From Hormiphora californensis (taxonomy: Eukaryota > Animalia > Ctenophora): DNA of 64,000 bases. The notes under the pieces were generated by a model. The model did not search any database. It was not told the DNA's origin and saw only the letters and a program-made list of their open reading frames with translations. The translations under genes and the position numbers were made by a program. The DNA is taken from the NCBI GenBank assembly GCA_020137815.1, contig CM035350.1, forward strand, positions 6,138,001 through 6,202,000, in the 5' to 3' direction. Positions 1-64,000 of this stretch are shown here, piece by piece. The first letter of the stretch is position 1, and every line of letters begins with the position of its first letter.

Positions 1-2050
1 TTTGGGGGGGGGGCCCCCAAAAAACCCCGGGGGGGAAAAAAATTTTTTAAACTCCCCCCCCCTTTTTTTGGGGGGGGTTTAAATTTTTTTTTTTTTGGGG
101 GGTTTTTTTTTTTGGGGGGCCCCCAAAAAAAATTCCCCCCCCCCCACATTCGGCCCCCCCGGGGGCCCGGTTTTTAAAAAGGGGGGGCCCCCCCAACCCT
201 TTTTTAAAAAAATTTTTTTTTTTAAAAAAAAAAAAAAATTTTTTTTCCCCGGGGGCCCCCCCCCCCAAAAACTTTAAAGGGTTTTTAAAAAGGGGGGTTT
301 CCCCCCCAAAAAAGGGGCCCCAAATTTTTTTTTCCCCAAACCCCCCCCCCCCTTTTTTTTGGGGTTTTAAAAAAAAAGGGTTTCCAGTTTTTTTTTTTAA
401 ACCTTTTATTTTTTTTAATTTTTTTTTAAAGGGGGGGGGTTTTTTTTTTTTGGGGGTTAAAAAAACCCCCCCTTTTTTTTTTTTGGGGGGGGGGGGGGGG
501 GCCCCCCTTTTCGGTTTTTAAAAAATTTTTCCTTTGGAACCCCCCTTTTGGTTTTTGGGGGGAAAACCCCCCTTTTTTTAAAAAATTTTTTTAAAATTTA
601 AATTTAAGGGGGGCCCCCCAAAAAAAAAATTTTTTTAAAAAAAAAAAGGGGGGAAAAAAAACCCCCCCAAAAACCCAAAATATAAAAAATTTTTTTTTTA
701 AAAAAAATTTTTTTTTTTTTTGGGGGGGGAAAAAAAACCCCCCCCAAAATAAAAAAAAAGGGGCCCCCGGGGGGCCCCCTTTTTGGGTTTTAAAAAAGGG
801 GGGGAAAAAAAAAAAGGGGGGGAAAAAAAATTAAAAAAAAAAGGGGAATTTTTAAAACAAAAAAAAATGTCCCCCAAAAAAGGGTTTAAAAATTTGGTTT
901 TTAAAATTTTTTTTTTTTTAAAAAAAACCCGGGGGGAAAAAAATTTTTTTTTTTTAAAAAAACCCCCCAAAAATTTTCCTTAAAAAAATTTTTTTTTTTT
1001 TTGGCCCCTTTTTTAAAAAAAATTTTTTTTGGGGGGGAATTGCCAAAAAAAAGGGGGGGAAAAAAATTTTTTTAAAAAAAAGGGGGGAAAAAATTTTTAA
1101 AAAATTTTTTCCCCAAAGGGGGCCTCGGGAAAAAAAAAAAAAAAGGGGGGGGGGGGAAAAAAAAAAAAAATTTTTTAAAAAAATTTTTTTAAAAAAAAAG
1201 GGAACCTTTTTTTAAAGGTAAAAAAAAAAATTTTTTAAAAAAAATTTTTTTTTTAAAAAACCCCCCCCCCCCTTTAAATTTTTTTTTTCCCCCCCCCCCC
1301 CCCCCCTTTTTTGGGGCCAGGGGGGGGGGGGGCCCCCCCGGGGGGAAAAAAAAGGGAAAAAAAAAAAGGAAAAAGGGAAAAAAAAAAAAAAAAAAAGGGG
1401 GAAGGGGGGGGGCCCCTAAAAATTTTCAAAAAAAATTTTTTTTGGGGGTCGGGAAAAAAGGGGGAAAAGGGTTTTTAAAAAAAAAAAAAATTTTTTTTAA
1501 AAAAAAAAGGGGGAAGGGGGGGGTTTTAAAAAGGGGGGAATTTCAATTTTAAAGAAGGGGTTTTTTTAACCCCCCCCCCCCCCCCCTTTTGGTTTTTCCC
1601 AAAAAATTTTTTTGGTTTTTAATTTTTGGGTTTTTTTGGGGGGGAAATTTTAAAAAAAAGGGGGTTTTTTTGGGGGCCCCCCCCCTTTTCCCCCCCAAAT
1701 TTTTTTAAAACCCTTTTTTCGGGGGGGCCCTAAAAAAACCCCAAAAATTTTTTTGGGGGGGGGTTTCCCCAATTTTGGGAAAATTTTTTTTGGGGGGGCC
1801 CAAAAAAAAAAAAATTTTTTTCCCCCCCCCAAAAAGGGGAAAAGGGGGGGGGTTTTTAAAAAAAAGGGGAAAAAAAAAAAAAAAGGGGGGAAATTGGGGG
1901 GGGGGTTTCCCTTTTAAAATTTTTCCAGGGAAAATTTTTAAAACCCTTTTTAAAGGGGGTTTTGGGGGTTAAGGGGGGGGAAAAATAAAACCCCCCCCAA
2001 AAAAAAATTTTTTTCCCCCCCCCCCTTTCCCCCCCCCAAAAAAAGGGCCC
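1..2050. other. Low-quality / artefactual homopolymer-run sequence
   Basis: Almost entirely runs of A, T, G and C with no periodicity. Switches abruptly to normal sequence at about 2050. ORFs here are K/F/G/P artefacts. Confidence 0.9.
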
Positions 2051-2154
2051 CCATGGACATGGATAAATGCATATATATGATAATAAGTTAAGGTTTGAGA
2101 ATACACAAACTTTGCCCCCACCCCCCTCCGCTTCCCCTGATTGACTAATTACAG

Positions 2155-11368
<9,214 letters not shown>

Positions 11369-11583
11369 GACAATAAGAGAGATCCTTTTTAAAGATTATT
11401 TATATGTTATTCCCGTTACTTGAGTAACACTTCACATCTGAACCATGGAGAAAAGAGTTTTGTTCTTCGTATAACATCTTCTTCTCACACTCTGCCATAA
11501 AATATTTTATTCGCTGCAATACTGTTTGGCGCGGCGCGGCGTTTCAAATGAATTTTCATGGCTTTACAAAATTAAACAAAAAA

Positions 11584-12366
11584 GGGGCGCCGTTACGATC
11601 TGGGTGTTTGGAGGGGGCGCGATTATAATCTGGGTGCCTTGCAGCCTGTTTACAGGTGCGCGCTGCCAAAAGAGTATACTTAGACCGACTTTTTTCAAAC
11701 GGCTATAGCCATGGAACCACATGGCCGATTTGTGTAAACTATACGGTATCAGTTAGAAAATCGATAGCCCTAACCGGTAACCCCAAACCAAACCCTAACC
11801 AGACCCTAACGGCTAACGGATAGCCCTAACCCGTCGCGCGCGCCAAAACTACGAATTGTTAGCAATGAAAGGCACCCAGATTTTAACGTTTTCCGTTTGG
11901 AGGCCTGTTTAGGCCAGCGTTAAAATCTGGGTGTTTTGGGAGTGCTGACAAACGGTTTTTTAGGGTTAGGGCTAAAGTAGGGTTAGGGTTTGGGTTGGGG
12001 TTAGGCCTTGATATTCCCTACCAGATAAACTTTGAATCAGCCAAAACGGTTGAGTGGTTTGGCTGATTCAAAGTTTATCTGGTAGGGAATGTCAAGGCCT
12101 AACCCCAACCCAAACCCCAACCCTAACCCTACTTTAGCCCTAACCCTAAAAAACCGTTTGTCAGCACTCCCAAAACACCCAGATTTTAACGCTGGCCCAA
12201 AAAAAGTCCTGGCCATAGCTTGTTTTGTGGGACGCGGTAAGGGTAAAGGGAGAGCTCGCAGCCCCTTGGTCCTGCTTGTGGGCCGTGGGGGTTTCACGCC
12301 AGACGGTGGGCGCCGTTACGATCTGGGTGTTTCGTGGCCTATTTACAGGTGCGCGCTGCCAAAAAA
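11584..12366. repeat. Composite repeat: direct-repeat flanks around a foldback with telomere-like motifs
   Basis: GGGCGCCGTTACGATCTGGGTGTTT...TTTACAGGTGCGCGCTGCCAAAA at about 11585-11672 and 12308-12366. Near-perfect palindrome about 11912-12197 containing TTAGGG/CCCTAA variants. Confidence 0.8.
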
Positions 12367-14391
12367 GTTGATTCACTAAATTCTGTCACCTGTAAGTCTC
12401 ATGGATTATGGAAGCTACTGGTCACTGGAGGGGCCAGCCACCAGGGCGAAGGCTTTGAACTATTTTATAATTTACGAACCGCTATTGGGTATTGGTAACG
12501 AAGTTACCCCTCTGTCGAGGGGTAACAGAACCGCCTACCCGTTTTTAAGTAAATTCCTTAAAAAGTATCGCTGACACGTCCAGGCATGGCACCCCACCCC
12601 ACAATTACTCTAATATTTACGGCGCGACTGTCGCCAGGCGCGGTTTCACAGTCCAATTTTAGGCTTCCAATCCTGTTTTTTGACCAACTGAAATTTCACG
12701 GCCAAACTGTTATGTGACTAAGGAACTGAATGTTGGATTGATTTATGCTACGATTGGGTTTTGTGCCTGTTTACGTACGCGCTGCCAGTGATCCTAAATG
12801 GCTAACGCAACCCTCACGTTTTGGTAATTCAAATACTGTGGGAAGTCAAGGCCAACCCACCGAACTATTTGCAACAACCCTAACGTTTCGATCACACTCA
12901 AACACAGTGTAACGATGGCGATGATAAATTAACCGACCAACAGGACAATCTTGGGAAATTTCTGGCTTTGACCAAGTTACCCATGTGCTTATGGTTCGAC
13001 AGCGCAGGTACTCCATTTGAAAATATGAACGTTCTGTGTGTACACCCTCTCCATATGGGTTCGTCGGCCACGTTGCAGCGTCCCGCATGTAGGTGACATG
13101 GATATGAAGCCTGAATAGGGGCAGCACCAGGCGAAGTTATGAAAAATTTCTGCAACTATGAAACCGATGTTGAAAATGAATTGTGGATTTAAAAGTTCTG
13201 TCTGAAATGAAAAAAAAACGTAAATTGGTGGTTTGTTAAGGGGTAGTTTTAATAGTTGAAACATTTGTCGATTTGGGGCTGTGACTAGTCGTTCGTTTTG
13301 AACATAACGGTATTTGTCCCTTTACTCTTAGACCATTACCTTGTAGTAGGGTGAATTTATTTAGCAAGGCTTGCGTTAATGTATTGATCATATCCGGTTC
13401 TGATGGATAGACTATCATGTTGCTTGGAAATTTGTAAAGTTGAAAATTGCTAGCCGGTAGTTCATTCCTATAATACAACTAGGTTGAATCATCCAGAGCC
13501 TATCAGCAGGTTTGCTCCAGAGCTCCTTATTTTGCATACCAAAGAAATGATAATTGATTCGGTCTCCTCAGTCCTCAATCATTCGAATGGCCGGCTCCAA
13601 ATCACTTGGGATATTATTGAAAACGTTTCACTTTTCATCATCATTCAAGCATCAAGGGTCAGCAATCTTATCCTCAGCTACAACTTAAAAGCTTAGTTAA
13701 GTACTTCAATAAAAAACGCCCATTTCACAACAAACTACAATTTTTTCCCATCCCCTGTTCAGCTAGGGTAAACATTATCCTTGGAAACAATTCATTATTA
13801 TGCATGCTCCACCAATTAATTAGTTATGCTTGCCAGGTATTTCTCGATCTGCTCCTTTTCGTTATAATCCAATTGTCTTTAAAGTCACTCTTGGAGTTCT
13901 GTCTTTCATTTGTGCAATTCTACGAGATTAGAAGTCGTTTTCCGTGGGGTATTTTCACTCACTAAGGGGCACGTGTACTGGAGTTGTACATGAAAATTAA
14001 TGAGCAACAAGAGTTACCACGTGCCCCATTATCTCTTCTCACCCCCCCCCCTCACCTCACCCCCTCACCATTGGATATAATTGCAAGGGCCTGTTAGAAG
14101 AGGGGAAGAAAGGCTCTCCTAGACAGCAGATGCAGCAGTAACTCGGTATCGAATTAGCCGCCTTGTTTCGTTACCCCGTCACCATGGCAACTGAGGAGGG
14201 AGCTCCGAGCTGGGTTTATAATTTTGAAATCTTACACCCAATGATAAAGACACGCACTCTCCCCCTCTCTCTCTCTCTCTCTCGCTCCCTCTCCTTTCCT
14301 CTCTATCTAGTCTCCCTACAACTTTACTCGCATAACCGTACTTCGCATTTTACCCTGTGTTTGAGTTTGTCATTCTCTGTGTGAGAGGAGC

Positions 14392-15318
14392 ATGAAGTTC
14401 TTTGTCATTCGTGGAGGGGCCAAGAGATTTGCACCCCGACAACCAACACCTGCAGCAGCTGGTGAGGTCTCCTCCTGTCGCCCAGGTAACCAAAACATAA
14501 ATGCTGCTGAGATCATGCAGGAGAGATCATGATCGAGAGAGAAAAATAGAAATGAAAAGTAAGAGCCGAGAGAGACTGAGAGAGATGTTAGCTGAGAATG
14601 ATAGATCCAGGGTATATGATGAGTTCTCAAGTTCCCAATTGCTGAGTGAGCTGCAAACCAATTGCATCAGTCTCTCTCTATTCTCTCACGGTGCACGTGA
14701 CACACACCACGTGACATGTGACAGGGTAACAAGGCAGTATGTGACCTCATCATAACATGCTAACGGCTCTCTCACTGCTCCACTACAAATACAGAACCTG
14801 GATCAACAACCACCGATATTATATCTCAGTAGCAGTAGTACTTGTCATGTTTTGGTTAGATCGTCCCGAGTTTTCGTTACTCCCCGCGGCCGAGGAAGAG
14901 GAGGGTCCATCCTCCACTCCTGATATGTCCTACATGGACGTCCTTCAACAGCACACCAGTTCGTCAGATGACAGTGACCGTGGATCACCTCTCGGAGACT
15001 CTCCTTTCTGGAGAGAGGATGTGTCTTCTGGGGAACCACCAGATACCACTCAGAGTAAGTTGTCTTTTTGAAGAACTATCTGTTCTTGTCTCCGAGCTCC
15101 TCTAGTGTTGTTGTGTTCAAACCCGGGCAGGGAGGGTCGAACAAGGCAACTGTAGTGTTACGAATGGGAAGTGGTGAACGGTTCAACCCAACACACAGTT
15201 CTGGTGTCATTAGTTAGCCGCTGCATTGGGGTGTTGTCTGGGGTTGGGTTCTATGATCATCTAGCTACCCGGACCCCCAACAGAGAATACACCATGGCCG
15301 TTACAGCTTCTCTCTCAC

Positions 15319-15393
<75 letters not shown>

Positions 15394-17474
15394 GCTTGTC
15401 GAGAATGTTATGGTAACGTAGTGCATGTGATACAAGCTATTTAACTTGCACACACCTCCCTCTCTCTCTCTCTGTCCGAAAGTGAGAGCAGCAGTTGTAG
15501 TCACTTCTTCGTTAGTGCCTCTCTCGGTTACAAATCTCTCAGCTGCAGTAGTGACTCCGTCTTCTTTGTAATAATATGCATCGTTCCATTTCCTCTTCAT
15601 CATCATCGCCTCCCAATGATATCTTCACCAACTTCTGGGAGGAAGAAGGTAACTTATACACCCCCCCAACTAATGTACATCTCCTCAGCAATCAACATGA
15701 GACACATGATTTGTAGGAGGAGACAACCCCTCCCCTCCCCCACTTAACAAAATGTGACAGATTGATCTGCACCCATTTGCAGTCTTTAGGGCAATTTACA
15801 CAAAAACCACCTGTTGTTCACCGTTTAGTTTCTCCTGCACATGTAATGCCAGTCACCACTACGTCAGTTTTTGTTGTCATTCCCGACTAGCATTATGACT
15901 AGGACTGTCTGTATACCATTTTAAACCATCTACTAACTAGTCTGGAATGGGTCAACCTGGTAAACAATAGCGTTCATGTGTGTTAGTAGACTACACCATG
16001 AAGCACTCTTTTGGTTCGTTAACAAAACCTTCTCGTAATTATTAATAGTGCCCTCCTCCTTCTCCTCTTCACCATTCAAATGTGCCCTATACAAGTCCAA
16101 TAGTTCACCAACCTCGACTGACAGTGTGTTTACACTCCGGTCTATTCTTTGAGATGCCGTCATCATATTTAATTAGAAAAGCTGGTTTATAAAACAATAT
16201 GCGATTGTTTTGTCTTCTGTGGCATTTTCCTTCAAGTGCAATAGATCACCAGATTAGATGATGTGGAATAACGTTGTCCGATGTTTTTAAAAGTCCTCAC
16301 AATCAGTGTCAAATAATACGAGCTCACACCATCGTATTTTGGTGGATTTTATTTAACTCCACAACTCGCTAACTATAACGGCGAGACAGGTTGTTACTGA
16401 ATACTGGTTAGCTGGTACATATTATAACTGCACTCCTTCAAAACCAATGCCCTCGATTTTACTATTTTACCACGGGGCGTGTGCCATATTTTAAACACAT
16501 TTTATCTGCCATGTTTTACTAAATCCCATTTCTAACCTGTGTAGAGATGCACGAGCGTGGTACTGACCAGGTGGAGTCGTCAATGCCAAGTTACCAGGAG
16601 CTGCTACAATTCTATCGACTCAATAGATCGCGGTGCAACAGTTCTGACACATGCCAGTCTTCTCAGGTAGGAGATAGTATACTATTTGTAGTTGCTCATG
16701 TGCTTTGTTTGTTATTTTCCTTCGTTATTGCTTCTCATGGCAACCGATAGTGGAGCTCAGACCTCAGTAAAATGATCGGACAATACAAACACTGTTGCCA
16801 TGACAACCTTCTAATACCCCCTACTGTGCTGACGTAGCTCTCGAAGCTTCTCTTTCTTACTCACTCTCGCTCTTTATTTCCCTCTTCTTATTCTTTTCCT
16901 CCATTCAGTTTTGCTCGGATGAGGGTCACAGCCAGGGAACAATTGAACAGCACAAGCCCGAGAAAATGATGCCCCGAACACAACACAATTTCCCCCAAAA
17001 ATACCAACTGTCACCTGGTCTCCCCTGGTCCGAGTCATACCTTAAATTAATGGTGAGTAGAATGAAGATGTTTTTAGGTTCCAAATGTCGTTCTTTGTGC
17101 TACTATTAGTGTTACTATTAGTGAGACAAGCTTATATTTTCTCATGCGAGTTCCCAGTTGTATGTTAGTTGTGTGTGTTACTACCAGGAGCAACTTGGTA
17201 ACATGCATCAACCCCCCTCCACCCTGAGCCCCTTTATATTGTGTGTCAATTTGTCCCTGGAACCAGTGTGTGAGTGATATTATGAGTGACAACTCTCATG
17301 ACCCCATCCACCAATGAACCCCCTCTAAAACACCGTTATACACACAGTCAGTTGTACACTCGCACCCCTCCCATTTCACCAGCACTCTCTCAGTGTTGTC
17401 CGTTGGGGGCGACATGCATCACAAGCATTTGTTCAGAAACATGATGTGTTGAGAGAGAGAGAGAGAGAGAGGGG

Positions 17475-17509
<35 letters not shown>

Positions 17510-18412
17510 GGGGGAGAGAGAGATCAGTGGCTACCATTGGTCCGTCTGTGTGTTGTACCACACTGGATGATAGCAGCAGCTGCTAGCGTTGCCGTGGTAA
17601 CACACAACTCCCGTTATTCATTACCCTTTTCTCTCTAGAGTCGTGTTCCCTTTCTATCCCCTCTATTTTTAGTGACCAGGTGCCCCCTTTTTTCACCATA
17701 TTTACATTATCAACCCCCAGGAGAAAATAGGAGACATAACTCAGGTACTGTGGGGAAGTGGGTTGGAGTACAGGGTATATAGTAAAGTTGAGAAGCTACT
17801 GTATAACACGGTGGAGGAGCTTTACCCTGAAGTCATGGACTACCGACAGGAATTTATCAAGTAAGTAACCTGTCATCAGAAATATTGAGGGTTTTTTTTG
17901 TGAAAACTGTAAATTTGGTTATTCGTTAGTATAGTTATTGTTCAGGATGTTAGGATTAGGTTTTCGATTGACCGCGGAGTTGTTTTTCGAGTGGTTGGGG
18001 TATATTGTAAATTTTGAGGGTGTACCATTACTGTTCCACCTATCCTAAAGAAGTTAGGACAGAGAGTGAGAGTGACAGAGAGTCAACAGAGTGACCTGGT
18101 ATTAGCTGTGGGCCGATCCTCTCTCTCCCTCTTTCCGATCCTCTCTAGCTTTCATTATTATAATACCTGTCCCAAAGCTCCCAATAAAATGTCAGATTTA
18201 GGTGTACACCTGTCCAGACTGCAATAGTGCAAAATGTGTGTATGATTCAGAGGTAAAGTTCTTCCCATGTCTTTAGTGTCTCGACTGCTACCCCCCCCCC
18301 CTCTCACGCCCCCTGGGAAGGGGGTAATCAAGAAATTGTAAATCATGTAAACACCTAGCAATGTGGTTTGCTAATTAATGCGTTGGGAACATATTTTAAG
18401 CGGGGTTAAATC

Positions 18413-18463
<51 letters not shown>

Positions 18464-19020
18464 TGAGAGAGAACTGCGAAAGTTAGGGTAACCATACAAG
18501 GCTTAATCGGTAACAGCAATGGTGTAGTTGTGTGTTGCGTTTTTCAATGGCTATCATCGAAGGAAATTTGAGTGCAAATCTCTTTCCTTCGACCCCTACA
18601 TAATATGTAGTTATTATTCTCTATTCTCCAGACAAACATTCAGTCACCCATGGGGGCCATACCAATCAAACAATTCACGATGGATCGATATTTTATTTCC
18701 CATGTACATTTGCTACATCTGTTATCAATTTAGAAAATAGAACCGGAGAGAGGGAGAGAGAGGAGTCATTTCTCGCATGCATCAAATGCTCCTGTACTGG
18801 GCTCTTGGGTGTCCGTCGGTCCGTATGGATGAAAGTATAGAGTTTCTTTTTTTCTTCTCTCTCTCTCTCTCTCTCTCAGATAGCTCTCCTCTCCAGCATC
18901 TGCTCGAGAAAGAGAGCGACTCGGAGAGAGAGAGGGATAGAGTTGAGAGAGCGGGCAGAGCTTTACTCTCTCTCTCTCTCTCTCTCCTCGCTCTCCCTCT
19001 CTCTCTTATCCTTTATCTCT

Positions 19021-19078
<58 letters not shown>

Positions 19079-19631
19079 AACCCCCTCTCTCCATTCATTA
19101 ACTCCTCTCTTTCTGACTCTAAGAGAGTGTAGGTTCCACTTAAACCATTAGCTACCGCCTCTATACGACCTTAATTGGTCTCCGTTTCCATAGATACGCT
19201 GGTAATAAACAGTGATTTAGCATCGGAAGAAGAAGAGAGAGGGAGAGAGAGGGAAAGAGAGAGAGAGAGGGAAAGAGAGAGAGAGGGAAAGAGAGATAGA
19301 GAGATGGAGGCTAAGTAAAATGGGTACGGTGATGCACGAAGTACAACCCAGTTAAGTGGTAGCAAGCTGAACTAATGGCGTCATCGAAAAAAGGTCCAAG
19401 TCTATAGTCTATTCGCTAGAAATTCGCCATCCTATTTCGTCGGTAATTGCTCTCCCACTCCGTGATGTATGGGAACTGTGGTCATTTCTTTTTGTGTTAC
19501 TCAACTAAGCAGTATTGTAGGACAATTGACGAAGGATAAAACTCTCCCAACCAGCCCCCCCCCCCCATGTGTGGTGTGTGTGTGTGTGTGGGTATGTTGT
19601 CGAATGTTGTCATAGTAACGTCCCAAGAGCG

Positions 19632-19666
<35 letters not shown>

Positions 19667-22600
19667 GGTGAGAGAGAGGGGGCCTGTAAGTCATTATCAA
19701 GTATCAGGTTATATATTGTGACGGTGTGAGAGGTTGCTATGGTAACAGTCCACCGAGAAAGAGAGAGAAAGTAAAGGAACGAAGGAGAGAACAACCGGGT
19801 GTTTACACATCACATTTTAAAGTTACCGCGCTCCTTTTTCCCTCTCTCCTCCTCCTAGTCCCCAGAGACAGGTGCTGCAGTAATTTAGTGACAACTCAGA
19901 ACATTCAATTCTACAGTTCTACCATGTTAAAGGCAATTCAGTAACATGTTGCTGGTAACTGACAACTAGTAACGATGCCCAAATTAATTAGAAAAACTAC
20001 ATTTTCTGGGTATTGGTAGTTTTGTAAAATCTGCTGCTGCTGTCTCTCGACTACTCAGCTCTTTTTACTACATCTTCGTGTAAGCGCCCCCCACATCGCT
20101 TCCATTAATCAACCCATCTCACGGTACACACACAAAGCTTGTATCAAGTCTTTGCAGTTCCCAGTTAACACCACACTTCCAACAAAACATTGATGGGGGT
20201 GGGATTGGGAAGGAAACCTACCATGATTCGAGAACAGTGTGACAGAAAGTGGGACAGGAGAGAGTTTGACAAGATTCGCCAGGAATTTCCCGCGTCGTGT
20301 GTAGCGCGCTTCCAATGGTCTGATTAAAGTATCCGAGTGTCAGCAGCCACTGTAGTAGAAAGCGCGCAGCATCGCGCGCGTTCTACCCCTTCTCAATCAA
20401 AATCTCCGAATCTGTCACATAACCAAGATTGAATTGAATGTTATTATAATTATTAAGGGTACGCTAACCAAAAATTTTTTTCGAGTGCAGGGAAATCTCT
20501 CACCGTAGGGTTGTAGGCCATGACAAGGAGACCTCAAATATGCAATTTGAGCTCTCAAGTCGAATTCATATTTTTGCTACAGCTATTTAAAAAATTTCCT
20601 GTAAATACGTTTTTGGCATCTCAAAAATTTTTTTTAAAAGATAGGAGCATGAAAATTTGGGGATTTGAAGAGGACATGAAGGGGAATAACCACAAAAAAA
20701 TTTTTTGCAATCCGAGCTGATTTCCGGTCCTGAGATGGATTTCTTTTTTTCCACTTTAACGCCCTATTTGGCAAAGTTCCGAAAACATGTGAAAGCTGTA
20801 AATTGGTGAAAAGTTGCGTCTAACGATTATCTAAGTGGCCATAAATTTTGGGCGTGTCCTTATTTGAAATAAGATGTACAGAGTTTTTTTTGTGAAAGCC
20901 GTCATTTCAGAAACAAATAAATTCCCTGTATCTCAAAAACGGCTGATCGTAGAGACCTGAGACTATGCTTAAACGATTCAGAAGGTCCGATTTTGGGGGG
21001 GTCTTCTGAGAGACATTTTGCTCCTACTTCAACCGTTTTTGCTGTAATTGCGAAAAACAAAAACCCATCTTCGCCATCGTGGATTTTTTGTGATTTTGTT
21101 TTTGGTGATTATAGGGACCCATATGGACCAAATAGTGAAGGAATTAGCTTGTTACACATTTTTCCATAGTTTCGGTCCTTTCTTAGCCAAAATTCCCTAA
21201 TTACAGGATATTGGAGTTTAGCTCTTGCCCTTTCCATAGAATTTGTTTTTCGCAATTACAGCAAAAACGGTTGAAGTAGGAGCAAAATGTCTCTCAGAAG
21301 ACCCCCCCAAAATCGGACCTTCTGAATCGTTTAAGCATAGTCTCAGGTCTCTACGATCAGCCGTTTTTGAGATACAGGGAATTTATTTATTTCTGAAATG
21401 ACGGCTTTCACAAAAAAAACTCTGTACATCTTATTTCAAATAAGGACACGCCCAAAATTTATGGCCACTTAGATAATCGTTAGACGCAACTTTTCACCAA
21501 TTTACTGCTTTCACATGTTTTCGGAACTTTGCCAAATAGGGCGTTAAAGTGGAAAAAAAGAAATCCATCTCAGGACCGGAAATCAGCTCGGATTGCAAAA
21601 AAATTTTTTGTGGTTATTCCCCTTCATGTCCTCTTCAAATCCCCAAATTTTCATGCTCCTATCTTTTAAAAAAAATTTTTGAGATGCCAAAAACGTATTT
21701 ACAGGACATTTTTTAAATAGCTGTAGCAAAAATATGAATTCGACTTGAGAGCTCAAATTGCATATTTGAGGTCTCCTTGTCATGGCCTACAACCCTACGG
21801 TGAGAGATTTCCCTGCACTCGAAAAAAATTTTTGGTTAGCGTACCCTTAACCCGTCTCTCCTTTTCAGGGACGTGTGCATTATCCCAGAAACACTGAGCC
21901 CATATCCCCGAAACAAGCCCAAGACAAAATCTAAGAAGAAAGAGGCTAAGTTGAAGGAGAAGATTAGGACTGGAGTGAAAGCTGCAACAATACTACCACA
22001 CCACCGGGCATTGGGCAGAGCTCCTCTCAAGAGGCCACAGCACTCAGATGGCATTTATCAGTGTGAATACTGCCCCAGAACATTCCCCACTCCCCAAGGT
22101 AGGTTCCACCTGAGTCTTGACCCTTTCTCGCCACAATTTTGTCTCAGTAAAGTCTCTGTAATATCTGTAAAGTCTCTGAATAACTTTACTTCGAGTCACT
22201 TTCTCCCTGCCTTCGAGTTTTCAATATTTCTTCACTGCAGGTATCCAGTCGCACATCACCCTATCACATGCTAACATGCAAACAGAAGAGGAGTTTGATC
22301 GGTCAACGGGAATGCACAAATGCCAGTTCTGCAGGCGTCTATTCCCCCAGGTAGATACAAATAACATTTTATTAAAACATGGTACAAGGACATCCACCGT
22401 TTACTTAGAATCAGTCCCCTTCCGACCTGTCAGGCCAATGCTCTGACAGCTTCCAACAGCCCCCTCCAACGTATGAGCCTATAAATATCAACCCTTCACT
22501 TACAGGAACACGGACTAAAGACGCACATTTCCTGTACCCATCTCCAGAAAGTTTACAAGTGCCCTGAATGTGGGAAAGGATTCCCTAAGAAATATGCCAT

Positions 22601-23572
22601 GATCAGACACAGGTCAACTCATGTCAACAAGGATTTCATGCCACAGAAATGCCCCTATTGTGACGTTATGGTGTCTGTCAGGTAACAATTGACAATCTAT
22701 CAGCTTTTATAATCATAATAATGATAATATACGAATATGAGAGAACTATTGAGGGTATTGAACATTTGGATACTCTCCAAATTCTTGTCTCCCATAGCTC
22801 GTTCCTCTCCAATACATGTTCTAACATCTCTCCAATACATGTTCTAATATCTCTCCGATACATGTTCTAATATCTCTCCAATACATGTTCTAACATCTCT
22901 CCAGTACATGTTCTAACATCTCTCCAGTGCATGTTCTAACATCTCTCCAATACATGTTCTAACATCTCTCCAATACATGTTCTAACATCTCTCCAATACA
23001 TGTTCTAACATCTCTCCAATACATGTTCTAACATCTCTCCAATACATGTTCTAACATCTCTGTATTTCCCCCACCAGGTACTACAAGTCCCACATATTCA
23101 CCCGTCACCTGTACAAGACTTACAAGTGCGAGGATTGTCACCAGACATTCAACGACCAGGCCCAGTTCCACAAACACTTGTGGACCCACCCGATGAAGAA
23201 GTACCGGTGTGAACAGTGCCCAATGAGCTTCAACGCTAGCTACAAACTGGAGAACCATACCAAAACACACGAGGTAAGAAGAACACGTCTTGTCCATTAT
23301 ACACTTCTTCTAAACAAAACAAGTCTCACTCTCAAAATGGAGTCACAACCTGATCTATTTCAACAGCTGTATCACCTTCTAACCTCACCCCTACCCAGGC
23401 TGAGGAGAAGACTGCCCTGAAGATGAAAGCAATAGCAGCAGCAGCGGCAGATGTGCAGCACGAAGAGGAGGTTGTGGAGGAGGAGGAGGAAGTCATTGAA
23501 ACATCAGCGGAGGAGTTTGATGAAGAGATCACCTTCCAGGATGGATCCCTCATCATCCCTGCTCACTCCTGA
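14392..23572 (+). CDS. C2H2 zinc-finger protein (6 fingers, acidic C-terminus)
   Basis: Phase-compatible exons 14392-14485, 14860-15054, 16545-16666, 16909-17052, 17721-17860, 21869-22098, 22241-22350, 22506-22681, 23078-23273, 23399-23572. Fingers include CEYCPRTF..H..H, CPECGKGFPKKYAMIRHRSTH and CEQCPMSFNASYKLENHTKTH. The 5' exons are inferred from splice phase only; the 3' part is solid. Confidence 0.75.
20457..21846. mobile_element. Young foldback non-autonomous DNA transposon, TTAA TSD, GG termini (Kolobok-like)
   Basis: TTAA|GGGTACGCTAACC...GGTTAGCGTACCC|TTAA. Arms 20457-21061 and 21242-21846 (about 605 bp) are almost identical inverted repeats, with a spacer of about 180 bp. Confidence 0.93.
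22805..23060. repeat. 23-bp minisatellite (CCAATACATGTTCTAACATCTCT)n
   Basis: About 11 tandem copies in a zinc-finger gene intron. Confidence 0.93.
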
Positions 23573-25264
23573 GCATGGGACACCATTCAATTAACTCCTA
23601 GCGGATGTGCTGCGGAAGATCACTGACAGAAAGAGAGAGAAAGAGGTAGAAAGAAGGTGTGTCCGAGAGCGTGAGATGAAGCGAAGAGGGGAAGAAGAGC
23701 GAGACAGTGACAATGTTATTCAGAAACGGAAAGAATATTTTGACGACGAAAACGTGCTAAAAAGGTTGAAGTTTTAAGAATTTTTTGATTTAAATTCTTC
23801 GACTTAAATTGTGGCACGTAATATATTTGGAAGGAGTTATATATTAGTTTGATCGATTGTGTTAATAATTAACAAATCTATAGATACAATGTGTGTATAC
23901 TGTAACGTTTAATGTATAGTATATTAAGGAAATGAATGTCCAAGTAGAGCCCGTGTGTTAGTATTATATTATTATTATGTACTGTGCTGAGAAACATGCG
24001 TTTTGCATTGGATATATCCTGTGAAGATTTCACTTTTTATGTGGGTAGTTAGGATAAGTGTAACTATACTAATACTGTTATAGCGCAATATATATTGAAA
24101 TTACCTAACTGTAAATATTTTCCATAAAAACTACTATATTTCCAAAGTTATGATATCCCGTCTTTAATCTTTGTTCAATGAAGAAGCCTAGATACAGCAG
24201 TCATGAATCTCTGCCAGACCTGTATGTTCTAACACGGGTTGAGCAAGCTGCAATGTCGGGCTAGGCATTCCCGTGCCGCATGACATCGCGCCCCTGACCC
24301 CTTATTGCGATGAGGGTGGTCAGTGGTCAGGCATCGCGCTATGAAGTTCCTGCCCATGCCCACTCTCCTCACAAGAACTGTCTTGCATTGTCAGTGCAGT
24401 GCAACAGTGCAGTGCCAGACAGCAAAAGAAGGCGTCAACACGATGCCACAAGGCACGGGCAATGGGCAATAATAATTGCCTGACAGTGCAGAGATTTGGT
24501 GATCTGCAGTGCTGAGCTGTTTAAACCGTATTGACAACTGATGTTATGTGCGACATTGAGCTGAAGTCTACACAGTTGAGGGGCCTGGTTGGGGTTCAGG
24601 GGCTCACTGATCAGTCAATCTACGTGTGTAAAGACATATGTTTTGGTTGCAGATATGTTTTAGTTGCGGTAATGTGATCACACTTTCAGTTTCATATGAA
24701 ACAAAAGAACAAAGATTGTCCGTGTGGAGCAGGGAGCTGGCTTGGGTCCCAGGCCCTGGGATGGTATTGGTAGGAATACTGACAGGAGTAGGACACTGAA
24801 CAATGGTCGGGAAGTCAGGGATTAAGGAACTGTTTGGCACCACCAGTTTTGATTCTCAGATCGGGTCGGGTCGGCACCGCCAGACAGGTCTGGGAAAGGG
24901 AGTAGGACTTTCACTTCAAGGCTAGGCAGAGACCACGTAGTGAAACTGAATCATTTATCAATTTGAACCTGTAGGCAGTGTAAGTAAGTGCAGTGTCGGT
25001 TTTGATAAAGGAGCATCTCCGGAGACCGGAATTCCGGAAAACCTCCATTCCGTGAATTTGGCTCAACCAGAATAACTTTGCGACGGAGGCAACTCAAGTT
25101 TGTCATCGCGCGCGACACTCATTTCCTTGACAACGCGTTTCTGCTGTGTTTCAAATCACACCGCTCCTGCCTGTTTTGATTTGTGTACTTTACTTTCAGA
25201 CCTTTTCTGTTTCTAATTTTACTTTTAGTGTACTAAACTTCCTCCCCGACTCTTTTAGATCGCC

Positions 25265-27120
25265 ATGGATAGTGTCAAAGTAATTGACACCCAACTGTCC
25301 AAATTGGACCACTTCTACGATGTCCAGCAGCAGATGAATGCTGCTGTCAAGAAAAGGGAAATTGTCCAAAGGAAGGCTGGCATGAAGCTTGTTCATTGCA
25401 AACTGAAGGGTCATCTTGACGTTGCAGAATCTTTCAAGCGGCTCATCAAAATCAAATCTCTCGGGACATATTACGCCGTCAAGGCCGCCCAAATGCGGCC
25501 TCTGATCCAGCAGGAAATTGTGCTGCCCTCAAAGGCCGTCCAGAGAAGAATAGAGGGAGTTGAGAGGGAGATATTCAACCTTATCTCCACAGAGAACGTG
25601 AAACCACGCGTCTCACTTGGCGACATCTCCGACGTTGACATCTATACTTGTTTGGATATCCTAAACAAGAAAAACAGCCAAGTCAAGGTTAAACTTGAAG
25701 ATGTGGCAGTAGCGATGAACAAACTTGAGGAGAAGGACAACTATACCGAGGAAGGTTTCCAAAAGAGGGACACTGAGACAAAAGCTAATCTTGAATCAGA
25801 GAGGACCGCTCTGCAGACGAAGCTGAGTGATATTGAGGCTAAGGTATCGGATGCCACCGCTAAAATGAACGAGAGCAGTCTACTGCTCAGCCAAGCGGAG
25901 GCCAAGGTGACCACTTACAGGACATTTGCTGACAAGAAGAGAGGTGAGATCCAGGCGGCTAACAAGGAATTCCTTATCACCCGGACAGAGACTGCCCAGC
26001 TCCGTCAACAGAGGAATGAGGTTCTTGCAAAGGTCCTCCTCCAGAGACGAGCACTAAAAAGGGGCGATGAGGATGTTAGTTTGAAGTCCTCGGAGAGTCT
26101 GTACTCCAGGAAGGCCGATATCGAGAAGGAACTAAGAGAGAAGTCTGAGAAGCTGAAAGAATTGAAGAAGCGGGAACAAGAGCTTGCTGCCGAGGAGAGA
26201 GCTCTAGAGATTGTGGAGCAGGCTAAGAAGGCACAATTAGAAAATGTAAGTAATCCCTGACACTTGACCACTCTAATCCTAAACCAATCAGCCGTGTTCT
26301 TTTCCTATTTCTTTTTTTTTCAGTTCTGTTACACCCATATTCATTTCAGGTGAAGAGGGCTAACGCTACACTGGACGAGAGAATAGCCGGCATCAGAGAG
26401 GTCAACACCCGAATTTCCCGTGACATTGAGGCCACCATGCACGATTTGAACAGGACCACGGACACTAAATGTGTAGTATGGAGAGACAAGGCCCTGGGAA
26501 CTATCTTTGCAGCCGGCCTCCTAGATATCAACTCGGTAAAAAGCAAGACCTTCGCCAACAAGGACAAGTACAAGTTTGCCAGTGAGCAGTACCAGCTGGT
26601 TGAAGCCCTAAAACCAGAGATAAACATGTTGGATGCTGGGGTGATCTACCTTCAGGACCAGATCTATGAGATCAAGGGAGATATTGAGGGTCTCAACTCG
26701 AAGACCATTTCAATTGCAAAGCAACGAGAGCTAAAACACAAGGACTTCCAGAACACAGAGGGTCTGGTTACCAGGACCCAGGGCAAGTTAAAGAGGCTGG
26801 AACAAATTCTAAAGTCTACCGAGAAGACCACAGAAAACCAACTGGAGCGACTCACGGAGGTGCTACCTCAGACCAACATGCTCCAAACTATGGATGTGGG
26901 ACGGAAACATGAGGTCCTGGGGCCCATTCTGTCGAAGGTTGAGGGAGTGAGCAATGTAGATGACGTCGTCACACAGTACGGTACCATGAAGAGTGACATT
27001 TATACGGGGTCAGGGAAACATAGCAAGGCCACGGGATATGAGTACCTCAAACGGGACATTAAATACCAGGCTGAGTTGAAGGAGAGGCTAAACCGTCAGT
27101 TGGCCGTCCTTCTCGAGTAA
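25265..27120 (+). CDS. Long coiled-coil protein (about 583 aa, two exons), family unassigned
   Basis: Exons 25265-26245 and 26350-27120 joined in phase 0 by a GT-AG intron. E/K/L-rich heptad composition. Confidence 0.85.
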
Positions 27121-27336
27121 ATATATTTTGTGTAATTCCTGTATTAGCAGTTCTTTTCAGTTGTGTAAAAATGTAAAATAAATAAGTTACAACAATAAAA
27201 TATCTGCCTCTAAATTTGCTTATTCCAAACTTTCACATCGAAGGTTTCTTTCTCTCTTGGTCACATCGTCTCTGGCCCTCTCGGCCTAGATCATAACTCT
27301 CGGAACTCAGCGTCTTAAAACAGCATCTCACGAAGC

Positions 27337-30300
27337 CTAAAAGATCATCATCGCCTTTTGGATGGCAATCAAATCGTCCACAATTTGGCTGGGTGTCGTG
27401 CCGATATGTTTAGCTAACTCCCTGCGTTCAGTATGGGATAGGGTCAGGAAACTGGTGAGTAGCTGGTAATCGAGTATGTTCCTGTGAGGGTTCATTAACC
27501 AACGACCAGGCATCTTAGCGGTCCTGAAAGAAAATTGGTTATATGAGGCATAAACTCTGGCCACTGGCACGTTATTTCAGATACCTTTCTCCCAGCGCGC
27601 CGCTGGGAGAAGGTAGCTGTAGTTTATCCGCCAGTGGCGGATAAACTGGTTTAAATCACGACGACGATCCCGAGGCGGAGCCGAGGGAGAGGCGGAGGGG
27701 TTTAAACCAATAACGTGCCATTGGTCAGAGTTTATGGGTTATATACCCTGCTTTAGTTGTTTGTTTCAAGTATTACACACTAACAAGAGAGAAAACACTA
27801 ATCAAAACACACAAAGAGAACTGAGAAACAGTCAAAAACATCTCTCAATTGAGTGTATATTGTTTGGTAACAGTTACTAAGGAGAGAGAGAAAGAAATAA
27901 CAAGATATGGGGCATGCCAGACATAACACAGAGGAATTGAGATAGTGAAACAAAAGGGGAGATAAAGAGAGAGAAATTGACGGAATGTGTTGTTTCTTTC
28001 TCTCCAATGCAGTGTGTAACTCTTGCAAACAGTGTTCCCTCTGTATTTCAGTAAGAACTGATCATTTACACACACTTTGAATGTAACATAGGAGTTAATA
28101 ATAAACAGCCAGCCAGTGGGAAATAATCTGCCGCTGGACTGGCTGTATATTGAGAGCGCGCCAGTGGGACTTCTCGCCACTGGCGGGTTATTTAAGTTAG
28201 CAGGGTATATAGCTACTCCAAAAGGTACCCAGAACAATTGTAATTACAACATCTTGTCTAACACCGCTTTTCATTTTGTCCCTGATTGATTGAAGCCGGA
28301 AGGAGATATCATCCCAACAAACAATTATCATGCGGCTCATAAACAATTATCCGATACTTATCCTGTGTTGTCTAACTTTGGTACAATTTCTTGATCTGTA
28401 AAGAAATGCTGGCGAAAATGCTCGACAGTGTTACCTGGAACTTGAACTAAACAGTTGATCACTTTTGTTCTGAAGATTGCAGAACTGCATGAAACGTCTC
28501 GTTTCAATTTAAAGTTTAGTAAACTTAAATCGAAACGAGATGTTTCCCGAAGTTTTTGCAATCTTCAGAACAAAAGTGATCAACTGCAGCTCATTACATT
28601 TACCTGAACCTTTTGGGATTGAGACCGGCAACATGGGGAACTGCTGTAACCAGTTTGTTGTGTAACATGAAGAGTCGCCGGTAACGTTTCTCAGCAAGAG
28701 GAAGGAAGGACCCGATGGCACCGTCCAGTGTCCCAAACCACGTTACATGTCTCTTCTCGCTGGGGTGCAGTAAGGAGCTGAAACAGGGGGTTAGGGATTA
28801 GAGCTGAATTGTCTTGTTTAGACTTTCCAGTACGAGTTTCTGGTCCCTAACTGAGCACAAAACAGTATGACAGGTACAAGGGTTGAACCCACATGGAATC
28901 TAGATCCGAATTAACAATCAGAAGGATTGGACAAGATACATGGGGGACAAAATACAAAACACGTGATTGTTTAAACTTTAGTGCAGTGAAAATAAAATCA
29001 TCAACAGTTCTTCCAGATTGAGATAATTTCCTCTCTAATTGTTTGGATCAGGCTTCAGCTCACTCAGATACCAAATCTTGATAGAGCCATCAAATGAAGA
29101 TGTAAAGATTTGGCTTTTGTTAGCTTGGATGCAGTAAACTTCAGCCATATGTCCATGTAGTGTCCTGAGGAGGGCACCACTGGGCAGGTCCCATTCTTTA
29201 AGGAGTCCAGCGGAGTCTCCTGTCAAGAATCTGGCACCATACAACCAGATAAAATTCACATTATCAACCATGTCTACTGAGTGGGAGGGTAGCTCTCTCT
29301 TCATATCCAGAAACAATAATTTCTTCCCGGTTGTTGCGGCTATAATGAGGTCCTGGTCGAAGGTAAAATGCCGGATTTCAGCCCCACAATGGATCGTCCG
29401 GATGGGATTGTAGAACTTGGCGCACCACAATCGAATTGTGAGATCCTCTCCACTACTGAAAATGTGATCCTCATTCATGTCTCCGTGTGTTACACCCGCC
29501 TCATGTCCCCACAGCACGTTTTCGCAGGTGTAGGTGGTGGCATCACCTGCAGTCCCCTCCCGGTACACTCGGAGTGTCTTGTCGAGGGAGGCCGAGATGA
29601 GATGATGTTTGTTGAAGAAAACACACGAAACAGAGTTAGTGTGACCTTTCAGGATGGCCAGCCGCTGGAGGGATGAGATGGAGAATATTTTGACAAAGTT
29701 ATCCCAGCCAGCCGTGGACTATCTTATACCCATCGAACTGGAGGGAATTGATGGCACCATTGTGTGCCACCACCTTTTTGACGGGCCGGCCAGTTTTGGA
29801 GTCCCAAATCCGGAGAACACCAGTTAGTGCACCCTGAGATAACCCGAAGGGCGTCAACCTGGAAAGTAGGAACAGGCTTGTTTGTGCCCTAGTAGCTCCA
29901 TGACATGTTTTAGGGGGTAAATTGTGGCTAGGGCACTCATCCAATCCTTGTACCCTGTAACACTCTTGATAAAGTTGGCATGTTTCCGACTGTGACGACG
30001 GGGTCTCTCTACAACTTCCTCGTACGCGATCTCATCCTCGTGACAGACACTACCATGGACAGATGCCACTCTTTCTATCAGGTCGTCAGGGGTCATTAGG
30101 TTCTTTCCATCATCGGGTGTCTTCAGGGACCTCATCCCGGCAGCTGTAGATAATCTTGATGCCATGATAGGGATCTCTATTGGTGTCAGGGGAATGGAGG
30201 GACTATCCCCTTTATCAAGTCGGGTTACAATCCTTACTTTACGGGGTGTCGTCGAGGGTTTTCCACTTTTTTCCATTTTCTTATCCTGTGCTTCTGCTAC

Positions 30301-33300
30301 ATTGATAACAAGAGGAGAACTTGCCTGTTGGGTCTCCGGTTTCCGTAACGAGAAACGAATCATTTCCGGGACAAGACTTCTTCTTCGGGGCGTGGTATGC
30401 TTCCTGGAGACTTCTGCCATATCATTTGTAGTCTGGAGACTCTGAATAACCGATCCAAATCGCATTCTTGGTCTTGAAGTTTTCTGCTTAGCCAACTCCT
30501 TCAATTCGAAATAAATTCTCCGCCACATTGTATCGTCTGTTTTCATTTCCTCGAAATTTAGGCCCATAAAATTTGAGTTGCGAGCATGACGGCGCCATGC
30601 AGAGGACGTGTACGAGAGGGCCTTCCAGGAGCGAGAAACAAGGGCCGTCGTGCAGAGATCTCTTGGGGGTAGGTAGGAGAGGATTCTCTTGATAATGGAA
30701 TCTGGGAGGCGAATAACAAGATCGTACTCATAAATCCTCATATTAACACACGAACTAAGATAAAGGAGCTCTGCTTTTGAACAAAAGGGAAACAATCGGT
30801 GAATGAGATAGATGAATTCATACGTTTCCCAGTTGGAGTAAATCCTACTAAGGTTTTCCATTTCGGTCAGGAATATTTGTCGAAATTGGGAAGTGTCCAA
30901 TTTGGAGTTTAGAGCTTGGATGATAATAGGATTCGGTCTGAGGATGTAATCTGACATACACTTTGCTATCCAGCACTGTCTCTGTCGTGTGATTGTGGTG
31001 TAGCCGGTCATTTGGTATACGGCAACGGACATGTGATCGCTTGTTATTTGATGGCGTGGGGGCAGCAGTTGATAACCGGCTAGCCGATTTTTCCAACTCA
31101 TCCTTGATCAGCTCTGAGTAGCCTGAGTGGTAGAGTGGTTCAAAATCGGTGAGGAGAATCTCAAGGATGTTGATACTCAAAGATCGAGTATAGTGACAGA
31201 AGAAGTAGCGGCGTTGCCATGTTCGCCAGTTTTTGAAACGGTCAACGATCTCCTTGTACTCCTTCTTTTTCGAGAGATACTCGACTGAAAGTTCCTGTGA
31301 TCCCATGGCCGCTACATGATTCTATACGGTGAAAAGGTTAGAAAATGTCAACTCAAAGGAAGGCAACTCAATAAGAGGCCACCTGATTCAAGGGCAAGGG
31401 CGCAATTGTGGCTAGATAAATTGCCAACTGTAGGTATAGAGAGATGTGTTTGGAAGCATCACTATGGGCTACAACTTATAATGCAAGGTGATACCAAATG
31501 TGTTGCAGGCATATCGAATTTTGAGCAGTGTGACATGTAGCAGCAGCTGTGCCAGCAGAGAGGGAGGAGAGAGAGACGCGGTTACTATTGCTCCTTTATC
31601 AAACATTTCAAACGAACAGACCAGTAGCTGTATCTCAGTGCAGTAGACGTAGTACTATCGTAGTAAAATCTGCGGTCTTGCACTAGAAGTCGTCCGACAA
31701 GTAATCAAAATGTGCTCGTGCAAGACTTGGTGGTTTTGAAACGTTTGTAGCCAAGAATTGTCGGCTGCACTTTTGAGTGTAGCTCCACTTTCAGTTTAGT
31801 AATTCTGGGTGATATTAATACGGATCACGGGGGCACAATTTAATGGACGGGCCATAGATAAGTAGGTGAAATGTTTGAAATAAAGTCGCATGACATGTAG
31901 CATAGGACGCTGGGTACATCAACTCAAAGCAGAAGGAGGGGAGGGTAATCATATTAGAATGCTTGCTGTAATTTGTGGCTGTGATGGACTATCATGCAGG
32001 ACAGAGCACTCCAATCGAGGACATCGATCATAGCCGCGACTCCTGAGGGCTCAGATGGACAGACATCAGATATCTGGTCTATCAATATGCACAGTTTAAA
32101 ACAAACATGTACAGCACAATATATGCTTCACTTCAGGTTTATTTTCACCAAATGATGAGAGCTCTGTGCCACCAAGCCATCAGTGACGAAACGACGGACA
32201 GACGAACGGACTCACAGATCTTGATAAGCGGGAGATGTGCGCGTGAGCGCGCCATCCCTTCTACAATTTGAGTTGTAAAACTAGCGATACCTTGCTGGTG
32301 TGGTGCCCAAGATCGAACCATCGTGGATCCTGATTCCGGTTCGTATGAAAGTGTTAACATGAGCTCCAATGTTAATGTCTGACTTCCGTATGAGTTTCAT
32401 TCCGCCCTGACTGTCCACACTCTCCGGCTAAAATCAGTTTGGGTTAGTCAAAACACCATGCAAACTAGAAATTCAGAGATCACTTTGTATCTTTTCGATA
32501 TCACCAACCTGATATACATAGATGACAAGATTGCAGTTAGAATCAGACACCATAAAGCCAAGATTTGTTCCATCCACTACAAATGCTGTCCTATAAACCT
32601 CCATGGGCTCGAAATCCCGGCTAATGACGGACAAGGTCTTGCATTCCCGATCGAAGGTAAGCAAGGAAATACTTTTCGTTATGTCGGCATACAGAACAAA
32701 GTTCTTGATAACCGAAATGCTGTGAATGTAGATTTGAGTATCGATAAAGGCCACTCCGACAAGATCATTGTTAACAAAACTCCAAACATAGATCTTCTGC
32801 CCGATTGCACTAATGATATGCCCCAGAATACAGTCAACCTCCGTTACAGGACCCTTCTGCTCCTTGTCGTAAAGACACTTAAATTTGTACCCTGATAGAG
32901 GCTTCTCTGGGTCAGGTACCACCTAGAGAGATTGTTAAAATATTAGATCTTTAAATGTATATTTCTAGTGGCTGTTACAAAACTTTCTCTTGTTCAGTGA
33001 AAAGTGGTAGTACAATTAGGACGTAGGTATCCCGTATCACTATACTCTCTATCCCACATATAGAGAGAGAGAGAGGGCGGGGGCTCACGAACTAACCTCC
33101 ATAACATCGAAGATCATGATTTTACCCCGGGCCGATACCTCCTCTCCCATACTGCTCATAGTGGCAATGACCACGTATCCCTTGGTTTGTTCACCCATCT
33201 GCTCCCCTGATAGGTTCATGTACTTCATTGAAGTGATCCGTTCATACTTTGGGAGGTCTATCCGGGTATCTGGGATAATATCCCACCCATCTCGAGTATA

Positions 33301-36300
33301 CAGACAGATGGAATACCTGAGGAGGGGTAATAATTAGCCGGGATGATGTAGTTGCCCGGGTAGTGTCATCTTACCAGAGGGATAAGGAATGTGGTAATCT
33401 TACCAGTTTAGAGAGGGATAAGGAAAGTTATCGTCCTCCTCTATATTCATTTCCTCCTTATCCAAGTTATTTTGCATAGCTGGCCGCATTGGATTGAGGG
33501 AGGGAGCACTCGTACATACAGCGTACCTTTAACAAGGATCGATTCTTTAGACAATTTAGACACAATTTCGTGCATAATTTAATTGACCATTAAAATGGCC
33601 TGATTGCTCTTTGATTATCCTAACAGCTCTTATTCTCTTACTAGCTTAGAGCTAAGAGATGTAGAGATGGATAGATGGAGGGAGAGAGCAAGGGAGAGAA
33701 ATAGAGAGACAGAAAGATTGTTCTGCCTAGGATATGAACCATTATGTATAACACTCCATAATAATCTCTCTGCCTTTCCTAATGCCTCTCAATCTCTCTC
33801 TCTCTCTCTCGTCTTATTCTCTTTCTCTCATTTTTTCTAGCAACACTAACATAACTTGCTAACAAAGCTTTCTCTCTGTCTACCTAGAATTGTCTGTCTC
33901 TGTATTTTGGCTGTGCTTTTCTTGTCTCCGCCCATTTTGTATTTGCAGAACAGTAATGTGAAAGCCTGACATGACAGAACTATCCAATGCTGTTTCCAAT
34001 TAGATTACCAGTTACCACACCCGAAAATGTTGCTGTTTTTCTCAGGAAAGTTTAGACATTCTGCGGTACCTACCATTTCAGCCAAAATCGGTCAGCAAGT
34101 AGAACAATTTGTTTTTCCTTTTTTATATCTTGCTTTTGCTCCGTTTTTGCAACCTGATGCCCTCCCTAATTTTATATCCTGTTTTGTGTGTCTTTGTATT
34201 GTGCATCCTGAATTTTGCATTTTGGACAAAATAAAATGCCTGTATGTATTTTTATCATAATATTTTGGCCCTGTCTTCACCATTGGTTTTGTAGTTTGTA
34301 GCCACTGTCGAAGTAGTAATGATTGTTTATCAGCATTTGCTATCATAAATAATGATCAATGGTCTCATATGAATACTATTACACTAACAGTCACAGATTT
34401 ACAGTTGCTTGGTTTCCCACACTAACTCTTTGCAGCCTTTCGACACTATTTTATTTTGCACGTGCGTTGCTACGTCTCTTCCAATGACAAAATAGCCCTT
34501 CATTACACTAGGATGTCTCGTTTTCTCGTTCTACTTCCTATCCTGCTGGGGTTGGTAGGTGCCGTGTGTAAAACCGGCCCACTTAGTGCTGAGGAACAAA
34601 CCGTTTTGGATAAGCACAACTCCTACCGATCTCTTCACACGGACACCCCAGATTTGTGCTACGGAGAGAGTGGCAGCGATGTGACCTTCACTGCCCAATC
34701 TTGGGCTAACTCCATGGCTGCTGCGAAGACCATGCAGCATAGCAGCGGGAGTTACGGAGAAAACTTGGCCTATAGAGGTACCACAGGAGCAGTTTCTGTT
34801 GAAACGACTGCGTATGACAACTCTACCACATCATGGTACAATGAGATAAGTGATTGGAACTTTAAGACAAGCACCAAGGAATCAGGCACTGTAACAGGTC
34901 ATTTTACACAGGTACGAGATATTGTATGTCCTTTGTCCCATATTTTATCTTTTCATGTAGCCAGAACTGATTGCACCGAAGTATTTGTCGGATAGTCTAA
35001 GCAAGTCAATATACATACTAACAATCAGACACCCTGTGTTGCAGGTAGTGTGGAAAAAGAGTACACAACTGAATTGTGGTTATGCTACCTTTACGAAGGG
35101 CAACTATAACAGCTACTACGTCGTGTGTCAGTACTACCCGGCTGGCAACTACGCGGGACAGTATGCGGCTAACGTGGCACCCCTTACCAATGGAAACAGC
35201 AACGGAAACAGCAATGGAAACAGTGCCGCCACTATCTGCTGCAGCATTGTAGTAGTGGTTATCACGCTAATCGTACTGTTGCTGTAATTTGACAATTAGG
35301 TGGTGTGGTGAATGTATTTTGTGTGTTTTGATTTGTTTGAAATTTCGTGATTGTAAACTTTGAGTTAATTCTTCAGACTCTATCGGAATTGTGTCAACTT
35401 CTGAAAACCACCGTCTCTCTCTCTCTCTGACAGTTCCTTTTAGTTTTACGATGCCCTGATAACTCTAGGAGATACTATTAAATGTGTAACTTGTAAAGTG
35501 TGTGAACACTGAACAATACATTACGTTTTGGAGTCATAGTGGTAGCAGACGAAGTGTGGGGTAGCCCGTAGATTGATTTTCTTTGCTGGCCAGTGGTTGT
35601 CAAAAGACATGTTGGTTGGTAGAGAACAGATCCTGAGTTCATCGGTACTACTGAAGTACAGGAAACCATTCTCACAGTTGACGTTGTTGAAGGGAGCAAA
35701 ACACGTGATCTAGAGTGAGGGTATATGAGAGGATATAAAGGGGTGGGGAAAATAAATTCATAAAGAAGGGAACTGGGAATTCTTTTCAAGATTCCAATGC
35801 AATGAGTTTCCAATTTCCCTTTTTGGGAACAATACGTGTGTACCTTCCCGTCCAGTGTCATGGGATGTGTTCTGAGGGCGCCATGGGTTGTCAGGAACAG
35901 CCAATAGGGTGTCTCCCCGCACAGGAAGAGACCAGAATACCCAGATATGTTACTAAAAGATCTGATTCGAGGAGTATAGTGGGCATGGGAATCAACCTCT
36001 ATCAGCTTGTTACTACCCCTCATTTTCTTCTTTTTTATCAGAACCTCGTGGTCGAGTTTAGAAAACCTCAATTTTAGACCCTCGGAATCTAGCGGAAGAG
36101 GGGTTAGGACGATATAAAACTCATCCACAACTCTACCGCCCCGATATAACGTTACAGTACGATCTCTTCTTAGTTCTTACCTTCAGTACAGTAAGGGAAG
36201 GCGGTATAGATGTGTAGATCTTCCTCGATGAGTATAAGAAGATGAGGTCTCTGTCTCTGCCATCCGAGACCCACCAGACATATCTCCTTCACCAGGGGGA

Positions 36301-39300
36301 TCCCCTCACTCCCTACACTACTGTACTGGTCACTGTGCGTTAACACCTTGTGGGGGAGGATATGTTACTTATCAGATGAAACATAGGGAAATAGAAACAT
36401 ACAATATTATTTGCATTATATGTTTTAATATTCCCCTCGTTGTGTGAAGCTGTGAAGAAAGGAAATCATGGCCTAGATGACCTCACTTTTCAGTTTTCAC
36501 TCACTTTTCAAATTGATAGTAGATTTGATAAAGATACCTTGGGGGTGAGAGCAAAGTTTTTGCAGAAGTAGTGGAGTGTCCAGGTTGGGAGTGATCTGAT
36601 CTCCAAGACACCATCATCCCGACTCATTACACACCAATGGGTCAGCCCGGGAACTGCTGTTACCAACGGTGGGCCAGGATCTGGCTCATTTTCACCCTAA
36701 ATAATGGATCTGTGCTTATACAGCGACGCAAAAAATAATAGGAGACACTAGAAATGAGGACCCGTTTGCACGATATATTGCCCCTGAAGCTAACATGGCA
36801 TTTTTACCATGGCATCTTTTTCCGGATTTCCGTACAGCAATTCTTCTACATTCTCCTCTTCTTCCGCATCTCCGTCTCCTCCTCCTCCTGTCTTGGTCTC
36901 AGGGACCTCTATATCGGGGGAGAGGGTCGTGGAAAACAGCCCTGATTCATCCGTGTAGGTGGTCACACATCTGAGAGAAAAGGGAGAGGAGAGATATAGA
37001 TTTGGAGTTCTCAGTTCCTTGCCAGGGCCCAGGTCATGCAGGGTAGCTGAAAATCTCAATCAAAATGTAATGCACACAAGCCCGTATCACAGTCATATCA
37101 CTTACACAATATGAGTGGATGGAGTATCGGACAGGACGAGTTGTGCCTTCCCCTCCTTAGTGACGACCACACCCAGCAACTTGACTACTCCCGAACTGAG
37201 GACCAGCACCCCGAACGGGTCACTGATGCTTGCCCCCGAGATAGTCTCCTGTAACTCCACCTTATGCAGCAGAGTCCCCTCCTCCAGTAACATCACACTC
37301 CTGGGGCACACTTGGACTATATAGTGCCGAATATTACCCACGTAGAGTGTCGTCTCAGAGGTAGCAAAACCAGACTCCTCAAGCTCCGAAATATCCTCCC
37401 CTGAGAAATGAAGAGAGGTTTTAAAAGATAACCAAAGGGATTAGTCCAAAAACCAATTAAATAAATTTTGTTTGGATGCCCGGGGGGTAACACCTTTAGG
37501 CTACTGCCATAAATAACGGCATTATACATTATAATATCTCGTCAATTGTTAATTATTATCCTTATCTGGGAGGCCGGGGATCGGACGAGGAACGGGTACG
37601 TAATGAAATTACCCCTCCGCACTATAATAGCTCACGGAGGGGTGACTTCGTAACCAAACATACCGGTCTGTAGAACAAGGGTGCTGTCAGCCTTCGCCAG
37701 GATCAGGAAATCGTGGAGGGTGGATTGTACAGGTTTAATAGTCCACATATTGTAGATGGTAGGAAGATCAAATGTTGAGTTGATCACCGGTCTAATAGAG
37801 TTTTGGAATACTGACAGGGCTCCATTTTTACCGTACCTGGGATGGGGGGGGGGGGGGGATATTCAGTACGAACTAATAACAAAACCAACCCAATTGTAAA
37901 CCAAGAACAAACAATTCAGAGGTGGTCATGTTTTGTTGATAGTTCGAAATCGAACCACAACTTCAAAGAACCTTTTCAAGCAGGTAACACGTACCCACTA
38001 CAGGTGACGACCTCAAGATCAGTGTGATGTTTGCTCCGGTACTCCTCGCTGACATGGGGGGACTCTCCCACTGTCATTTGGGTAATCGGTGAGAAGTTGA
38101 TGAGGCTATCCGTCACCTCAAAGGAGTAGGTGGCTAGTCTCGCCTCGTGTTGGGAATCTGTACAGCCGTATAACTCTCTATCCACCTCGTCCTCCTCGTA
38201 CTGCGGGGTGTGTGTTAGAACTGTAGCAGAATTGAGGAGTTATTATATGGGGGCTGTCACATGGTTCTTTAGTCACAATGTAATCATGGTAATAATGGGG
38301 GAGGGTTCGAAATATTGTCTCATATTATAGCTACTGGCCGTAAACAGTAGTTCTATAATAATATACCCTAGTTCGCTTATGGGCGTACTCCTCCAAATTT
38401 TTAGCAGCAACACTGCTCTGTTCCTGGTAGTGGAGGAGGATGGAGTTACCAAACCTTGAACCGAGGAAGATGTAGCTACCTGCAGGAAATAATGGGTTTG
38501 AAATTACCGACAAAAACAGCAAACCGACAGAGAAAAATGGGAATAACTAACCGGCTGCCATGCAGAGACAAGATGTGATAACAGATGTAGCTGCTTTCTT
38601 CCAGTCAAACTGTTTGATACTTCGCATTCCATCACTTAGTAGCGTTATTAGATAGATATCCCCTGATTTGAGGGATAATATCACCCTCTCTCCTTCCATT
38701 ATTGCAGCATGAGAATCGTCCAGTGTTAGTACCATGTTACATTGCTGAACCTGGGATGTTAACTAGCATTAGGGGAGGGGGCAACAATAAACCCGGCAGT
38801 TAGGGTTACGGTCTTTATAGGTAGTTATATGTATGGTTAGTTGTAACTCAAATACTCATAATACCTCTAGAGGAAAATCAGTAGTTTGACATGCCAGTGA
38901 ATTGAGCATTATACCAAATGGAGGTACTGACTGATTCAGGTACATAAGAGAGTTCACAGCAAAAACAAGTACACCTGTAAATAAAGAACATTATTTATGG
39001 TTCAACATGTTTACTTTGCACCATTCGTCAAGTCGTGTATAATGTTTTTCTTTACCTCCGGTGGGTTTTGGGATGGGTAGCACGTAGAGACTATCAAATG
39101 GGAGATTGTTCTGTGACCAGATAATGGGATGAACTCGATCCCTAATGTTTAGTGCTATTGCCACTATTGAGCAGGTATCACGACGGACAGCCACTCGACC
39201 AGGCCAGGTCCTCAGCGGCTCGTAGAGCAGTAGAATAGTGGGTTCACTGTAGCCGTGGAGAAATTGGAAATCCTTAACATTGTTAACCTTCTCATCCAAA

Positions 39301-40218
39301 GCCTTCAAATCGACCACGTAACTAGAGGGGGTTACAGTGTGACAGAAAAGAGCCGAGTGTGAGAATATATATCACCTCACACAACCCTCCACCTCCTTCT
39401 CTAACCCTTCTTTAAAGGAGAGAGAATTGGTCGAACAAGTTCCACCTACCTTTATTATGTTCTAACCCTTCTTTACAGGATAGGAGAGAACAAGTTCCAC
39501 CTACCTCTGACAAGCAGAATCAGCCATGTTCTTGGTCGCCTTTATTAGGGGAATTACAACAAGTCGAGATCCGTAGATCAGCATGGCCGCACTACGGTTC
39601 TTAGCATCCACACGAACCTGTACAGGGTGTCAACATGATAACTGGTTTTAGTAAAATCACTACATCACAATATATCTGGTAAATACACACACTTATGCCA
39701 CACCTGAGGCTGGAAGCTCTGCTGTAGAAACATTGTCCTCTGATCATCCTGTTCGTAGTTGTACAACATGCGAGTTTTAATGGCATGTGACGAGGGGTCG
39801 TAGTCCACCACGGCCAGCTGGGCCTCTCCAACAGCAATGAGGAGGGAGTGTCTCTTGTTTCCCGGATATTTAGCAGTCGCCATCGAACTAATCATACCAT
39901 ACAAATTGTAGCTCAGCACCTGAATGTCTATTTTATTACAGCAATACAATACAACATCAGTGATAAGATTAAAATAAATTAACATGTCAAAGATCACAGG
40001 AAACTGAAAGGCATTATAACGGTGTATTAGTTGCCTACCTGTTCTAACCGATGTCGTATAATTTGTCCCTCCTCTTGTATCGGTACATAGCGGAAGACTC
40101 TTAACAAACTACCACCCGCAACGATTAGATTGGGCTCTTTTGCGTTGATGAAGTTACAGTGGCAGCAGTGATCCACTGAGGTGGGCGGATGGTTTAGTCT
40201 GTAAACCCCAAAAACCAT
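27337..40218 (-). CDS. CPSF1: Cleavage and polyadenylation specificity factor subunit 1 (CPSF160)
   Basis: Many exons: [13 protein letters not shown] (ATG 40218), [116 protein letters not shown]. Last exon 27523-27337. Confidence 0.96.
28452..28586. repeat. Intronic hairpin (inverted repeat) just inside a CPSF1 5' splice site
   Basis: CAGTTGATCACTTTTGTTCTGAAGATTGCA (28452-28481) pairs with TGCAATCTTCAGAACAAAAGTGATCAACTG (28557-28586); pairing continues inward. Confidence 0.85.
29035..31306 (-). CDS. Intronless F-box/WD40 protein (FBXW-like), nested same-strand in a CPSF1 intron; about 4 frameshifts (sequencing errors or pseudogene)
   Basis: F-box [32 protein letters not shown]40 repeats [38 protein letters not shown] and [10 protein letters not shown]. 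Split over four ORFs. Confidence 0.85.
34513..35287 (+). CDS. CAP/SCP (PR-1/GAPR-like) secreted protein with a C-terminal hydrophobic (GPI/TM) tail, nested antisense in a CPSF1 intron
   Basis: Exons 34513-34911 and 35045-35287. Signal peptide [17 protein letters not shown]; [34 protein letters not shown]. Confidence 0.92.
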
Positions 40219-40429
40219 CCTATTAGCGATGAAATGTTCAGTAAGCATGTAAATGAATAAATAATATTGATTTCGAAATTCCAAGTCAATATAGTCTCAA
40301 TACAGTCTCGCCCTCACTCCCCCACAGGTCACAGCCCCCAAGGGCCATGAATATGAATATGAATATGAACTTCACAATGTATATCGAGTCAATATAAAGA
40401 AAATATATGACTCTCCCGCTCTTACACTA

Positions 40430-42103
40430 GGGTAGACCGGGGTAATTTGGACGGTGGGGCAATGTGGTCACAGGACGGGGCAATGTGGACTAGTGATTTA
40501 TATGGGACTTTTAAATTGTGGTGTTTAGTGTGAAATAACGAAAAATGACGACTTTAAAGTTAAACTTTATTTCGGTAAACTTAATTATGATAATTATTTA
40601 AATTAAGGGTCAGAATTTCACAATATGATACTTTTCTATTCAGTTTCATCATCAAAATGACATTAGCTTTCGATTTAATTAGCTAATTGGCATTTTAATG
40701 AAGCGGGGCAATTCGGACAATTTGGGGCAATTCGGACGAAAAAATCGGGGGCAATTCGGTCATAATCCAGATTGCCCCATGGGGCAATTTGGACTAGACC
40801 AAATTGCCCCATGGGGCAAATTGGTTAAAACAAATTGGCCTCATGGCGCCATTATACTCGTTTCTATGGTAACCATCGACAACCTGCTTTCATAATTATC
40901 CTATTCAATCAATATAGATGGCTAAAAATGAGTAAATAGACCAAAAAATAGAAAAAGGCGCATTTTACAACCAATTCTCTGGATGCCAAGGTAACAAGTC
41001 AATCCATGGTGTGGCATTCGACAAACCAACTTCATAGGGTGCTCCAGAATATCTAGGACTGGTGCTTTGATGACCAAAAGTAGTGTTTTATCTTGATAAT
41101 CATCCATTATATGCAGCTGATATAACTGAATAAAGGGATAAATTACAGGCTAACTTAGAGCAATAGGCATACATTTGATAACCAAAGCCACTGACTGGCT
41201 GGTAACTGAAGGTAGTCTGATGTCTCATTGTGACTCACAATCATGTTTAAATAATCGATAGTCTAATAATACGGATGTAATGGGTGAGTTTGTAGCAAGA
41301 AAATAGTACATTAATGCAAATTCGCCGGTTGCTATGGTAACAAACTCCGTTGCTATAGTAACCCCAGGGAATTGCATTGAGTGGGAATCGGCCACTAACA
41401 TGATTAATTAGACTGGATCCCCATAATAGTAATTTCTGGCCTTGTAAGCACCTGAAAACACAAACAGCATTCCTTTGAAAACCGTAGCTTTATTTGTGGT
41501 TTTTTTATCTTTGATGTCGATTTTCTCAAAAACCCTATTTGGGATTAGATTAAATCTTTTTCTAATCGACTAGGCTAATCCTGAGCTTTCGAAAATGCAC
41601 CCTATAGATATAGATCTGATGAACACTTAATTTTTTGGTTAATTAGGCTAATTACTACTTAATTAACTAATTTTGAAAAAGGAATAACACGGGATACTAA
41701 ATTACTAGATGGCTGAAAAGTTTGAAATCGATATCTCAAAAACTGTGGCTACAATCTAAGTTTGTCCAAATAGCCCCAACCTCGGTCTGATTTACATCGC
41801 AGATTTACAGCTGGGGCAATGTGGTGTGTCGCGGTCACGTGACTGAATGCGCACATTGTGATTGGTGTAGAAGTCACTAGTCCAAATTGCCCCGTGTCTC
41901 GCGATCAAAAATATTCCGACTTACCTTCATTAACAAGGTTAATTAGCTATCTAAAAGTTATGTTTTCGATTCAAATTTGTTCTGAGGCTCAAGATAAAGG
42001 TTCAGTTGCACAAATTGAGTAGCTAACTAATTGATTAAGTAAATTAATGGCTCTTGAAATACCAATTGAATGCAAAAACCGTCCAAATTACCCCGGTCTA
42101 CCC
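40430..42103. mobile_element. Non-autonomous Tc1/mariner-pogo-like DNA transposon (TA TSD, 26-bp perfect TIR)
   Basis: TA|GGGTAGACCGGGGTAATTTGGACGGT ... ACCGTCCAAATTACCCCGGTCTACCC|TA. Internal GGGGCAATNYGG repeats; no transposase ORF. Confidence 0.9.
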
Positions 42104-42562
42104 TATACGTATAAAATATAGTTAAAAATTAAGTACATTAATATACGCTTCCAGGCCGAGGCTAATAGCACAACAGCAGTTACCTAAAGCGGGACAAACA
42201 CACACAGACGAACCAATGAGACTGGTAACAATGAGCTGAGAGCCAAACGGACAGATAGATTTAACCAGATTTAATAAATTACTAAAATCGAATAGAAAAA
42301 GGCGAATAAGTTAGTTAAAAATACGGTAGTTACAAAACACCACCACACATACACACAATACAATACAATACAATACAAAATATAAATTTATAATCCGCTT
42401 TTCAACTGTCCGTATTTACGGCACAGCACAAGTTCTGCTGCTGGGAGTCAGATTCATCGTCACATCCTCTTTCATCCTCAACAGCCCTCGCTCCAAAAGC
42501 GGCTAGCTTTACAGCAAGATTATGAAGTAATAGTTTATGTAGGGGGCATTTATAATATAGCT

Positions 42563-43507
42563 CTATCCTACTTGGATTATATTGTTTTTGATGTAGTACT
42601 TTCCGCCCGGGTCCTCTAAGCGGAGCTTTTTCAAGGTATTTATAAGGGCTTTTCGCTCCTTAATTTGGATCGGTGTTAAATCTGGCGACAAGTAAACAGC
42701 TGCGAAATATTCCGAGGTCTTGAGCTGTCGCGACTTTTTCAGCAGCGCCATAAGTGTTGCTCGTCTTTCAAATGAAACCAAAAGTGGTCGAGGGCCCTTC
42801 TCGTTTTTCTCGCCGATACGTTTCATAGCGTGAACTTTCGGTTTTTCGTTCAGCTCAGCAAACAAACCATCAACACTGGTCTTGGTCAAGCGGTCAGTTG
42901 TTTCAGGAATACCGAAAATAACAAGGTTTTTATCCCTCTCTGACAATGGTGCGTGAGTTGGTTCTTGAGAAGATTTTCTCACCACTGGAGAGACTGCAGC
43001 ATAGTTTTGAGCAAGTACAGTAGAGTAAGCTTTCACCTTCTGCACTGAAGTTGTCATTGAACTGAGTTGCTCCTGTTGGTTGTTGATCAAGGTTTGTTGC
43101 AGCTCGATCACCGTAACACGGTGGCGGTCAAGTTCTTCTTTACACTTACTCAACTGGTCTTCTAGTTTCCTCGTACTACTAACCTCATCAAGGCTAAACA
43201 TTGAACACTTCAGAAGTTTCACAACGGACAAAAATGTTTTACACGTAGTGTCAATGATTTCCTCTTTAGATAAGTTCTTGAGAATACGTCTAAAGTGAGA
43301 GCATATTTTGTCACCAGGTGAACCAAGTTTTGACTCAGGGAATTGTTTGATAAAGTTGTAACTATTCGTTACTTGTTGCGGTTCAAAAGTTATCTCTTCC
43401 GAGGTATCCTCGTAATCCATTCTCATAATTTCCATAACATGGTCGTTCACTGCTTTTATCAATCGTTCTCTCGTAGGGTTATCGCCCTCGTTGTCTTTCG
43501 TTCCCAT
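42563..43507 (-). CDS. LINE ORF1-like protein (CR1/L2-type; coiled coil plus RRM-like/C-terminal domain)
   Basis: 314 aa uninterrupted from ATG 43507. Coiled coil followed by ERDKNLVIFGIPE, RIG..PRPLLVSF and VYLSPDLTP..ERKAL, typical of non-LTR ORF1 proteins. Confidence 0.85.
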   Translation of the reverse strand: MGTKDNEGDNPTRERLIKAVNDHVMEIMRMDYEDTSEEITFEPQQVTNSYNFIKQFPESKLGSPGDKICSHFRRILKNLSKEEIIDTTCKTFLSVVKLLKCSMFSLDEVSSTRKLEDQLSKCKEELDRHRVTVIELQQTLINNQQEQLSSMTTSVQKVKAYSTVLAQNYAAVSPVVRKSSQEPTHAPLSERDKNLVIFGIPETTDRLTKTSVDGLFAELNEKPKVHAMKRIGEKNEKGPRPLLVSFERRATLMALLKKSRQLKTSEYFAAVYLSPDLTPIQIKERKALINTLKKLRLEDPGGKYYIKNNIIQVG

Positions 43508-43527
43508 CACTACCTAGAGGCTCACGC

Positions 43528-43565
43528 CTCAGATTAATTTGTTTAAAGTAGTGTTGAAAAGTTTG

Positions 43566-43569
<4 letters not shown>
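43528..43569 (-). other. Second genomic spliced-leader copy (1 mismatch), at the 5' end of the ORF1 element
   Basis: Minus strand GTTTCAAACTTTTCAACACTACTTTAAACAAATTAATCTGAG, then GCGTGAGCC...; no GT donor. Confidence 0.85.

Positions 43570-43632
<63 letters not shown>
43569..43632. repeat. (CA)n microsatellite abutting the SL copy
   Basis: About 32 CA units seen directly. Confidence 0.95.
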
Positions 43633-43634
<2 letters not shown>

Positions 43635-44020
43635 GGGCACCGGCCAAGTCTCGAACTATTGACGTAAAGTAACCCATACCCAAGTCCCAAAGCCTGATAT
43701 TAGTATAATATCACACACTGTATGTCCCTCCTTGTGGGGATGCATGCGAGGGGACTCGGGAGTCGGGGTTGCTAACATGCCAACGAAAAAAGAAAAACTG
43801 AAAAACGGCCATCTTGGATTCTGATATATTTCAAAGTATGAAATTCGATTATCTTAGCGCCGCCAAACGTGCCGCGCACGATGTGTTGGCTCACGCGCGC
43901 GTAAAAAGCTAGAAAATGTCAAATTTTTTGATCTGTCCGAATCTTCTTTTTCAAAAAAATCTCGGTTTCTCTTCGAATTCAGCCGGTAACGGCTTAAGAG
44001 GTCTACGTACAGGATTTAAC

Positions 44021-44900
44021 ATGAACTTGGACGGTAAACTACTCCCTTACCATGTATTGGCCACCTGGTATATCCACATTGTATCGTTGGCGGCACTCCT
44101 GTGCTACGGAATAACAATGTACTACGAGTTTGAGGACTCAACTGCAACTGTGTGTCATGTCTGGAACCTCTTACCCTCATTTTCATCTACTGTTGGAAAC
44201 TATACACCCCAAAGGTGACTTTGTGCAATAATATAATTCAAAATAGCAAATTTGTGTCATGTCGGTTCTGAATTTACTACGTTACACTGCTACATTTAGA
44301 CCTTCTATTGAACACAGGTACATCTGGAGACTACTTGTAGGAGTTTCCTGTGTCATGCGATCCCTCGCAGTTTGGATGTTCTACAAAAATCTCCAGCGGT
44401 TTCAGAAACAGGGTGCACTTGTGTTTGCTTTCAGTTGTCTGCGGAGTCTAGAAATCTTTGGTGGGTATAATAATCAAATAATGTATTCATTCGTACATGT
44501 CATTTTCATGAACATTCTAGAGCTTGACGTGTATTCTGTTCTTGCAGGTCTCCTTCTCTTGACAATGTTTGCCTCCACGGAAGTGTTCCCTCTCCATGCC
44601 TTTGGTTTCAGCCTCTTTTTCTTCTGCTCAACTGTCAACATTTTCGCGGTATCGAGGTTGTTACACAACGGAGTCACGGGATCTGGACTAATAAACAGAC
44701 AGACAGTATATTTCCCACTAATTTATATCATTACCTTCCTGGGGTGTTTTGTTTCCTACATAGTGCACGATTGGTACTGCATCAGTGGAGTTTACACTAT
44801 TTTTGGTGCCCTGGAACTTATTATGATATTTTCAAACATCATGTTTTGGACACACTGTGATGCGCTCGACTGGAGAGGCTATACTATTTCCATCGAATAA
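44021..44900 (+). CDS. PGAP2: Post-GPI attachment to proteins factor 2 (Frag1/DRAM/Sfk1 family)
   Basis: Exons 44021-44214, 44318-44460, 44548-44900. CHVWNLLPSFSSTVGNYTPQRYIWR and HDWYCISGVYTIFGALE; multi-TM. Confidence 0.85.
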
Positions 44901-45131
44901 TAATTGATGTAGTAATTATTATCTGAATTAATTAGATCTATTTATAATTATGAGTGTATTTTATTATCTTTGATTGATATATTTGATTGGCTGTTTACTT
45001 TATCCCCACCATCCGACCCAATTAACATTTCCAACCCTCACTAACTGACACCCTGCTCTCTTGATCGTCACTATTCGTTTATTCTCCCGATTGGCTGATA
45101 ATATTCTTTGTTTACTCTGATAGGTCATACC

Positions 45132-48100
45132 ATGGTGGCCAAGGATAAAAAACCTAAAAAATCCCGACCTTCATCCGCTACCAAAAAAGACTCAGAGAAC
45201 ACCGTCTGCAGTATACCAGAGGATGCCAGCGTGACAACAGATACAGAGAGTACTATCCTAGGAGCCGTTGTATTCCTGCTATCATGCGGAGTGTATTGTC
45301 TCACTATGTACCCTGGCCTACCCATGGGGGATAGCGGGGAGTTCATGGTTACCAGTATAGACTTTGGGGTATCCCACCCTCCCGGGTATCCCCTTTTTAC
45401 AACACTGTGTTATGCGGCCATTAATTTGATACCACTTGGTTCCCCTGCCTGGCGGATTAACCTCTTGTCAGTGCTATTCGGGGCGTTGTTTAACCTTGTT
45501 ATTTTCCTACTTGTCAGTAAAATTGGAAGAAACAGTATTGTAGGGCTACTGACTGCCTGCTGGATTGGATTTTCTCGTCTCTTCTGGATGTGGTCAATTC
45601 AAGGCGAGATTTTCTCTCTCAACAACTTTTTCTGTGCTCTTCTCATGCTCCGAGCGTACTATTTCGAGGCGGCAGTAGAGCGAAATGAGGTGTACCGGCA
45701 AGCTAAGATATCCGCTTTGGTTAGTGGTCTCTCCCTTTCTAACCAGCACACTTCAGTCCTCTACATCGCTCCCTTTGCCTTGCGTGTGGCATACAGAACA
45801 CTTATAACTGAGAAGCACGGTATAGCTGATGCGGTGAGGATCTCACTGTGCGGTCTGGTGGGAATGTCATGGTATCTTCAGATGCCACTCTCTAACTTCC
45901 TCGTTACCCCTCGAGTCACATGGGGTGATTTCAGTTCCTTTCACAACCTTGTTCGACACATGCTGCGTCTCGATTACGGGAGTTCTTTTGTCCTCGTGGC
46001 TGGTACTAGCAAGAGCACATTTTTCCAGAACTTTGCAGCTTTTTTCCGAGATTCATCAACAGAACTCTCGTTTGGAACGTGGTGTTGTGCCATGTTTTTG
46101 GTAGCCACGGCCCTCAGAAACTCGGCCTCTCTCCCTAAAAGGGTGCTGTGTGTTATTCTCAGTATGCTGGCGTGCTATTTCGCTGTGTTTTGTACCCTGG
46201 CCAATATTGATCTGAGTGAAGGCGATGGACTAAGTAGGGGTGTCTTGGAGAGGTTCTGGATGCAACCCAGTGTTGGACTTATCGTGGTAGCGGGGGTTGG
46301 ACTTTGCAAACTTCTTCTCTTTCTCGCAGCCCGGGTCCACTGTATCTTCAGTAACAAAGGATTTCAACTTGTTCTGGCAGTTGCCCTGATCTCGGTGCAG
46401 GTCCAAAAGAACTACGCAGAGAACAATGAATCAGATAACCACTACTCTCTTCACTACGCCAACTCTATCCTCCCCATCCTGCCCCCTAACAGCCTAATGT
46501 TAACTGGGGGTGATCTACCTACTAACGTGTTCCGGTATCATACCATCTGTGAGCAAATCAGGCCTGATGTCCGCGTTCTCGACATGCAATTCATGGCCGC
46601 GGATTGGTTCAGAGATGTCCTGGCCCCCACGACGTTCACTGGTGTAAACATACCGGGGGTTTACCGGCCCTACAAAACAGACAAACTGAAAACTGGACAG
46701 TACAATTTGGCCGTTTTTCTGGAGAAGAATATTGACAAGTTTGATATTTTTGTGTGTAACAGTGTGAGATCGGATGAGACATCGCACCAGGAGAATTTCT
46801 ATATGATCCCTGTTAGGACCTGTAAACAGTTCATTCGGAAATCTGATCGCAACCCTGTCGAGGTAAAAATAATTAATTGGTTAATTAGTTAATTATCGGT
46901 AGATTCAGGTTCTAGTTCAGTTTCGGCTCTTTGAAAGTGTAGAAACAATAAACGCGTGTTACACTTTGCTGACATTTTCCATAGAAAGCATAGCTGATTC
47001 CGCTAGATACGAAACTGAACAAAATTGTTTACACTATTGCCACGCGCACGCAAAACTATTTTCCAGAACAGTCACTACTATTGTGCAGAGTTTCGTTCTG
47101 CTACAGTCACTACTATTGTACAGAGTTTCGTTCCAACATGTTCCCAACTAACACTACCCAGCACACCCTTCCTCCCCAGGTTGTTGATAAATACCCTGCC
47201 ATCAAGCTAAACGAGTGGCCCATGCCCCCACTTCACCAGTACGAGGATCGGACCTGGGAACATACCCTCATGCTGACCTATATCAACTCCCTGGGGGAGC
47301 GGGGGAACATGCTCTGGCTGGCTGCTGTAGCAACCACCCACACCCAGAACAGACGGTACCTTCTGGAGCACGGTCTGGTGAGGATGGAGGCTGGGGTGAA
47401 GGAGTTTGAGAGGGCGGTGGAGAGTGGGTTGTTGAAGGAGGATGATTGGAGCCTGGCTTATGATCATCTGGGCAAAAATATGGGACATTTCTGTATGATC
47501 CTTCGGTGGTTGGTAAGTATAGAGGGTCTCTTTTGAAAAGAGGTAGAGAGAGAGAGAGAGAGGTAGAGAGATAGGGTATTGGGAGGGGATAGAGAGAAGG
47601 TCTTTCCTGCAGGGGGTCAAGGGAGGGAATGGACCATAGGGAGGAGGGGGGGGTGTATCGAGAGAGTAATGAAACTTGATTGTTGTTGAAGGTCAGTATT
47701 TTATGGGAGAGTAGTAACTGCTGTCAGAGACTGATAAATACCAATGCTCATAAATAAGTAATTAGCTGGCCGGTGGGCTACTGGTTATGAATTTATGAGA
47801 AAATATTAAAGGAGGGATAATACTTCCCTGTGAGTGGTTGCTCTCTCTTTCTATGGAGGCAGCTGGGGCCGGCATAATGTAGTAGTGGAACCAATTGTCT
47901 TGACCCATGATTAATGAACATAGAGAGAGGGAGAGAGAAAGAGGGGGATAGAGTAATGAGTATTTCCGCGAGCAGACTCCGGGAGGGAGAATGGGAGAAA
48001 GAACGGGGAGACTGAGACAACAAAACAGACAGAGAAAAAGCAATCCAAATTAACTTGTATATTATTCAGGTTGAGCAAGATGGTGACCAAAAGATTATGG

Positions 48101-48255
48101 CAGAACGTCTGCCAAAACTGGAGGCTTGTGGTAGGAAATACTGGCAAATATTTGTAGACTATGCCAGTTTGATGAGGAAAGAACAGCAGTTAGTCTCAGA
48201 GCTACGGAGATACCTCGCCATGAAATCATTTATGGGGCTAAGTTTTGCTATCTAA
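45132..48255 (+). CDS. TMEM260: TMEM260 protein O-mannosyltransferase (DUF2723)
   Basis: Exons 45132-46862, 47180-47512, 48070-48255. GDSGEF..GVSHPPGYPLFT, LSNQHT, HMLRLDYGS, ERFWMQ. Confidence 0.92.
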
Positions 48256-48644
48256 ATCTGGGTTGATGAAAATACTTTTCGTTTATTAAATTGTACGTTG
48301 TGGTGTTTCAGTGGAGTTATTATTATCAAGTAGATGTAGTAGGGTCTGCTGTGCAGATAATAGACAGTGTACTAATAGACAGTACTAGGAAGAGAGACAA
48401 TAAAGGGAGGGACAGAGAGAAAAAGAGACAGAGAGACAAAGGAATTATTGCTAGGAGTATTGTCTCTCCTTTTGTTAACTCATACAGGCAAGGACAATAC
48501 CTGAGTGTCATATGTATTTTATCTTTTTTGTACTTATCCTTTTCGTTGCTGGGGTTAAAATATGTATATTGCCAGAGTTAAAAAACGTTTCAGATCGAGT
48601 TAGAAAAAAGTTAAAAAGAGAGATAGATAGAGAGAGTGTGTGTT

Positions 48645-48687
<43 letters not shown>

Positions 48688-49127
48688 AAGAGAAAGAGAG
48701 AGATAGAAAGAGAGCTGAGATAAGTGTACAACTGTATGTGTAGCACTACACGAACAGTTTAGTTGTAAATAGTAGAGCTTGTATGTTCTTTTATATTATC
48801 CTGTATATTGTGGTGTGTATTATTACATGTGATATTCTTGATCAACGTTAAACAAACCGTTTTATAAAAACAAACCTTGTTTTATTGATACTATCGGCAT
48901 TCGGCTATACCCATTCTCTAATTACTGTCTGAAGTGTTGACAGTAGAAACTATAAACTCTTCTTCCAGCAAACTTTATTTATCGCTAATTTCTTTCATCA
49001 CAATCTCCTTGTAAACAGACGTGAAGATACAATATCCCTCCAATATCTACCCTAACTTGTCTCACCGGCCGGTTTTGTATTCCCATAACATCCCCCCTCT
49101 CTCTAATTCTACAGAGCTGCTGCAGTG

Positions 49128-49481
49128 ATGACTAATGGTATCCGGGAGCCCCAGGCTCTCCGAACACTTCACTACATTCACACTGCTGCCCTGCTCTCTC
49201 CCTCCCCCACTGTATCATCCAACCTCCTTGAGGGGGCCGTACGAATCAAGGAGAAGCACCAAATGAGGACAACACCAGACCTCAAGCGGGGCATGTGCTC
49301 CAGATGTAAACTCCCTCTGGTGGGAGGAGTGACGTCACGAGTTAGAGTCAGGAGGAACGGTGGAGGTCAGCTCAGCAGGAAGGTGACCTGTGGGGGATGT
49401 GACACAACTAGGAGGTACCCTGTGGTGAAGGATAGCAAGGAGCTGAAAATAGAGCAGGCTCCAATCCGGCACCTCACTTGA
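49128..49481 (+). CDS. RPP21: RNase P protein subunit Rpp21/Rpr2
   Basis: LHYIHTAA...KRGMCSRCKLPLVGGVTSRVRVR...VTCGGCDTTRRYP (two CxxC motifs). Confidence 0.85.
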   Translation: MTNGIREPQALRTLHYIHTAALLSPSPTVSSNLLEGAVRIKEKHQMRTTPDLKRGMCSRCKLPLVGGVTSRVRVRRNGGGQLSRKVTCGGCDTTRRYPVVKDSKELKIEQAPIRHLT

Positions 49482-49986
49482 GAGCTAGCCCCAGTGCAGC
49501 ATCTCTCAAGTGGAGATAACAATAGGTTTAACTCGAGAGGATTGGAGGCCGGGTATGGGGCCGAGGATACTGCGAGGAATGAAGATAATTTAATTTATGT
49601 AATTTCTAATCCTACTCCTTAAATCATAATGATTTAATCTTGGCTCGTCATTGTATCACATTAACGTTACAACTTACAAGTTACTTCTTCATTTTCTAGA
49701 ATTCGATGAATCACCTTACTCCCAATTTGTTCCTACTAAAAGTAAAAGTATCCCAGCTGTTACACACTATTTTACTGCATATAGTGCCTTTATAACACAT
49801 CTGCAGTATTCAACGTCTTCCCTCTCTATCTAAACTCCCCTCTCTGGCCTAAATTCCCTCTCTCTCCGATTCCACGTGTCACACATCTCATATCTCTATC
49901 TAGCGTGTATTGAATGGCTTCCCTATAATAAGCACGACTTAGTGAGCCATGATGTGACTAGAGGATCACTCTGAGGATTATACAAT

Positions 49987-52319
49987 ATGCCTCGAAGAAG
50001 AACACACAGGTAACAGTGCTGCTTGTAGTCGTATTACCGTAATGGAAATACAGTAAGGAGACGTGCACGTTGCATAACGTGCGGCAAAAAGTGCATGTGT
50101 TCAGCACGTACTAGCGCCCTGATTGGTCACGGTTGTGCGTCGTCTTACTGTATCTCCGTTTTCCATTACCGTTTTTCCACTACAAGCGACCGTGTTACAG
50201 CTCAGTTCCATGAAACAAATATTGTAAACCTCGACAATCTCAATTTCCTAAATTCATGTATTTTCAGGATTTATCTGAAAAGGCGGCTCTCAACCTTTCT
50301 TTCTGTTTTTGCCAGTCTACTTCTAGTTGTCAGTTCTTGCATTTGTAACTGGGCAGTCCTCACGGTACGTATATATCTGTAATGGTGAATAAACATGACA
50401 TGTGTGAGAGTGAGAATACGAATAGGTTGATTGTTGATTGGCTGCGAAGTTTAGTTTTCTCCTTCCACAAGACATGTCCATGTCTTATTACTTATAGTTT
50501 CACTATTTCAGTTACCGGAGCACAAGTATGTTCCAAAGATTGGGGAATGGATTGGACCGGGTAATGTGACCTCATTTCGACTTGGCCTATTCAGAACCTC
50601 CCTGGGTCCCTGTAAGTCCACTAACTGTTTATATGTACAGTAGGTAATTCTTTATCACGCTTATTCACTGAAGCAGTTGGAATTATAGGGCTTGGTATCT
50701 TTCACTTATTGAGTTTAGGTTCTTCAGAAAAAAATAGGGCGTTTAAGATCTTTAGGAAAGAAAAAAAAGTTTTATATTTCTGTAGAACCCCTCTAAACAT
50801 GTATAACATAACGAACAGCTTGTGTGAGTTAGTAACCGCTTGCACATCAGACTCCTCGTCTTTCAAAACGATGTATTCCCTGTCGATGGATCTCTCTCGC
50901 TCTCCCCCCCCCCCCCCTCTCTCTCTCTCCCTCTATCTCTCTCTCTCTCCCCGCTTTCCCCAGTCCTTTCTTTCTAATATGCCGAGAACGGGCAGCAGAT
51001 GCGGTAACCACCTGTTTAATGGGGAGTGAGGGATATATAGGAGAACGAGAGAGAGACTTATATGGGTCTGACATTTAAACGACACCCATTAGCTCTCCCA
51101 TTCTGTTTCCTAACGTCTTCACAGTAATAACATAAATGCTCTCCATGATCCACACATATCACCTCGGTTCTAACATTCCATATAATACCTCTCCCCCTCC
51201 ACCTATTTCGAATCCATGACACACTAATGGCAACTATCCTTCAGATGATAGTCTCTTCCAGTTCGTTGGCGGAAGAGGGGAGATGTTCAAAGTAAACATC
51301 ACACTGAGCTTCCTTCTCCTTGCCTCCTTCTCCTCTTTTGTAGCTGGAGCATTGCGGGTAAATGCGAGGAGGAGAGAGGGGGAGAGAGAAAGTGATAGAA
51401 GATCTGAAATAATATTTATGTTCTAAAAGTTGTAAATTACCTATATTTTTCAGGATTATGCTTCAAGCTCTCATCGCCGCTGTGCGATTTTCAAAAGCTA
51501 CAAAGGATCGGCCCTCCTTAACGTATTTAGCGGTAAGTCTCTCTCTCGCTTTTTGTTGTCCTTTCCTCTCCTCTATCCTCCTCTTTCTTGCTTAGCACAG
51601 TTATTGTTGTGAAAATAGTACCAGGAGACCTGCATCTGAGGTACTGTCTGTAACGCGCGACATCATCCCAACATGCCTCCCCGCGCAGCACATATCACCG
51701 GACAACTGATCCTGCCGCAGTTGTCGGCGTAACTTGTAGCGCCTTGTCTGTGTCAGTCTGGCGCTCAGATCGGGCCCGGCGCCGCAAGACAAACAGAATT
51801 TGTTTAATTCCATCAGTGAACAACTACCAAAAAGACCAACTAAACTCTCTTATTTCTTCGCAGTTATTCTGATGATCGGAGCACTGGTAGTTTGGTTTTG
51901 GTTCGTGCACGGATTTACCCACGGCCCGGGAACTCTGGGGGCGAGACTACGATACGATCACTGTGTCTATATGATGCTAACATCGTCCTTTCTTCTTATT
52001 TTCACTATCGGTAAATCCCCCATAACCGATTGCTAGATTGTGGGTTACGAACCATGTACCGACTCACGTAGAGAATGAAATATGCATGACAAGGGGTCTA
52101 AATACTATGCCACCTGGCGACTTGTAACCTATTTTACTAAACGTGACCCTCCCCTCCCTAGGATTGGATTTTATATCTTGCAAGAGGATGTTCAGTTTAG
52201 AAAGGAGAACTACACGGAATGGTGCTGAATACTCTGATGTGATAAATGTCATTTCTCCCCCACCCTCAGATGAAGATTTGGCATCAATGTCTCCTCCCCC
52301 GCCTCCCTACACTCAATAG
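49987..52319 (+). CDS. Divergent claudin/PMP22-like tetraspan membrane protein with a C-terminal PPxY motif
   Basis: Phase-consistent exons 49987-50009, 50268-50364, 50512-50611, 51245-51357, 51454-51532, 51864-52010, 52162-52319. Four hydrophobic segments, W after TM1 then LGLFR; ends PPPPPYTQ. Confidence 0.7.
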
Positions 52320-52941
52320 TGCCCACACATACAGTGACATCGAACTCTTATTATCAACTTCACACAGTTTTCACGGCCTGGCGGGCCGATCCGATTTCAG
52401 TGCACTGTCAAAATAAATAAAATGGGGTCGGTGCCGCCAGACAGACACGATCTAATAGACAATCTCCAGCTTGCTTTTAAAATATTGATTAGTAAATTAT
52501 TTGTCAAAATCATTACGTGGATTATTTTGTTTTTTGAACCTTTGAAATCGGATGTTTTTAAATTCTTTAACAACAGCGGATTTTAAACGATGGGGCAACT
52601 ATTTTATACAAGTTTCAATAAAATCGCATCATATCTGCACAGTGTATGTGGGTATCCTTTAAGTCGCTACAATTCAAGATATCTCACTAATGTCTAAAAA
52701 GGGATTTCTGACTTATCTTAGCCCACCAAATACTCAACATGGTACTGATCCAGTACGATGATACAAAGTCTTTCTCTCTGTACAATCTATTTACATAACA
52801 CACACAAAATATACATTTAGTTGTACTCTGATCATATCAAATCATCTCCAATGCCATCCCCGTTCAAATGTCCACTTCATTACTCTCCCCATATTCCAGT
52901 TTAGATACAACCACCGTATTAGTAATACAGCAATCACCGTA

Positions 52942-55900
52942 TTACAGTGTTACTATCATTTGCTTCGGTGTTATCTGAGGGTGGAAGGAAAATTATAAAA
53001 CAAAGCCCTACACTCATCCCGCTATTTGAATTGGTAATGAAATTCCCCCTCTGCGCTAGCTCACCTATATGCAATAATAGGGGTGACTTCGTAACCAACT
53101 ATTTGAACCACTCAAACCCCATCTACAACTTGCAGTACACTAGCAGTATAACCTGAATTCATGCCCATTACTCACGGTTTGGCTGGTTTCTTTCTTCACT
53201 ATGGCGGGACTATTGAGGGTGACATTAAAGGACTGTTTGACCAGGGACTGGCCTGCCCAGTTGAGGTTGTACTGCCCAGGACCAGGTACATTACTGGGCT
53301 TCTCAACAAATCGGGGAGTCTGACTGACCAGGTTACCCTTGAAGTAGGGAGGTGCAGACGCGGAGGGGTCATAGGATCCTGGTCCTAGAGAGAGAGGGAG
53401 AGAAACGGTTAAGTATGACCTTAAAAGGGCTATAAAATACTTAAAATGAAATCAAATTACCTGGTACAAGAGGATCAGCTTCCTTGATTTGAACATCACG
53501 TGGAGGGGCAAATCGGGCGGAGGAAGAAAGGAAGGACCCTGCTTTGATCTGACCCGCCAGTGTCCTAGGCTGGGCCGTTGTCTTTCTAACTGTGGGGAAT
53601 ACATGGGTTAGCATATGAGGGATTTGAAAATATTATATGCAGTTCCCTCGGTTACACGCCGGGTAGCAGGATAAGTTCCCAACTACGTACTTTGTGTATT
53701 GTGGTAGGAATCCTGAACGTTGTAGCTACCAGGGGGAGGGATCTCTCTGTCAATATGGGCAGGTACTGTCACCCTCTTAGAGGTACTAGCAAACACAGAT
53801 GTTGGGTGAGCGGTTCTCCTCAGACTCTCCGCTATACGATTGCTATCCTGGATATAGTGGGACGGTCCGGGGAGATGCTTGTCCTCGTGCTTTGTGTAGG
53901 GTAATGTCCTCACAGCGGACGATCCAAAGACTCCCTTGGTAGAGCTAGACATGCTGAAAGGAAGTTGTTAGGGGTCACCTGATGATGACGGTATATTGTG
54001 CCACACACAATGTGTGTCAAATGTGTAGAGTAGCCATGGTTACGGTAACCAGTAGTCCGCGCCGCGCGGCACACGCCTTCCCCTCTCACGGAGTACTTTC
54101 AACAGAGGGAGGCTGATGCGCGTGCAGCGAACTAAAGTCTCTCTCAGAGTGGGTCCCCCTCTCTCCCCTCTCTTTTGATTAGATCAAAGCTTTTGTCAGC
54201 TCCCATGACTCTAAAACAATACACCGAGTGTGGTTCCCAGGGCGATCACTCACTGAGCTTTCTTCTGGATGTTGGTGTTTAAACTGGTCATCACATCCAC
54301 GTTGTATGTTCCAGGACCTGGTGCCACATTCTTCGATTTACCGAACCGGGTTGAGGTCTGACCAAATGGACTCTTTTTAAGACCACTAATCCTGAAAGTA
54401 TGGGGTATCATTAATACGAGAGTTTAACTAACTCTATAGAATAGATAATATAATAACTGTAATCGGTGTAATTAGGTACTTGTACATTTGTGGAACTAAA
54501 ATAACTAACAAAACACTGGATACTAAAACGGAAGTGAATTTAAATAACGTACTTTCTTAGCGACTCAAAAGCATTTCTCGGGTCGTTATACTGTCCAGGA
54601 GCTGGTGCGATGGTATTGCCACTGTTGAACCTCCTTGTGGTGGATCCGAAGGGTTTCGTCTCAAGACCATCAGCTATCATAGCAGGAGGTTTGTGAAGGG
54701 TTGATTTGACATTGTAAGTTCCCGGTCCGGGGGTGTTCTTCTTCTCCTCTTTGAGGGGAATCAACTCGTGGTAACGTGGGATCTGGAAAAAGAAGACAAG
54801 TCTTAGTGTTATGGTTCTCTACTATTGCACGTATTACCCCAAATAAGGCTTGCTAAAGTACTAATATGTATATATCTCTTACCCTAGATTCAAATTTCTT
54901 TGGTTTTCCACTCTCTGTGATGGTGAACTTCTCCTGGACTAAAGGCTCCCTGTGAGGGTCGTATTGACCTGGTCCTGGGTTGTCTTTACCTGGCAGAGAG
55001 AGATGTTAGGGCTGTACCTTTTAGAATGCTAATCCCAGAGATAGAATAAGAAAGCGAGTAAGAAATATGAAGGTAGAGAGATAGAGAGGGTGTGGCCTAA
55101 AACGGCATTTAATATGCTACAAGACTCAAGAGACATATTTTAATTATAATAGGTAAGGACATTAAGACTAATCTATATTATAATATATTCTTAGGCTAGA
55201 GCAGGGTACTATTTTGCTCGTTAAAAGTGCTCAGAGAGATAGAGAAAGAGATTAAATGCTCAGACACTACCTGGTACAAGTTCCCAAGGGCACTCATAAC
55301 CCTTACTCCATACTAAAAAAATAAATGTTTTTATATGAACAGCTGATTGCATCACAGCCAGATTTCTAACTTACAGTAAAATTTGAATCGATTCTCTGTC
55401 CTCTTTGACCAGTGGACTCCTTTGTATCGCTTCTCAGTGATAGTCTTGGAAGTGGCCGGGTCAGATTTATAATACGCTGGTCCAAGACTACCATCTCGCT
55501 CCGGTCCACACTGAGGAATCAGAGCCCCGTCAGTTCCCTCCTCATAACCAAAACTCTTTCCCGGACTAGGAATACTGGGCGGATCAAGTTTCCGCTTCCA
55601 GGTAATGTGACCCGTTCCCTCAAAATACTGCTCCTCCGGGAGAGGGACAGACCGGGGTTTGATCCATTGGAGATCGGTTGAGTAGGTTCCCGGACCGGGT
55701 GTATCGGGGACTCGCTCCCGGAATCGGGGTTCCATATTCCCGATGGTGCTACCACCTTTAGCACGATCCCTGGCCGACATTTCAGGGTAGTACTGACCAG
55801 GACCGGGGGCTAGGATGACGGTATCGGGTACATCCAGGAAGGTGGTACGGGGTGCCATCGAGTTGAAGGGAGCGTAGCCCTCTGAGAAAATGAGAGGTGT

Positions 55901-56115
55901 TATATTCAAATATCCAAATACACCCTGAGGGCATTGCAATCACGGGGAAGAAATGGAACCACACACACTGCCTCATGTTCACACAATACTAAGTACTTAC
56001 CTATCAGTGGTCTCCGGTCAGTGAACCGGTGATGGGGCTCGTAGGTTCCCGGTCCGACATGCTCCGGTATGTCCTTGATCGGCTCCGAGAGAGCTCTAAC
56101 GGCCCTGTCGTACAT
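52942..56115 (-). CDS. STPG2: Sperm-tail PG-rich repeat-containing protein 2 (SHIPPO-repeat axonemal protein)
   Basis: Starts MYDRAVR..HVGPGTY. Many PGPGxY repeats over several exons, plus PSIPSPGKSFGYEE and LGPAYY. Confidence 0.88.
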
Positions 56116-56242
56116 CGGAGCTATAATATAGAGGTAGGGAATGTGAGGTTTTACTTAGGATTTACATTACTTTGGGGAAAAGAGGTGGGAGAAAAGGAAA
56201 GCAGTGGAGAAGACAGCTGTTAACAATACCGCTACTGCAGTA

Positions 56243-56315
56243 TGGTAAACTGAGGTAATTGGTAAACTGAGGTAATTGGTAAACTGAGGTAATTGGTAAA
56301 CTGAGGTAATTGGTG
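56243..56315. repeat. 17-bp tandem repeat (GGTAAACTGAGGTAATT)x4
   Basis: Seen directly. Confidence 0.9.
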
Positions 56316-57301
56316 ATGCGGATCATGGGTACAGTTGACCATATATCGGGGCAAAGTGGACCAATAGAAATACGGGTGTCAGGTTCCGTTCTGCTCGTAA
56401 AACCGTCGACAGCTGTCATAATTTCCGTTTGTGTTGATTAATTTAGATATTTTGGTAAAAACTGAAAATTTCATTTTTTAAACCTGGTGTAAAAAAACTA
56501 GGAATTGACAATTCCCAGGTCAAAATCTTCGATTTTAGTATGTTCGTGGCAATGTGGGTATTTTTCGATTTTCAAAATGTGGGCTTTGTGAAATGCAGGT
56601 GACTGTGGGGCACGTTGGGCAGTGTAGGTACTAGGTAGTTCTGTGTGTTATAGCATCCCTTATTCTTCGCTTATTCTTCGCTTCAATACCACGTGACACA
56701 ACTGGTCTCATTATTCAAGATCTCGCCAGGTAAGTGTAGAACCAGTGTAAGTGTAGAACCATTGTGAAAGCTTGTACATTACGCAGTGTTGTGTGTTTAT
56801 ACACAGTTGTGTTTAGTTCTTTGTCCTCCATGTGGTATATGAATTACTAGATGTAGTAGTTAACAACGTTTTGTCCAGTCTTATGATGGGTTATATGATT
56901 TTGGATCGCGACTACTGATGGATTGCTGAGACTTGAGTTGTCTAGCAGCTAGCTTGATATAATTCTCACAATGATAAATCCTTTTTATTATGTGGACAAT
57001 TGAGAGTCTTTATATATCTGTCACGGTCGATCATTCGATCAACTTGAATGACCCTGAGTACAACGACTCTCAATTTTTCAAAGATCGATTACGGCCCTTG
57101 ATTACTGATGACTTGATTTAAATATTTTCTTGTAGTCTATTACCAGTCACTCGTCGTCGTCTTCTGTATCATGTTACACCCTCCCACAAAACTGGTGTGA
57201 ACAATGGAACAACATATTACCAGTCAATGTAGTGTTTACAGTTTGTTTACTGAATTGTTTGGAGTTAACAGTTTGTTGTGTAAGGTGTTTGGAACTCAAG
57301 A

Positions 57302-59661
57302 ATGAACTGGAAGTTTTGGAAAAAGAACGGACAAACGCCGGAAGAAGTCACTCCAATAGTTCAATCTCCGTCTAATCAGCCATCAAATGGAGATGAGCCA
57401 CGGTAAACATTGTTAGCCCCTGGACTGTGTGGTTCACACCACGCTCTGTGTGAGGGTTCCGTATTATATGAACCCCTGGAGTAAGAAACTAATGATGATC
57501 TAGTGGCATTATATTTTCAGGATCACAACCTCAGAGGTAATCCAGTATATTGGAAATGGGAGGTATCAAGTATTTGTCAATATTCTCATGGGAATGATAT
57601 CTTTTGCTGACGTTGCTGAAATTTATGTTACTGCCATTATCATACGTGAGTTGTATTTAGTACTGAACTGAAATCTCTTTAGCGTTTACAGCCCAAAGAA
57701 GCCCAAGAAAGTGAAGAAAGATGTAAAGTCGGATTTTTTGAAGTTGTCACCCCCCTTTTCATGCACGGAATGTTTTTGCGTGTCACATCACATGTTAACG
57801 TGTGGTGTGCACGTCAAAATTGATGAATTTCACATGCGTGGTCATTTTGGGGTGACAACTTCAAAAAATCCGACTTTACTTTAGCTAAAATAAATCGTAT
57901 CACTACTGACAACTTTTCATTTCAGTTGACCTGGCGTGTGAGTGGAATCTAACAGCCCTGCAGAAAGCGCTCATTCCAGCAGCCGTCCTAACGGGAGCTG
58001 CGATCGGTAGCTTCGTAGGAGGAAAAGTAGCGGACTCGTTCGGTCGAAAATCAATCCTCATCGCTGCATACTACTTGATCACAGTGGCCAGTATTGTCTC
58101 CATAACTGCTACAAATTACTATGTCTACATCGCGTCCAGGGCATTTTGCGGTAAGTTCATTTTCTACAAACTAAAGTCCCAAAATTGGTCCCCAAAAAAC
58201 CTAACATTGTCTACAGGGTTCGGAATTAGTGTGAGCTACCCTATCTCTGCGTGCTATATCCACGAATTCAGCGTTGTGAACCACAGGACCACCGGTGTGG
58301 TTCAATACCAAACTATTGGAGCCCTGGGAGGAGTCTACGCATGCGTTGTAAGCCTCTTTGTTATGGGTTTAGATAACGGTTGGAGGTGGGAGTTAACTTT
58401 AGTTTTGGTGCCTGTTGTGGTAACACTCATCGTCCTTCACTTTTCGGACGAGTCCCCCCGGTACTACCTGGCTAGTGGCCAGCAGGAGAAAGCAGTGGAG
58501 ATACTGAGGAAGATAGCGAGCACTAATGGAGTGGAGCTCCCAGATACCATGCTACCCACTGCGGTGGAGCCTCAGAGCACTAGTTACATGGAGGTCTACC
58601 AAGAACCACACACCAGGTAAATATAAGATATATCTTATCTTAAGATATATCTTATACGATATATCGTCTTATATCAGGGGGGGGGGGGTAAAACCAACTT
58701 TTACAAAATACGCCTCTTTCACAAACCCCAATTTGTTTTTCAGAATGTCAGTAATCATGACTTTTCTACACTTTTCTTGGGCTTGGTGTTATACCGGTAT
58801 CTGCTACTTTATTCCCGATGCCTTCACTTACGCCTACTGTTACCTTTCCAATTTCTTCCAATCAACTTATATTAGTGATGAGGGATGTATATTGTACACA
58901 AGATCAGAGTATCTGTTTTATTTGGTTATAGTGACAATCTTTATACCTGGAATCTTTATTGGAGGATTCAGCACAGGTAACAACACTTACAACACTAAAC
59001 ACCTTTAAAACTTACGGACACTATGTCCCGGATCCCCCTTCCTCTTTGACTTTCTTTAATAAACTAAACCTACCGAAAATGGGAAACCCCTGCACCCAAG
59101 TTAATACCTATTTTTGTCAATTCTTAGAGTATTTTGGCCGAAAACCGACTGCGATCTGGTCAAACTGGGCCTTGGTTGGTTTGTACATTTTACTTCTGAT
59201 CTGTGTTCACTGGACAATAACTCTCTTTATACTGGTTCTATGTTGTCTCATTCTTGGTGGTCTAACTGTTCTAATCTGGACAATGGGACCAGAGTTATAC
59301 CCCTCTCATATGAGGACAACTTCTAATGGCCTTCTAAACACTTTCAAGTACGTTTCTGAAGAGTTTATCAACAATGTTTTAGTATCTAGCAACCTAAATT
59401 AATAATTCCCTCAGCCGGTTGGGTGCTGCTGGTGGTGCCTTCTTTACTGAATACGTCGACCCGTACAACATGTACCTGGTTATCGGCACATACATCTTCT
59501 TTGAGATCATAACGGGGGTTGCGTGTTTGTTTATTAATGTAGAAACGAAGGGTCTACATCTAAAGGACACTGAGAAGGAGGAAACACATGTGGTGAAATC
59601 AAATGGGGCATCTCCTGAGCAACAGAGACGTGGTGATGAGTCGGCTGATGATAAGAAATGA
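57302..59661 (+). CDS. MFS transporter, SVOP/SV2-related
   Basis: Multi-exon. IGNGRYQ, LACEWNL, ADSFGRK, GWRW, DESPRYY, FGRK, PELYPSHMRT and VETKG motifs. Confidence 0.9.
57723..57879. mobile_element. Small MITE-like inverted repeat in a transporter intron
   Basis: GTAAAGTCGGATTTTTTGAAGTTGTCACCCC pairs with GGGGTGACAACTTCAAAAAATCCGACTTTAC (31-bp perfect inverted repeat). Confidence 0.8.
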
Positions 59662-59923
59662 ATTGTTGTTGAACACTTGTAAATTTTGTAAATTTCTTGA
59701 TTCTTATATTCCATCGTATTGTTTGTATTTTTAGCATGCAGTTGTCTGATCCATGATACATGGCCGTAGTATGTGCGACATGCGTAAGAATTGCTTTAGC
59801 AATAGCTGCTGGTCAAGGACGGGTGGAAGTAGAAAACTTTATCAAGCATGGCCAGGGATAGAAACAAGGGATGTGTTGCACGTGAGAAGAGAGAGAGGGA
59901 GAGAGAGAAAGAGAGAGAGAGAG

Positions 59924-59969
<46 letters not shown>

Positions 59970-60244
59970 GGAAATAAGTAGAGAGAGAGATAACACAACG
60001 TGTAATTCTGATATATACCGTCTCCATATGCAGTACACACAAGTGGAGATGGGAACAAAATGATTGCACATGCTATGATACACACAGTTAAAACGTTAAA
60101 ACACTTATGGCCAGCATAAAATGTCCCTGTTTTCAAATATATCCCACATCAACCAGATCACGTCAATACATGCACTTTATTTCCTGAAGAGTGCCCGCAC
60201 CACACACCCTGATCCCTGTACAATACAAAACACCCGACATAGTT

Positions 60245-61408
60245 CTACTTCCAGGGACAAGCAGAGGTAGCAGATCGCTGTGACATGTTACTCTGAGCCC
60301 TGCTCATTCCACCCAGTCTGGTGGGTGGTGCCATACTCTCCAACAGGGAGTCAAGAGTGTCCTGAAGGTGGTCCAAGTCATCCTCTGTGAATTCATTCCC
60401 CATGGGATGGACACTAACCGGCTGTACGCCCTGCTGTGCTTTTACCTTGGCTTTGGACACCTTCCCCTCGTTGTCCACCAGGCAAAGCTTGGGCAGGGGA
60501 CCCCGGATAATGCCGGTGGGAAACTTAGAGTAGAGGACCTTCATGCCACCCGACAACATGAACAAGTTATCCACGCCCCGCTCTATCATTGTAGTGGAAC
60601 ATGCATGGGCAATCCTCTCATCCTCGTCGTACAGGATGATAATCTTTCCCTCCTTGTTGACATACTCCAGGACAGCCTTGGTAAAATAGTTCTGAGCCCG
60701 GGACAACATGGCACTGGGGAAATTAACTGCTCCGATTATGTGGCACTGATCGAACGCATCACTGTCTCGTACATCAAGCAGCAAGTATGGTTTGGGAGGT
60801 TTCTCGGTAATTGTTTGTGGTACGTTTGTGTTCTTATTTTTGAGGTCCATCTCCCCGACACCTGATATTACTTCGCTAAACCGGGAATCACATGTCCGGT
60901 GTGTATCTGGTGTTGGTGGTAGCGTCTGCTCCTCTTCTTCCTCTTCCTCATCAGGGACGGGACTCAGGCCCGTAACATCTGATTCTGACACGTAGTTCTC
61001 AACCTGGAAATATAGAGAGAAAGTGATAGAATGTGATACTGTGAGTGGTGAGAGGGTTACAAATCACTGGTCACTGTCTGGCGCTGCGGACCCCATCTGA
61101 GTGTACTGCCCAGAATCAAATCGGGGTCTGGCACCGCCAGACATACTGTTCAGAACAGTGTTCAGTTTTCAAGGGGTTTTATTTACCTGGAGAACTAGCT
61201 GTATAAAAGTGGAAACTTTCATCCGTTTAAATATCTCGCCCTGTTTAAACTTGTAGTTATTCTTCACGTCCTCGACCTTTCTGTTGTATTTGGACATACT
61301 CGATCCAGTGTCAAGGCGAGATGAGACTCTGCTGTATCTAGGATTCTCGTGAATCTTCTTGTCCATAACTGAAGACGTCCTTCCTTTGTGTCCAGATGCG
61401 AGAGACAT
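60245..61408 (-). CDS. CEP41: Centrosomal protein of 41 kDa (rhodanese-like domain)
   Basis: Exons 61408-61187 and 61003-60245. NPRY..SRLDTGSSM, EIFKRMKVSTF, YLLLDVRD..CHIIGA, IILYDEDE, NLFMLSGG. Confidence 0.93.
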
Positions 61409-61797
61409 GACTGATTGCTAAAAACTGTGGAAAGTGACAATAATTAGTGTTACTATCACTCATGGGCCAGTTGATCAATTTGAACCATGTGATCCTGGAG
61501 GGTATTGTGCCGGTGGCCAGGTGACCACTAGAGAACCACGTGGAGCGGGTTAATTCTGCACCCAGGCACCCTCACTTTTTATTTTGGATCATTTGCAGTA
61601 TGTTCATATTTATAAGCTATCCAAAAGTCCCAAAATTTAATAAAGAATGAAGGACAAACGTTTTTGGTAATAGAGAGTTAAAATATGATAATTTAACAAT
61701 TGGAATTCAACGCACATACTTTCAAATCAAAATTAGAGTAATTAAATAAAACTCCTCGGGTTCTATATTTCACTCTCTGGGTCTTCCTTTTGATTGT

Positions 61798-64000
61798 CTA
61801 GTTTGAAGTTTCTGCAATTTCCGCGGATCTTTCCTGTTGAACTTGTCCTGAGTTGGAGATCGCAGGTCTTTCCCGTTGTACTTGTTCTCTATTGGAAGGT
61901 GCCCTCAATGGTTGGAACATTGTCAACAATTTGCCTACCTTTGCCGCGATTATGTTGCTGTATAACAAGGGATTCAGCACCGAGTTGAGGGGGAGGATAT
62001 TGAGGGAAAAGATCTGGTACCACGGTGACATATCCACAACCTCGGCCGTGTGGAGGGCACAACAAATCAGGAACGGCATCCAGCAGCAGAAGTCGGTGAA
62101 GCAAATCAAAGTAACTTTACGGCCAAGTGATGATGAACTTGAGTTCTGGACACTCGTTTTTTTGGAGAGGATCGCTATCAGAATATGGCATATGGCTACA
62201 GCTACAAAACATAATAAATGGAAGCTAAGGTAAAGCCACACGTAGCCTGCCTGTGGGTCATCAGGGAGGACAAACGCCTTGAACATACACACTGGGTCAT
62301 TCCCATAGAACGAGAGTTTTGTGCCACTGGTTGATCCGTTGTAATCGCGAGAAAACATCTCAGAAACCATATTTTGAAGTACATTCCAAGAGACGGAAGT
62401 ACCGGCTGATTCACTAGACCCGTGATTCCCATGATAGACACGAACAATATTCAAAAGTTGTTTTTTGCCCGTCACTCCGAGGAACAATGGAATATCCTGA
62501 TATATCAACCCATTGACAAACCAGTCATCTAAATCATCGATAAGAGGTAGGACAGCCACACCAACGGCAAAAACTATAACACCACCAAGGATCAACGTTA
62601 GCTTCATTTTAAGTTTCGTAGTAACTTCCTCAGACCGCCGGTATCGTAGTGCTTGCAAGGTACCTTGAAGTCTAAAACAGCTGACTAATGCCATAACCAG
62701 GGAGGAGATCGTCCCGCCAGTGGTATTGAGAACACCAATCATTTCACATGTTCGTCCTCCCATCCACTCAAACTGCCTTTCACAAAACTCCAAACCTATG
62801 TAGTAGTGTATGTAGGTAAGGGTCAGGAGATAGATTGATGTTAGGAGATCTCCACAAGATATGGCGAGAACCATGACATTGTTCACGTATTTTCCAGTCT
62901 TTCTTGAGTCACGTATCTCCCAAAAAGCCTCGTATGCACTGGCTAAACTGAGTAATGCACCTACTACCCCCATGATAGGTCGATATGACCAATATACCAT
63001 CGATCATGACGAGTTTCCTCATACATTGATCGTTACATTCGTCGGATAGGTCAGCACAGTCAATCTTCCCATCGCATTGCTGATCCACGGTCAGGATACC
63101 AGAGCCGTTTGAACATTGGAAGTTGTTAATACACTTCTCCTCATCCGATCTGTCTCCACAATCATCAACCAGATCACATACTTTCTCAAACAGGATGCAA
63201 TTAGTGTTTTTACATACGAAAAAGTTGTTGTGGTATTTATCCCGAACTTTTTCGTCACCGTAAGGGAATTCAACCCAAGGTTAAGAGAGAAAATTGTGTG
63301 TCTCAAGTTGGGGCATGCACTTTGGTGAACCGGCCGTTTCAGGGGACACTCTGTGTTGAAACATAGGCCCGAACAACTGTGGTAGACATATTCTTCTCCG
63401 TATAGATACCTGCAATCTTGTTTCTCGCTCAGAAGTACTAATTCGGTAGTAAAGTTCTTCCCGAAAAAACATATGAAATGGGTGGCTGAATATTGTAGAG
63501 TTACATTTTTGACCTTTTAGGCGAAGGAGGTTCTCTAGTCCATTGGTGCACACGACGCTTTTCAAAGTCTGTCCATTAAGTGTTTTGCTCAGAATCAACT
63601 TTCGAGAGACCACGACTTTTCCAGCATTACATACACCTTCATCGCATTTGTTGGGAAAAGAACAAAGAAACCCTAACTCCAAAAATCTTGTCCTATCTTC
63701 CTTACAAAGAAATACATCCGAGCATTGATGGGCCAGGTATTTGACCCGTGTTCTTGTCCCTTTGCCACATGTTTCCCAATCTTTCCGTTCATCTTGTCCA
63801 TCCAAACAATCAATCACCCCATCTTGGACCCATTCTACGGGTATCGGGAGGAGCCCTTCGTTCTGACTGAAACTACGAACACACGTTTGTTTGGTCAGTT
63901 TGGAACACAGCTCCATTTTCTCGTCCGCTCCCTCAGCACAGTCCGCTCGACTGTTGCACAGCAAGTGTTTCTGGATGGTACATTGCCGGTTGATCGTAGG
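61798..64000 (-). CDS. Intronless LDLa-repeat rhodopsin-family GPCR (GRL101/LGR-related, no LRRs seen before TM1); 5' end outside the window; about 3 frameshifts
   Basis: LDLa motifs (DCAEGADE, DGVIDCLDGQDE, CDLVDDCGDRSDE, CDGKIDCADLSDE) followed by a 7TM region with LAISCGDLLTSIYL, TDFCCWMPF and LPLNSVLNPLLY. Confidence 0.85.

What the first reader, a model, noticed from the sequence alone, without database searches (positions are those of the whole stretch)
42356..43632. Spliced-leader-capped, ORF1-only retroposon inserted in a TG microsatellite
Seen on the minus strand: a 42-nt copy of the spliced leader, then 20 nt later an intact 314-aa LINE ORF1-like gene. A short 3' UTR and a (TATTG)4 tail follow, with (TG)n upstream and TG-rich DNA downstream. 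There is no ORF2 (endonuclease/RT) and no GT donor after the SL. Known: SL exons are added to mRNAs by trans-splicing in ctenophores; CR1/L2 LINEs end in short tandem tails; ORF1-only 'half-LINE' (HAL1) elements exist in other animals. Inference: the element's RNA was trans-spliced and reverse-transcribed to full length, so its 5' end is host SL rather than an internal promoter. It could be a non-autonomous family mobilised by a partner LINE that uses host trans-splicing or a genome-encoded SL for capping/translation, possibly preferring TG repeats. I do not know of such an element being described in ctenophores.
Basis: partly seen in the sequence, partly recalled or inferred. Interest (0 to 1): 0.9.

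Follow-up and report, generated by a model that had tools for sequence, protein, structure and literature searches.

The report
Spliced-leader-capped ORF1-only retroposon family
A 1.2-kb jumping gene in a comb-jelly genome carries only a LINE-type RNA-binding protein gene and begins with a DNA copy of the host's trans-spliced mRNA leader, so its RNA was matured by host trans-splicing before a partner LINE, which shares its 3' end, most likely copied it back into the genome.

Summary
On the minus strand lie (TG)33, a 41-nt copy of the published Hormiphora californensis spliced leader (SL; 1 mismatch), a 20-nt 5' UTR, an intact 314-aa ORF, a 3' UTR and a (TATTG)4 tail. The window holds no reverse transcriptase (RT).

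The ORF folds as a coiled coil plus RRM like human L1 ORF1p (Z 11.3), though Pfam does not recognise it.

The element is one of at least 17 copies. All 13 copies that reach the 5' end start with an SL. Near-identical copies carry different leaders (SL-A or a second leader, SL-B) joined at three different AG acceptor sites. The head is therefore acquired anew by trans-splicing at each retroposition. It is not inherited, not an SL gene, and not a targeted insertion.

Only 15 of 408 genomic SL-A copies are real SL RNA genes.

An endonuclease/RT LINE shares the last ~171 nt (87%) and the (TATTG)n tail, so it is the likely mobiliser. Its own ORF1 is unrelated.

dN/dS is about 0.19. The ORF1-only superfamily has at least 125 copies, mostly intact, with varied 3' modules.

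A preference for TG repeats is not supported.

Other agents of this scan already found SL-headed retroelements elsewhere in this genome. I found no published description.

The parts
43569..43633 (.). (TG)33 microsatellite directly upstream of the element. It is the target-site DNA. The G at 43569 may be the first base of a 42-nt leader.
   Evidence: TRF: period 2, 33 copies, 100% matches.
43528..43568 (-). DNA copy of the host spliced-leader exon (SL-A, 41 nt, T>C at position 36). It ends exactly at the position of the SL donor site and is not followed by the SL intron.
   Evidence: published SL; true SL genes continue with GTAAGCTGAG.
43508..43527 (-). 20-nt 5' UTR, GCGTGAGCCTCTAGGTAGTG. It contains two internal AG acceptors (CTCTAG| and GGTAG|) that other copies use as alternative SL junctions.
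   Evidence: 9 copies share junction a; L033 has junction b; L038, L040 and L041 have junction c.
42563..43507 (-). Intact ORF of 314 aa plus stop codon. It has a poorly predicted N-terminal part, a long coiled-coil helix (residues 81-172) and an RRM with a short C-terminal extension (190-314), as in L1 ORF1p.
   Evidence: Foldseek: top 11 hits are human L1 ORF1p, E 4e-6; 2w7a Z 11.3, rmsd 2.3 A, 87 aligned; 2ykp_A Z 10.6, 121 aligned; dN/dS median 0.19.
42526..42562 (-). Proximal part of the 3' UTR, specific to the family and absent from the partner LINE.
   Evidence: homology to the LINE starts at 42525.
42376..42525 (-). 3' UTR module shared with the autonomous APE/RT LINE (about 87% identity). 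It has a conserved predicted closing stem, UAGCCGCUUUU/AAAAGCGGNUA, and a terminal hairpin. It is the presumed recognition element for the LINE reverse transcriptase.
   Evidence: predicts the structure and finds no compensatory changes, so the structure is unproven.
42356..42375 (-). (TATTG)4 tail. The repeat number varies between copies, and the tail is identical to that of the partner LINE.
42338..42355 (.). TG-rich 3' flank (TGTGTATGTGTGGTGGTG on the minus strand), the remainder of the microsatellite target. A target-site duplication cannot be delimited inside the repeat.

Best explanation
The feature is a fixed insertion of a non-autonomous non-LTR retroposon. The element encodes only an L1-ORF1p-like protein (coiled coil plus RRM).

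Shown: its 5' end is a DNA copy of the host spliced leader. Shown by comparing copies: the leader is attached anew in each cycle, from either of two leader variants and at any of three AG acceptors. The RNA that was reverse-transcribed had therefore been SL trans-spliced. The reverse transcription ran to the 5' end, or nearly so, since some copies lack 2-14 nt of the leader.

Inferred: the element is mobilised in trans by an APE/RT LINE. That LINE would recognise the 3' UTR module and (TATTG)n tail that both elements share, as SINEs are mobilised by 'stringent' LINE partners. The element's own ORF1p coats or chaperones its RNA in cis, which would explain the purifying selection on the ORF.

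Inferred, less certain: SL-headed copies need no promoter of their own. Read-through transcription from neighbouring host promoters would be followed by trans-splicing at the AG that ends the genomic leader copy (...TTTGAG|GCGTGAGCC). This would regenerate the same capped, translatable RNA.

The (TG)n site is incidental.
For: SL identity:
- The 41-mer is the published leader and the exon of the true SL genes.
- Only 15 loci have SL-A followed by the GTAAGCTGAG intron, against 408 SL-A 41-mers in the genome.
- The flanks upstream of the leader copies are all different.

Family:
- At least 17 copies exist.
- All 13 copies that reach the 5' end carry an SL.
- The leaders are truncated at the 5' end by 0, 2, 3, 4, 7 or 14 nt.

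Re-acquisition of the leader:
- L039, L040 and L041 have identical CDS and 3' UTR (dS = 0), but their heads are SL-A/junction a, SL-A/junction c and SL-B/junction c. Their flanks and tail lengths differ.
- Each of three clades with 100/100 support mixes SL-A and SL-B and different junctions.
- Junctions b and c lie directly after AG dinucleotides of the longer form.
- SL-B is a second leader with 139 genomic copies and one locus with a GTAAG donor.

Protein:
- 10 of 12 ORFs that could be examined are intact, and dN/dS is 0.13-0.25.
- The fold matches L1 ORF1p.

Partner LINE:
- L061-L065 encode APE and RT (RVT_1 E 1e-34).
- They share 171 nt of 3' UTR at about 87% identity, plus the (TATTG)n tail.

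Generality:
- At least 125 scored ORF1 copies exist out of 716 candidates, about 110 of them without stop codons.
- On contig C1, 13-14 of 16 5'-complete copies have SL-A or SL-B just upstream.
- A JGI metagenome contig holds a whole element with SL-B and 9 further nt upstream of the leader.
Against: - No RNA evidence for this family could be obtained. Only Logan contigs were available. The one run labelled as RNA from this species covered only the leader.
- Mobilisation by the LINE rests on 3'-end sharing alone. The 3' structure shows no compensatory changes, because the sequences are too similar.
- No clear target-site duplications were found.
- The junction between (TG)n and the SL in the window is not covered by independent reads.
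- The re-splicing (promoter-less) step is untested. An unsampled master copy with a native acceptor, or promoter activity of the leader DNA itself, would explain junction a equally well.
- The shared homology among the fetched full-length-like partner LINE copies does not begin at an SL. The only exception is an SL-B lying 247 nt upstream in one copy, which I could not read.
Confidence: 0.82

Rival explanations
1. The leader is an inherited part of the element. On this view it acts as an internal promoter or initiator, as the SL exon does in some SL RNA genes. Transcription would start at its first base, and no trans-splicing would be needed.
For: All 13 5'-complete copies have a complete or nearly complete leader. 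No master copy lacking an SL was found. That intragenic promoter elements exist in nematode SL genes is my own knowledge and was not tested here.
Against: Copies with identical bodies carry SL-A or SL-B and three different junctions. Inheritance cannot produce this pattern. The retro-copies lack the conserved upstream block (tgggaggc...ccatcagcaG) of the true SL genes. This does not rule out that the leader DNA adds some promoter activity.
Confidence: 0.08
2. The reverse transcriptase switched template from the element RNA onto SL RNA or onto another capped mRNA, as in U6/L1 chimeric pseudogenes. The element RNA itself would not have been trans-spliced.
For: Template switching at RNA 5' ends is known for LINE reverse transcriptases (my own knowledge). 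Leaders are found on many unrelated retroelement families.
Against: The junction always lies exactly at the exon end of the leader (GAG|). No SL-intron sequence and no foreign mRNA sequence is ever present. On the element side the junctions fall only after AG dinucleotides and at the same three positions in independent copies. Switching would give scattered breakpoints.
Confidence: 0.04
3. The element inserts site-specifically into SL RNA genes, like CRE, SLACS, CZAR and NeSL-1. On this view the leader is flanking target DNA.
For: SL-targeting non-LTR elements exist in trypanosomatids and nematodes (my own knowledge; PMC3636483 is listed).
Against: The upstream flanks are unrelated to one another and to the SL gene promoter. 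No SL-gene 3' part follows the tail. The partner encodes an APE-type endonuclease, not an RLE-type one.
Confidence: 0.02
4. The ORF belongs to a host (domesticated) gene family that is dispersed as ordinary processed retrogenes. It would not be a mobile-element family with a dedicated partner.
For: Purifying selection is strong (dN/dS about 0.19) and the fraction of intact copies is very high. L1TD1 is a precedent for a domesticated ORF1 gene (PMC4161310, listed).
Against: There are hundreds of copies, some of them identical and recent. No poly(A) tail is present. Instead the copies carry LINE-specific 3' modules and microsatellite tails: (TATTG)n, (TATTGA)n, (TTA)n, (TATGTT)n and (ACATTT)n. 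The 3' module is shared with an APE/RT LINE.
Confidence: 0.04

Closest known systems
HAL1 ('half-L1') elements of mammals (PMC5753468: a non-autonomous derivative of L1 that encodes only ORF1p and arose several times)
   Same: It is a non-autonomous non-LTR retroposon that keeps an ORF1p-type gene (coiled coil plus RRM) under selection. It lacks ORF2 and depends on a LINE for endonuclease and RT.
   Different: It is not a deletion derivative of its partner. The partner LINE's ORF1 is of the PHD...CCHC type and is unrelated. Only about 171 nt of 3' UTR and the tail are shared. The 5' end is the host SL rather than an L1 5' UTR promoter. Related subfamilies carry different 3' modules and tails.
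SL-tagged retrogenes of dinoflagellates (PMC12014239: retrogenes carry DNA-encoded remnants of the SL at their 5' end)
   Same: A DNA copy of the trans-spliced leader at the 5' end of a retrocopy is the signature of reverse transcription of a trans-spliced RNA.
   Different: Here the tagged units are self-propagating retroelement families in an animal, with LINE-type tails instead of poly(A). No tandem relic leaders were seen, because re-splicing at the leader's terminal AG would leave none.
SL trans-splicing of transposon transcripts in Hydra (PMC12220107: about 30% of TE Iso-Seq reads carry an SL)
   Same: Host SL trans-splicing acts on transposable-element RNAs in a non-bilaterian animal.
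   Different: That report concerns transcripts. As far as I read it, it does not describe genomic copies headed by the leader, which is the feature seen here.
SINE/LINE pairs with shared 3' tails ('stringent' recognition; PMC5786205: the SINE tail originates from the LINE 3' region and is recognised by the LINE RT)
   Same: The non-autonomous element shares the 3' UTR module and the short tandem-repeat tail with an APE/RT LINE. Different subfamilies carry different 3' modules.
   Different: The element is protein-coding and about 1.2 kb long. Its head is a pol II-type trans-spliced leader, not a pol III small-RNA head.
CRE/SLACS/CZAR/NeSL-1 site-specific retrotransposons of SL genes
   Same: Spliced-leader sequence lies next to a non-LTR retrotransposon.
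   Different: Those elements insert into SL genes, so the leader is target DNA. Here the leader is part of the inserted cDNA and the flanks are unrelated.

Membership tests
Retrocopy of an SL trans-spliced RNA | The 5' end is the SL exon, ending exactly at the donor position, without the SL intron. | tested here: met
   In the window GAG|GCGTGAGCC follows the leader, whereas true SL genes have GAG|GTAAGCTGAG.
Retrocopy of an SL trans-spliced RNA | The leader is joined at 3' splice-site (AG) positions, independently in different copies. | tested here: met
   There are three junctions. Junctions b and c lie directly after CTCTAG and GGTAG of the longer form. SL-A and SL-B alternate within clades. 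The acceptor used for junction a was not seen in a copy lacking an SL.
Retrocopy of an SL trans-spliced RNA | Transcripts of the family carry the SL. | not testable with these tools
   Only Logan contigs were available.
HAL1-like ORF1-only non-autonomous LINE derivative | It encodes an ORF1p-type protein and has no ORF2. | tested here: met
   The ORF is 314 aa. The tail lies about 190 nt after the stop codon. The window contains no RT. The same layout occurs in the other copies and subfamilies.
HAL1-like ORF1-only non-autonomous LINE derivative | It is derived from its autonomous partner by loss of ORF2, so ORF1 is homologous to the partner's ORF1. | tested here: not met
   The partner's ORF1 region has a PHD finger and CCHC knuckles. 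tblastn with the 314-aa ORF finds nothing in L061-L065.
L1 ORF1p / Pfam Transposase_22 | Match to the family HMM, or sequence similarity to solved L1 ORF1p. | tested here: not met
   Pfam gives no hit at E <= 1 other than noise. A profile search against PDB sequences does not find L1 ORF1p.
L1 ORF1p / Pfam Transposase_22 | Architecture of coiled coil, then RRM, then C-terminal domain. | tested here: met
   The AlphaFold2 model has a helix at residues 81-172 and an RRM at 190-276, followed by a helix and hairpin up to residue 314 (pLDDT about 85). Human L1 ORF1p is the top match: 2w7a at Z 11.3, and 2ykp_A at Z 10.6 with 121 residues aligned, including part of the CTD. Generic RRMs score at most 8.7. 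The CTD is shorter than in L1. Trimerisation was not tested.
Non-autonomous retroposon mobilised through a shared LINE 3' end (stringent type) | The 3' UTR and tail repeat are shared with an autonomous LINE that encodes endonuclease and RT. | tested here: met
   171 nt are shared at about 87% identity, plus the (TATTG)n tail, with L061-L065 (RVT_1 E 1e-34; Exo_endo_phos_2).
Non-autonomous retroposon mobilised through a shared LINE 3' end (stringent type) | A conserved 3' stem-loop supported by covariation, and trans-mobilisation shown experimentally. | tested here: inconclusive
   A conserved structure is predicted, but none of its 34 pairs shows a compensatory change. Mobilisation needs an assay.
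SL-gene-specific retrotransposons (CRE/SLACS/NeSL) | Insertion within SL gene units, with SL-gene sequence on both sides. | tested here: not met
   The flanks are unrelated to SL genes and differ between copies.

The most novel reading that the evidence does not exclude
These ctenophore retroposons may have given up promoters altogether. A genomic copy headed by the leader would be transcribed by read-through from host genes. It would then be trans-spliced again at the AG that ends its own leader copy, which regenerates a capped, translatable, full-length RNA in every cycle. A superfamily of ORF1-only elements with hundreds of intact copies would use this route and swap 3' UTR/tail modules to exploit different LINE reverse transcriptases. 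If so, most of the 'spliced-leader loci' reported for ctenophore genomes are retroelement heads, and SL trans-splicing is a host function on which a whole mobilome depends.
Probability: 0.4. Interest if true: 0.85.

Novelty: new variant of a known kind. Interest (0 to 1): 0.75.

Why it matters
Non-LTR retrotransposons face a 5'-end problem, because each new copy must carry or find a promoter. This family points to another solution: host trans-splicing defines the 5' end, so each copy may not need to carry its own promoter. The copies themselves record this, through alternating leaders and alternating junctions on identical bodies.

The result also changes how a published genome feature should be read. 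The H. californensis paper counted 718 leader copies and treated them as leader loci (PMC8527503). Only about 16 loci look like SL RNA genes. The rest that I sampled are heads of retrocopies.

The work also defines a large ORF1p-like protein family that has no Pfam model, with 10,267 clusters in the global protein library. It gives a tractable case of a protein-coding non-autonomous element that borrows 3' ends from LINEs.

For annotation, leader copies in the genome cause artefactual 'shared first exons'. They should be masked as repeats.

Tried and rejected
- Pfam on the ORF gave only noise (DUF3829, CCDC28) and no Transposase_22 hit.
- A profile search against PDB sequences did not find L1 ORF1p. 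The resemblance is at fold level only.
- Rfam found nothing in the window at gathering threshold.
- SL-headed families that begin with a CUGAUGA-stem-GAAAC motif gave no hammerhead hit at E <= 0.1. Only sub-threshold miRNA-model hits appeared, caused by head-to-head inverted copies. I therefore do not claim hammerheads.
- TG-repeat targeting is rejected. Only the window copy and one partner-LINE copy (L061) lie in TG/CA-rich DNA, which is 2 of 14 3' flanks.
- Target-site duplications: none were recognisable.
- SL at the partner LINE's 5' end: a pattern joining the leader end to the start of the shared LINE sequence found nothing. One copy (on C2) has SL-B 247 nt upstream of the shared region. 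The true 5' end of the partner LINE therefore stays open.
- Reads: only Logan contigs were available. The repeats at both ends were skipped. There is no proof of expression and no test of whether an empty allele exists.
- Derelle et al. 2010 is not held in the library, so I could not compare SL-B with published Pleurobrachia leader variants.
Full report
**Observation**

Read on the minus strand, the region has the following layout:
- (TG)33 at 43633..43569.
- A 41-nt block, TTTCAAACTTTTCAACACTACTTTAAACAAATTAATCTGAG, at 43568..43528.
- A 20-nt spacer, GCGTGAGCCTCTAGGTAGTG.
- An ATG at 43507 that opens an intact 314-codon frame. The stop codon is at 42565..42563.
- About 190 nt of 3' UTR.
- (TATTG)4 at 42375..42356.
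- TG-rich DNA after the tail.

No shuffle of the window produced a match to the 41-mer, while the real window holds two matches. The window has no RT and no second copy of the ORF.

**Is the 41-mer the spliced leader?**

The genome is 110.7 Mb in 45 contigs. Its size and its leader sequence fit Hormiphora californensis. The genome paper gives the trans-spliced leader as GAGTTTCAAACTTTTCAACACTACTTTAAACAAATTAATTTGAG. It found the leader on 56% of Iso-Seq reads and counted 718 genomic copies (PMC8527503). The window block differs from it by one T>C.

Genuine SL RNA genes can be recognised in the genome. They have a conserved upstream block (tgggaggc...ccatcagcaG), then the leader, then GTAAGCTGAG and a conserved intron with a U-rich Sm-like site. 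They are often arranged as divergent pairs.

Only 15 loci have the leader followed by this intron. By contrast there are 408 matches to the 41-mer with at most 2 mismatches. In 29 other sampled copies the sequence before the leader is always different. The sequence after the leader falls into many families, most of which open an ORF within 5-70 nt.

**The element is a family, and the leader is its 5' end**

The 1.17-kb body has at least 17 relatives in the genome at 82-95% identity, plus more distant ones. All 13 copies that reach the 5' region begin with a leader, at unrelated genomic sites. The leader is complete in some copies and lacks 2, 3, 4, 7 or 14 nt at its 5' end in others. This is the pattern expected from reverse transcription that stops just short of the RNA end.

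The junctions are the most informative feature. Three exist:
- (a) GAG|GCGTGAGCCTCTAGGTAGTGATGGG.
- (b) GAG|ATAGTGATGGG.
- (c) GAG|TGATGGG.

Junctions b and c lie directly after the AG of CTCTAG and of GGTAG in the longer form. They are therefore alternative 3' splice sites.

Some copies carry a second leader, SL-B (TTTCAAACTTTCATCAACTACAACGTAAAACTATTTATTGAG). SL-B has 139 genomic copies and a single locus with a GTAAG donor.

L039, L040 and L041 have identical coding sequences and 3' UTRs (dS = 0). Their heads are SL-A/a, SL-A/c and SL-B/c, and their flanks and tail lengths differ. In a maximum-likelihood tree of the bodies, each of three clades with 100/100 support mixes SL-A with SL-B and mixes junctions.

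The head is therefore not inherited with the body. It is added to the RNA anew before each insertion. This excludes three alternatives:
- An element-borne leader.
- Targeted insertion into SL genes. The flanks are not SL genes.
- Template switching. That would give scattered, non-AG breakpoints and would bring in SL-intron sequence.

The window copy has a terminal branch of 0.019 and 1 change in its 41-nt leader. The two figures are consistent with each other and with an insertion that is not recent.

**The protein**

Pfam and PDB sequence searches do not place the ORF. An AlphaFold2 model was built from 14 family members. It gives a long helix (residues 81-172) and a confident alpha/beta domain (190-314, pLDDT about 85) with RRM topology plus a helix and hairpin.

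Foldseek's 11 best PDB matches are all human LINE-1 ORF1p (E 4e-6). VIA-align scores:
- 2w7a: Z 11.3, rmsd 2.3 A, 87 residues aligned.
- 2ykp_A: Z 10.6, 121 residues aligned, extending into the CTD.
- Generic RRMs: at most 8.7.

The protein works like an L1-type ORF1p. Membership of Pfam Transposase_22 is not met.

Ten of the 12 frames that could be examined are intact. Pairwise dN/dS is 0.13-0.25, with a median of 0.19. The protein has therefore been under selection throughout the spread of the family.

**The partner LINE**

The last ~171 nt of the 3' UTR and the (TATTG)n tail recur, at about 87% identity, at the 3' end of young elements that are 95-99% identical to each other. These elements encode an APE endonuclease and an RT (RVT_1 E 1e-34).

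A common structure is predicted for the shared module: an 11-bp closing stem and a terminal hairpin. The sequences are too similar to show covariation.

The LINE's own ORF1 region has a PHD finger and CCHC knuckles and is unrelated to the 314-aa protein. The element is therefore not a 'half' of this LINE. It is a separate ORF1 gene joined to the LINE's 3' recognition module. Mobilisation in trans is an inference from this sharing.

**The wider picture**

A profile of the ORF finds at least 125 scored copies out of 716 candidates in the genome. About 110 have no stop codon, and their open frames are 315-345 aa, so they are stand-alone genes. On contig C1, 13-14 of the 16 5'-complete copies have SL-A or SL-B just upstream.

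Other subfamilies have the same layout (leader, short 5' UTR, ORF1, 135-200-nt 3' UTR, tail). Their 3' UTRs are unrelated, however, and their tails differ: (TATTGA)n, (TTA)n, (TATGTT)n and (ACATTT)n. This suggests exchange of 3' modules between lineages.

Relatives occur in Pleurobrachia bachei gene models and in many marine metagenome or metatranscriptome contigs of 1.1-1.7 kb. One JGI contig holds a whole element with SL-B and 9 further nt upstream of the leader.

Other agents of this scan had already reported leader-headed LINEs, CRE-like and Penelope-like elements elsewhere in this genome. My results agree with them. They add the ORF1-only class, its partner LINE, and the evidence from alternating leaders.

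**What is not supported or not shown**

- A preference for TG repeats is not supported (2 of 14 3' flanks).
- No target-site duplications were seen.
- Expression is not shown. The reads tool returned only Logan contigs. The run labelled as RNA from this species covered only the leader. The repeats at both ends of the element were skipped.
- The source of transcription is unknown. The 5' end of the element lies about 350 bp from the start of a divergently oriented Frag1/DRAM-like gene, so a shared promoter region is possible.
- Junction a occurs with both SL-A and SL-B, and no master copy without a leader was found. I therefore favour read-through transcription followed by re-splicing at the AG that ends the genomic leader copy, at about 40%. 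This is an inference.

**Literature**

Full-text searches found three relevant reports:
- The H. californensis paper, which treats the genomic leader copies as leader loci.
- A Hydra paper reporting leaders on about 30% of TE transcripts.
- Work on SL-tagged retrogenes in dinoflagellates.

I found no description of leader-headed retroposons in ctenophores. The library lacks many subscription papers, so this absence is not proof of novelty.

Noticed in passing
window 6958-6998 (minus strand) and downstream to about 6560: A second SL-A copy (canonical sequence) heads a different element that starts CCCGATGAAGAGGTAGATCCTCGAAAC. The same family occurs at L004. A long (GA)n microsatellite follows at about 6560-6700. 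Several leader-headed families start with a CUGAUGA-stem-GAAAC motif reminiscent of a hammerhead core, but Rfam gave no hammerhead hit.
   Followed up: partly
G000:C13:2741193-2741239; genome-wide: A second leader, SL-B (TTTCAAACTTTCATCAACTACAACGTAAAACTATTTATTGAG), has 139 genomic copies, but only one is followed by GTAAG. That locus is a candidate single SL-B RNA gene. SL-B differs from the single leader sequence quoted in the genome paper.
   Followed up: partly
G000:C13:3181658-3195356; C5:6431347-6432001; C9:4528291-4528868; C11:221863-222517; C12:4023264: There are only 15 genuine SL-A RNA genes (leader plus GTAAGCTGAG intron, with a conserved upstream block). They occur as divergent pairs about 550-630 bp apart and as one cluster on C13. 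The published count of 718 'leader sequences' therefore consists mostly of retrocopy heads.
   Followed up: yes
L011 1421-1583; L014 1452-1565; L023 1400-1590: Leader-headed copies lie head to head, with their leaders abutting in inverted orientation. They form long perfect hairpins that score against plant and animal miRNA-precursor models below gathering threshold.
   Followed up: no
window 42174-42193 and 40346-40428: These are remnants of another retroposon 3' module (CCCGCTTTAGGTAACTGCTG...AGAGCGGG), just downstream of the element. The same module, with tails (TATTGA)n, (TTCATT)n or (TAAACT)n, ends several other families.
   Followed up: partly
G000:C8:6713415-6717339 (L034 and L055): This family copy, headed by SL-B, is split after about 125 nt by a nested 2.7-kb insertion that encodes an RT about 30% identical to the partner LINE's RT.
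   Followed up: partly
G000:C2:9041109-9041543: One copy of the partner LINE has an SL-B ending 247 nt upstream of where the fetched LINE copies begin to align. The full-length LINE may itself be headed by a leader. A related LINE family (about 70% identity) has SL-B about 360 nt upstream of the equivalent point in several copies.
   Followed up: partly
window 43916-44900 (+) and 45108-46892 (+): The neighbouring host genes are Frag1/DRAM/Sfk1-like (Pfam E 1.2e-9) and TMEM260-like (E 3.3e-28). The first starts about 350 bp from the element's 5' end, in divergent orientation.
   Followed up: no
protein library (P0026-P0171): The ORF1-like family has 10,267 clusters at E <= 0.001 in the global protein library. 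Most members are 280-350 aa, lie on contigs of 1.1-1.7 kb, and have no Pfam domain and no name. It is a large family that is not yet described.
   Followed up: partly
L006 371-1459 (minus strand); L071 and L073 downstream of the leader: Other leader-headed elements open with ORF1s of the PHD-finger type (Pfam PHD E 5.6e-9). Leader capping is therefore not restricted to the ORF1-only class.
   Followed up: partly
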